Made by a program: the position numbers and the translations under genes. DNA of 63,901 nucleotides, filler included, from Vannella sp. (Eukaryota): assembly GCA_023345925.1 (NCBI GenBank). It is 6 parts of 6 records of this genome, joined end to end, with 100 filler letters (N's around TTAATTAATTAA, not from the genome) between each part and the next. Parts side by side here need not be neighbours in the genome. Positions count along the whole stretch, not along the records: positions 59,948 to 63,901 come from JAJQQN010000753.1; 5 more parts are not named here. One strand, written 5' to 3'. Positions 1-63,901 of the stretch are shown piece by piece. Below the pieces are notes generated by a model, which was not told where the DNA came from, did not search any database, and saw only the letters and a list, made by a program, of their open reading frames with translations. How positions within the stretch are numbered: the stretch's first letter is position 1; each line of letters begins with the position of its first letter.

Positions 1-30
1 TCTAAGGCAGTTCTTCGTCCTTGCTTCGCG

Positions 31-699
31 ATGGCTGTGAGTGGGTCACGCCCTGCAGGCTCAGACTGACGCCAACAATTTTAGACCACTTTGAAGCCCT
101 ACGTTGACTGCGTTCGCGCCAGTCTGGAGGCCTCCTTCTGCCTTCAAAACTTTGCTTCTCAAGATGTTGAGAGACACAACAAGCCAGAGGTCGAGGTGGC
201 TCAGTGAGTATTCAGCAAAAGACTGTGGCTTCCCTCTGCAGGAGACTGACTCCATCTCAGGCCAGACTCTGAGCTCCTCATGAACAAGCTGGTCATCAGT
301 CGTAATGCCAACGAGCGCGTGATGATTGAGAGTTCTATCAACTCCACACGAGTGAGCATCAAAATCAAGCAGTCTGATGAGATTGAGTCCATCCTCTGCA
401 AGAAGCTCTCTCGATTCATGACCCAGCGCGCAGAGAGTTTCTTCATCATGAGAAGAAAGGCCATTGGGGTAGGCTCTTTAGCAGTCAAGACATTCCAAAG
501 TGCTCACTTTAGACTGTAGGACTATGATATCTCCTTCTTGATCACCAACTTCCACACCGAAGCCTTCTTGAAGCACAAGCTCATCGACTTCATCATCCAG
601 TTCATGCAAGACGTCGACAAGGAGATTAACGAGCAGAAGTTGAGCGTCAACGCCCGTGCACGTATTGTCGCTCAGTCCTACTTGAAGGAGTTCCAGTAA
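31..699 (+). CDS. ARPC4: Arp2/3 complex subunit 4 (p20-Arc), 4 exons
   Basis: Spliced translation [39 protein letters not shown]...[24 protein letters not shown]...[13 protein letters not shown]...[19 protein letters not shown] matches the ARPC4 family. Three short GT-AG introns (~37-84, ~204-261, ~469-519). Confidence 0.95.
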
Positions 700-820
700 G
701 TAGCTGGCACTTCATGTCGGATCGACCTGGACCTCGTATAAATACAACCGATTCGGACACTCTGCAATGGCCAACGGCCTTTCAATATCTTCATTAGGTT
801 TGGGATGACACCGCTCGTGG

Positions 821-2722
821 TCACTCCAGGTCCAGGGAACCAGGGACAAGGTCTCCTTCCATGTCGAGGTCATACATGGGATCGTCCCTCGAAAGATCAT
901 CAATAGCCAAGAATCGGGTATCCCGATATCTCCTCACTACAAGAACGGCTAATGATGCTCCCACCAGAAGAACAAGAAGAAGGGAGAATCCGACGGAACT
1001 GAGAAGCACCCAAGTGGGAACTCCCATAAAGAAGTCTGTTCAAAGCCATTAGTCAGTGCCACCCATCTCTCTAGAGTACGCACTGATATTCTCTGCTCTC
1101 CAAACAGAGTAGAAGGGCGAAGAGTCGCCAAAACCCGGAGGAAGTTCTCCTTCGCCACGCACAGTGAATTGGAGGTCCTCCTTTGGAGATATCGATCCGG
1201 GGACAATGGCAATGATGGTGGCGGTTGCGTTGGTCAAAAGGACGTTTTCCAACGTTGCTATTCCTCTACCGTCGGTCGCTTTGCCTATCAAAAGGGACTT
1301 GGTGGAGCCTCGAGTGGTGTGGAATTCTACGATGAGACCGACAACCGGCCTATGAGAGATCAGATAGTGAACAGAAACTTGAAGAGTAAAGTTGGCTCCC
1401 ACTTGAGCCGTGATCTCTTGATCGTTCAGGATGCTGGAGATAAAAGGGTTCTCCCCACAGTTCTGGATTCCGGCAAACCCAATCCGGGATTCTTCGAGAT
1501 CGAAGATCACATTGAATCCTGTCATAAAAGCAGCCCCAAGTACTGTTGTTGAAGAACCAGAGGAGGAGATAACCATGGAGTGGCACGGTCCCCCTGTGAC
1601 TGCGATGGTGCCAGGTACTAGATACTGAGCTGGGGGAATCGAAAGCTCCACATCACTAGACAAGCTAAACGTAAGAGTAGGATAGGCGTCGATATCGACT
1701 TTGCTAAAGCACATTCCAGAAAAGAAAGTTGCCCCATCCGAGATATGAGGGAGATCCGGATATTGGGTTTGATAGGTGGAGACAAAGCCTCTCCAAGCAT
1801 CAATAGAAAGCTCAATAGACGTTGTGCCACTGTCAATAAATGTACTATCGGACAGTAACCCGACATTCAACAGCGAAGAGGATCTCCCAATCTGAATGGT
1901 TTGAAAGGGGACTCGATAGAAGTCGAAAGGTGCAAGCATAGGAACGTACTGAATGGGTCCAGCATCCAGATTAGGATCATAACCTCCAAGAAAGAGTTCT
2001 CCGCTGCTACTCCCAAGACACAACGAGAAGACATTCCGTTCCAGAAGGCCATTTTGATACAAGTTGCTAAACAACGAGTCTCCATTGCCCTTACTGAGCT
2101 GTGGGAAGGCAAAGCCAAGAATCCCATCGACAGAAGAGACGGAGAAAGTGGGACTTTCTCTCTCAATGGCACCAAAGAGTGTCGGCACGCTTAATGTCCC
2201 AAGCATCACTTCGTCTTGTATAAGAGGACCCCTAATGTACGATCCATCGCTGTAGAAGACAGAAAACCAGCAATTGTGATCCTGGCACAGGTTGCATCCG
2301 CTCTGGCACTTCTTGTACTCCGCATTAGAGCTTGGTTGGTACAGGGCGTTTGATGCAGGACATGTTCCTTCAGCTTTTGAGTCTGTGGGGTTCTGGAACA
2401 AGTGGCACTTGTAGTCAGGGATGGCCAAGTTCGCACTTCCTGTGTCTACCAGGACGGAGAAGGGTTGTCCATCAATATGGATAGTGGCATAGTACATGTG
2501 CGTCTCTGATATATTGCCGAAGAGGTCGTCAGGTTGCTGCTGCTTCACAGTCCCTCTGCTCCCTTCAAGCGCGTGTGTGGCGTGGATTTCTCGATTCCCT
2601 GCAAAGCGCGAACGAACTGGGGCAACCTTCCTCTGCAAGCTGAGCCTCAAAGCTTGTGCGCCAACAACCAGAAGCATGAATGAGAGAAGAACAAAGCCCA
2701 CGCGCCAACGGCAGCCAACCAT
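821..2722 (-). CDS. Type I membrane pepsin-family (A1) aspartic protease
   Basis: Signal peptide from ATG 2722 (MVGCRWRVGFVLLSFMLLVVGAQA), catalytic VDTGS and IDSGTT, and the C-terminal FNVIFDLEESRIGFA motif. An intron at ~1036-1083 joins a last exon encoding a TM helix (VLLSSVGFSLLLVLLVGASLAVLVV) and an acidic tail. Confidence 0.88.
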
Positions 2723-2762
2723 GGCGGAAGGGAAATGCCCTTTTGGAGAGGACGAGAGGCAA

Positions 2763-3401
2763 ATGATGTTTATGGTCATGCAGAGGGCAACTCCTTTGCT
2801 ACGTGCACTGGAACAGGAGGGCGAGGAACCGGCTTGGTGGCTGAGTAGGTATGAAAACCGGCAGCGAGCCACCCAATCGTTGCCAGAGTGATTGGAACCA
2901 GCTTCCTCTTTGATGAGATAGCTTCCATACTCATAGACATCCCCAGGAGAGCCCCACAAGCTGCACACCAAGAGGGAATGATGAGATTTCGATCGGAAGG
3001 TCTCGCACGACTTACCAGAGGAGACCCAATTACCTGCATTGTGGTTCCTACTAAGGAGGAACGAACCACTCAAGAAACCAAGCCCCAAAACCACTCCTGG
3101 GGTGACAGGAGGGCGATTCGCCCGGTGTAAGTACGAGCTGACCTCCTAGGAGAGCCCCCCATCAGTTCCTCACCAACCCTTCCTCATTCATCCATCTTCT
3201 ACACACCCCACCCAACAGCAAGGCCCCAGAGAACAGCGCTGACTCCTTCTCAAGCGGTCGAGACCTCCTTGGCAGGTCCATTTCCTCTAAAAATGCCGAA
3301 ACAATGACATGCACTTGTTTCTGGTCCATAAGGAGCCCTGCTGAGGCATTCCTGATCAAACACAACCAAAAGCCGGTTCTCTCTCTCTCCTTGCTGAGGT
3401 G
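2763..3401 (+). CDS. Possible spliced hypothetical protein
   Basis: Short ORFs can be joined through GTATGA...CCAG (~2849-2901) and GTAAGT...CAG (~3127-3165) intron-like segments. No recognisable homology. Confidence 0.25.
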
Positions 3402-3403
3402 AG

Positions 3404-4312
3404 ATGGCGGAGTCTCGAGGGGAACCCTTCAAGAAGGGTGGTTCTCGGCCATTGCAAGGGGCTGTGCATGTGGTGTATGCAGCGGTCTCAGGGGCGGCGG
3501 GATGTGCGGCGGTGTATCCTTTAGACCTAGTGAAGACCAGGCTGCAGAACCAAGTGGTCGTTGCTGGACGTCCCCCTTTGTATGCACACACTCTGGACTG
3601 TCTCCGTAAAGTGATCTGGTCAGAAGGGGTGCTCGGCCTGTACAAAGGGCTTGGCGCTCAGATGATTGGAGTCACGGCAGAGAAGGCTATTGGCTTGAGT
3701 GTCAATGATGGACTCCGAAGGCTTCTCTTGAAGGACCAGAAAGAGCCTTACTTGAGCATGGAGGTGTTTGCGGGGGCGATGGCGGGCTTTTCTCAAGTTC
3801 TCGTGACCAACCCGTGCGAGGTTGTGAAGATCAACCTTCAGATACAAGGGCAGCTCTTACGTCAGGATCTTTCGCCGACTGCCCGCCCTTCTGCAACTCA
3901 GATCATCCGCCAACTGGGTTTGCGCAGGCTCTTTGTCGGCTCTTCTGTGTGTTTGCTTCGAGATGTGCCATTCTCTATCATCTACTTTACTGCATACCCT
4001 CGTTTGAAGAGGATTCTGAGTTCAGAGGACGGTTCAACGAGCAAGTCTGGTCTCCTTCTCGCTGGGGCAGCTGCTGGAGTGCCTTCAGCAGCACTCACTA
4101 CTCCTGCTGACGTCATCAAGACACGCATCCAGGCTGGGATTAACCCAACACTCAAGTCTAGAGGAATCAGCTCCGTAACTCTGGACATTTGGACCAAAGA
4201 AGGGCCCATGGCCTTCTTTAAGGGGACGTGGGCTCGCATGCTACGAAGCGGTCTTCAGTTTGGAGTGACTCTCTTTGTGTATGAACTACTCCAAAACGTC
4301 ACCGTATCCTAG
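3404..4312 (+). CDS. Mitochondrial carrier, aspartate/glutamate carrier-like (aralar/citrin carrier domain only)
   Basis: Three PX[DE]XXK motifs (PLDLVKTR, PCEVVKIN, PADVIKTR). GVTAEKAI.LSVND, LLRDVPFSIIYF and QFGVTLFVYELLQ resemble the SLC25A12/13 carrier domain. Confidence 0.88.
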   Translation: MAESRGEPFKKGGSRPLQGAVHVVYAAVSGAAGCAAVYPLDLVKTRLQNQVVVAGRPPLYAHTLDCLRKVIWSEGVLGLYKGLGAQMIGVTAEKAIGLSVNDGLRRLLLKDQKEPYLSMEVFAGAMAGFSQVLVTNPCEVVKINLQIQGQLLRQDLSPTARPSATQIIRQLGLRRLFVGSSVCLLRDVPFSIIYFTAYPRLKRILSSEDGSTSKSGLLLAGAAAGVPSAALTTPADVIKTRIQAGINPTLKSRGISSVTLDIWTKEGPMAFFKGTWARMLRSGLQFGVTLFVYELLQNVTVS

Positions 4313-4558
4313 TCCTCCTTCCCACGCAAGGATTCTTCCCAAGAAAACGCACTTTCCAGAACTCTCTGCTATATTTCCTCGTGACAACACGGGAGGACGT
4401 AGTGTTTCCTCTTATAAAGACAAGAACACTCTCATCATCGCATCATTCACTCCCAGAGATTCAGCCTTTTCCCAATTATGGGACAGTTCATCCCTTTTGG
4501 GGGTAATTCTGGCATTCACTTGCAAAGCGATTTCCGGTTGCTTATTTTTTTCATATCG

Positions 4559-7500
4559 ATGCCGCGAGACCAGGTCGGGAGCCGACGTCAGCGGAGTGGG
4601 GGTTTGAGTCGGTCAGACCCGCGTGACAGTCAGCTGCGGTTACTGGCGAAGCTACAGGACAAGAAGGCATCTATTTACCAGCAGCTGTGCATGGCCGCCG
4701 TCTCTGCTGACGAGGCGAGCGTCCGGAAGCTCTTGGAGCAAATCGATGTCCTCCATAACGTAAGTAGCAAAGGCGAGGCCCACTAGCGCTCAGTGTATTG
4801 TACAGAAAGACCCTCTCCGACTTGCAGTAAAGAACGGGCGCTGTGGAGTCGTAAATATCCTTCTGGGGCGTCCGGAGTACGACATCAGCGACTGTTTCGA
4901 TGTGAGCAGGTCCTGAGTCCAGTGCGAACGGTCTAACAACCTCTCTATAGAACAAAGTGGGTCTACTGCACCTTGCAGCGGATGCAAATGACGCTCTGAT
5001 GTGCCAACTCCTCATTCAACGCAATGCAAAAGTGGACGCGGAAACAGAGGTTCGTCGGCACGAACCTGCTTCATGCGCTTGAGCTTACATGCACTAGAAC
5101 GGAGCTACTCCTATCCATTGGGCAGCGCGGTCTGGCCATTCATTGGCGCTTTCATTGCTCCTTCGTTCTGTTCCGGGTCGTTTGGACCAAGTTGACAAGG
5201 TAGTTTGATTGATGTCTGTAGGAACTCTTCATACTGACTGAATCAAAGGGTGGGGAGACTCCCCTTCACTACGCTGCAAGGACCGGAAATCTGGAAGTTA
5301 TCAAACAGCTTCTCTTGCATGCTCCTGGCTCCATAGACATAGGAAACAGAAGAGGAGACACCCCATTACACATTGCCTGTCAGCTTGGAAGGTTGAACGT
5401 GATCTCTCTGCTGTTAGAGAAGAAAGCGGCCACTTATCTCTTCAACCAGGCAAGTGCGCCCTCCTTTGAGCAACTTAAGTGTCTGATTGGGTGGAGCTTA
5501 GAGAGGAAACAACCCTTTGCAAGAGAGCATATCATTCACCCAGCTGGAGGCCGCGGACCTCCTTCTGGAGGGATCAGACTTACTTCTCACCGACACCACG
5601 CTGGAAGGCATCAACTGCCTTCATCTGGCAGCTAGGAAGAGTTCAGACTTCCCCGAGGGCATCCTCTACGTTCTGGAAAGAGGAGGGAAGGATCTCCCCA
5701 TCGACATTCTGAACCGAAACGGAGAGACTCCCTTACTGGAAGCAGTCCGCAGTGCAAACATGAAGTGCATAGAGATTCTCTTGGAGAAGGGTGCTTCTCT
5801 ACTGGCCGATGGGCTTGTCCATGCAGCTGCAGAAGCGAATCAGTTGGAGGTATTGGACCTTCTCATAAGCAAGGGAGCTTCTTACTGCACCCTCTCAAAG
5901 TCAGGGATGCTCCCCTTACATGCTGCTGTGTTAGAAGGATCAGATGCTGCCGTAGAGAAGATATTGGACCTCCATCCAGAGCAAATTAGCTCCGTGACAG
6001 AGCGGAAGCAAACTCCTCTCCACCTTGCCGCCAAGCGAGCTCTTATGACCACTATTTCCTTATTGCTAGCAAGGGGAGCCGCATTGGATTTGAAGGATTC
6101 TATTGGAAACACTCCTTTGCACTTAGCTTGTGCATCCGGGTCTGCCTCTACAGTTGCTGTCTTGTTTGAGGCAGGCGCTGACGCAGGGGCTATGAATGAG
6201 CAGGGTCTGGCTCCTTTTGAGCTTGTCACCCATAACGATGTGGCTGCTTATGCCTTTTCTCATGAGTTCCCAGCGGCCCAGATTCAAACTCTGGACATCT
6301 CGTACACTTCTTTAGTTATTCTTCCGCAATCGAAAGGGTATTGGGCTTCTCTGAAGAAGCTGGAAACTCTTGACGCTCGTGGGAATCTCTTCTCTTCGCT
6401 CCCTATTGGAATGTTGGCAGCCCCCGCTTTAGTGAATGTTTGGCTCCAGAATAATCCTCTCCAAGACATTCCGTCTTCCACAAAGCGGCAGAACTGTCAG
6501 TGGAAGGACATTCGAGCCTATCTTTCCACCCTCCAAAAGGATTCTGTTCGCTGGAATGAGAAGAAACTCTTTATCATTGGTGATGAAGGTGCTGGCAAGT
6601 AAGTACGCGCAGTACCAGTGAGTATCATACTAATGGCCTTCAGGCGAGCTCTTTTGGCTGTACTGAAAGAAGGAGATCTTGTGAATCGAGTGAAAACGCG
6701 CCTCAGAAAGTCAATGCAACCAAAACGCCTGAGAAAGATCATTAATACCCGCAATGTGATAGACCCGGAGGAGGAACCCGCTTCTTCTTTAACCGTAGGA
6801 GAGAACGATAACACTCCTGAGGATGCAAATGAGCGAGAGCTGATAAGGATTGAAAGAAAGCATTCAATTACTACTCCAAGAAAGAAAGCAAACGACAAGA
6901 AGCGAGGGCCTGCTCCTGGAGCACCTTTCACAGTAACTTCTTGGATCTTCAGAGCGGACGTCGCCTCTGCCTGCCCTTTCTTCTTTACCAACCAGGCTGT
7001 GTATTTACTTGTTTTCAACCTCCTGACCCTCCCTCAGAGAATCACTGCCATCGATTCTTGGGTCCAGCAGATTCGGCAACAGACTCAAACATCCCTTCCT
7101 GCTGCAGATATCCTCTTAGTAGGGACACATCGTGACGACGATCAATGTAGTGAAGAGTATCTGGAGCATATCACCCGGATGCTGACTGAACGGTATCCCA
7201 GTAACCGGTACTCTCAGGTCCGACACATTCTAATGGTCTCTTGTAAGACAGGAAAAGGCTTTTCTGCGTTGCATGATGCGCTCGAAGCCTCTGCAGCGAC
7301 CATTCAACCCATAGTCAGTCCTGCTTGGCTGGTAGCGCATCACCATCTTCAAGATCTTGCAGCAAAGGTTCCATTTATTCCGTGGAAAGAGTATTGTGAG
7401 ATCGCTCATTCCTGTGGCGTATCTGCAGAGGAGATTGGACCTCTCACCCAGTTCTTGGGGACAACCAGCACCTTGCTGTATCAACCAGAGATGTCCTTTG

Positions 7501-10338
7501 TCATTCTAGATCCTCTCTTGCTAGCCCGTTTCGTTATTTCTGTGAGAACGCTGAACCCTGGCAATTCACCTACTCTCTCTCTTACAGATTTGCTGAATCG
7601 TCTTCCTGAATGGAGTAAATACGAACCAGCCATGCAACGACTGCTTATTCGCGTCCTCATTGACTTCCACGTGACTTACGCCATCTCTACTGGCGAGGTT
7701 CTTTGTCCTTGGATGCTTTCGAGCTCATTCCAACTTCCTTGGACCCGAGACCCTTCTCCGGATGTCATCCAACATGGGAGGATCTTTGACTTTGCTTTTG
7801 TTCCCCTGGGCATCATTGAACGACTTTTTGTGAGCCTTTCTCTCTTGCCATCTGATACCAAGCTTCGGGGCGCCAATGCCAGCCAGATAGTTATCGAATT
7901 GAATGAGCAAATGGCCATTATCTCATTTGTGCCTCGGCGGATTGACCAACACGCCTACCAACTCATTGTCCAGGGCCGTACGAGCCGTTCTAGCCAAAGA
8001 GAAGCGGTCCTTTTCGTCGAGGTTGTGACATTAGTGGAGTTCCTCATTGAAAGTTGCTACCCGCAGCTCCGTTCGACATTGCTCATGAGAGTGGAATGCT
8101 CCCATTGCACTTCTTGCCCTCTTCTACGCTCAAACCCTCATTATTTCAGTTACAGAGAGTGTGTTGCAGCGGTGATGGGTGGCAGTCCGGATCCCTTTTT
8201 GTTTTGCCGTGGAATTCAAGACCAAGGCCGTAAAGTCCTTGTTGAGTGGACTGCTCCTGATGTTGTCTTAGCGCTGTTACAACCGTGGAGGTTGGAGGAA
8301 AGTCGCCTCCAAATCATTCGCTTTCTGGGTGAAGGTGCAACGGGAGAAGTTAATCTTGGTACTCTCACAACAGAGACCAAGGATCCCGAATTAGTCGCGG
8401 TGAAAGCTTTGACCGGCGGAAAGAGAGATTATCTTGATGAGGATGATCGTCTGGATGGTCAAATGAAGCTGTTCCAAGAGATTAAGCGAGAAATTCACTT
8501 GATGACGTGAGTATCCCGCCTTTGACTCAATTTCGACTGACTTCTGGGACAGTTTGTTGGATCATCCCAACGTTATTGCCCTGCGGGGGATTCTTGACAC
8601 CCCATTACGGGTGGTTATGGAGTTTGCCCCGGCTGGAGACCTTCATCAACTCATTCGGCGCCCTTTGGAAGATGGCTCTGGCCGATTTGAAGGACAAGCT
8701 AAGCTCTTGCCGTGGTCCTTTAGATATCGGTTAGCTCTAGACATTGCCCTTGGCATGCAGTACATTGCCGGTCAGCATCTTCTTCATCGTGACCTGCGCT
8801 CTCCAAACATATTCCTCATATCCAGGTCTCCTGAAGAGGCTCCAGCTTACCCTGCTCCGATTGCAAAGGTCGCTGACTTTGGTTTGTCTGTTTTTGCCAT
8901 GCCAAAAGCTTCTGGAGACCTTCGAACATGGCGTTGGCTGGCTCCTGAGGTATTCCACTTTAGTGTGCGAGAATATGGACTAGCAAGTGACATCTATAGC
9001 TTTGGCATGGTCCTCTGGGAGCTCATTGATGGTGCTTTCCCTTTCGGAGAGTTCAATGCTGATGAATGGGAAGTTCAAGAGTCCATCGTGAAGGAAGGTT
9101 TGCGCCCGACCATCGGTTCATGCGACCCGAGATACTCCTCTCTCATTCAAAAGTGCTGGGCCAACAGCCCGAAGCGTCGACCTAGTTGGACCGAAATTGT
9201 GGAGGAATTGGTTGCTCTAGCGGAGGTCCAAGCTCCAGAAGCCGCTCCCTTGGTGAAACGACCAAACATTGCAATGCTTCAACGGGACTCTCGCTTTACC
9301 AGCTTCAGCATCTCGACGGCTTCGCTGACCCCCACGGGTCAATGGGAGTTCCCTGAGAGAATCAAAGCGATGGTGAGAGTACGAGATTGTATTTGGCTGG
9401 GCAATCGGGCCGGGGAAATCATTATTTGGGGTCCACTACCGAATGGTGCGGAGCAGGCTCGATGGAAAGCTCACACTTCAAGTATCTTAAGTCTTCAAAC
9501 GGTCTCAGATTCTCCCGATTCTCTGGTAGTTTTGAGCTTTGGTGTTGGAGGGACTTTGTCCATTTGGAAGGCAGAAGCGCCTTACAGTCCTGTGAAGAGT
9601 ATTCTCTCTATTGGGAATGTGACGGCGGTCGGACGCGCTTCCTTTCAGGGTATGGCGACCGTTTGGGTGGCACTGCAACCAGATACGAACGGTTATCCGG
9701 TGCTGATTTACGGCTCGACTAATTTCCAATCCTCTTCGTTACTTCTTGACCCTCCGGAGAATTGGGACAGGAAGACCTTGTTGGCTTCTTGTGTGGTGGA
9801 CATTGTCCAATGCGGTTCGTTAGTCCTGTTGGCGACCTCAAGTCACATCTATCTTGTGGATTTAGAGACTCTCACTCCCCAAGGATACTTGCCTTTGAAC
9901 TGTGAGGACCGATTGCAGCACCTGCTGGTGCTGTTGCACCCTCCCCAGCTTTGGGCGGTATTCACCCGAAAGATTCAAGTCTACTCCGTTCAGCACTCCC
10001 CATTCTCAGTGAATCTGATACGAGAGTTGGATGGCCACTCGAGTAAGATTGTGAGAGCCGTTGTGATTGGCCAAGATTGGTCGGATGTCCGGAATTCCAA
10101 CGCGTTTTCCACAGAGAAGGTTTGGAGCACTTCTTTTGATGGTCAGTTCATTATCTGGAGTACAAAGCACCTTTGTGGTATTCGAGAAGGCTGGCTACCT
10201 ACTTCTGATGTTCCTTGTCTCCCTCTCCCCATCGATGAGTCCACTATGATGCTAGTCTCTCACTGCACGCCCACTACCCTCTCCACCCCAGACAGTCGCC
10301 TCATCTGCTTCAATTTGCCCACTTCCCCAGCCACATGA
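4559..10338 (+). CDS. Roco-family protein kinase: ankyrin repeats-LRR-Roc-COR-TKL kinase-WD40-like
   Basis: Multi-exon gene. ANK repeats (GETPL, QTPLHLAA, GNTPLHLAC), LRRs (LETLDARGN, VWLQNNPL), Roc (KLFIIGDEGAGK, AVYLLVFNL, LVGTHRD, VSCKTGKG), COR with CxxC, kinase (GEGATGEV, VAVK, HRDLRSPNIF, DFG, WLAPE, SDIYSFG) and a beta-propeller-like C-terminus. Confidence 0.88.
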
Positions 10339-10492
10339 GCAGGTTATAAAGTAGCTATCTTGATCCAGATAAACGCATTCCGCTCCCAACGCTCCCCTTC
10401 TCGTGTGTCGGCCGTGTCCCTCCCTCCCACAGTCATCCATCAGAGTAGTGTCCTGAAGGAAGTCATTCTCTTTGCATTTATTCGCCCTTCTG

Positions 10493-11815
10493 ATGACCAG
10501 CGCGGGTGTCTTCAACCGAGCCCTTTATCAGGGGATGCCTCCGCAGCGTTCGGTGGATCCAGAGAGCTTTGATGCAAAGTACAACTACTGGTCAGAGCGT
10601 ATCATGCTGATTCAGGAGGAGAAGCACCAGCCTGCCTTCACCATCGCCCGCTTGCAGATGGAGTGCGCCTCTCATGGCCATGTTCCGGTGTGTCTGACAG
10701 CTGTACTTCGCATCATGATGGAAGAGAAGCGCCTTGTCACGAGAGAGGCCTCCCTGGAGGCCTTACTTGAGCAGAGAAGCTTTTCGATGGCTTGGAGAGC
10801 GGCTCGCTTCCTCTTCTCCTTCACTCATGCAGCTCCAACGCTCGACCAACATGAGAACTTAATCCTTACAGAGAGTCTACGAGGCCAGTCCCTCGTCATC
10901 TGGCGGCTAGTCCACGAACAGATCGTAAACGCGACAGATCGCCTTGTGACTTTACAACACGCTCAGGAGCTCTACCAGCGAGCCGTTACTCTGTGTGAAC
11001 CTTGGGAGATGGTATCTTGGACCACCCTCTCGCGTTACATGGAGCTTCATGGCGTAGCAATCCCTGTACGAGCTCCCAGTAGCTCAGGCAAAGTGGGGGA
11101 GGAGATAGTGGGCTTCAAGTTCCTCCCCTTCGCCAACGGATTCAACTGGGATAGTAACAAGCTACCAATCAATCAACCCACACAAGTAGACGCCCACGTA
11201 CTCATCCTTCGACGAACAATCGAGAAAACAGAGCGACGCGAACGTCATTTCGCCGAGAAGAGTTCAGAAGCACGCGCTCAGGCTCTTGATTACTCTTCCA
11301 AGAAGCAGAAGAAGATCGCCTTGCTCTATCTCAAGCGCTTTAACTTCTTCCAGGACAAACAGATCGAGTTGGTGGCGACCAAGCACAAACTAGAGGACCT
11401 TTACATGAGCATACAGAGTGCTGAGACCAACCTACAGCTAATGGAGTCCTATCAAGCTGCCACCAGCGCTCTTAGTGGTATTATGGAAGGGGTGGATGTG
11501 GATCAAGTGGATCAAGTCATCCTCTCATTAGAGGACTCGATTGAACAGCAGCAGCGCTTGGAAGGAGCTATGCACATGACAGAAGAGATAGACTCTCTTG
11601 AGACAGAGGAACTGGAGCGAGAGCTGGCCCAGTTGCTTCAAGAAGACTCTCCAATTCCCAAGGCGACTCCCCAAGCCGTCCCACAGACTGTTGCTGAGCC
11701 ACTCACGCCGATAGGAGAGTCAAGCAACACCCAAGAGATTGATAAGCTTCTCAGCGAGCTCTCTTCCCTCTCTGTGTGCTCAGAAGTCCCTCAGGAAAGA
11801 GTAAACACGGTATGA
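10493..11815 (+). CDS. CHMP7: CHMP7-like ESCRT-II/III hybrid protein
   Basis: The N-terminus (RSVDPESFDAKYNYW) resembles the CHMP7 winged-helix region. The C-terminal half is a Snf7 domain (KKIALLYLKR...IQSAETNLQLMESYQAATSAL...DVDQVDQV...EEELERELAQL). Confidence 0.8.
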   Translation: MTSAGVFNRALYQGMPPQRSVDPESFDAKYNYWSERIMLIQEEKHQPAFTIARLQMECASHGHVPVCLTAVLRIMMEEKRLVTREASLEALLEQRSFSMAWRAARFLFSFTHAAPTLDQHENLILTESLRGQSLVIWRLVHEQIVNATDRLVTLQHAQELYQRAVTLCEPWEMVSWTTLSRYMELHGVAIPVRAPSSSGKVGEEIVGFKFLPFANGFNWDSNKLPINQPTQVDAHVLILRRTIEKTERRERHFAEKSSEARAQALDYSSKKQKKIALLYLKRFNFFQDKQIELVATKHKLEDLYMSIQSAETNLQLMESYQAATSALSGIMEGVDVDQVDQVILSLEDSIEQQQRLEGAMHMTEEIDSLETEELERELAQLLQEDSPIPKATPQAVPQTVAEPLTPIGESSNTQEIDKLLSELSSLSVCSEVPQERVNTV

Positions 11816-11842
11816 ATGCGCATTCATTCGAGGCTAGAGCGC

Positions 11843-12696
11843 TCAAGAGGGCACTCCAATTCTCTCTGAGTACTTCTTCACCAGGGGTAACAGCGAGGCA
11901 ATCAGTTGCATGTCTGATAGCTGGCTCTTGTCACTTAACAATTGAGGATTGGCGGTTGTGAGATCCTCGAAGCTCGCGGATCGTTCCTGGTACTCTCGCA
12001 GGGCGAAGGGCTTACCGAATTGATGGAAGAATCGTACGTCAATCACTGTAAAGAGCAAGTCGTCCACACGAAGGAAGAATCTTTGCAGGCAGAAGAAGCA
12101 CGCGGGCATTACTCGCAGCTTAACCGTCACTATGGCTGAGCCATTGTCAGCAAGCTCGTCTTCAAAGAGTACCACGTCATCATAGAAGAGAATGGGGTCT
12201 GGCTGCATGAGGAGCGACACTGGAATCTCCTCCTCCGTGACTTGAACGAGATCAGGACGGTTGAGGGTCCCCTTGTAGCGGGTAGTGAAGGTCCAATCGT
12301 AAGCTTGGCGTGTCATCTTCTCAATCTAGTCAGGGTTAGCATCTGAGTGATCTGGGAGGGGAGCTTTGGACCATTTCCCGTCGGTGCTCGCTCCATCCTT
12401 CCGAGTGGGCCACGCTGACCGTGATACCCTGGCAGCTTTTAGCCCAGGCATGGAGGCTCTCTTTGGCATTGAACTCCAGGATAAGTCCGCTGGGAGTGTG
12501 AGTAAAACGGGCAAAGTTGTGGCCAAACACCATCTCCGGCAGTAACGGAGCCGCCAAGTCCTCCTGTAACCTATCACACCCATCAAAAGAGCCCTCCCAC
12601 TTACAAACCACGTACCTCTCCATCTCCTCCGAGGTAAGGATCATCGTTTTGTGAGTTTCCACCTTCCATTGAGCCAGCTCCACCCCAGAAGCCAAC
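11843..12696 (-). CDS. TIPRL: TIP41-like PP2A regulator, probably 5'-truncated at contig end
   Basis: LPEMVFGHN, YDWTFTTRYKG, DPILFYDDVVLFEDELADNG and KLRVMPACFFCLQRFFLRVD are TIP41 signatures. Two introns. Confidence 0.92.
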
Positions 12697-12796
12697 NNNN
12701 NNNNNNNNNNNNNNNNNNNNNNNNNNNNNNNNNNNNNNNNTTAATTAATTAANNNNNNNNNNNNNNNNNNNNNNNNNNNNNNNNNNNNNNNNNNNN
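12697..12796. other. Artificial contig linker (N44-TTAATTAATTAA-N44)
   Basis: An identical 100-nt spacer with a six-frame stop cassette occurs five times in the window. Confidence 0.98.
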
Positions 12797-13499
12797 GGCC
12801 CAGAGCGGTCTTGATGTTGGTGAGCTCCCCCACCTTTCTGACGTATCGCAGAGTTTGGATGGCCAGTTCTCTCGTATGGCAGATGCACACAGCCTGAAGA
12901 GATGTGTTCTTGAGGTCGATGTTGCTCAAGAGTCCAACAGCAATGGCTGCCGTCTTGCCAGATCCAGATGGGGCCTGCGCAACCACAGCGCCCGTACTTC
13001 ATCACTGGTTAGTTAAGTCCTCTTTCTCTGATGATAGTTACTTACTTGCCAGGAAGCATCAAGGGGATAGCGGTCGCTTGGATAGAAGAGGGGCCGTTGT
13101 ATCCTTTGTCGTACAAAGAGGTCAGGAACTCTTGCTGGCTGTACCATAAAATCAGGATAAATCAAACACGCCTAGTGGAGTAAGACCCACTGGAGAGAGA
13201 GGACAAACTCACATGCCCAACTGTTCGAAATCGGTAGGAGGTTTGAACTCTTCACCGTTCAGTAGAACGGTGATCCCCACATCAGGATGTTCACCATCGT
13301 CCTCTTCATCGCTATCCTCCACATCTCCCCAACTCACAAACTCGGGAGTTTCATCCTGGGCTTCCTCCGCCACTTCTTCAACAGTCACAGGAGCTCCATC
13401 GACAACAGTTGAGGGAACTTCAATAACAACAGAGGGAGCAGCCTCAACAACAGTGGGGGAAGCTTCTTCAACAGGGGGAGATGTAGCTGGGTCCGACAT
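12797..13499 (-). CDS. DEAD-box RNA helicase (eIF4A/DDX19-like), N-terminal part, truncated by contig end
   Basis: Spliced exons give the Q motif (FEQLG...GYNGPSSIQATAIP), motif I (AQAPSGSGKT) and motif Ia (HTRELAIQ). Confidence 0.8.
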
Positions 13500-13679
13500 G
13501 AAGAAAAGTGAGTTAAAAGGGATCTGATAAGTTTAAAAAAATTACAAAAATCAATACATGTGCCCATTATAACGGACTTTCCCCTGAGCTCAAGCTCATG
13601 GAGGAACATGCCTCAGTGCAGACATTGAAGGGCTCTTGTGACCACAACAGATTACCAAGAGGTAGGAGGATACCAAGGC

Positions 13680-14417
13680 TCATTTTCTGCGGTGCTCTTG
13701 GAACGCAGGGTACCGATCAGGGCGAGTGGAAAGGCTGGGAGTGTCCTGGTTGGCATGAAGTAGCCGATTGGCCTTCTCTCGTTCGATTTGCTCACGCTTG
13801 AGTCGCTGTTCTCTCAAGGAGAGCAAACGATCCTCTTTGGAGGAACGCTGCTTCCTTCTGTCTTGTCCGTCCCTCGTCCTCTGAATAAGTTCCTGTTTCA
13901 CTGCGCGTAAGGGATCTTGGTCTCTCTTCGACTTCTCTTGCAGCATCTTCTTGCGCTTCTCTCTGCGGTTCTGAGGTTCTTCTGGCTCTTCGCTGGGAAG
14001 AGTTTGGTAGAAGGGCTTTTTGCGCATCCTCTCTGCTGCGCACTCGGCCAAGGCCACAGCACCAACTAGCTTCTGCGCCAGCTCTTCGTTGTGCTTCTTC
14101 GCCTATGAGATCGTTAAGCAATCAACCAACGGGAAAGTCTAGACTCTCACCTTCCGTTGTTCCTTCTCAAATAGCTTTTCTTCCTTCTCAAAGAGATTCA
14201 AGTGCTTCAAAGGAGCCTTTGGAGGTGCCACCTCAGTTTCTACTTCAGCTAGTGGTTCGTGGCCTTGAAGTTGTCGAAACCGGTCATTCCTTTGGCGTTG
14301 CATCTCCTTCTTCTTCTCTTCTTCGATCTTTCGTCGATGTTCTGCTTCATCCCTCTCTACCTTCTCAATGTTATCTCTCTTCCAAACATGCCAGCTCTTG
14401 TGCGGAAGGAGGTTCAT
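13680..14417 (-). CDS. LENG1: LENG1-like protein (Cir_N domain)
   Basis: MNLLPHKSWHVWKRDNIEKVERDEAE, HLNLFE, DQDPL and LREQRLKREQIER match LENG1-type proteins. One intron at ~14100-14150. Confidence 0.75.
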
Positions 14418-14633
14418 GAGGAGAGGAAAGGGTGAAATGCCTCACTTCCAGGCACGACAGCGCCCATCCGTTTCCCAAACCCTCAAAGCTTCCCAAACCC
14501 CCTCCTGGGATCAACTTCTACCCCATTCCCCTCCTGAACTGGACCAAGCATAGCGTGCGTGTCTCTTCATCGTCCAAGAAAGGCCAAGTCGTTGTTCGTG
14601 AGGGAAAGTAGGTTCATTCAAGTGAATGATTCA

Positions 14634-17600
14634 TTAATCATAGTTGTTGTCGAGGTCGACCTGTTGCATGTCTTCGTTGGCAGCGGAATCCATCTGAGCA
14701 AAGTTATTAAAGTGAATGGGCCGGTGAGAGTAATGGTAGAACTCCTTGGGAACGCCCAGCTTCATGCCATACTTGGCAGTGATCTTGTGCTGGACAGGGA
14801 GGAAGTTATAGTTCCAAGATCCAAAGTCAGGCACAATGAAGAAGCCCATGAAACGGTCAGAGAGTAGGAGCTGGGTCTTGTCATAGAAAGTGGGAGAGTA
14901 GCCTTGGTAGGTCTGGTCGGTCCTCTCTTTGTTTTTAACGCCCCAATCAAACCCTCTGGGAGTGACAGTGTATGCAGTGAGACTGCAACTTCCAGGTGTA
15001 AATGCAGAAGTGATGACAACGCACTTTTTGGGGTCCCATGTCTTGTGATTGCTCATGACATGAGATTGGATGATCACATCCTCTGGAGAGAGCTGTGTCA
15101 ACTCTCTCAACTGGGTGTGAATCCAACCAAGAGGCTCGAGGTCTTTGAGCTCAGGACTGTTGGGATCAGGAAGGTTCTCGGGGAGAGTGACAGATTGGTG
15201 AGTGCCTCGTTGGGGAATCATGGCGATACAGCGAATCTCCTTGACTTGAGGGTTATCTGGTGGAGACAAGCCATAGAGGAAGCCTGAGATCTGAGTACGA
15301 AGATCTGCAATGCAAATGAACTGCTTCAGAATGTTCTTTGGAAGGACAAATGTGAATCCAGACTCTTTCACATCATCAGAAGACACGTAGATGTTGTTTG
15401 TGCGAAGGTGAAGGTTCGTTGCTGAGATGGCTCGCACTCTCCAGTCTGTCTTGGAGGAGAAGATAGCTTTCTCGTATTGAGTGGTCGTATTGACAAAGAT
15501 CTCTTCGCCATACACATTGGTTGTCCGTGTGGTCACTGCAGTCAGTTGGCTGGCTTCACGAGCCTGTTGTTTCTCAATGTCTGCAACCTGCTGACGTTGC
15601 TCCGAAGGGGGAGTGATCTCAGCTCCCAGAATAATGTCCCTGATCTCTGTTTGGGTGAGGGAGTTGATGTTCACGCTGTTCTTCTTTCCATAGTCCGCCA
15701 AAATGAGATTCTTTAACTCCACTTCAACATCAATCCACTGCTCGTCCGTCAATGAGGGCCAAATGTGATGGGCCTCCGTGATGACAGTCTTGTCGGGCTT
15801 GAGAATGATCTTTCCGCGCTCATTGTTCACGTGCAACGCTCGTAGGATCAAGATAAGTCGCGAGAAAGCAGTAAAAGGAGAAACTGTACGCAGCCAATCA
15901 TCATACAAGCAGAACAGAACCGTTTTAGGCTCAATCGCCTTGAGAATCAAGTCACCGAACTTCTCAATCTTCAAGCAAGCTTGGAAGGGCAACTGAAGAT
16001 CGCTCCCTTTGATGACAATATTGGGAAAGTCAAGCAAGTGCACCTCAAGAGGGTCAAGCATACCCTTGCGGGTCACAATGATTTGGCGGGGCTGGTCTTC
16101 TACAGGCAATGATCGAATCAAGGCTGCCACTTCTTCTGCTGTCTTCCATTTGGCCAACTGCCCCAGGCGCTTCTGCCCCGCCCATACGGAGGTGTGGATG
16201 ATCTTCAAGTGGAGCTGCCCAGTGCGAGGATTGAAGATGAAAATAGCACCGTTGATGGGTTTGGTGGTGAGATTGCCCTCAAAGGTCTTTCGGATGGTGA
16301 CACGGTAGACGTTTGTGTCGTCCACGAACCATTTGGTCTGATTTGAGAAGAGTTCTCCGTAGTTTTGGGCAGAAAGGTAAGGCTCCGTTGGCTCTGACGA
16401 GTAGAGCTGAAGTCCCTTGCGAATGCGCTCACGCAGAACGTAGAGAGCAGGATTGGCCTTGATAATCTTAGCCATAGCTTGCTGCAGAGTGACTTTGGAC
16501 CCAGGGAACCAGTTTCCATAGGCAGAGTGCACGTTGTAGGCCAGGTCAATGGCGACGAGGACTCCTGTAGGCGAAGGATACATTGACATGGGGTCGGTGG
16601 TGTAATCCATAAACTTAGAGCGCGCATATCGTTCAATGTCATGCGAATCAAAGTCACCCCAGCGAAGCTGAACGTCCAACCAATACTTGTTTGTGGTGTT
16701 GTCAAACTCGTCATTGCCAGTCGTAATCTGAGAGGGTTTGGATACTTGCCACTTGTACGCAGCAAACAGAAGGATGTCCGCGCATGAACTATTCATCTTG
16801 TAGGACTTACGCGGGTGAATCGTCTCTTTCTGAACTGTCGCGACGTCCAGAGAATCGAGCTTCTGGTCGAAGACTTGGCACAGATCCATCACAACGGACT
16901 CGTGAATCTTCTGCCAAAGATGCGCGCGGAAGATCTGAATGAGAGAGATCTTCAAGGTGGGGATCTTTCCGTGCATGAAGATGCCAGTGAGATCCAACTG
17001 CACCTGGAATCCTACGTAGACGTTGGCTCGGTTGATAGTCGGGGACCACCACAAGGTGAATCGGCGGTTAGGAATCTGATTGAGACCAGAGCGCTGGGCA
17101 TTGGTGAGCTTCTTGAACTTCATGGACTCTTCGAAGCCAGAAGCCTTCTCCCAGAAGAGGCCTTCCCACGTGGGGAAGTAGGTTCCTTGGAAGAGTGTGT
17201 GTTCCAGAATGCCTTCCACACCACCCAATGCTTGAATCATGTCGGTTCGATAGTTGTTGAGGGACCAGAGCTTGCCATCGTGACGCTGGTGCGTCCAATA
17301 GAAGGGGTTCATTCGCAGGGACTGGTACTGTTGGAACTCACTACGGACGCGCCAACCCTTATCGTACGCCAAAGTGTGACGATCCTTTTGGAAGAGAGTG
17401 TTGATTCGAGGGATTCCTCGGTCCCAAGAGTCTTCCAAGTCTTCCAGAGTGAGCCGGCGGTTCTCTTCCGCTGCCTTTTTTCGCTTCAGCATGTATTCTG
17501 CCCAGACACGCTTGGAGTCAATGAACTCCTGTTCCCATGGAAGAATGTAGCGGTACAAGTTAGGAATGAGCTGATCGGCATCGTGACTGAGGCCAGAGCG

Positions 17601-20600
17601 ATAATGAGTTGGGCCAATATCAGTCTGGGAGGCGTAGCGCAAGTCAGACTGAGGGATGAGAACATGTCCCATGGAGAGCATGCCAAGGCCACCAAGTTCC
17701 TTTGGAGTGTAGAAGACCACCGGTGGGAAGCGGGAAGGCATCTTGGAGTTGAGGCCAATCTTAATGCGCGTCTGAATCTTGTTCTCACACTTGACTAGCA
17801 GGTCCAGTAGCTCTTGTGTGTGCACTGTTGCTTCGCGGAAGTAAGTCATCAACCCGATAAGGGCGGTGTTCCACTTGTTGGCAATCTTGGTGAAAGTAGT
17901 GGAGCCAGAGGACATCAGAATCTGGCGAATGCGGTTCTCAAACTTGTCCATGGCGTCTTTCTCGACACGCAAGAAGGCCTGAGCGGTACGCTCCTTTGTA
18001 CTATCATTTTGGAGGTTCCACACGCCGTCTTGATGGACAAACTCCTCGTTGAGAGTCCGGATCTTGGGGAGAATGCGGACTTCAAAGCCGCACATACTGA
18101 AGAGAAGATTCGGGTTGTCCTTGCCGTAAACAGACACGAAGCTGTTCTCCCACTCAATGGTGGTGATGGCACGAGGAAGGCGGTTCTTCAAGTTCCAGAA
18201 CACAGCGCGCCCCAAGTTCACGTCGTGCTTCATCAAGCGCATGCGCGAGTCGCGTGGCCAGCACTTCTTGTTGTTGTACCCCACAACGTTCTCATTGTTG
18301 GGATCGGGGTGCTCGGTAAGGTACTGTTGAATGAGCTCCTTGGCGTCTTCGTGGTTGAACCGGTAGAGGATGTGGATTTTGTCAATCGAGCGGGAATAGA
18401 GCCTGACAGGGTGCTTGGTCTCCACGTCCACGCTATGATACGTCAAGAAGTCATTGGGCATGTTGGGAGATCCAGCAATATCGCTGGCACGTGTCAGACC
18501 AAGAAGAAGAAGATCAAGCATCAAGCAATAGTACTGGACAATGAAGGAGGCAAACTGAAGGCCACGGATAAGCCCGTAGGAGTTAGTGTGAATCATGTCC
18601 TTGTAGTTGATTAAGACGTTGTTCTTGGCCGTCATGTAATCAGCAATGTTGTGGTCAACAATGAGGCGCAAGAGTCGATTGAGCAGAGTCAAATCGATCT
18701 TCTCATAAAGCTTCTCCAGCTGTGTTTCGACCATAACCACGCACTCATCATTGGAGGTGTCCCAAATGGAGTCCAGGTTGTTGATTCCCTGACACCACTT
18801 GTACACAAGAAGTGGTGGAGGTTCTGAGTCCGCGGGTTTCACCCAGTTGGGGAAGAGGCGGCGCTTGTCAGACTCATACCAAACGTACTGGTCCAAGTAG
18901 GCATCGGTGATCTTCTCCAGTGGCTGAACATCGTAGACAGGGAAAACGTGGCTGTAAAGGTCCATAAACTCGATGCGGACTTCCTTAAAGCTTCTTTGTG
19001 TGAGCAAATGCCGTTTGATACGGCTCAAAGCCTCATGTGGGTTGTCATAAGCCTGCTCTACCAGCCCAAGCTCCTCTCTTTGTGATTGGTTCAGACGAGC
19101 AGTGACATTATAGGCATCTTTGAGACGTTCCAAAGCCAGAATGAGGAGTTTGGTGTCGTGCTTGTACGATAATGGAGGGAAGGGAATGGGGCGGAATCTT
19201 CGGCTCTCTAACCAGTGGACTGTTGTGGTGTAGATAGCCACTCCCTCTTCGGCACTAACATAAGGACCATCTTTGAGGTAGTTGTGTTGGCGTTCTTGTT
19301 CAGCCTTGAGCCACAGGCGAGTAAGGCGTCCCAAGTTCTTCTTACAAACCGTTTTGTCGACGGTGGCTCCCCGGCGAATACGCTCACGGTTGTAGTGAGC
19401 AACGTTGGTCCAGTAGTCAGCCTTTTGCTTGACGTAACGGATGATCATGTTCTCAATCGGGGCGGGAATGCCAGGCACCTTCCATGGTGTGTTCGACTTC
19501 CAGCAACGCCAAGCCTCGCTCAGATGCTGCAGAATAGTTCTCGATTTGTTAGCTCGAATGCCCTCAGGCATCATATCTAGAATGTCCACCATCACGGTCG
19601 CTCGGAGTTCCAAATCAAAGTTACTCTCCACACGTTGCTTAGTGACGGTCTTTGCCACTCCCTTTGAGTGACGGCCCTCAAAGTTACGCGCCAAAAGGTT
19701 GCCCAAACAGCGCTCAAGCAGAGGGACGATACCACGGAGGAAGAAGAGCCACACGCGCCAACCAGGGGCCCAGAACCCACAGCCAGGTCCTTTTCCAACG
19801 TTGCCTGTGTTGAACCGGTAGTAGATCAAGTGCTTGAGATCCTTGCACATGCGGATCTGGCGCATAAGACGGTACTTGTAGCGGTACATGCCTGTCAGTT
19901 GGCCAATGTGCGAGAAAATGTACTGTAAGCCATCCGCCAGCTGGTAGGCATCAACATTGTTACCAAGGCGGTACTGAACGTGGGAATCGACGATCATCTT
20001 TGTCATCCGCAGGATCTCCCGGCAAAGGTGGAAAGAGTTACCAAAGCGGGACTTCTTGCGCTCTTTGGTCGTCAATGTCTTGACGGGCTTCAGGTTGAAG
20101 TTGTAGTCCAGGTGGAGGTAGTTGAGGTTCTTCCGGTGGATGAGCAAGTTGAGCATGTTGTAGCCCTGGCGGCACACTTGCAGGCCAGCTTCCACCCAAT
20201 CGATGACAGTGGACTGGAAGAACTTGGTGGCCTTGAAAGAGCGGAACAGATACTTCTTGTTCAGGGCCTTGGGAGGGCGGTGGCGGAGCTTGTTCAGGAC
20301 GAAGCACTTGAGGAGTTTCTGATAACTGACGCGCACTTTGGTGGGATGGTCAGAGGGGCAGTGCTCTTGGTACCAGCTCTTGATGAGAGGGACATCCATG
20401 GCACGCCTGGTGCGACCAGAACGTTGGTTGAATGGACGGGGCGCGTGGTACAATGTAATCGCATCCGCAGTGTGGGCGGTGTACAGAGCAAAGGACTCCA
20501 ACAAAGGTGCTACTTGATGCTCTCCAAGGAGCGTAGCAAGCTCCTCGTCTTCTGCCTCCGTGAACTCAGCGTCATCGTTGATCCAGTCGTCCTCCTCCTC

Positions 20601-21551
20601 AAAGACGTCGCGGATGTCGGACTCTCCTTTGTAAGCAGGAATGGGATTCAGGATGGGGTCAAAGTAGAACGCGGGGAGATCAGGGGTGTCTGTCTTGACG
20701 TAAGCCAGAGCGGGGTGATGGTAATGAGCCAAATAGACCTTTCGGGGGCGGTTGTTGTACAAGTAGGGGAAGGCCACGCGGTATTCAGTGCGGATTTGAG
20801 AGCGAATAATGATCTTGTTGATGTCGTTGAACTCGTTCCAGTCCTCGTCTTCCTTCTCGTCCCGGAAGAGCGGCTCAAACTTGGGGCCACCAGGAATAGC
20901 CATGTTGAGGGCCTTGGCGGAGTAGAAGGACGCTAGATCGAACATGTAGTAGTAGTTGGGGTCCACAATGTCACTCAAAAGTTGCTGACCTAATCGATAA
21001 AGGTTGGACATCACGCCAACCGGCAACCGCCAGTTCTTGTAGCTTTCTCCGTTCAGGAACTTGGATTCAAGGAGGGGTTGGTGGTCATAGAACCATTCTG
21101 CAACGGCCGAGTCATCCTCTTCATTGAGTTCCATGTGGATGGCCTCCAGTGGAGGGACGTCCAGGATGTTGTCGCCATAATCAAGAGGGGGCTCTTCATC
21201 ATCGAAGGGAGGGAAGCGCATCCGTTTGAAGTGCTTTCGATCGTGCTTCTCGCGTCTCATCATAATCCACATGGTTCCCCATTGCGCAATGAAGATAGGT
21301 TCCACCACTAGAGGGATCTCATTAACAAAGGTAATAGCTCCAGTGACGTGATAGAGAACCTTAACGTCTCGAATCTGCTCCCAAGGCATGGGCATGTTCT
21401 CCAGAAGCTTCAGAACCGCGTGGGGCATGTACTTAAGAGCACCAAGATAGACACGCTTGTCGCTGCGGAACATTTTGCTGGACATATCGCAGTGGTCCTT
21501 GATGATTATGCGGAGATGCGCGGCAGGAAGGTCCACCGTCTGGGCATCCAC
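14634..21551 (-). CDS. PRPF8: Pre-mRNA splicing factor PRP8, 5'-truncated at contig end
   Basis: A 2305-aa uninterrupted ORF with PRP8 motifs throughout ([66 protein letters not shown]) and a C-terminal Jab1/MPN region. Confidence 0.99.
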
Positions 21552-21651
21552 NNNNNNNNNNNNNNNNNNNNNNNNNNNNNNNNNNNNNNNNNNNNTTAAT
21601 TAATTAANNNNNNNNNNNNNNNNNNNNNNNNNNNNNNNNNNNNNNNNNNNN
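21552..21651. other. Artificial contig linker
   Basis: N44-TTAATTAATTAA-N44. Confidence 0.98.
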
Positions 21652-21705
21652 CCAAAGCGGGCTTGAGTCTTGATCCGACGCAGCGAGAGCGTGGCCCGCG
21701 TCGGA
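21652..21705. repeat. Dispersed short element, copy A (copy B at 60672)
   Basis: 21652-21686 matches 60672-60706 at 31/35 nt. TCCGACGC (21674-81) and GCGTCGGA (21698-705) form a perfect 8-bp inverted repeat. Confidence 0.6.
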
Positions 21706-21796
21706 CAGCCAAGAAAAAAGGGACTGAAAGGCTCAAGGGGACTGTTAAAAGCAACCTTTCAGTGATCATCATTGTCATCCGCCCATCGAAAGAGGA

Positions 21797-22330
21797 ATGG
21801 CCACCCTTTGGATGAAGCCCGTGTTGGAGGGGGACGTGTCTTTGTTGTGTGCCATGTCCATCAAAACGGCGTCTGATACGTTCGCAAAGGACAACACACC
21901 GAAGAACATGGCCCTGTTTGTGGAAGAGGCCTATTCAGAGGGTCAGCTCCTCAACGAGTTGAGGGAGGAGTCCAATCAGTTTTACTTCGCATTTCGAGAC
22001 GGTTTGGTTGACCCTGTTGGCTACCTGAAGCTGTGTACAAGCTCCAAAGAGCTGTGCGTGACGGGTACTCGCCCAATCGAACTCGCCAGGATCTACGTGG
22101 ACTTGAGTAGCATTGGAACGGGTGTGGGGAGCCACATGATGCAGTTCTCTTTGGACCAGGCTGTTGCTGGTGGTCACGACACAATCTGGCTGGGTGTGTG
22201 GGAGCATAACCCGCGCGCCCTGGCCTTCTACCATCATTGGGGCTTTGAAGAAGTCGGTTCTCACATTTTCCAGTTCGGTGAGGACCCACAGAACGACTTG
22301 ATCTTGCAGAAGAGCCTCGTCCTGTCTTGA
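21797..22330 (+). CDS. PaiA-like GNAT N-acetyltransferase (bacterial type), intronless
   Basis: DTFAKDNT..NM, VGYLKL, IELARIYV, GTGVG and IWLGVWEHNPRALAFYHHWGF..VGSHIFQFGEDPQND are characteristic of bacterial PaiA-family acetyltransferases. Confidence 0.9.
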   Translation: MATLWMKPVLEGDVSLLCAMSIKTASDTFAKDNTPKNMALFVEEAYSEGQLLNELREESNQFYFAFRDGLVDPVGYLKLCTSSKELCVTGTRPIELARIYVDLSSIGTGVGSHMMQFSLDQAVAGGHDTIWLGVWEHNPRALAFYHHWGFEEVGSHIFQFGEDPQNDLILQKSLVLS

Positions 22331-22469
22331 AGAAGGAGTAAATGTGTTCCTTTTGAGGGCAACGTTCCGTTTCTAGTGGATCTTCGTCCTTCCCCACGAG
22401 TGGTGGTTCTGTTGAATGGCATTTATCAACGAAAAGTTGAGGCAGCAGAATGTGAGGGGTTGAAGACAC

Positions 22470-22918
22470 TCAACAGTCAGGACAATCAACGTACCGTTGC
22501 GACAACGGTGCGTTGAGGGATGTGCAGCCAACAACACCCTTAAAATCGCAAGAATCGAGGTAGAAGTGGCACTCCATACATAAGAAGAGGTTCAGAGGGG
22601 TGCCAGAGCTTTGGAAAGAAAAAGCTGTTTGGCTGGTGCTGCAAAAACGTCCTCCTTGCGATACAGGAGAGCATTCTGCCAACTGTCTGTCAGTGAGAGA
22701 GTTAGAGCTGGAGACCCAGACAGAGAGATAGCCATAGAGATTACTGGAAGTCCCGTTGATGTAGGTGCTGAGGCTGTTGATGTTGAAGTCCTCGCAGAAG
22801 CAGAGATACAGTAAGCTGACCTTTTCTTGACTGCAATGTCCCCCACAGTTAGACATCCACCATTCACCAACGCAATGAAAGCAAGCACAACGAGGAACAA
22901 GAACACTCCTCGGGCCAT
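22470..22918 (-). CDS. Small secreted cysteine-rich protein (predicted, one intron)
   Basis: The signal-like MARGVFLFLVVLAFIA can be joined by a 41-nt GTTGGT...CTAAC...CAG intron to a frame with about 10 Cys ending YVDCPDC*. Confidence 0.5.
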
Positions 22919-23034
22919 GGGAATGCAGAAAATGGGAAGCAAACTGGCCTCCAGAAAATCGGATCTTCAATAGCAAACAGTGGCAACTTCTACACCCACG
23001 GGATCATCAGCAGTCCAAGTTGGCGGGAAAGGTA

Positions 23035-26000
23035 TCAGAAAACAATGGGACGCGCAATATGCTGTGGCAAACTCTGAGTTTTCGCTACAAAGAAGAACGC
23101 GGCGTCAACCTCTTGTCTGATCCTCTGATATCGCACTTCAATCAAGAAAAGAATCGCCAAGGCACCGCCACCAGTATTAGGGATTTCAATGCTAGTGGGC
23201 CTATCACCAGTGATGTTAGCAAGATGGATAGTGATCAGCTGACGCGGAGAGCTGAAAATGGGCGCTAGAGAAATAGATTCAGGACCAGAGCCGAGACTTG
23301 AAGCTGTCGAAGGACGGTTCGAATTACTTAATGAAGAACTAATTGAAGTGAAACTACTTCCTGCAGAAGAAAAGCTCAAGGTCGCGGTCTCTCTTGGAAT
23401 CAAAATAGGCGAGCTCAATTGAACGCTCTCAGCGATAGAGAGAGAGCTTGTTTCTGATGGGCTTCTTGATTTGGTGCCTGAAAGGCTGAGTGATATTGAA
23501 GGAGACGAAAATTGGAAGGCCTGAGAGGTAGACGGCAACAAAGATTGCGCCGGAGGTGGAGAATCAAGAAAGCTCGCTGAGTCAGATATTGTTTGTGAAG
23601 GACTTACAGATTCGAAGGCAGAATATGAAGGGCTAGTAGATGTTGCTGGAGAGTCAGATACTGAGGGATGATTTGATGTCAGAGTACTTGATTGGGAGCC
23701 AAAAACAGAAAGGCTTCCAGTCGGAGATGTTGATTCTTTGGGATTTTCAGATTCAGAAACAGAAACAGAAACAGAAACAGAAGGGCTGCCAGAAATAGAT
23801 GATGCTCCCGAAGAGCTTTCTGATACAGTTGATGAAACAGAAGAGCTAAGTGAAACATATTGAGAATCAGATGCAGAGGTAGAGGGAAATGTTGTTAAAG
23901 ATGGAGAATCAGGTACTGAGGGAGAGTCTGGTGTTGTCTCTGAAAGACTTCTTGATTTGGAGATAGAAACAGAAGGACTGAATGATAAAGAAACAGACAA
24001 AGTGGAAGAAGGTGCTGCTAGAGATGGAGAATAAGAGGATGTGGGGGACCCTGATATTGATTCAGAAGGACTTGTGGACATAATGATAGAAACAGATGGA
24101 GTGAATGATTGAGAATCCGACAAAAGGGAAGACGCTGTTGGAGACAGAGAATCAGAGGCCGTGGGAGATTCTGAAGTTGAAGGACTCAATATTAAAGTCC
24201 CAGATGGAGAGGAAGAAGAAGAGCTTGTTAGAGACGGAGAAAAAGAGGCTATGGGAGACTTCGACGTTGTTTCCGAAGGACTTCTTGATACCAAGATAGA
24301 GGTAGATGGACTGAACGATAAAAAAACAGATAAAGAGTTAGAAGAAGATGCCGTTGGAGACAGAGAATCAGAGGCTGAGGGAGATTCAGATATTGTTTCG
24401 GAAGGACTTTTCGATAAGGACACTGAAACAGAAGGACTGAACGATAAAGAATCAGACGAAGTGCTAGAAGGAGATACTATGGGAGTTAATGAATTGGAGG
24501 CCGTAGGGGACTCCGATTTTGTTTCTGATTTAAAGACAGAAACAGACGGACTGGAAGATGAAGATCCAGATGCTGTGGGAGAAAGAGAGCCGGAAACTGT
24601 GGGAGACCCCGACATTGTTGCCGAAGGACTAGCTGATTTAGATCCGGAAGCAGAATGGCAGGTAGTCGGAGATGTTGTTCCCGAAGGACTTCCAGATTCG
24701 GTAGCAGAGGGCGAAAGGCTCAGCGACTTTGATGCGGACTCAGATGCTGACAAAGTTGGAGAGGTAGAGCCGGACGGTGTCTTCGACGTAGACTGCGTTG
24801 GAGACTTCGAAGGTGTCAGAGTCGAAGACGTGGAAGGACTGGCCGATGATGTTACAGACAGTGAAGGCGTCATCGAGATGGAAGGAGAGGATGAACAGTT
24901 AATGAAGATGCGGTTAGAAGGGAAGTCATCAGGAACCAAGTTCAAGTCAATTTTCCCTGATGTGGCCATTTTTGTCGTTAGAACAGAGGAACCGCACTGT
25001 CCTGATAATCCCGCGTTCACACTCACAGTCGAAACTGTAAGCGCAGACGTAGCAAAGTAACCACCACCTCCACCACCGCCGCCTCCATGCAAAGCATCAA
25101 CTGTGAGACCGTTCCCCCCTTCCAACAGCCAAGTGAACAATTCAGTCTGAAATGCAGTCTTGTTGTTGCAAAGAACTATCACAGTGCCTCCCGCCCCTCC
25201 TTTTCCCGGTTCAGATCGAAAAACAAAGAAACAGTCAAGTGGAGATGCTCACCTCCAGGTCCTCCATCTTCTACCAATGGCAGGTCTGGTCGTTCCTCCC
25301 CTCTGACATCGATTTCAGGATCTGGATAGAGAGGAATGATTTTGGCAAATGCATGGATGAACAGTAGGCCGCCACCGGATAGGCCAGCAGCCCAGATATT
25401 GCCCCCGTAGAAGCCGGCATCGTTCGGTGCAGGTCCACCTCCTCCTCCGCCTAAGCAGATAAGGACAGGATGTTGCATACAAAGACTCTTACCAAGATAC
25501 AATCTGGTCGCTGGATCAACTGGAACTGCAGCTCCTCCTAAACCCGCTTCAGAGTCGAGATTTGTGTAGTAAGTGGTACTGTAGTAGTTGGCTCGCCTTC
25601 CATCTCCTCCACTTCCAGCATTCGATCCACCACCTCCCCCACTATCAGTAAAGATTCCCCCTCCACCAGCGTTCCCAGGAGCGCCTTTTCCGCAATCCAA
25701 CTGGAGCGGGTAACTCGTTTCGGATAGAACCGTGTACCCGATGAATCCTTCTCCTTTTGGTCCATTGAAGGGCCCGCCACTGATTCTGGTGGCAATGGAG
25801 TCGTCTCGATAGTTGGAAGCAATCGGGATGGCTGTCGTGATGATTTCTGCAAATGGGACCGGAGGAGCCCCTCGGAACCCTTTGCCTTGGAGGCTTACGT
25901 TACCCAGATAGATCGTTTGTGCTAGAATAGCATAAACACCACCTGCCTCTCCATCCCATGGGGGAATGACTGGGGAGTCGATGGTAGCTTCGTCACAGAC

Positions 26001-26409
26001 AGGCACTCGGATGGCTTGGAAGCGACGATTCTCAGTGCTGGAATAGTTGTTGAGTAATGGTACTTCGAGTGTGATGTTGGATCCTTGGACGAGGGAGATC
26101 ACGGCGAACTCGTACAGACCAGCCTCCCCCAAGTCGGTGTAACCGTTCCCTGTCGCGTTGTTAGAACCGTAGTTAGCGTCGTTGGAGTTGCTGATAGACC
26201 CTCCTTGCATTTGAATGACCATGAGTACGTCTCCCGGCACAAGTCGCACAGCCAGCCACCTCCAATCGCCGATCAAAAGCTGTCAATCCGCGACAGTAAA
26301 CGACTTCCAGCCCTCCAGTGCCATTACAAGCTGAAGGACACGGAGTCGTACAGACCATCCAAGCAAACATTAACAGCAAAAAGAGCCGCCAGGTCATCGC
26401 AGCTACCAT
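23035..26409 (-). CDS. Secreted/surface protein: bacterial-like Gly-rich extracellular domain plus long Ser/Thr/Pro-rich stalk
   Basis: Signal peptide (MTWRLFLLLMFAW). Motifs PGDVLMVIQMQG, AGLYEF, FQAIRVP, WDGEAGGV, GKGFRG, GAPGNAGGGG, GGAGGTV and HGGGGGGGGG. GT-AG introns at ~25451-25492 and ~25200-25252. About 550 aa of Ser-rich degenerate repeats. A frame change near 26250-26300 needs a ~25-nt intron or a frameshift. Confidence 0.75.
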
Positions 26410-26461
26410 CAGGACCGAGAAAAGTGAATGAAACACACGACCCGATAGTTGGGAACTTTTG

Positions 26462-26485
26462 ATTGGCCAATTCGGACCAATCAGC
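26462..26485. promoter_or_regulatory. CCAAT-box cluster in divergent promoter
   Basis: ATTGG/CCAAT and GGACCAATCAGC (NF-Y-like consensus) lie between divergently transcribed genes. Confidence 0.45.
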
Positions 26486-26607
26486 ACCTCTTTTGGATGT
26501 CCTCCTCCAATCTCGTCGTAACTTCACACAACATCCAATCCTGTCAAGAATTCTGTTAGAAGGAACCTTCATAAGGAACCAACTTCTTCAACGCCACCTT
26601 TGAGGTG

Positions 26608-27843
26608 ATGGAAGCGGGCTTAGTGAGGTGAGGTGAAATGAAGGTTTTGGCGACTGGCTGACGAGGAGAAGTGTTGCGCCTATGTTCAAGGTGACAAATA
26701 GGCACTTTCGGTTCCTATGTCGAATGCTCAGCTCTCACTGCAACTTGTGGACGGAGATGTACGGTAGGATGACGATCAGCGGTCTATTCTGGGCTCAGAA
26801 ACTCACGTACACGCCATCTAGTGGACAAGATACTTACAAGAGGCTCAAGGCCACTTGATCAAGTCATTGGGGGCTTCCCAGGGGAGACAGGAACGACTCT
26901 ACAGCTTGCTGGGAACGATCCTGAGGAAATGGGGCGTGCTGCACAACTGAGCGTCGACTTTGGGTATCGCAAGATCAATCTCAACTGTGGATGTCCCAGT
27001 GATCGAGCCCAAGATCACTTTGGAGTGTCCCTCATGAAAGATCCTGGCCTGGTTCGGGCAATGTGCGAGTCGTTAGTGGCTGCTGTGGCTCACAGAGGGG
27101 TCAACCTCTCTGTCAAGTGTAGGAATGGTGTAGATGATGTTGATTCCTACGAGGACTTGAAGAAGTTCATCGGAATGGCCTCCTCCACAGGAATCGAAGA
27201 CTTTGTGATCCATTCTCGCAAGGCTCTGCTGGGCCTACGCACCCGCCAGAACTTCAGCGTGCCTCCTATCAACTACGAGTACGCGTATCAGCTCATTAAG
27301 GACTTCCCTGAGTGCCGTTTCGTTATTAACGGGGAAATTCAAACCGCCGAACACGTTCCCGTCCATCTGGCGAACGGAGTGAGGACTCTCTGGTTCTCAA
27401 TGATGTTTGACTGAGTCAATGAGGGTACAGGCACATGGTGTTATGATTGGAAGAGCATTCCAGAAGAACTTGTGGCTGTTGAGAGACTTTGAGAGAGAAT
27501 TGTACGGTTGTACGAGTACTTTGACCGTTCCTGAGGCTCTCAATGTGTATAGCAACTATGTTGTAGAGGAAATCACCAGGTAGACCTCCTCTTCAACGCC
27601 CCATCACGTCCTAATGATGTCTCAAGACTGCGGGATGCCAATCGAGTCCGTCCAACGACTGAGTTCCACCTAATGCTCCCCGTACACGGTCTCCTTTCAG
27701 GCATCCATCACGCAAAGGTTGCCAGACGCATTCTGGAGGACAAGAGCATCCCTGTGGAGTGCAAACTGCCTCACATAGTCTCCCTCCTTGGACAAGCGCC
27801 TTCCCCTTCAGACTCCCCTTCAGAAGTGCCTCTGAGAGAATGA
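26608..27843 (+). CDS. dusA: tRNA-dihydrouridine synthase, DusA-like, 5 exons
   Basis: Spliced SVAPMFKVTNRHFRFLCRMLS..LWTEM, LQLAGNDP, INLNCGCPSDRAQ, SVKCRNGVDD, IHSRKALLG, VPPINY, FVINGEI and GVMIGRA. Confidence 0.88.
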
Positions 27844-27904
27844 TAAGGTTCGAGGTTCAACCAAAGTCGTGTCCAACCGGGCATTTGCAGGGATCTGGTC
27901 GGTG

Positions 27905-29401
27905 ATGGGGACCTTCGGAGACTTGGTCATGGGGCGCGGTGTGGTGCCTTTGTGGCCAGGGTTCTTGTACTTTTTGCAGTTTGGCGCGTTTGCGGCTGTC
28001 AACCCGTACCTGGCGCTGTTCCTGGAGGATCAGGGGTTGTCGGAGGGAGAGATCGGGATCGCTTTGGCGATGATTCCGCTCGCCCGGTTCATTGGGTCAC
28101 CCATTCTGGGGTATATCTACGATAAGACGAATGAGAGCAAGATCGTGTATTGCGTGGTCATCGTGGGATGCGCTGTGCCCGTTCAATTCATCCTCTTTTC
28201 GTCAGACTTCCTCCTCCTTACGGGCCTAGTCCTCTTCTGGAGCTGCTTCTCCAGCACTATCTTTGGACTTACCAATCACGTCGCTTTGGCTCACCTGGAA
28301 GACAAGACACACTACGGGAAGTCCCGAATGTGGGGAGCCGTCAGTTTTGGAATGGTCTCTTTCAGCATTGGGCTTTGCATAACGAGATTCGGCAACCAGA
28401 TTGCGTTTATCACATACTTTATAGGATGCTGTATCTTCATGGCTTATGTATTCATCGGTAGATTCCGTATCCCACCAGGTCTCGCACATACTGTGATGAC
28501 CGAAGACATGGAGATCGATTTGGATGAGTTGGCGGACTCAGAGAGTGTCACCATGGATACAAAAGATAGTCAAGAAGTCTCTTTGGAAGCAGGAAATTCA
28601 ACTGAGCCAGAGACTGCAGAGCCAGACGAAGGAGAGTTATCTTCTTCAAACTCTAACTCTTTGAAGGTCCTTTTCGAAGTACTCTGGAGGAGGGAGGTTT
28701 TGGTTTTCTACTTTCTGGTGTATGTGATGGGCGTGGCATCTCAGATGATCCTCGCATTCCTTTTCATCTATTTGGAGTCTCTTGGAGCATCAGAGACTCT
28801 CATGGGATTCTCTATTGTGTTCACGGTTATGACAGAAGTCCCTTTCTTCTTCTTCAGTGGCATCTTACTCTCAACACTGGGAGAGGAGTGGATTCTGCTG
28901 ATGGGAATGGTGGCTTATGTCATCAGAATGTTTGGGTACTCCATGCTCACGAACCCTTGGTGGGTTCTGCCCTTCGAGCTTGCGCATGGCTTAACTTTCA
29001 GTGCCATGTACGCTGCCGGGATTCATTATTCCAGTAATATCTTCCCTCCCTCACTAGCCGCAACTGGCCAAGGCATTTTCATGGGAATCTACGGAGGCAT
29101 TGGCCCCTTTACTGGCAGCATTGTTGGAGGGTGGTTATATGAAGAATACGGTCCCCGAGTGATGTTCAGAGTGATGGCCGCGATTGTATCGCTCGGTATT
29201 CTCCTCCTTCTAGTCACTTATTGGTCCATTCTCAAGAGCCGATTGGGTGTTCTGCTGCATTCATGGATGGAAAGCATTCGACCCCTTCTTACAAAGACAA
29301 CTCCTTTCACTCCTATGCCAGAGGAAGTCTCTCCGCACTTGGACTCGGAAACTGACAGTCAACTCATACCCGATCCTGAGCCACTTCCTGAGCTTCCCTG
29401 A
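27905..29401 (+). CDS. MFS transporter (MFSD6/MFS_1_like), tandem copy 1
   Basis: About 12 hydrophobic segments. YGKSRMWGAVSFG, FLFIYLESLG, EVPFFFFSG and PWWVLPFELAHGLTF. Acidic central loop. Confidence 0.9.
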   Translation: MGTFGDLVMGRGVVPLWPGFLYFLQFGAFAAVNPYLALFLEDQGLSEGEIGIALAMIPLARFIGSPILGYIYDKTNESKIVYCVVIVGCAVPVQFILFSSDFLLLTGLVLFWSCFSSTIFGLTNHVALAHLEDKTHYGKSRMWGAVSFGMVSFSIGLCITRFGNQIAFITYFIGCCIFMAYVFIGRFRIPPGLAHTVMTEDMEIDLDELADSESVTMDTKDSQEVSLEAGNSTEPETAEPDEGELSSSNSNSLKVLFEVLWRREVLVFYFLVYVMGVASQMILAFLFIYLESLGASETLMGFSIVFTVMTEVPFFFFSGILLSTLGEEWILLMGMVAYVIRMFGYSMLTNPWWVLPFELAHGLTFSAMYAAGIHYSSNIFPPSLAATGQGIFMGIYGGIGPFTGSIVGGWLYEEYGPRVMFRVMAAIVSLGILLLLVTYWSILKSRLGVLLHSWMESIRPLLTKTTPFTPMPEEVSPHLDSETDSQLIPDPEPLPELP

Positions 29402-29476
29402 GTCATTCTAACGAGTGAAACCATGTAAAATACACTTTCGACTACAATTGGGGACCATTCGGTACTCGCTCCGGGC

Positions 29477-31066
29477 ATGGGAAAGGATCTGGCTGCCGCT
29501 TGGTCTCGGCTGCGGGAAGGGCGGGGTTTTGTCGACTTTGCTCCCTCTACGATGTACTTTGTTCAGTGTGGCGCATCTGCCATGTTGACACCCTTCTTGA
29601 GTGTCATTCTGAGTGGCAAATCCCTCTCAAAAGTGCAGATCGGCATCGTCTTAGCTTGCCAACCACTTTGTAGCTTCTTCGCGTCCCCCCTGGGAGGGTA
29701 TATCTACGACAGATCACGGGAAAGTAAGGTGGTTTGGTGCTTCTTTACAATGGCAGCTGCTCTGTCCATGCAGTTGGTGCTGATCACAGATAACTACTTT
29801 GCCCTGATGGGCATCATCTCCCTCACCACGTGCTTCTCCGAGCCCCTCAACTCGATCCTCAATCACTCTGTCATGGTCCACTTGGGAGAGAATAAGAAGG
29901 ACTACGGCCGCCACCGCTTGTGGGGAGCTGTAAGCTGGGGAATCGTCTCCTTTGTGATGGGGATCGTCCTCACTCACCAGCCCATCTACTGGTCGTTTGG
30001 AGGCTATCTGGCCGGGTACTCCTTCTATGCTATTCTTATTGTTGTATTCACATTCACCTCTGCTCATCCCACGCCTGTGTCAGAAGCAGAACTCGAAGAG
30101 AGTCAGGTTTCTCAATTAGAAGAAGGCCAGGTTAGCGATGACCCTTCCAGAGTAGACAAAACTATCAGCTCTGCTGATGAAACCAATTCAGATACGCCAT
30201 TCGCACTTCCTGAACCTGCTGTTTCTCAACCAATGGACGAGAATCTCAACACACTTTCAGATCTCGACCCCAAACTCGACCCAATCTCTGATTCTACCAG
30301 TGGTGATGAGAGTGATGCTCAAGTGGAGACTAGCACTCTCCGCATTATCTTGAAAGTGATGATGAAGAGAGAAGTGCTGGTCTTCTACTTCTTGGTCTAC
30401 CTAATGGGGGTGGCCACCTACATCATCTGGGGCTTTCTTTTCCTTTTCATCAAGGATCTAGGGGGTTCAGAGACCCTCATGGGGATATCTTTGGTCTTTA
30501 CCGTGGCCACAGAGATTCCTTTTTTCTTTTTCAGTGGCGCATTCCTTTCTGTCTTTGGAGAAGTCTGGTTGATTGCTTCAGCTATGATAGCATATATCAT
30601 ACGAGTACTAGGCTATTCTATACTCGTCAACCCTTGGTGGGTTCTCCCGCTGGAACTACTCCACGGCTTGACTTTTGGTGCAATGTACGCTGCCGGAATT
30701 CACTATTCCAGTACCCTCTTCCCTCCAGAGCTATCTGCGACTGGACAAGGCATTTTTAATGGTATATTCGCCGGCCTTGGCCCACTGACAGGAAGCCTAG
30801 CAGGTGGCTTTATGTACCAAACGTACGGCCCCCGAAGAATGTTCCGCGTTATGTCTTGCATTGTGTCACTGGGCCTTCTTCTCCTGTTCGCTACCTTTTG
30901 GAGGGAACTTTACACACGATTAGCCATCGCTAGTGCCCGTCTAAGAACATGGATAAGCTCTTCTGGACAACCTTCTCTCCAAAACACAACTGAATTGGAA
31001 CTATCTGAACTGCCAGTAGATCTGGAAGTGGAAGCTGAGTTGAAAGAAAACGCAATCCCCGGCTAG
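29477..31066 (+). CDS. MFS transporter (MFSD6/MFS_1_like), tandem copy 2
   Basis: Paralogue of the upstream gene: YGRHRLWGAVSWG, EIPFFFFSG, PWWVLPLELLHGLTFGAMYAAGIHYSS. Confidence 0.9.
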   Translation: MGKDLAAAWSRLREGRGFVDFAPSTMYFVQCGASAMLTPFLSVILSGKSLSKVQIGIVLACQPLCSFFASPLGGYIYDRSRESKVVWCFFTMAAALSMQLVLITDNYFALMGIISLTTCFSEPLNSILNHSVMVHLGENKKDYGRHRLWGAVSWGIVSFVMGIVLTHQPIYWSFGGYLAGYSFYAILIVVFTFTSAHPTPVSEAELEESQVSQLEEGQVSDDPSRVDKTISSADETNSDTPFALPEPAVSQPMDENLNTLSDLDPKLDPISDSTSGDESDAQVETSTLRIILKVMMKREVLVFYFLVYLMGVATYIIWGFLFLFIKDLGGSETLMGISLVFTVATEIPFFFFSGAFLSVFGEVWLIASAMIAYIIRVLGYSILVNPWWVLPLELLHGLTFGAMYAAGIHYSSTLFPPELSATGQGIFNGIFAGLGPLTGSLAGGFMYQTYGPRRMFRVMSCIVSLGLLLLFATFWRELYTRLAIASARLRTWISSSGQPSLQNTTELELSELPVDLEVEAELKENAIPG

Positions 31067-31308
31067 ATGAAGCAAATCTCGATTTCCGGACGAGATTCGT
31101 CCGGAATGGACATTCCACGAGACCTTCACCAGCCGAGGAGTGTCCTGAAGCCATCCTTGGTTGACAGATGCTATCATAAAGGACCTATTTATACTCCGCC
31201 ACCTTCCTAGACCCACTGACAAGTGCCTCGCTCAAAGCCTGAAAGAGGAAGAAAGACCTCCACCTTCCCACGGGGAGACAGCGACGTTGGATTCAAGATA
31301 GCGTACAT

Positions 31309-32389
31309 TCAATGTGTTTCTGATGGCTGGTCCAAAGGGCCCTCCGCCTCGTCGACAGCTTCCCCTAAAGAAAGAGGATCGGGACCAGGCAGCTCGTCTT
31401 CTTCCATCATGAAGACGAGGGGCGGGGAACTCATCAACTTGCGGTGTCTTCCACTAACGGGGGAGTTGCATGGGCTCACTTGCAGAGGGATGGGGGAACT
31501 GGGGTTGAGAGAAAGTGGGTTTGGCGCTGCCTGGGAAAGCCAACTTGGATCCCGTTTCAACGGAGCCTGGTCTGAACGAGATGGTGAAGAGGGCGTATTG
31601 GATTGCTCTGTTGTATGACTGGATCCCTCAGCGCTCTCTACCTCTCGCCTGAATGAGCGTTGAAGCTGGCTATGAGCGATCTTCAGTGCAATGAAGGACT
31701 TTCGTAGCTCATCTGTGAGATGAGAGTTGAGCGCCTTCAGCATGTCAACCTCTGTTAAGTCAATGTCTCCTTCTGGAGAGACGTCGTGAGCGCCAGAAGC
31801 GGCGCTCCCAAGTTTCTTCTTGAGACGAGAGATCTCCCTCTCCTGTTTGTGGACTGTGCTGAGGAGTGTTTCCATTTGCACTGCTTCGACAACACTCAGA
31901 TCGCTCTTCCCTGTACGCAGTGTTGCTCCTCGTGTAATCTCCCCTGTAGAGGAGACTGAGGGGGAGAGGGATCCCCGGCGAGAGGGCCGCGACTTGCTCT
32001 TGGACCTCTTCATTGTTTTGGATAGAATCACAGACACTTCTTTGAACCCCAACTCAAGACGAGAGCGAGGGCTCAAGAGAGGGAGTGGTGGCTCCGGTAA
32101 GACAGGGAGATCCTTCTGGTCGTAGTCTCGATTGTCCAGAAGGCTTTCTAGGAGAGCGTAAGGAACGAGGGGTATCTCTGGAAGAGCCTCCTCGTCATTT
32201 TGGGCCCTCTTCTTGCGAGCAACAGGAGACTCAAGGCGAGAAGAGATGGAGCGGTTGAAGATGGAATCCTCTCTGCCTCGACTCGCCAATCCCAGCTCCA
32301 CTCCCGAACAGCTTCTTCTCTTCTGTGTGCCCTGTCATCCAGTGAGTACCATCCTAGAAGGCCGTCTTGCAAAGGTTACGCACCTCCAT
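31309..32389 (-). CDS. Hypothetical Ser/Pro-rich coiled-coil protein
   Basis: A 330-aa ORF that extends to ATG 32389 through a short GTGCGT...CAG intron. Coiled-coil-like segments, no recognised domain. Confidence 0.6.
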
Positions 32390-32626
32390 GAGCCACCGTT
32401 CGCAAAAGTGCTCCGCCAAAATCCAGTTATTTTTGTATCACTTATCTTCGACCGGAATTTGACACCATAAAATCCCAACTAGAACCCATTTATGGATATC
32501 TCAAAAGTTCAACGACTAACTTTCTTCATTCTGGGAACATGAAACGAAAAGTTCCATATTTGGAGATTGGGGTGGACTCTTACACAACTCTCCACACAAC
32601 ACTGACCCGAAAGACCGCTCATTTTC

Positions 32627-34047
32627 ATGGCAGACTCGAGGGAAGACCTACAGCGGAAGCTGCAGATGATGACACCGGAAACTCGTGCAGCATTCATCAG
32701 CTTGCAAGTGAGCCAAATCAAGAGGACAGCTTCTTGCCAAGATGAGAGCACACCAAGGCGCTTTGATCTGGCTTCTCCAACCCGATTAGAAGCGCAATGG
32801 TGGGCTCAACAAACTGCGGACAGCAGGAAGCGCCTGAAAAAGACCAAAGCTCGACGGGCCATCCGCCAAAAGCTCCTTTTGAAGGAGTCCACAGCTCGCT
32901 CTCTTTTCAGTGTGAGTTCGTCACCGTCTGCTGCTCTCTTGACTCACAGGACAACTAGTTGGGGAAGAGGAACACTTACGAGCTACTACGAGTGACTTTA
33001 GGGCTTGTTGTGGAGCAAGAGTTCCCCCAACCACTCTGCAACGCCATCCTCCGGACTATGAGGACAAGCTCCCTACTCGTACTGGTCCAAGCACTTCTAA
33101 AGGACGCACTGGAAGAAGGAGAATCCTCCCAGACGACGCTTCTGCGGCTTGACAGTGGAGCAACCGCGATTATCGCTCACCACTTACGGAGGCACTGCGA
33201 TCCGTTCCTTCGGCAGGTTTGCCGTCCTCTCCTTCGGTTTGTGTGTAAGAGGAAGCACCCTTTAGAGCTGGATCCCTCTCGACTGCAGGATGCCACCAAG
33301 ATAGAGAAGAACGCAGTGAAACTGCGCCTTCTGGTCAAAGAGCTGATCCAGCGGGTTCACACATCACTTCACCTCTTCGATGAAGTCACAAGGGACATCC
33401 TACGGCTGGTCCACGACCAATGCAATGAGGAGGTGGAGGGAACGGGCCTCCCGATGGTGGCTTCCTTCGTCTTCCTTCGCTTTATCTGTCCCGCGATTGC
33501 TTCTCCCAAGGTATATGGACTATCTGAGGAGGATGTGACGAACGATCAACGGCGCACTCTCATCCTCGTCCTTAAAACCCTTCAGAACATCACCAACAAC
33601 GTCGGCTTTGACTCCAGAGAGAGCTACCTGATAGATATGAACCCTCTCATTGCCCAATACCACCAGGAGATCTCAGAGGACATGAAGCAGTTGGTTCTTC
33701 GAGAAGCGATCCCCACTCCCTCTTCCAATCGGTTCTTTGTGAGGAAGGTACTGGCAGGGAGCTTCTCCAGTAGCTCTTCTTCAGACATTGCTCCAGTAAC
33801 AGACCCAGAGGAGCGGCGGAAGCTTCACTTGGCCATATGTCGGTTCATCCATGACTATGCCTTTCAATCCTACCATTTGCTAGCCGAACAGGACACTCAG
33901 AAAGAGCTCCTTCAGCTCCTCCCTCAACTTATGGAAGAGTCACCAGCTGTCTCCGAAGTGCTTTCATCAGAGAGTGACTTGGACAGCGATGATCAATTGA
34001 GTCAGCTCTTGGAACTGCACAACGCTGATCCCTTTTATGTTGAATGA
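32627..34047 (+). CDS. Ras GTPase-activating protein
   Basis: Arginine-finger region TTLLRLDS, LELDP, the FVFLRFICPAIASP RasGAP signature and RRTLILVLKTLQNITN. Intron at ~32914-32958. Confidence 0.88.
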
Positions 34048-35329
34048 ATGTAAACTCTCCTCCCTTTCGTCATTCATCAAGTCCTATCTCCCCTCCTTCT
34101 TCCCTTTCAATCAATCATTCATCAATCACTTCACAACAAGCCCCGCGCGTTGTAGAACGCCAACTCAGTGATGAAGATTAAGAGAGCTTCCTTGCGGTGC
34201 GTTCTGATTCGCTGGAAGAGGAGATAAGGATTCGTTAATGTGGAACAACAGTGCATCCGGTCAGCTTTGCTACGTACCTGGCGCCATACAGTTCTGTGCA
34301 CTAGCTACCCATAACTTATCAGGTTTCGATAACTTGACCGGCGGCCGGAATCGGTCATTTCATAATGAAATCATGAACTCTCTCAGATGGTACTTGCGGG
34401 CCCTCTCAATTGAATTCCTGGAATTAGAAAGTTTGCGTCGATGCTTGTCCTTTATTTCCTCATGCAGTTTCACCACGCACCGTTCCTTGGTCTTCTGACG
34501 AAGTTCGCCTTTACCTTTGGGTTGGGTGTAGGCATTGGAAGTGAGTTCGGGGTGTTCCTTCATTTATCTTGGACTCACCTTCCTTTCAGAGCACCTGAAT
34601 GGCTCCCTCGCAGGTGAGTCCACAGAGTAAGTTCATTGCCTTGACTGACGTCTGAGATGCCATGATAGACCCCACATGGCTTAACAGTTTTGGTGGGTCC
34701 CCTCCAAAGATCGGAGAGATGACTAACCAATTTGATTGGAGTTGAGCAAACGGTGGGAACCGCATTGACAGTTTTGCTGGGAGAAAATCCCCAGATTGGC
34801 CGAGGAAAGCATCATGTAAGTTTGGCTTTATCTTTCGTCGCTTCTAATGAGCAGCAGTACTGGTCGCCCCTGCGAAGGTCATCGCTGGAGGTTCAATTAT
34901 TGTGGCATTTATCATCGCTTCCAGCAGCGCCATTGCAGCTTATCAGTTTACCCATAGACCACAAACAACGCCCCTCGTCGCCGTCGCCACTCCTGGGAAT
35001 CCTCAGAGATGAATGAACATTGGCTTTCATCGACAAACTAAAACACTGTTTACTGCAAGGGACGCATCCAATGGCAACCGAGGAAACACAGGGCCACGAC
35101 TTGAACATTTTCACTGCGTGGTTGTACAGCACTGGTTGGAAGCATCATTCCAACGACAACACAGGAAACACCAGCCGGAAAGGAGGGCACCTCTTCAAGT
35201 CGACGAATCATAAGACCCCCTGCACCTCGTAGTCGGGGAAAGGAGTCGCACACCCACCCTGCAGTCTTTGGTCCCAACAGTCTTCCTGGAAGTTATGAGT
35301 AGACGGCTGTCATTTTCTATCGTCGCCTG

Positions 35330-35479
35330 ATGAGAAACAGAGGCTCTCTTCTAGAGGCTTCGTTAATCATTACTGTTGCTGCTATATTTGTGACGTTCAT
35401 TGCAATCAGTTCTCTCGCCCTCATGGTCAACATACTACCAATGGCCCCAGTTGCCACTCCTGAACATCCGAAGAGATGA
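35330..35479 (+). CDS. Putative 49-aa single-pass membrane microprotein (diverged twin at 34851-35012)
   Basis: MRNRGSLLEASLIITVAAIFVTFIAISSLALMVNILPMAPVATPEHPKR*. The upstream twin frame ends PLVAVATPGNPQR*. Confidence 0.4.
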   Translation: MRNRGSLLEASLIITVAAIFVTFIAISSLALMVNILPMAPVATPEHPKR

Positions 35480-35932
35480 ACGATTCCCTTCTCGTGGTTC
35501 CCAGGTGTAATCAACTAAATCCTCTTCGCTGGCTAGTAAAGCCGACTTGGAGATAAGGGCATGGGAAGGTTGATGAGGAGGTTGCTGTTTAGGATGCTCA
35601 ACCAAGTCGAAGGAGATCACCACCCGCGTCGGTATCGGCTTCACTGAGTAAAGCGGAAGGATGAACAAACAAAAGTCCTTGCATGCTGAACCCGCTTGTG
35701 GCGAAGGAACTCTGGTTCAAGCAGGGTGTTGACGTCCCGTGATCTCATTCCCCTCTTGAGCACCCGGTTCGGTATGGACCCTTACCCCAATCCATGCAGC
35801 ATCACTGAACTCGGGCCGCCAATCCGCGCAATCTGGTGCGAGAAGGGCGGCCACTCGATGCGAATGCCGGAGCGGATCGAGTTTGAGTGCGCCGATCTCT
35901 CAATCCTTCTGCGTGTGCTGAGAACGATATTT

Positions 35933-36713
35933 TTACATTGTATCGATGATGGCATCTCGAAGAGAGCCATCGAAGGTTTGGCCAACGCCATCTTGGAGCT
36001 GGAAGATGCTCTCGATCACGCTGATCTCCGTAGCAGTGGTGTCCAATCCACAGAAGGCAGACCAATCATTCACCACTAGACCTGCACCAAGGACATCTGA
36101 TCCCCGGTTGATCGTTCCAGCACACAGAGGAACCTGCAGTAGGGACGCCAATTCGTCTTGTTCTTCGATGGTGGTCTTGGGGTGGACGAGGGCTCCCCGG
36201 TTGCTCAAAACGCAGTAGCTCCCAACAAGGGCGTTACCAGCAATGTTGTGTCGGAAGACTTCCACACCCAACACGTCAGCAATGATCTCCTCCGTCTCCT
36301 AGAAAGAGGGTTAGCCAGCTAAACGAAGAAGGCGCGCAGATGCTCACCTTGTCAAGATCAGGATGTACCAAAGCGACGTGATCATTGGCAACGATCACGT
36401 TTCCAAGGGCAGAAAGGCGCTCTTCTACTCGTTGAACGATAACTTCGTCTGGAAGGGAGTTGCGGATGTGCAACATCTCCTGGTCTGTTGTGGTGCTGGG
36501 GAGAAGGAGTCCCTTCTTGTTACCAGCCGTAAGACGTCCAACGATGCGGGTACCAGTAATGCTGCACTTCACAACGGGAATATCAGGCAATTCGTCCTCG
36601 AACACGCGGAACTGAGTCTGTCCACCGTGCGCCACCAGGCAGTAGGAGTTGGTCAGGGTAGCGAACACACCGATCTCACTACTATTTTCAAAGCGCGCGC
36701 GGAAGGTGGCCAT
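35933..36713 (-). CDS. EIF6: Eukaryotic translation initiation factor 6, 2 exons
   Basis: [79 protein letters not shown]. Confidence 0.97.
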
Positions 36714-36849
36714 CAGGAGAGGAGAGCGAGCGAGTGGTCCGCAAGGCTGACGAAAATTTGCTTTATCCCCTTCCCCTTCTCACTTTCTTCTCTTTTGAAC
36801 CCGAATTCCTAATTTATTCGTAATTTCTCATTCAAGGTATTTTTCTGGT

Positions 36850-38208
36850 ATGCGGGAGAGGTGGGAGAGAGTGGTTTGTTGGGGTTGTCTGACAGAGTGT
36901 AGGACGTTGAAGTTTGCGGGTGTTGGCGCGTTGGTGATGGTTTTGGTAGTGCCGCTGGCTTGTTTGTACTATCTCCAGGTGTACGAGCCCGCGGCAGGGT
37001 ACTTGGTAGGTGAGGGAACCTTGGGAAGGGTGTTCTGACTGGATTGATAGGAGGATTGGACTCCAACGCAATGGTGTAGTATAGAAGAGATTCATAACTC
37101 TACAGAGTGCTCAGCTCCGGGGGCATCGAGGCATTGTGTATCGAGCTATTGCGTGATGACTCTTTCCTTCTTCTTGGACGGAAGGGCTCCTAAGAAGGCC
37201 CACCTCACAATGCCAGTCGATGTATGCTATCGTACTTATACTTTACACCAGTCTGTGGAGTGCCTCACCGACAGCCGGGAGCAATCAATCAAATTGACGG
37301 AGCCTCTTCAGTGTTTGGCCTACACAGGCTACACAGTTGCTGCAGGACTCATTCTGGTCGCCCTACCAGTGACCTTCTTCTTCCTCTTCATCACCTTACA
37401 AGTGCTTCAGGCGGCGTACCGGCTGTTTGCGAGAAAACATCGTGGAAGAGTGTTTCTCCTTCCCCCCTCCGAGTCAGGAGTCGTTAGAAAAGACCAAAGA
37501 GTCCAAGTTAACCTCAAAGAAGGCGTCAACAATGAGCTGCTTGATAGCGCACTGAGGTATGCGATTGTGGACTATGTTGCCCGAACTTCTGCAGCCAAAA
37601 GTGTGGATGTGGACCGATTGTACCAGTGGAACCACAACTCACCCTTTTCCTTTTCTTCCCTTTCTCTCAGTTTGGCTTCCTTGGCACTGTGGGTTGGATG
37701 GATGTGCATGGAAGTGATTATCTTATCTGAAGTGCCTAACACTCTTCTCTGCATTGGCGACTCATGGAACGGCCAGATAATCCCAGTAGTTGTTAGTATC
37801 TTAGCTTCTTATCTCAGCTGGTTCCTCTTTCTTGCTGGATTAGGCGGGCTTTTGCTTTCATTTTACCGAAACTATCGCAGCCGACGATACTTGGCAGTCT
37901 TTAACGAACACCTGGTGTACTTTAAGATGAGCATTCTCTTTGGAGATGTCGAGTTTGTTGATTCTCTGCGGGTCAAGGGAGTAGAGAACCCGGATTTCTT
38001 GATTATAAGAGATCTTTCCTTCTCCCCCACTCTGAAGATGGCTTGCTTGTGCCGTTGGCACCCTTTCCTCACTATCCAAGGCGAGGATGACGAGGGATTC
38101 ATCCGAGATCTTCGGATATGCGCTTTCAACGACCAGGCAGAAGCCATTATGCAATGGCTTAGTTCTTTCAGCCAATCCAAAATGGAAGTTATACAGGAAG
38201 ATCTTTAG
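36850..38208 (+). CDS. Hypothetical multi-pass membrane protein with Cys-rich loop
   Basis: The exon at 36850-37006 (TM helix) splices in frame to the 37050-38208 ORF, which has a Cys-rich loop and about 3 further hydrophobic segments. Confidence 0.6.
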
Positions 38209-39077
38209 CTGAGCTTACGATGAATGAACATCTTCTCTTCAAAGAGAATGCTTGGGGGAAAGCTACGATTGATTCCAGCAAAAGCTAAAATAGTTTCGTC
38301 AACTTCAAAGCCAGAAATGAATCTCAATTCGGAGATAACAAAGTCATATTGCTCATAGGAAGTGACCCCTTCGGTTTTCCAGTATCTGAAAGGGACGTGA
38401 GAAGAAACTGATGAATGGCGGGCCACTCACTGCCAAGTGGACCTGAACTCTTCTCCAAACCGTGAGGCTCCGCTCTGGGCTGCTGCGTTATCGATGTAGA
38501 CAGACATTCGTTCCCCTTCTATGATGAGAAATGGTAAGGTAAGTGCGAATTGGGCTTAGGTGGCACTAACTGAGAGAAACATGTTTCTGGTGAAGGGTTT
38601 GGAGGGCAACACCTCCTGGATAGTTGTTTGCTGAAATCCACAAAAGGCCGGCACTACATAGAGCAGTGGCAACCAAGAAGAGAACGAATACTCCTTGAAC
38701 AATCTGGTAGATCCCCTTCTTCCTTGCCAATCGGGATCTACATTCGATAAAGGTTAAGGAAGGACCAGGAGAAAGTGAATTTGACTAACATTCTTGTGAA
38801 CCCGACAGCTGCTGCAATACTAAGAATAGGCAGTGCATAGAAGATAAAGCGAAGCTCCTTATGGGCCAGATTGGAGTAAATCATGACGAAGAGTGCCACA
38901 GGGCGGAGAAGCCGATTCACTTTGGGATCCATTAAAGAGAAGGGGATGAATGCCAAGGTGAACATCATGGCCTTAGGAATGGCTGCAGTAAAATACCAAT
39001 GGAAAGGAGATGTTCCCCAGTTCACAGAGTGCCCAAGAACAGCATTATACCAAAAGACCACCCCTTCTGACCACGTC
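38205..39077 (-). CDS. ALG12: Dol-P-Man alpha-1,6-mannosyltransferase (GT22), C-terminal part
   Basis: WSEGVVFWYNAV...S.NWGTSPFHWYF, YSNLAHKELRFIFY, NNYPGGVAL and YIDNAAAQSGASRF are ALG12 motifs. Truncated by the contig end. Confidence 0.9.
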
Positions 39078-39177
39078 NNNNNNNNNNNNNNNNNNNNNNN
39101 NNNNNNNNNNNNNNNNNNNNNTTAATTAATTAANNNNNNNNNNNNNNNNNNNNNNNNNNNNNNNNNNNNNNNNNNNN
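39078..39177. other. Artificial contig linker
   Basis: N44-TTAATTAATTAA-N44. Confidence 0.98.
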
Positions 39178-41418
39178 GTAAGTTCTACGCGTGCCGGAAG
39201 GGAACTCAAACTCACAGTCACTCTTCAGACGGAGTCCTTTGTAATGGGATTGCCAACGGATAGCCCCGCTCGTGCAATGCTGCGAGTCGACGAATTCGTT
39301 TGGACTGCTGTGGGAAGCACGTTGTGGGTGTGGGACATTGCCTCTTGTGAATGTGTCCTGAAAGTAGACTCTTCGCTGGAGGAGAACATTTCTGCGTTGA
39401 TCCCTCTTGAACACAACTCTTTGGGAAGCCTCTCCTCTCATGCCATTGGCATATGGCACTTCTCTGCGACCTCTCCAGGTTCAATAACGTTGCGCGGGTC
39501 CTTCTAACTTCCTGCCTTTTGTATTTTACAGCTTTGCCTACCACTGGCTTGTTGCTCATCTCTTTTCTGATACAATTCAAAGTACACAGGTGTTTATCAG
39601 CGGCTTCACATCGCCCAATATGATATGTGATTAGTTCCTTAGCTTCTTTAGTCTGACAGAGCCATGGATGAGGCCAGTGGAAGGTCCAATGACCAACTCC
39701 ACCAAATTCATGATTTTCTCGGAGACTTTAATCAGCTCAGCTTCACTCTCGAAGCCTGCATAGAGACGGTACTTTCCCTGTTTGATTTCAAGAGCAAAGA
39801 TGTCCTCCTCTGGGAGAGAATGAGTCCTCGGTGCCACTCCAAGGGAATGCACTTACCTTGCTCCCGGTATTTGTGGGGACCGAGAAGGACTGCATTCTTA
39901 AGAGAAATAGTGAAGAGCTTATTACCTTTTCCAAAGGCAAAGAGGTCAGTAAAGACGTAATACTGGCCTCGCTGGAACTTGGACGCAGATTCCTGCCGAA
40001 CCCAACCACGACCATCTTGTACGTAGTGACGACCGCTGGTAATGAGATTCGTCTTATACGTGGTCCGGACTTCCTCAAAGTACTTCATATTTTCAATATC
40101 TCGCTGTCTCAGAGTCAGTCCCATTCCCAGTCCCATTCTGGATAAGTCTCACTTTGGCTTCATCTATCTGATGAACCGTATCACAGATGGTATCAAACGC
40201 TTGTCGTAGTGAATAGTAGTCTGGGTGAGTGTCTGGGGTGTTCTTGATCATCTCACGGAGAAGAAGAGGATATTTGCATACTCTCTGGACGGGTTTGATC
40301 AAGAAAGAGGGCAAGTCCAGGTTGTGACTCTCTGGACGAGATTGTGTATAGTTACAAAAGGACTTAAACTCCTTAATCTGCTCCTCTGTCAGGTCAAAAG
40401 AGCCTTCATCTTCGGGACCTGGCGGCTTTTTGCCCCTCGCAAGTGACACAAAGCGGAGGGCGGAGGTCTGATTGGAGCAATACTCTGAATACATCTTCAA
40501 GAACTGTCCTACTTGGAGGAAACAGTCCCCAATCATCCTTTCTGCATCGCTCTTGATCGCTTCGCGAGCTAATGACTCATAAAAGCGTAGATTGAGGTTG
40601 AAGAGGAGCTCAACGTTACTGAACACCGAGCGACAGTATTTCTTCTTCAGAATAGGCTTACAGGGTCCCTTGGCGCTCTCTCCACGCAAGGGTTTGATGT
40701 ACAGTTCGAGAAGCCTCTCGAGATCGCGCAAATAGTCCGCTTCTGTCTCCACTATCTCGTGTACTACCCGTTCACGGTCCGTAGGGTTCTCTGGAAGAGT
40801 CAAAGGGATTGCCTCAAAGCGTGCAGTGAGCCCACGAGCTCGTGGTTTAGCCGTCGGTGGGGGATCTTCCGCATTGGTCTCGATTTGGTGCCTCTTCCAG
40901 TTCCGTAGTCCTGGATCGATAAGTGTAGATACTGTGCCTTCATCAAATGAGTTGGAGCGTCTGCCTTTGCGCCCTTCTACCGAAGGCATGTCGGACCTCG
41001 CCCGTTGAGGGGCTCCTTCTTCTCGTGGAGGCCTCACTATCTTATCTGTACTCGACTGACAACGCTCTTGACGCACTGGCTTCTTCTTTCGCTCCCGGAT
41101 GGAGCTGAGCAAGGCGGTTCGAACGCTTTTAGGGGTGCGGGGCGACCGTTCAGGCGAGTCCACGGAGAGCGACCCTCCGAGGGGTAAAGGTGGTGCAGGT
41201 GCATTGCCCACGTTAAGGTTCTTCGAGAGAAGCTCTGCACGGATCTCAGCAATCGTGTTTGTTGGAAACTGTTGCGCCGCGCGTAACTGGGGTGAACCCG
41301 GACCCCGACCTTGCGTTGGACTATCCGTGGGGGAGACCGCTTTGGGCCTTTGAAGAGCGTTCATGAACGAGGCAGGAACCGAACTTCGCCGGCCCCCTTC
41401 CACTTCAGACCGGTCCAT
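39178..41418 (-). CDS. Dbl-family RhoGEF (DH-PH) with beta-propeller-like C-terminus, 3'-truncated
   Basis: RERVVHEIVETEADYLRDL, FSNVELL, YSEYCSNQ and SFLIKPVQRVCKYPLLLREMIKNTPDTHPDY. A PH-like segment follows a short intron at ~40105-40152. Confidence 0.9.
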
Positions 41419-41923
41419 CCAAAAATGAAAAACTAAGCACTCTGTCCCATAGAGTCTCTGTTTGACACAGATTAAATGGCGAGTTGGCCAAATATGAAAC
41501 GGAAAGTGGTCACAGCATTGAATTTTGTCCGCAGAATTCAATTGGTGGCGCGATGTCGGAGTGCCAGAGTGCCAGAGTGGAGCTCTGTTCTTAAGCAACT
41601 GGTCACTGCAGGTCGCGCTTTGCCAGTTGAACGTTTCGTGGAGGTGAGAGGAGCGCGAAACCTGGTGCTTTTCGGTAACTGGCGACCCCATCATGTGGCT
41701 TGAGAGCAAAAGATTGAGCATTACGATCCCTTGTTAACTTAAACCGGTGAATCAAACATGGAACAAGCATAGGGCATACTCTACGTTCAGAAATCGGACT
41801 TCTTGACCCTCATTCGAGAAGTAAGTCATCCATCCAGTGCACTTTCAGGAAACTCCTTGTTTCTTATAACCACCCACCACAAACATAGGATGGAGGAGCG
41901 AGTAACATGCCAAGGAGCCCTGT

Positions 41924-43697
41924 TTAATGAGAATGTTGGCGGGAATGGATCATCCGCTGAGGGGGAGGAGAGTCCAAGAGATGAGCGTTGTTCATATCTA
42001 GATCGAGAAGGCAAGAGTCTCGCTCATCCTCGGAGATGGAGACTCTTCCAGAAGACCGAAGAGGAGACGCAATGCGGGTCAGAGACTCTTCTTGGATAAG
42101 TCTGCTGGCCGTCGTTGGGATCAAATCCAGGGCCAGCAGTGGATCTGAAGTCGTTCTTGTGCCTCTTTCATTCGAAAAGGACTTAAAAAGCACCTCTGGG
42201 TGTCCCATCAGTCGCCGTCGAGCCGGAGATTCGGACACCAAGCAGAAGATGATCACCGTAGCGACGATTGACGAAGCTACAGAAGTGATAATCGTCAGCA
42301 GGATCTCTGTGGAACGCTGGTTTTGCACCACTGCCAAGCCAGCTTCCACAACCTTCATCTTCTTTTCCATCCGCAGGATGGCGGCTGAAGCGTCCTTGAA
42401 CTGTTTCAAACTCTTCAAAACCAGAACAATGAGACTCCTGGGTATACGTGGATGCGTTGTAACGTACCGATTCCTGCGATTCGGAGGAGTTCTTCAAAAC
42501 CTCAAAGAGTGAGTTTGTCTCCATGCGATGGCGTTGGTCGCTTTGGAACTTCTTTTCGCATGAGCTTCGAAGCTCATCCATATACTTTCTGAGCAGGGAG
42601 TGTCGCATCTCCAGCTTGGTGACTGCGAAGAGAATCAGCTTAAAATGGAAAACAGAATAGTCTCTTACTGTGCTTGGCCATGTCAGCAAAGATATTGGAG
42701 CTGGGCAAAAGGTTGTCCTCTGAGTCTCGGTCTTGAAATGGAGCATCTTCAGTGAGCTGCTCAAGAGCTCGCAACGCAGCAAGAACGTCCTCCCCCGCCG
42801 GACTCGTTTCTCCCAAGGAAAGGTCCTCCATATCAGATACAAAAGGAGACTCTTTGTCATACAAGTCACTGAGATGAGTTGTCCTGCCGTTGGTCGCCTC
42901 TTTGATGAGTCTATTGAAGGTATTGAGTTCGCCTTGGGCCAGTTCCACTTGTTCTCGGAGGTCCTCGACCAGAGTGTGTCCATAGACCTTTAGTAACGTG
43001 ATAGGACAGTAGTATTCGTGTCCATAGTGACTCTGGAACTCCACCTTGAGGTATCTAAGGTGGGAATCAGAGGGAGGGAATGTCACTGGCACAGAAACTC
43101 TTCTCTCACCGGTAGATGCCCTTCTTTTCGATGTAGAACGTTTGCTTGGCACGTATGTTCTCCGCTTGAAACGTTTCCAAGGTGATCCACTCGAGACTGG
43201 GGTGTCTGGAGCCTTTTTGAGTCTCGGGCAAGGACAAGATTGGGTACTACGCGATGCTCTCACCTCTTACTCCCAGATACTGTGAATTGCTGAAGATTAG
43301 AGGAAAAGTGCTCCATATTGGCTACTGTTAGGGACTCAACAGCGATCTCTTCGCAGAGTTCTAAGACAACCCAGTTGTCCCTCCCACAGATACCGAGCAT
43401 GTACGTGTCAAAGGAGCCAGAGAGGATGTTGTCAGCACCCTTACAGAAAGCTGAACTCTCTAGAATCTTCGCTCCGCACTGCTCCGCTGCGTAGTTGAAG
43501 CGGAGAGCCTCCTCGACTCGAGAAGTCCCTTCCACACTCTGATTCGCCTCCCTCTCCGGTCCCCGCATCACAGGCCCTTCCAAAGGCTTCTCTTGCAGCA
43601 CCTGCCTCTCTTGAACCGCACAAGCTCCCCTCACAGCCTCCTCTGCGACCAAACAAGCCACCAACCACGTCAGAAGGATCCACCAGACCCTCCTCAT
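41924..43697 (-). CDS. Mid-SUN (Sad1/UNC; Slp1/SUCO-like) ER membrane protein
   Basis: Signal peptide, RFNYAAEQCGAKIL, VLELCEEI, ANMEHFSS and RYLKVEFQSHYGHEYYCPITLLKVYG, then a coiled coil and a C-terminal TM. Several introns. Confidence 0.88.
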
Positions 43698-43775
43698 GCT
43701 CCCAGACCCTTCCCAATGACTCCAGCATGACCCAAAGCACCCACCAATAAGCTTCTCGGGTCAGTTTCTCGAGGG

Positions 43776-46154
43776 ATGAAGGTGGAGAGGCGCGGCGGCT
43801 TCCTTCGGACGATCGAAGAGGACAAGGACGGGGCGATCAGCAGTGGGGACGAGGCGGATGATGGAGCTACGGAGGTGGATAACACCTTCCGCTTTGAAGA
43901 TGAGGACGTGCTGCTCCTCCCGCGAGCGGGCTGGGGGACGGCGGGGCAATCGGTAGGAGCTCTTGTTGGTTGCTGTTCGCTGGAATGCTGACTGCTTGGG
44001 CTTGGTTTAGAAGCAGATGAAGGTAGAGGCTGTTCCGTTGGGAAAGCGAGGCCGGAAGGACTTTAAAGAGGACAGCAGTGACGAGGAAGAGGAGGATGAG
44101 GAGGATGGAGATGAAGAGGATGGAGAAGGAGGCGAGGATCGAGCTGTTGAGTCAGAGGATGAGGGAGAAGACATTGAAAACGAGGAAGACGACTCTGAAC
44201 AAGGGATCGAAGAGCAGGAAGGCGACGAAGAGCCCGCCCCGATCACTGATCAAGACGAAGTTCCTCAGAACGATGAGGAGGACGACGATGCGGGTGTCGA
44301 TGATGAAGAGGAAGAAGGTACACCTCAAACCTTCCCTGATCTTCGCCTTTCCAAGGCGCTGTTGAAGGCGTGCACTGCGTTGAACTACGAAAAGCCAACT
44401 CCGATTCAACGTCGCTGCATTCCTGTCGTCCTTGCTGGCAAGGATGTATGCGGATCAGCTCATACAGGATCAGGTACGTTCTCCTTGATTGATGGAGCTT
44501 CCACTCACTTGTGGAACCAGGAAAGACAGCCGCCTTCATGTTGCCCGTGCTGGAGCGCCTTCTGTATCGACCTAAGCGCATTCCTATCTGCAGAGTGCTT
44601 GTACTGACCCCCACACGTGAGCTGGCGGCCCAGTGCCACGCAATGACCGAGCAATTGGCTCAGTTCAGTGACATCCGATCCTGTTTGGTGGTCGGCGGGC
44701 TCTCTAACAAGACACAGGAGGCGGCGTTACGTGCTAGACCTGACATCATAGTAGCTACACCTGGTCGCATGATCGATCACTTGCGCAATGCGCAATCCAT
44801 CACCCTCGAAGGTGTCGAAGTCCTCATTCTCGACGAAGCGGACCGTTTGTTGGACATGGGCTTCACTGAAGAGGTCAAGGAGATCGTTAAGTCATGTCCT
44901 AAGGGGCGCCAGACGCTTCTTTTCTCCGCCACGATGAGCCGGAAGGTGATGCAGCTCGCCTCCATCTCTCTGAAGGAGCCAACGTACATCTCCGTTAACA
45001 AGCAGCTGACAGTAGCTTCTGGCCTGCGACAGGAGTTCATTCGGATCAAGGAGGCGAACGAGGGAGACCGGGAGGCCATGCTTATCGCCCTTTGCCAAAA
45101 GACTTACAAGAAGCAGGCGATCGTTTTCGTCCGCTCCAAGCGGTACGCTCACCATCTGCGCATCCTCTTTGGCCTGTTTGGCATCAAAGCTTCTGAGCTA
45201 CACGGCAACTTGACTCAGTTGGGCCGGCTCGAAGCGCTGGAGGACTTCCGGGATGGTCGAGTTGGCTTTTTGATTGCCACTGACTTGGCATCGCGCGGGC
45301 TGGACATTGAGGGTATCCAGACAGTGATTAACTTCAATATGCCTCGTTCTCATGCTCAGTATGTGCATCGCGTGGGTCGAACGGCTCGTGCAGGTCACAT
45401 TGGAAGTGCCTGTTCGTTCTTAAGCGAGGATGACCGGCCCTTGTTAAAGGAGATCATCAACAAGGCTATTGGGACGAACGTTAACCAACGCAAGTTACCT
45501 ACTGCCACAATCGAGAGGCTCCGGGACCAAATTCACTCTTTCCAGGCAGACATTGAGCGCGTTATGGAGCAAGAAAGGGACGAAAAGGCTATTGGACGAG
45601 CAGAGAGGGAGATGAAGAAGTTAGAGAACATCGTAGAGCACCAAAAAGAGATCCAAAGTCGCCCCAAACGCACTTGGTTCCAATCAGAGAAGGAAAAGTC
45701 GGACGCAGCCAAGCGATCGAAGATTGCCATGTTTGGAGAGGAAGTGGTCGAAAACGCTTCTTCAAAGCAGGTAGAAGGAGATGAGCCAGAGGAGTTCCTT
45801 TCCAAGCGCCAGTTCATGCGAAAGATCCGCAAAGAGCAGGAAGTGAAGAAGTCTCAGCGAGTCCAAGACAACAAGAAAAAGAAGAGGAAGGAACTTCGCG
45901 AGCAGGCAGAAGCACCGGCTATCTTGAAGGGCGTGAAGGCTTCTAAAGCATCTAACAAGCCAGTCAAACTCAACACGGTTATGAGCCACGGCAAGAAGAA
46001 CGCCACTTCGTCATCCACTTCCGGCAAGCCCCCGCGCAAGAAGAAGAAGACAAACGTCTTCTCCCCTGGTTCCAAGGATGCTTCCTCCAAAGGACCAAGC
46101 AAAGAGTTCAATTCCGGCTCCTTCAAGTCCAAGAAGAAGTACAAGAGACGATAG
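43776..46154 (+). CDS. DDX27: DEAD-box rRNA-biogenesis helicase DDX27/Drs1
   Basis: Acidic N-terminus, PTPIQ, TGSGKTAAF (split by an intron), PTRELAAQ, ATPGRMIDHLRN, DEADR, SAT, HRVGRTARAG, RPKRTWFQ and terminal FKSKKKYKRR. Confidence 0.93.
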
Positions 46155-46234
46155 ACACTGGCGCACCAGTAACTCTTCCCACTCCCCTGTAGGAATGAAG
46201 AAGCCCTCTTTAGGTCATATCCAATACTCGAGTG

Positions 46235-49200
46235 ATGTCTTTGGAAGGGTCTGAGCAGGAAAGGGCCAGTGAATCCTCATTTCCTGGTGGGATGGAGGCG
46301 AAGGCGGGGCGGCTTCCTGTGGGGGAAGCGGCGGCTTTAGCAGTGAAGCACGCGAGGGAAATGAAGAAGGAGGTGACAGAAGGGACCAAGGCAGCTTCCT
46401 TGGCGATGAGGAGCCTTCAAGAGATCCTTCTTCGTCCCGAAAGGAGCGAAGAGCCTGCTGAGCTGCTCGTTTTACTGCTAGAGAGGCTTCCATTGGAAGA
46501 GACAGCATACAGGACATCATCTCCGTTCTTAGTGTTGTCTTGGTTGTTGCAAACAGTCCCTTTGAAGACGATCGAGCTGTATTCTCACTTCCTTCGCTCG
46601 CCAGAGGCTGATACGAAGCTTCTCCTTCGTTGGAGTTGCTACTGGGATCAGCTCATCGATCAACAACGACAGATGTCACTGCTGTCAAGGAAGGGAGGGT
46701 CCAAACCTACTCGTGGGATCATAACGGAGGAATCCAGAGGGCTTGTGGCCTCTTTTGAGGTGTTTTCCTCTATGATAGGGGCAATACTGGACGCCATGAT
46801 CTTTCATTCAGCAATGAAAGGCACCCAGAAGGTCTTCACCCGCCTAAGTATGTCTTTGGCGCTGTCGATTTGGAATACTGTTGGTTTTGTTGCTTCTGGC
46901 ATTGCACAAGGGGCTTCCTCTTCTCTTTTGTTCCATTCTGATAGCTCTCTCCATCTCTTTCTATCAACTTATCGAAAGCTCCAACCGCTTGGACAACTCT
47001 CGAGGCAAGAAAGCGTTTTAAGTCAGTTGGAAAGTCAATTTTCCATTTGGACTCAAATCCTGGAGGGCGAGAGAAGGAAAGGAGGAGATGCTGAGTTAAG
47101 TCTGAAGCAGGAGTTGGCTACAAGGTGGCAAGACTACTCTGCATCTCTCCTTCTTGCCAGTCGTCCTGAACCAAAAGAGCGGAAAAAAAGTGTCCAGCTC
47201 CGTCGGAGATTCCTTCGCCAGTATATTGAAAGTTTGAATGATTCAGTCACCAAAGGAGAACTCAATATGGCATATCACTACCTCTTATGCACCAGTCTCT
47301 TATTATGCCGCCTTCAATCCAAAACGCTTTTTGCCAAAGAACTAGCCAACGCCACCCTTATAGGATCACTTCAGACTCTCTTAGTTCGTAATTCCCGCCA
47401 CTTGAAGAGCCGGACTAACAGATGGAGCTTTGTAGCGGAACGCGAAGAGAGAAGATGTTTCTACATTGGCAGGAGAGCTGATGTGTTTGGTTCTTGCCAA
47501 TACAATCGCACCCAGCCAGTGCAAAGACCAAGAAGAAAAGCTTTTCTTGCTGTTAGAAGAGCAGGATGCTGTATCTGAGTCTGTAGTAAGCCTGCTGGCT
47601 CATTTAATCTCGGAGGAACCTTCCAGACACTTTGTCCGTTTGTTTGGAAGCTTAAAAGATGCAAAATCATCTGATGTGGTCAAAGTGAACTACATTCGAC
47701 TTCTGGCAGCCCTGATTCGGCTTATGGGGAACCAGAAAGAGACCTCACTGAAACTTTCGATTCACTTACAGCAGCAGCTCATTCGTGCTGTGCTATCAGA
47801 TGTGGACAATATCTCGTTATTACTACGAGATGAAGTTGAAAAGCTCTTCATTCTCGTCTCTCCTTTGGTCCTGCTTCCACAACTGATTCCTTTCTTGATT
47901 CAGGATCGGACGGATGCCCGAACTCGTTCTCTCCTTCTGGGCTTTTACAAGAAGGCTCTTGTGAATGGCACTTTTCCGACTGAAATTTTAGAGGCACTGA
48001 TTGGGACTGTCCGCCATCCTTCAATGGAGAAGGAAGACCGAGCCATTCAACTACCTTCTGACTTTGTCGCTAATTCGGGATCTCTGGAGTCTCCAGAGAG
48101 AGACCTGCGTATCAAAAATCTGTTTGAAGTGATTCCTGAATGGATTGAACATCTTCCGGAGTCTTGCAGAGGCCCTGTCTTGTTGTATTTGGCTCAACAG
48201 CAATTTGATCATTCGCAGTGCTCTTCTCTGGTTGCTTTGTCAAGCAAATGCGGGGCTCTTTTCCTTACAGAAAGCGATCTCTTCCTTCAATTGATTGCTG
48301 ATAAGCTCAAAAAAGAACTCCAAAGCGACTGTCCAGCAGAGGAAAGTGTCTTTGAATTGTTATCTCCTCTTCTAATGCTTCGTGTTGCGCCATTGAGCTG
48401 CTTTAACGAGTCGAATTCTGATAGTCAAGTATTAGATATTCTTTGGAATCTATTCAACAGCCCCTTGGTCGTGAAGGACATCCGAAAAGTTGCAGCTGAA
48501 GTTCTCGCTCGTTGGCCCATCAATTCCTTTTTTCTTCTGGTTTTAGAGGATTTCAGGTCTTCCGTATCACCGAAGAGGAACCCGGAAAAGACCAAAATGT
48601 GCTTGTTCTTTTTTTGCCACTTTATCACTCTGCACCAACGAAACCCAGCAGTGGTAGAGAACGTGGCGATCATATTAGGACATCTGAAGGTGCTTTTGGC
48701 CCTTTCAGAAGATACAGAAGAGACGAAAGCTATTCAAATGGGGAGTACGGACTGTGTTGGAGTTCTCTTTCAAAGTGTTATTGCAACAGAGAGCGTCTCG
48801 CTGGTACAGGGTTTTTGTGAGACTGCATTTAACCACCAAGAATCTAAAGGATTGGCAACGTTGAAGGTTATAAGTGGAATGATTAAGCCTATTGGTGAAT
48901 TGGGCCCTGCAGGGTTGAGGTTCTTGGCTTCCAACACTTTCCCAACTCTTCTCAAGAGCATTTACGATTCTTTCCATGCAATGGCAGGAAAAGTCGATCC
49001 ACTGTGGCTTACTGGATTACTTCAATTCTTGTTCGTCACAGCTTTCCATTTGAAAGAAGATGCCGAATGCTACGGACCAGAACTCTTCGCCTGTGCGTTA
49101 GACAGCTGCTGCCAATCCCACGATGGACTTCGCCTTGGGGGGCTGAAGATTCTGGGGTCTCTCATGAGTGGATCTGGAGTCCAGGAGATCGTTTCACGAC

Positions 49201-49316
49201 CCGAAAACATTCAGAAACTGACCCAAATCCTCATCCAGTTGAGTAACTTGGACGGAAGCCCTTCCGTTCAACGCCTCTCGGAAACCCTTTTGGGAAACCT
49301 TCCCGCTTTGTCGTAA
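46235..49316 (+). CDS. Large ARM/HEAT-repeat protein of unknown function
   Basis: Two long Leu-rich helical ORFs joined near 47400-47470. Motifs VFELLSPLLMLRVAPL, DIRKVAAE and RLGGLKILGSLM. Confidence 0.65.
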
Positions 49317-49343
49317 TACGGAATACAATTCACTTTTACTGAC

Positions 49344-52300
49344 TCAGTTTGCAAATTCCAGCTCGTCGTCATCATCCCACTGAGGGTCTGAAGCGTCTTT
49401 TGGTGGGGAATTCTCTTTTTCTTTGTTGGGAAGGTCTTCCAAAGGTTCGAAGTCCTCAGAGAACTCTGGGAACGAGGAAGGAGTTGCAATTTCCCATGTT
49501 CCCTCTCCGAACTCGAACCCCAAATCCCCTGGCTCTGCTTTGGATGAGGGCCATTCAAAAGACTCTTCATCGCCTGCCTGGTTTGAGGTTGGATCTCCCT
49601 TCTCTTCCTCTGAGTAGGCTTGATCTCTTGGCGGAGATCTGGATATGTCATCCACATCGTCTTCCTCAGAGACTTCTTGTGAAGATTGGGGTCTTTCAGT
49701 CTTGCCTTCGTCTTCGTCTTCAAAGGAATCGTTCCTTGGTGATTGGGTCGAGATTTTTTGGTCGTCTTCGAGCCCATCTTGAACCTCAGGAAAGTCTTCA
49801 GGTTCAGGGAAGGCTTCAGCTTCTGGAAAATCTGGAACATAGGAACGCGGCAAAGAGGAGACAGTTTGGTCGAAGCTCTCAATCGTATCGCCTGATTCCT
49901 CAGGAACATCGAAGGGCGAGTCTTCAAGATCACTCATAAACACCTTGTTTGCGACATTGGGCTTTTGGTAATCAGGAAGTTGGAAAGTCTGTTCAGGGAA
50001 TTCAACTCGAAGCTCATCCGCTTCGAAGTCTTCTCGTTGCTTCTGCAGGATTGCCTGTCGTTTGGCTTCAGTGAGTCGCCTGAAAGTCTCTGGGGAATAT
50101 TCTTGGCGCCTCTTATACTTTTCTACCTCCATCTCAGCCAGTCGCATCGCTTCTTCATCGGACATATTCGCCCGAGCCGATGTTCTGCGTCTCTCTTCGT
50201 ATTTCAGACGTTCTTCTTCTGCACGCTTACGGCGTTCCTCTAACTCTACTTGAAGCAACTGCTCTTCTCGCTCTTCAGCACGTTTCAGGAGGATCCTGAG
50301 AGCTTCTTGGTGAGCCCGACAGTCTTCTACTTGCTGTGCTGTTGTCTTCTGCTTAATTTGGTCTCCCAAAGTGGCGTGGACGAGCTGTGCGACCACTTGC
50401 TCGCCACATTTACTCTGGTCCTTCATGAGCTTATTTACATAAAGTAGCCCATCGTGGAGCTGTCGGGAAAGGTGATCGATTCGACGCATGCTCTCCACCA
50501 CTTCAGCAGTCACCTTTGCTTTCCACTCGAGGAACTTTTCTGCTGCAAAGTTCCAGTCGCCACCACTGTCACTTGAAGGATAGATTTGGACCATCTTACT
50601 CATAACGCCTTGAAGGTTCCCTTCAATTTCTTCATGCAGTTCCTGCTTCCTCTTGTAACGCTCTTCCGCGCGTTTTGCTGTCTCATTGCTGGAAGCAATG
50701 CGTTCTCGCTCACGAGCTGCCTCTGCGGCACCTTCCTCACTTGTTTCAGAGTCCATTTGTTGGATTGCCTCTTCTGTCAGTGTTTCTGGGGCTACAGGAG
50801 GTGCTCCAATGGTGAGGTTCTCTTCAAAACAGTCCACCATTTCACGGAGCTTGATTTGCGCATCTTTGTAAGCTCGAGCTTCGTGTAACATATTCTCTGG
50901 ACATTCAGTTGGATTCTCAACGCCCTCCAATAGGCGAGCTAGCATGGGTTCGCACTGCTCCACATGCTTTTGAACCGCGTTAGTCTTCCCGTAGAAGCTA
51001 TGACGGTCCAAGAGCGCATAAAGATACTCTGCCTTGCCCAATCTCTCCCTCAAAGCTTCGTATTGACCGTGAACGATCTTCAGATTCTTGTAAATGTTCT
51101 CCCGAATAATCTCGGTTCCATTGGCATGGACGAGCATCTGCAGAATAGCTTCATCTCCACTCGCCTTTGCTATTTTTAAGGCCTTCTGCCATACTTCTGG
51201 CCCTCCTAAAGATTCCATTCCATAACGGCGCAAAAGTGACCGCACAATCTCCGCTTGTTTCGCTCTGACAGCCTCCATTAAGGGAGAGTATCCTCCCTTG
51301 TTGACCAGAAGAATGTCTGCTTTCTGGGCAATGAGGAGATCCATGCAATCCAAAGTGCCCCGGGTGCAGCAATCTAACAAAGCGCTATTGCCCCGAGCGT
51401 CTTTGCTGTTTGGATTGGCCTTAGCTTCTAAAAGGATTCTGCCAATCTCCTTGTGGTTGGCGTGACAAGCGTACTGCAAAGGAGTGGCCAACTTGGAGTC
51501 TCTTCTGTCCACATGAGCACCATTCTCGAGCAGCCACGAAACGACGTCTTTCTCTCCTGTCCAAGAAGCCTTATGGAGAGCTGTGGCACCAGTGGCATCG
51601 TCTGAGTGGATGTCAGCACCGTTTTGCAGGAGCAATTGGATCACATTAAGGTGCCCACTCGAGGCAGCCTTGTGCAAAGGCGTTGCCCCATTCCGGTCGC
51701 GTGCACGGAAGTTAGCACCGCGTTTGATGAGCTCTTCTGCTATGCTGAGGTAGCCTTTGACAGCTACTCGATGGAGTAAAGTCAGTCCTGACATGTCCCA
51801 ACCCGATTAGCGCACTGAGGGAGGGCTCAACGCGCTAGAATGAGCTACCTTGGTCATCTGTATCTTCTATGTTCGCGTTGCGGTTGAGGAGAAGCTTCAC
51901 TACCTCCAAGCGGCCCGTTGTGGCCGCCAATTGGATCGGAGAAGCGTTCTTCTTGTCACGGGGAGCCACCCTTGCTCCCCGAGAGAGAAGCATCATAACA
52001 ATGGATTCGTTACCTTGGGCTGAAGCATAGTGCAAAGGCGTAGCGCTGTTCACATCGAGAGCTTCGATGTTGGCTCCAGCCATTGCCAGCTGTGTGGCGA
52101 TGTCCAGGTTCCCTTTCCAACAGACCTGAGTAGCCTTTGTTAAGGAGAGACAAGAAAAAGGACTTGCTACAGGACCCCTACCTTGTGGAGAGCAGTGCAG
52201 CCATCTTTGTCCTTCGCCTCCACATCAACGTCAGCCTCAAGGATGAGGGGGAGGCAATGAGAGACTTGGTTCCATGCCAAAGCGTGCAGAGGCGTCTGGA

Positions 52301-52523
52301 GCATGTCATTGGCGCGAGTAGGATCCGCACCAGCTTCGAGGAACAACGAAATCAAATCTTCCCGTCCGTGCGTGCAAGCCCATCGCAAAGCGGTCTCTCC
52401 GTTCGTGTCCTGATCATCCAGAGACCCAAATGGGTTGTCTTCTTCGAACTGAATCCGACGGACGATCTCCTCTGCCTTCTCCCGAGAGATTGTGCCGTCC
52501 CTGCACGCTTCCGCCAAGGACAT
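49344..52523 (-). CDS. Ankyrin-repeat protein with coiled-coil and acidic C-terminus
   Basis: More than 10 ANK repeats (GETAL, QTPLH, ATPLHYA, GATPLHKAA, GYSPL) over three exons, followed by a coiled coil and an acidic low-complexity tail. Confidence 0.88.
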
Positions 52524-52584
52524 CCAAAGAATGCTTCTGACGAGCATCCCATTCCCCTCCTGACCTTCCTTTTCATTCATTGGG

Positions 52585-52735
52585 ATGCCCTTCGGCGACC
52601 ACACGCTCCTCCTCTCCCTCGAAGGAGGCCTTTTCGCTTTTGGAGACAACAGACAGGGCCAACTCAGTCTCGGTCATAAGAACAACGAACAGAAACCAGT
52701 GGAGGTCCCCTGGGATGGCCCGCAGCCGGTTCAGG
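52585..52735 (+). CDS. RCC1-repeat protein, N-terminal fragment at contig end
   Basis: GDHTLLLSLEGGLFAFGDNRQGQLSLG is a canonical RCC1 repeat. Confidence 0.7.
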
Positions 52736-52835
52736 NNNNNNNNNNNNNNNNNNNNNNNNNNNNNNNNNNNNNNNNNNNNTTAATTAATTAANNNNNNNNN
52801 NNNNNNNNNNNNNNNNNNNNNNNNNNNNNNNNNNN
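52736..52835. other. Artificial contig linker
   Basis: N44-TTAATTAATTAA-N44. Confidence 0.98.
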
Positions 52836-52956
52836 CCAAGCCGACCCCTGACAGCGAACATCAGAGAAATGACAAGTCATTATTAATCAAATCATTAAAA
52901 TCGAACAAAGAAGGATAGTGCAATCCCAGATTCATGGCGAAACCCAAGATGATAAT

Positions 52957-53019
52957 GGACCAATCAAAGGAGCTCCCGGGGCGGACCAATCAGCGAATCC
53001 TCTTGGGAGACACCAATCG
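52957..53019 (+). promoter_or_regulatory. Three tandem CCAAT boxes upstream of RGS-RasGAP
   Basis: CCAATC at 52960, 52986 and 53013 (26-27 nt spacing), ending 40 nt before ATG 53058. Confidence 0.55.
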
Positions 53020-53057
53020 TTTGCCTATTTGCTGGGAGTCTCCTCTTTCGAGCAGGG

Positions 53058-54939
53058 ATGGAGGATGACACTTTGTCGTTGGTCCTAGAGAAGGACGCGA
53101 AAGAGGCCAACGCCTTTGCGGTGTATCTGGAGGAGAGTGGGGAAGCGGCCTACTTGCAGTTTTGGTTACTTGTCGAGGTTTACCGTCGTACCTGGCCCTT
53201 AGAGAAGCGCGCGAGCATGGGAAAGGAGCTATTTGAATGCTATCTCACACCCACAGTGCCAACCTTCCTCAGACTAGACGACAACATCCGTCAAGACGTA
53301 GCAGGGGCTCTCACACCTCGTAACGCCGCAGGGGACGTCTTCCTAGAGGCTCATAAGGCAGTATGGAACGTGTTAACCCACTTATACGCCATATATTGCG
53401 TTGTGTCCGCTAGCAAACAGGGTAAGCCTCACAAACCGCTCTCCAAACTCCTTCTGACCGTTTGCAGATCGGAGGAAGGCCAAGAAGAAGCCTTCTCCAC
53501 CGCTTGATGGGTTGATTGAAAGGTGAAGTGAAGCCCTACCGACTCAAATGTGCCCCCACTCACGCCTGAATAGCCATCAGGTGCGAGAAGGGATTGCCAA
53601 AGCGCCGTTAGTTCGTAATAGCTCGGACTACCGTGGCTTGTCACTCGGACTGAACGATCTCCCCGTTCCTCTCTCTCACTATATATCTGAGCCCTCCTTC
53701 AGCGCCCTAATGGGTGGCGAGTCATTCTCTCCCACGATGTCTCCGCGGTCCAGGGATGAGTTCATCAAGGTGAGAGGCGCTCTTAGCTCATTACAAGCAC
53801 CAAGTTGACCGCAGAGAGTACAGCTGCTGACAACAGAGCCCTTTGACTTGGTGAGGGAGCTTGTGGCACTCTCTTTCGAAACAGAACACTCGGATTACCT
53901 ATGTGACGCCATCGTGGACCTCTTCTTGGTGATGGATAGACTTACGCCTCTTCTCCAAAGCCTTGCGCAACGAGAGGTGAAGGCTTTAGATGGCACTACA
54001 AACACAGAACTCTTCCGGAAGCACAGCGTCGTCTCACAGTTGCTCTCATCGCTGATTCAACGGACTTGTGAGACCTATCGAGAGCAGATCTTATCACAGG
54101 TTGTCCTTGCAGTCGGCAAACACACCCGCGAAGGACAACTCTTCGATGTAAGCTCGTATGAAAGGCAAAAGGAGAGAGCTGACCGCTTTGGAACAGGTGG
54201 AAGGCTCAAACAACAAGAAGCTGTCAACGTCTCTGTCGCTGTTCGACAAGGAGGTGGAGAAGCTGGTGAACTGCGTCATATCCTCGTCCTCCAAGCTACC
54301 TTCGTAAGTCGCTACATTGCCCTTTGCCCTTGCTGACCTCTCAAAGCATCGTGAGACGCCAACTTCATATCTTACGAGAGGCAGTGGATGAGCTACTGCC
54401 AGGAGAAGGTCGCAATGCCGTGAGCACAATCTTCTTTGTCCACTTTCTCTATCCAGAGCTGGTGTACCCTGACCGTTGGTTCTCCTTCTCTGGTAAGAAG
54501 AATCTGTCCCTTGTTTCCACTTCTCTGACGAGAGATAGACCCCGTCTCGCGTGTGTACAGGAAGGGCTTAAGCGCCATGGGGAAGGTGATCATTTACCTC
54601 TCTTCCCAGTCCAGTCCCTTGGATGTGATGGCTCCTATCAACCGTTGCTTAACCGAGGAGCGTCAAGCAGGTCTACAAAGCTTCGCAGAAGAGATCTGCA
54701 AAGCTCCAGAGGGACCGGCGGAGGATCCTCTCCTTTGGATCGGTGATCCCTCGACGAAGAAGGACGCTGCCGCTGTACTTGTCATCAGTACGCAGCTGGT
54801 GAAGAACTTTACAAGCACCAACATGGCCACTCTGTGGCGGCGCATCATCAGACATCCGGAGATCGCGCGTGGCTTCTTCCCTTTCATCCGTAGTGGCTTT
54901 GAGACACTCTGCAACCAGACGCAAGTCGAGGATAAATGA
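53058..54939 (+). CDS. RGS domain-RasGAP-like fusion protein, multi-exon
   Basis: RGS domain (FAVYLEE...LQFWLLVEVYR...LFECYL...FLEAHKAV). GAP region LAQREV...ELFRKHSVVSQLL and AVSTIFFVHFLYPELVYP. Several short introns. Confidence 0.75.
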
Positions 54940-54976
54940 GTCTTCATGTACCTGGGCCGCTTCTGCGGTCATTTGC

Positions 54977-56299
54977 ATGCGTTCCTGTCGAGGCCAACGT
55001 CCTCTTGCTTCGGTTCTCCGTTGGTTTGGGACGGGAGCGGAGGAAGAGGCTACTCCGGTGTTACTTGATCAAGAGGGAGTGTATGGATGGGGTCATTCGG
55101 ACCGAGGACAGCTGGGACAAGGCAAACAGTCGAAGTTAATGAAGAAGATCTCCCTCCTCGACTTTGCTTCCCTTCCCGGGCTGCAGCACGTTCGAGCACA
55201 AGAAGAAGGAAGCGTCTTCATCACGCGCAGCCAAGAGCGCAACTGCTTCTTCGGGACGGGCGATGGGACTTCAGGCGCTTCTGGCTTTCAAGAAGAGGAC
55301 CCAATCTTCACTCCCATCCCTTTCCAAGGTGCTCCTGTGAGCTCTGAGGAACCTATCGAGACAGAGGCTATCATAGAAGTGTCTTGTGGACGCTTTCACA
55401 CTCTCTATCGGACAGGTGAGGCGGAGTTCTTCTTTGTTCCGTACATCTGACTGGATACCGAAGTGGGAGGACAGCTGTATGCTTCTGGAAGTTGCAGACA
55501 GGGTCAACTTGGCCTAGGAAAGGTGATGGACGTTCCAACACTCTTCCCAGTGCCAATACCACTTCCAGAAGCAGTTTCTCACATCTCCAGCGGCTGCTTC
55601 CACTCGCTGGTAGTCACAGAAGGAGGCCAGATGTTCTCATGGGGTGCCAACCTTTGTTTTCAGCTGGGACATGGAGACTGGAACCCTCGGTACCAGCCCC
55701 AACTCGTAGACCAGTTGCCAGGCAGAGTTCGAACAGCCTCCACCTCCACTTTCCACACTCTGGCAGTGTTACAAGACAACCGACTGTTCGGTTGGGGACA
55801 GAACAAAGAAGGGCAACTCGGCCGGAATAAGACAGATTCCGAAAGGACAATTCCGGCACCCAAAGAGATTCCCCACGACATTCCTGAGCCCATTGTTCGA
55901 GTAGATTGTGGTCTGAACCACGCTCTCTTGTTAGGAGAATCAGGCCAAGTCTATGCCTTTGGCAATAACGCGCTGTCCCAACTGGGGAAGGAAGTCCTCT
56001 TTGCCTCCGCCCTCCAAAAGCCCCTCCGGGTCGACGCTTTGGCGGGCGTGCGGGTGGTTGATATCCTGGCCAAGTCGTATTTTAGCTTCGCTACTACGGA
56101 TACAGGGCAGCTCTGGGGATGGGGCTACTCTTCAGACTATCAATTCGGCATCACGAGAGAGGCCCAATGGAGTGTCCCCCACCTTATTGCAGAAGCAGGG
56201 CCTCTCCTGCGTATGAAAAACATCTCATCAGGAGGTTATCATCACTATATTCACCTGCAAAAGGACCTTCCTCATGCGGGCACTCGGAATAGTCTCTAA
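54977..56299 (+). CDS. RCC1-repeat protein with possible mitochondrial presequence
   Basis: Arg-rich, acid-free N-terminus MRSCRGQRPLASVLRWFG. Repeats VYGWG.SDRGQLG, SCGRFHTL, SSGCFHSL, FGWGQNKEGQLG and DCGLNHAL. One intron at ~55416-55473. Confidence 0.85.
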
Positions 56300-56300
56300 T

Positions 56301-57357
56301 TCAAGCTGGAGACATTTCTGTGTCTTCCAAACGGGACATTCTCTTGAACTCAAAGGTGCATCGAGTGTCACCTTCACACATACAACTGAGGCGGGATAAA
56401 CGGAAACCATGACGGTCAACATCAACGTTTCGCCCCCAAGTGTGGTACCAGGAACAGGCCACTTTGGCCAAGAAGTTTCGCTCCTCTTTGGCAAAGAAGT
56501 CCTTGAAGAAGCACCGCTCGTACTCTATGTACACTGAGGAGCTATACTCGTCCGTATACTTCTGGTAATCGAAGCCAGGGCCAAGTAATGACAAAGGAAT
56601 GTACTCGGTGAAGCGGTCAATCGTCATCACCGGGTCGCCAACCATTGGGAATCTCATCAAAGCAGCAACCATTGATGAACCTTGGTCTATGATAGAGTCT
56701 AAAGTGGGTTAGGTCGGTCAGGCAGCCGTTTTGGGTGGGCAATTGACCTTGCATGATGAGGAGGAGCTTATTGTGATCAGAGACTCCCCCTTTGAGGTAC
56801 TCATATGCTCCCAAGATCGTATTGGCGACGTTTAGATGCCCTGCAGACGGTGTCAGGTGGTAAGAGAAGCAGAGAGACCTCACCTCTTGTTGCCGGGTCA
56901 AGCCGTCCCCCTAACTCAGCGCACAGGCTTTTGTTCCGAGTCTCGATGTCCTTTTCCAGTACATCGAAAGCTTCTTCTGTCAGGAGCGGACTCTTTAAGG
57001 TGTGAGGGAGCACCAAGAGAGGAGAAAAAGGGTTCGTACATGTTCGAGGAAGAGTCCTGGGCTGGCAGAGCAGCGGGTACGGAGCGACTCCAGGAAGAAG
57101 GGGAGGAAGATGCGCTTTGAGTACTTCTCATAGGCTATGGGAAGGCATCTGCCGATCAGGGGCGGCTTCTTCCGATCGCAAAACGGATTTGTTCCTTCTC
57201 GACCCTCTTCCTCCATCTTCCCCGGACGTAACCGAGACCACATCTCCCGGGGAGTTCTGAAATCATCCTTACAAGCTTCTCTGGGTCCACAAGCGCCCCC
57301 AGACCGCGCTTCATCCAAGCGCCTCATCCGGCACGCCAAAACAGCCGCCCTGCGCAT
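56301..57357 (-). CDS. ATC-hydrolase-like (L-2-amino-thiazoline-4-carboxylate hydrolase/V4R-related) domain protein, multi-exon; start uncertain
   Basis: The C-terminal ERCFFKDFF...LAKVACSW...GFRLSRLSCMCEGDTRCTFEF resembles the C..C..R...GxxxCxFxF pattern of that family. Upstream exons have GT-AG introns. Confidence 0.5.
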
Positions 57358-57402
57358 GGCACTTCCAAGAAATGAGCGTCTACAGAGGGTCAAACGAAAG
57401 GT

Positions 57403-58165
57403 TTATGCATTACCCTTGTCATCCTCTGGCTGCGGGCACTCTTTAAAGAGAATGTCAAAGTGACATTCTTCTCCCCAAAGACTTGGAGAGCTTTCGTGAA
57501 GCTGGAAGCCCCTTTTGGCGTAGAATTGGGAAGCTCTCTGGTTGGCTTTGATACAGGTTAGCATCACAGAGTCCATCTGGAAGATGGAGCCGACATCTTC
57601 GAGAATCTGATCATGCAACTCAGTTTTCTAGCCATCCTGAAGACGAAGAGGACTGCTTTAGGGATATGGAGGTATGTAACCCTACCTGTAATAACTCTGA
57701 GCCTATGTGAAGCCCCTGGGCCTTTGGAGCGAGTTGAAGTTCGTAACAGTAAACGACGTCGTCCTCGTCCTCCTCGGTAAAGCGGTAATGACAGAACCCA
57801 AGAAGCTGATTTGATAGGATGTGCCCTGCCTTTGCAGCTGGAGACACTGCAACGAGGAAACGAGCTTGATCGGAGAACATTTCTGCTTGTTTGGCCTGTT
57901 CGTCCCATCCACCGGTTGCTTGGTACAGCTCTTTCATGTTTCCCCTCAACAGATCCATCAGAAGGTCCATTTGACCTGTCTCTATCAAGCAAGCTGCCGT
58001 TCCATGGAGGATCTTCACATCTCTCCCCCCGCTCTTCCTCAGTTCTCTTCCTCTCGCCTTCCCAGCTCCTCACCTCCCCACTGCATCGATCACCAGCTCC
58101 TCTTCTCCATACACTCTTTGCAAAGGATTGGCGCAGCGGTTCGCCCGCTCCACAAACTCAGACAT
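57403..58165 (-). CDS. NAA40: N-alpha-acetyltransferase 40 (NatD, histone H4/H2A)
   Basis: VERANRCANPL, NMKELY...GWDEQAKQAEM, GFCHYRF, VVYCYELQL, QGLHIG, VMLTCIKANQRA.QFY and LHESSP. Two introns. Confidence 0.88.
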
Positions 58166-58253
58166 CCAAGAAGGGAATGATTTTCCCGCCAATTCTTCGC
58201 CCTTGCCTCCAAACAAGCCAAAACGGGTCAAAGTGACGGTCAAAGAAGTATTG

Positions 58254-59546
58254 TTACAAGGTTGGGGTTGAAAAGAGGAGGAGAGGGCGGGTTTGAAGGG
58301 AAACGCCGCTAATGTCCGGGAAGTGGATGGGAGCTGAGTGCAAATCGGTGTAGACAGAGTCAAACAGGAACTCTGTGCAGTCAGACTCCTCGCAGTGGGT
58401 AGAGCCAACGGCAGGGGTGCCGGTGGAGACGATGTTGCGAAGGCGGATGTCGTGGAAGCCGCTGCTTGGCATGTTTGGGTTCGGGTTGGTGCAGCGGCGG
58501 TAGGCTGTGTCAATGAATAGCAATGCCTCCTTGATATTGCTCATTCTTAGACCGTTCCACTCGACGTCCCTAACGGGATAGCCTGAGTGGGGACAACTCT
58601 TCATGCGGGGTCCGTAGTGGGATCCCTCCATGGTGTTGTTGAGGAAGGTTACATTGCGAATGCCTCCTGCTGTCTCACTACCAAGAGCCAAGCCAGCTCC
58701 TTCTCCAAAGTAGGAGTGGCGAATGACGATGTTTTCGGAAGCTCGTGCAAACTTGAAACCTTCCCAGTTCTCGCCACTCTTGATGCTGATGTGATCGTCA
58801 GCCACTTCGATGTTGACGTTATCGACGACTACGTTACGGCAACTATCCAGATCGATCCCGTCAGTGTTGGGAGAGCCAGGAGGGCTGAAGATGGAGATTC
58901 CTTCCACTGTGATGTCTGTCGAGGCGTAGAAGCGTAGTCCCCAGAATGGAGAGTTGAGCAATGTGATACCAGACACGAAGATATCGCGAGAGTACGCGAG
59001 TTCAACGAGACGAGGGCGGGTGACTTGGAGGCGTCCTTGTCGGTGTAGTGACCACCAGTAGGGACCACTTCCATCGATTGTACCACTTCCAATGATTGAT
59101 ATATGCTCTTGGCCATAGCTGGCCACGAAGCCTTGGTGCCTTAAGGCACTATTCTTCCCTAACGAGAGTGGGTATGATGGAACAGCCTCCACCAAGGGAA
59201 AGTGGAAGATGCTGTTGCTCTCAACAGCTCGTAGACGTGAGCCATACTTGAGAAAGAGTGTTTGGTGGGAGGTGAGGTTCAAGGAGCCCGAGAGGAACGT
59301 CAAAAAGGACTCGAGAACGATCACTTGTTGGACTCGCCCGTCTGATCGACAGCTTTCCAAAGCCTTTCGAAGGGCTCTAGTATCATCCGTCTGTCCATCT
59401 CCCACCGCGCCATAGTCTCGAACATCGCAGAAGGAGATCGGAAGAGACCCACCGATCTGATCACGGACGAAGCGGCGATCTTCCTCCCTCGAGCAAGAGG
59501 CCAAGGACACGAGCAACAGAAGAGCCACTCTCATCACAACACGCAT
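58254..59546 (-). CDS. Secreted GH28 polygalacturonase-like enzyme, intronless
   Basis: Signal peptide, DYGAVGDGQTDDT, GTIDGSGPYWW, RPRLV, LLNSPFW, SPNTDGID, ADDHISIKSG, LGSETAGGIRNV and RMKS. Confidence 0.92.
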   Translation of the reverse strand: MRVVMRVALLLLVSLASCSREEDRRFVRDQIGGSLPISFCDVRDYGAVGDGQTDDTRALRKALESCRSDGRVQQVIVLESFLTFLSGSLNLTSHQTLFLKYGSRLRAVESNSIFHFPLVEAVPSYPLSLGKNSALRHQGFVASYGQEHISIIGSGTIDGSGPYWWSLHRQGRLQVTRPRLVELAYSRDIFVSGITLLNSPFWGLRFYASTDITVEGISIFSPPGSPNTDGIDLDSCRNVVVDNVNIEVADDHISIKSGENWEGFKFARASENIVIRHSYFGEGAGLALGSETAGGIRNVTFLNNTMEGSHYGPRMKSCPHSGYPVRDVEWNGLRMSNIKEALLFIDTAYRRCTNPNPNMPSSGFHDIRLRNIVSTGTPAVGSTHCEESDCTEFLFDSVYTDLHSAPIHFPDISGVSLQTRPLLLFSTPTL

Positions 59547-59847
59547 CTTACCCGACGGGAATCAGAATGACTTCCTCTTCCCTCGTTCGAAAGCCGGAGT
59601 GCATCACCCCGCTAGCTGATTGGTGCGGACTTGGCTGGAATTCCAGTCGGGGTCAAGCTGAGAACTCGATCGAAAGTTTCTGCCCAAATGACGAATATCT
59701 ACGTCATCAAGCCTAAGGGAAGTGCCTGTAGAATGAGCTTCAGAGTCGTGTGACGTCGCCAAAAATATGGTTATTCGAGATTGTCTTATTGTTCGTCTGG
59801 TTGGGGTCGATCCCTTTCTGGGACCTAATGAGGCTACTCTTTGGAGG

Positions 59848-59947
59848 NNNNNNNNNNNNNNNNNNNNNNNNNNNNNNNNNNNNNNNNNNNNTTAATTAAT
59901 TAANNNNNNNNNNNNNNNNNNNNNNNNNNNNNNNNNNNNNNNNNNNN
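59848..59947. other. Artificial contig linker
   Basis: N44-TTAATTAATTAA-N44. Confidence 0.98.
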
Positions 59948-60475
59948 GCTACAACGAATCGCTTGACGGGACTGATGCGGCGCAGAGTCTTCACGAACTC
60001 TTGGGTTGCGTCCATTGCCTTGATAGAAGCTTTGGTCATGGGCATGCGCGCCAACCAGTCGTACTCGAGTGTGTTGTTGATACAGTGGCTCCAAGTGTAA
60101 GCAATTCTGTCATCCTCTTCTCTAGGCTTCTGAGAATGTTCCCCACGAAGGTGAGGGGCTGGTTCGGGATCTGGTAGAGGACCACGCCAATGGTGCCCGG
60201 ACAGCATAGCTCAGCACGTAGGGGTTGATGCGCTTGAGGGATCGTTGAAGAGCTGAGTGCTTCCATCCATAGAGCAAGAGCATGTCCGCTTGGGGGAGCC
60301 ATCAAGGTGGGGATGCAGAACTGCAACCAAGAGTCCAGATCTCTTTGCCGTTCTCCACTTCTCCTGCACTGAACCATTTCTAGAATACGTATGAGAGGGA
60401 GGTCTAGTGGGGGGAAGGTGAAGGCAAGGGCGAACCTGTGAGGTCAAGAAGAGGTTGTGGACGTTGAAGTCGGGC
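59948..60475 (-). pseudogene. Frameshifted AprA/PqaA-family gene remnant
   Basis: Fragments LFLTSQ|KWF..EV, IWT..WLQFCIP, VVLYQIPNQPLTF and REEDDRIAYTW...WLARMPMTKASIKAMDA.QEF...FVV lie in different frames with no intron to explain the shifts. Confidence 0.7.
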
Positions 60476-60671
60476 AAGGGACAATCCGCGTGCTCACCAC
60501 CCCTCTCGTTCTTTTCCATACATCCCAGGGCAAGTGCTGCCGATTACCACGTTCAACGTGGTTCCACCTCGGGCTCTTGCGTCGTCCTAAGGGAATACCG
60601 CTTTGCTGGTTAAGCCACCACACCTCCTACACTTCTATCACCAGCCAAGGAAAGGAGAATCAGCTCCGATC

Positions 60672-60730
60672 CCAAAGCGGGCATTAGCTTTGATCCGACG
60701 CAGCGAAAAGCTCTCGTTTGGGGTGTTCGA
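60672..60730. repeat. Dispersed short element, copy B
   Basis: 31/35 identity to 21652-21686 on another contig. Confidence 0.6.
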
Positions 60731-61072
60731 CGTTCGTTCGTCTCTCGTCTATCGCGTCCGTTGTGGAAGCGTGGTTATCCCTCGTCAGGAACGACGAGGA
60801 AGGGATAAAAGAGACACTTTACCCGACAATCTCCTCCCAATGCATCGTGTAGTTCTGAGGGTTTATTGTTGGAGGAACACTCAGTGAGTGATTGATACCA
60901 AGCACGATGGCCATCAGTAACGGTGTGTCGTCGAGAAGAAGCAACAACCATCCCTGAATCCTTATCTTGTGGCTTGCAATATCTATCAACACCAAATATT
61001 ATATGAACATATCATTTGCTCTTGCGGGCTCTTTGTGGTGTAGTCAGGCAATTTCTCTTTTTCTTGTTTCCC

Positions 61073-63901
61073 ATGTGCGCCCGGTTGCTGCTCTTCCTCG
61101 CTTTGCTGGCCTCGGTTGTCTGCCTCCTTCCTCAAGCGCAGATTGACTCCCTGGTTTCCCTTTACGAATCGACGGGGGGCCCTTCTTGGTTTACCAAGAC
61201 GGACTGGAACAACGGAATGGACCCTTGCTCGCCTCTCTGGTTCAGAGTGGCTTGCAATCCTACCCACTCCGCAGTTATTGGCCTCTACCTTTACTCGAAC
61301 AACTTGACTGGCTCCCTACCGGATTTGCAGCTCCCTGAGCTCGTAGTCTTGTGAGGAGAACCTTTCGCTCCCCTTCTTCGCCAACGCGCTCATCCATTGC
61401 TTACAGAAACTTGGCTGGCAATAACATCAACGGGCCTCTGCCAGAGTGGACCAATCTGACGAGCCTGGAGAAGATGTAAGTTCATCAAGCCTCTTCCACT
61501 CGAATGAGGGAGCCAACGGTCCTTCATCATGTGGACAGGAGTGCCACATCCATGAGACAGCACTCATTGATTGCTTTTAGATTCTTGAACGACAACAAGA
61601 TCAACGGACCTCTTCCAGAATGGTCCAATCTGACCCAACTGCTGGTCATGTGAGTAGTCTTGAGTCCTCTTCCACTTGAATGGGGAAAGGACAGGGGACC
61701 CCTTCATCAAGTGGATATGATGGCATTCAGTTGCACTCATCGATACCTTGCAGGGAATTGTTCAACAACAAGATCAACGGAACTCTACCACAATGGTCCG
61801 CTTTGAAGAATCTGGAACAAATGTGAGTGGTTACAGTCCTCTTTCGCTTGAATGGAGAAGCGTTTCGTCATGAACAGGAAGGAGCGCCACAAGCATGACA
61901 CTTCGCTCATCGATGGTTTGCAGGCACTTGTATGAGAACCAGATCAGCGGTCCTCTTCCAGAATGGTCTAATTTGACGAGCCTACAAGACATGTGAGCAG
62001 TTTCAGTCTCCTTAACCCCACCATGTCATCATGAGCGCCACATTCATGGGACTCCTCCACTCATCGGGTGTTAGGCGATTGTACATCAACAAGATCAACG
62101 GAACTCTTCCAGAATGGTCTCATCTGACGAGCTTGAATGTCATGTGAGAAGTTTCAGTCCTCCTTCAAGTGGACACAAGTAACAGGCCTTCACTCACCGA
62201 CCGCTTACAGGTCCTTGTACAGCAACAGGATCAGCGGAACTCTTCCAAACTGGCCCAATTTGACGAGCCTGACTGCCTTGTTAGTACTTTTGCTCCCTTT
62301 TCAGCCGAACTCGAATGGGACTTCCTTGTTTGGGCAAAAGTAGCGCAAACATGGCGCTTCGCTCATCGATTGCTGGCAGTGAGTTGCACAGCAACCAGAT
62401 TAGCGGAACCCTTCCAGAATGGTCCGATCAAACTCACCTTTATCTGAGTAACCTGGGGACCATGTGAGTGGTTTCTGTCCTCTTTCACTTGATTGAGCTT
62501 TACTCACCGATTGGTTACAGGGACTTGAATGACAACCAGATCAGTGGAACTCTTCCTAACTGGTCCCATATGGTAGGCCTGCTTTTCATGTGAGTAGTTT
62601 CAGTCCTCCTCTGCTTGAATAGGGAAAGGTATCACTTCATTTTGGCATGGCCACTCAAACCCAATGGGATTCGCTGATTGATTACTTCTTCTCTTCTACA
62701 GAAGCTTTCGCAACAACACAATCAGCGGAACTCTCCCTGAATGGCCCACTCTGACGAATCTGCGAGGCATGTGAGTTTTTGAAGTCCTCTTCCCAACAAA
62801 TGGGGCCACAACTATTGGGCTTCACTCATTGATTGGTTAGTACCTTGGACGACAACCAAATCACTGGATCTCTTCAAGAATGGCCCCATCTGACCCGCCT
62901 AGGCAGCCTGTGAGTACTCATTCTCACCTGCGAGCAACATGGGACAGCTCTCATTGATTGCAGATTCTTGAGTGGCAACCAGATCAACGGATCTCTTCCA
63001 CAATGGTACTATCTGGTGAAAGTGTATTACATGTAGGTTTATTCAGATCTCTTCTACTCGAATGGGGAAGGGAATGTGAACATAAGCGCCTCAAGCATGA
63101 CCCTTCACTCATCAATTTCTTGCAGAACCTTGTTCAACAACCAGATCAGCGGGCCTCTTCCAGAATGGTCCAATCTGACGAGCCTGCAATACTTGTGAGT
63201 AACTCCTGTCCTCTTTCATTCGGATGAAGAAGAGAATCACTTCGTCTTGTGGTCTCACGATAACTCATTGATAACTTGCAGGTACTCAGAAAACAACCAA
63301 ATTAGCGGAACTCTGCCATACTGGAGTGGATTGACAGCCCTTTCTATTGTCAAATTGGGAGGAACCAACAGTCTTTGTGGGAATCTGCCTAATCCCCGCC
63401 CAAAGAACTATGATATCACTCTTCCCAATCAGGTGTTCAACTGTACTTCCCTTCCGCCTGGTTACAGTTCTAGCTCAGCAATATGCCATCCCATCGCGGG
63501 AGTGTGCGCTCCTTCCACAAGTTCGTTGACGCCAACAAACTCTCCGTCTGGCTCTGTCACTCCGAGCCCCTCTAATTCTGCCACACCCTCCTGGAGTGGC
63601 AGTGGGAGCGCGTCGATTACTAATTCCCTGAGCGAGAGTCCAAGTTCTTCTGAAACGCCTTCTTCAAGCGGAAGTGAAAGTGTGTCGACCTCACCTTCTC
63701 TCAGCTCAAGCCCTTCTGCTTCTGCAACTCCCACTTCGAGTGGTAGTGGATCGGAGACATCTTCTGTCAGCGGGAGTCCGACTGCTTCAGCAACTGCCTC
63801 TTTGAGTGGCAGTGAATCGGAGACTTCTTCTGTCAGCGGAAGTCCCACTGCTTCTGCAACTCCCTCTTCGAGTGGCAGTGAATCGGAGACTCCTTCTGTC
63901 A
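61073..63901 (+). CDS. Secreted/surface LRR protein, one LRR per exon, with Ser/Thr stalk (3'-incomplete)
   Basis: Exons 61073-61350, 61407-61475, 61581-61649, 61754-61822, 61924-61992, 62075-62143, 62211-62279, 62380-62463, 62521-62589, 62702-62770, 62841-62909, 62964-63032, 63126-63194 and 63282->63901 splice through GT-AG introns into one open frame. It encodes a signal peptide, an LRRNT_2-like cap (LYESTGG..W....W....DPC...W..V.C), about 14 LxxNxIsGxLPxW repeats, a Cys cap and a Ser/Thr/Pro stalk. Confidence 0.92.
63721..63901 (+). repeat. 66-nt coding tandem repeat (22 aa, SATPxSSGSESETSSVSGSPTA), at least 2.7 copies
   Basis: Units start at 63721, 63787 and 63853 and run off the window end. 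Confidence 0.85.

Follow-up and report, generated by a model that had tools for sequence, protein, structure and literature searches.

The gene at the end of the window, the 63,901-nt stretch of DNA analysed here, is probably the front part of a vannellid surface-receptor gene whose leucine-rich repeat (LRR) arm consists of exon-plus-intron units copied in the germline, spliced in plain order and positively selected on one face. We propose that a single 69-nt exon and its intron were duplicated repeatedly in the germline, and that the arm grew in this way. Since all introns interrupt one and the same leucine codon in phase 2, unequal crossing-over could add, drop or replace whole repeats and leave frame and fold intact. 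Selection would then vary six exposed strand positions, and a stalk, likely ending in a membrane anchor as in relatives, would lift the arm above the cell coat. The most likely candidate ligands would be variable molecules on the surface of prey, parasites or kin. The layout itself is not new: plants, brown algae and ciliates have it too.

Structure of the cassette-exon gene

The window is made of six pieces joined by five identical N-linkers (with a 12-base core, at 12697, 21552, 39078, 52736 and 59848), so adjacency across the linkers is meaningless. Sequence inspection placed the gene on the last piece (59948–63901), and its exons were modeled from GT-AG rules, splicing thus being a prediction from the sequence. 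The features of the model are as follows.

61073..61350, plus strand: exon 1, with predicted signal peptide (hydrophobic residues 1–19, mean hydropathy 2.56), Cys-containing LRR N-cap (N-cap relatives), first repeat and phase-2 donor
61407..61475, plus strand: cassette exon E2, 69 nt, one 23-residue LRR
61581..61649, plus strand: cassette exon E3, 69 nt, with a core common to many other contigs
61754..61822, plus strand: cassette exon E4, 69 nt
61924..61992, plus strand: cassette exon E5, 69 nt
62075..62143, plus strand: cassette exon E6, 69 nt
62211..62279, plus strand: cassette exon E7, 69 nt; its donor (GTTAGT) is the sole non-consensus one
62380..62463, plus strand: cassette exon E8, 84 nt, with five additional residues on the convex side; also in a variant copy
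62521..62589, plus strand: cassette exon E9, 69 nt
62702..62770, plus strand: cassette exon E10, 69 nt
62841..62909, plus strand: cassette exon E11, 69 nt; in one contig this exon shows 6 differences and its flanks none
62964..63032, plus strand: cassette exon E12, 69 nt
63126..63194, plus strand: cassette exon E13, 69 nt, nearest to the family consensus
63282..63901, plus strand: last exon seen, with final repeat, four-Cys C-cap (C-cap relatives) and Ser/Thr/Pro-rich stalk
61476..63281, plus strand: introns 2–13 of the array, 54–112 nt, homologous to one another

The predicted spliced frame runs for 580 codons without a stop and ends at the contig end. It encodes, in order, a hydrophobic N-terminus, a Cys N-cap, 23-residue repeats of the pattern LxxLxLxxNxIxGxLPxW, a four-Cys C-cap and a stalk. 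The earlier note had described twelve internal exons, eleven of 69 nt and one of 84 nt (E8), with phase-2 introns at one LRR position, set between a signal peptide/N-cap exon and a C-cap/stalk exon; the spliced model and its predicted frame agree with this description. All 13 introns (54–112 nt) have GT-AG ends, interrupt the frame in phase 2 and contain a CTCAY/CTGAT branch-like motif 11–25 nt from the 3' end. The codon that each of them cuts is that of the second strand leucine of the LRR (the first Leu of xxLxLxx). Were phases independent, phase 2 in 13 of 13 introns would have a probability of 6e-7, and we attribute the shared phase to common ancestry of the introns. The stalk contains a 66-nt tandem repeat and is 68% Ser/Thr/Pro after residue 76 of the last exon. 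No hydrophobic segment occurs in the last exon before the contig end at 63901, the contig stopping ahead of any anchor.

Each of the 169 possible donor-by-acceptor combinations is in frame and yields a hydrophobic junction residue (Ile in 63, Met in 54, Leu in 46, Phe in 6). Skipping or swapping of exons, which the earlier note had expected to leave the frame intact, would therefore preserve both the frame and the core residue. This symmetry of all exons is what combinatorial alternative splicing, producing many receptor isoforms from one gene, would call for, but the same symmetry is needed for duplications to survive and requires no function in splicing. The introns, moreover, are short and have near-uniform donor and branch motifs. 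Dscam-type diversification depends upon docking-selector RNA pairing; no recurring pairing of that type was found among the introns, which contain eight short, unrelated, weak inverted pairs. Skipping of LRR exons has precedents in Ectocarpus ROCO genes (PMC11378527) and human NLRP3 (PMC6642158), whereas a comparative study describes exon skipping as low outside bilaterians, linked to gene architecture and uncommon in unicellular eukaryotes (PMC6142364). We consider combinatorial splicing an improbable source of diversity here.

Retention of an intron would introduce a stop just past the junction codon in 12 of 13 cases, intron 7 with its GTTAGT donor being the one that reads through; retained introns would lead to short secreted products or decay. 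Elsewhere in the window, a Roco-type gene (5502–10338) encodes ankyrin repeats and a few unsplit LRRs (frame 5502–6602), followed by frames that we take to resemble the GTPase, kinase and C-terminal repeat parts. The statement that the Roco LRRs are not split in the manner of the array is borne out by this uninterrupted frame, but the LRR hits are weak and the gene lies on another piece of the window. Another predicted surface protein, at 23035–26282 (minus strand), combines an N-terminal part rich in Gly with a very long Ser/Thr stalk that contains a 126-nt repeat.

Copying of the exon-intron units

The eleven 69-nt exons are 55–81% identical in pairwise comparison (mean 68%), and introns 2–13 can be aligned with one another. 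Once the splice sites and the final 22 nt had been stripped from the introns, 33 of their 78 pairwise comparisons scored better than 200 shuffles (p<=0.01); in addition, 9 of the 12 array introns outscored the best of 45 candidate (unverified) introns elsewhere in the window. This homology extends beyond the splice signals, indicating that the unit of copying was an exon plus an intron, and the fact that the introns remain alignable indicates that the expansion is not ancient. Likeness between exons was independent of their distance in the array (rho 0.04, p 0.62), neighbours being no more alike than distant exons, and supports in the exon tree did not exceed 65. The sequence of duplications is thus unreadable, and the lack of a distance effect speaks against simple local duplication, which predicts likeness among neighbours. 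No orphan, relic or inverted cassettes were found on the contig, where the best off-exon or minus-strand hit had E=0.13.

We examined related sequences in assembled contigs of three DNA runs from one biofilm study, in which 27–37% of sampled words of the window were present; no RNA run was listed as containing them. The three runs may be the window's own source and so provide no independent support. At 85% likeness the region was matched by 262, 301 and 460 contigs, most of them less than 95% alike to it and only 22, 24 and 34 alike at 99% or more. At position 63153 in E13, another letter was present in 32, 39 and 52 contigs. Exact pieces had a depth of about 3 and exon 1 had almost no extra cover, summed depth not being equivalent to copy number. 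Loose contig ends run on as other cassettes with like phase-2 boundaries. Together with the divergent contigs, these ends indicate that many related cassettes exist in the organism or its kin. Intron homology and the related cassettes in the contigs thus uphold the proposal that the repeats arose by exon duplication within a large family.

Exon order was assessed at 96% likeness, at which 24 pieces were listed and 87 more were present; 17 long pieces were tiled and seven short or partial ones left out. The tiled pieces bridge 8 of the 13 adjacent exon pairs in window order with at least 31 exon bases per side, and a further bridge, E8–E9, has 27 bases on a side; E6–E7 and much of exon 1 had no cover. 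No other exon order with sides of at least 30 bases was present among the 96% pieces listed. At 85% likeness, the 15 joints listed of 166 were disregarded, as they look like matches to paralogues and have short sides. An assembly artefact was also ruled out as the source of the array, based on the 19–45% differences among exons and the near-exact contigs that bridge 8 of 13 exon pairs (from runs that may be the source study). Variant pieces differing by 2–4% keep the same order, including the odd 84-nt exon. The earlier note had held that one constitutive isoform, a single-copy locus and identical exon order across isolates and relatives would make the array only a fossil of tandem duplication; the single-copy part did not stand, given the many related cassettes, whereas constant order was found where contigs bridge.

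In one variant contig (run X3, depth 7.8) the 6 differences all fall within E11, the 329 flanking bases being identical (P ~7e-5), whereas three other variant pieces have their 2–4% differences spread throughout. The E11 patch, seen in a single contig, is a hint of exon-limited replacement. It counts in favour of cassette exchange between paralogues or alleles through the homologous introns as the main source of diversity, which would yield a population of mosaic receptors; however, collapsed haplotypes or ordinary allelic recombination may explain a patch found in one assembled contig of one run, and no donor exon was identified for it. The independence of exon likeness from array position also fits such exchange, as do cassette cores at least 96% alike that are common to other loci, with summed depth far above that of exon 1, but consensus-like cores will draw paralogues without any exchange. 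Precedents are described in Ectocarpus ROCO genes (PMC3341825) and in Tetrahymena (PMC6564038), but the five joints listed at 96% have sides of 20–22 bases, and the contig is free of the orphan or inverted cassettes mentioned above. On balance we regard exchange as rather unlikely to be the main source of diversity, and favour germline copying of exon-plus-intron units.

Likely selection, receptor role and host

To each of the 22 whole codons per exon we assigned a site class: concave (6 codons, the exposed strand positions), scaffold (9) or other (7). The concave positions are those expected from the strand pattern typical of LRRs. The classes were fixed after inspection of the alignment, and the data consist of 11 exons of 22 codons. 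At concave codons pN was 0.62 and pS 0.36, compared to a difference of 0.45 between aligned introns. The excess of pN over pS was reversed in 13 of 1000 bootstraps, and 5 of 1716 six-position subsets of the non-scaffold sites were equally variable. A codon model gave an omega of 4.2–4.5 for concave, 0.10–0.13 for scaffold and 1.4–1.6 for other sites (p<1e-6 under three settings); the omega of about 1.5 at the other non-scaffold sites implies that synonymous change is perhaps underestimated. The test weakened when each class had its own synonymous rate, giving p=0.008 with the ML tree and p=0.135 with a star tree. Among the 23 differences listed for variant contigs, 13 are intronic, five synonymous and five non-synonymous, the last in four codons. 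All four changed codons are concave, which has P 0.006 when all codons are the reference and P 0.045 when non-scaffold codons are. Three of the four lie in a single contig, and the remaining one in a contig with a depth of 2.

These data suggest that the predicted ligand face is likely under diversifying selection, with 11 short exons as the base for this conclusion. An old relic of neutral tandem duplication, free of special selection on a binding face, could be read from the star-tree test with class-specific synonymous rates and from the tolerance of exposed LRR positions to change. It is, however, hard to reconcile with a concave pN above both the synonymous and the intron difference, with introns that can still be aligned and hence an expansion that is not ancient, and with amino-acid changes of variant copies that are solely concave; we think it very improbable. 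The idea of a diversifying receptor gains from the concave pN excess and the concave-only changes in variant copies.

Relatives were found for both ends of the gene. Three database ORFs (P0149, P0151 and P0162) are read-throughs of like arrays with six cassette motifs; an acceptor-derived residue precedes all six, and donor read-through follows exactly 22 residues in five. A full scan with the C-cap gave seven protein hits, six of them real, the seventh (P0172) being a spurious repeat hit that was removed. P0167 has a C-cap 67% identical to that of the window, followed by a stalk, a beta-rich domain and a hydrophobic segment. The beta-rich domain presumably ends in a GPS-like motif; a GPS/GAIN reading obtained no Pfam or PDB sequence match, and a single-sequence model was beta-rich (pLDDT 56) with no Foldseek match at E<=0.001. 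In P0169 the stalk gives way to a hydrophobic segment, and the Gly-rich motif that follows this segment we take to be the start of a kinase. P0171 has furin-like Cys repeats (Pfam E 1.7e-5, below the curated cut-off). The presence of a like LRR arm on different C-terminal ends supports a receptor role. The predicted signal peptide and stalk, and relatives with a hydrophobic segment or Cys-rich end, accord with the suggestion of a surface LRR protein.

A further possible reading is that vannellid amoebae maintain a genome-wide stock of interchangeable 69-nt LRR cassettes, which pass between receptor genes by way of their homologous introns and are combined with varied C-terminal modules (kinase, GPS-like anchor, Cys-rich repeats). 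We hold this to be doubtful; if true, it would mean a fast-renewed repertoire for prey, parasites or kin, and an anticipatory receptor system in Amoebozoa.

The closest hits of exon 1 are bacterial-type proteins with a matching N-cap. A search of the metagenome contigs with exon 1 yielded one relative among 590 stretches, a bacterial intronless LRR gene. The locus L001 (about 3880–4800) and the protein P0001 are bacterial-type and intronless, with a matching N-cap and 23-residue repeats, and the end of exon 1 has ten consecutive residues in common with L001. These provide a lead that may point to a bacterial origin of the repeat type. Searches for spliced full-length relatives brought up LRR proteins of bacterial type, of plants and of unrelated protists, most with 24-residue repeats (12 of the 13 hits in one of the searches), none of them a spliced member of the family. 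The cassette DNA pattern had no matches in viral and none in prokaryote genome contigs, and the literature search found no paper on transfer of plant-type LRRs between bacteria and protists.

The host was assessed from PRP8, encoded on another piece of the window (14634–21551, minus strand) in an uninterrupted frame of about 2300 codons. The best hit (89%) was from a transcriptome labelled Tiarina, a library for which a published report describes heavy contamination and a Vannella-like 18S (PMC6859813). In a tree of 20 PRP8 sequences, with sparse sampling that included two named amoebozoans and no true ciliate, the window grouped with Clydonella at 100%. The host is thus likely a vannellid amoeba, assuming that the pieces come from one organism.

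How free-living amoebae discriminate among prey, parasites and kin is poorly known. A large family of surface LRR proteins under positive selection would be a concrete, testable candidate for such recognition.

Comparison with known systems

The earlier note knew of no description of the 23-residue form in such an organism. The 69-nt size by itself has precedents: rice LRR-kinase exon sizes include 69 nt (PMC3050792), and LRR exons of 69–87 bp are enriched in humans (PMC6642158). The literature search, which did not reach subscription papers, found no paper on LRR exon arrays in Amoebozoa.

In the PDB, the cassette profile matches plant LRR proteins and PGIP best. Like the array, plant LRR kinases (ERECTA, SERK, rice group 5) carry one repeat per exon, are split in phase 2 at the first Leu of xxLxLxx and have the plant-type GxLP repeat, but the plant exons are mostly 72 nt rather than 69 nt, and for intron-rich plant subgroups little or no positive selection on the LRRs is reported (PMC3050792). 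In addition, the introns of the array are still homologous, no kinase accompanies it in the window (the gene being cut in the stalk at 63901), and the host is likely an amoeba, PRP8 grouping with Clydonella and not with plants.

Two exon types of brown algae offer comparisons. Ectocarpus type II exons resemble the array in the register xLxxNxL...LxxL, in having no inactivated or inverted exons and in positive selection at concave sites; they differ in belonging to brown-algal LRR-kinases and in encoding 24 residues in 72 nt, as opposed to 23 residues in 69 nt (PMC3341825). No sign of shuffling is reported there for type II exons, while type I ROCO exons shuffle (PMC3341825). The type I exons share with the array one repeat per exon, many paralogous exons and concave selection (PMC3341825; PMC11378527). 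Their boundary, however, lies between NxLx and GxxP, their length is 72 nt and they are joined to ROC-COR (PMC3341825), whereas the array is cut in the strand Leu and comes with a predicted signal peptide and a stalk; their introns contain non-coding and inverted exons and splice variants are reported (PMC3341825; PMC11378527), none of which was seen in the array.

Tetrahymena, likewise a protist, has large families in which exon-plus-intron units with phase-2 flanks expanded clonally, as in the array, but this ciliate has 90-bp exons, a 30-residue repeat and mostly purifying selection, and its arrays are tied to a LINE-like element (PMC6564038). Upstream of the gene in the window, a high-copy stretch at ~60478–60741 has a summed depth of 435–1131, compared to ~3 for exact pieces, and contains no long ORF; it is possibly the end of a mobile element. 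On the same piece, at 59950–60204 (minus strand), lies a fragment of the PhoPQ-activated pathogenicity-related family (PF10142, E 8.6e-15), cut by the piece end, whose depth of 16–39 suggests several copies.

Lamprey VLRs have a signal peptide, N-cap, variable LRRs, C-cap and Thr/Pro-type stalk with a variable concave face. Their germline gene is incomplete, and somatic assembly fills it in from non-coding cassettes. The array has the same order of signal peptide, N-cap, LRRs, C-cap and stalk and the variable concave face, but its germline frame is complete through all cassettes, these are spliceable exons, and none lies outside the gene on the contig. The array is no evidence for a system like adaptive immunity. 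Human NLR genes are also exon-modular, with skipping of an LRR exon in NLRP3 (PMC6642158). The array adds one more lineage with a phase-2 cut in the same leucine codon. It works like the germline-diversified LRR families and is, by their defining features, a member of none of them.
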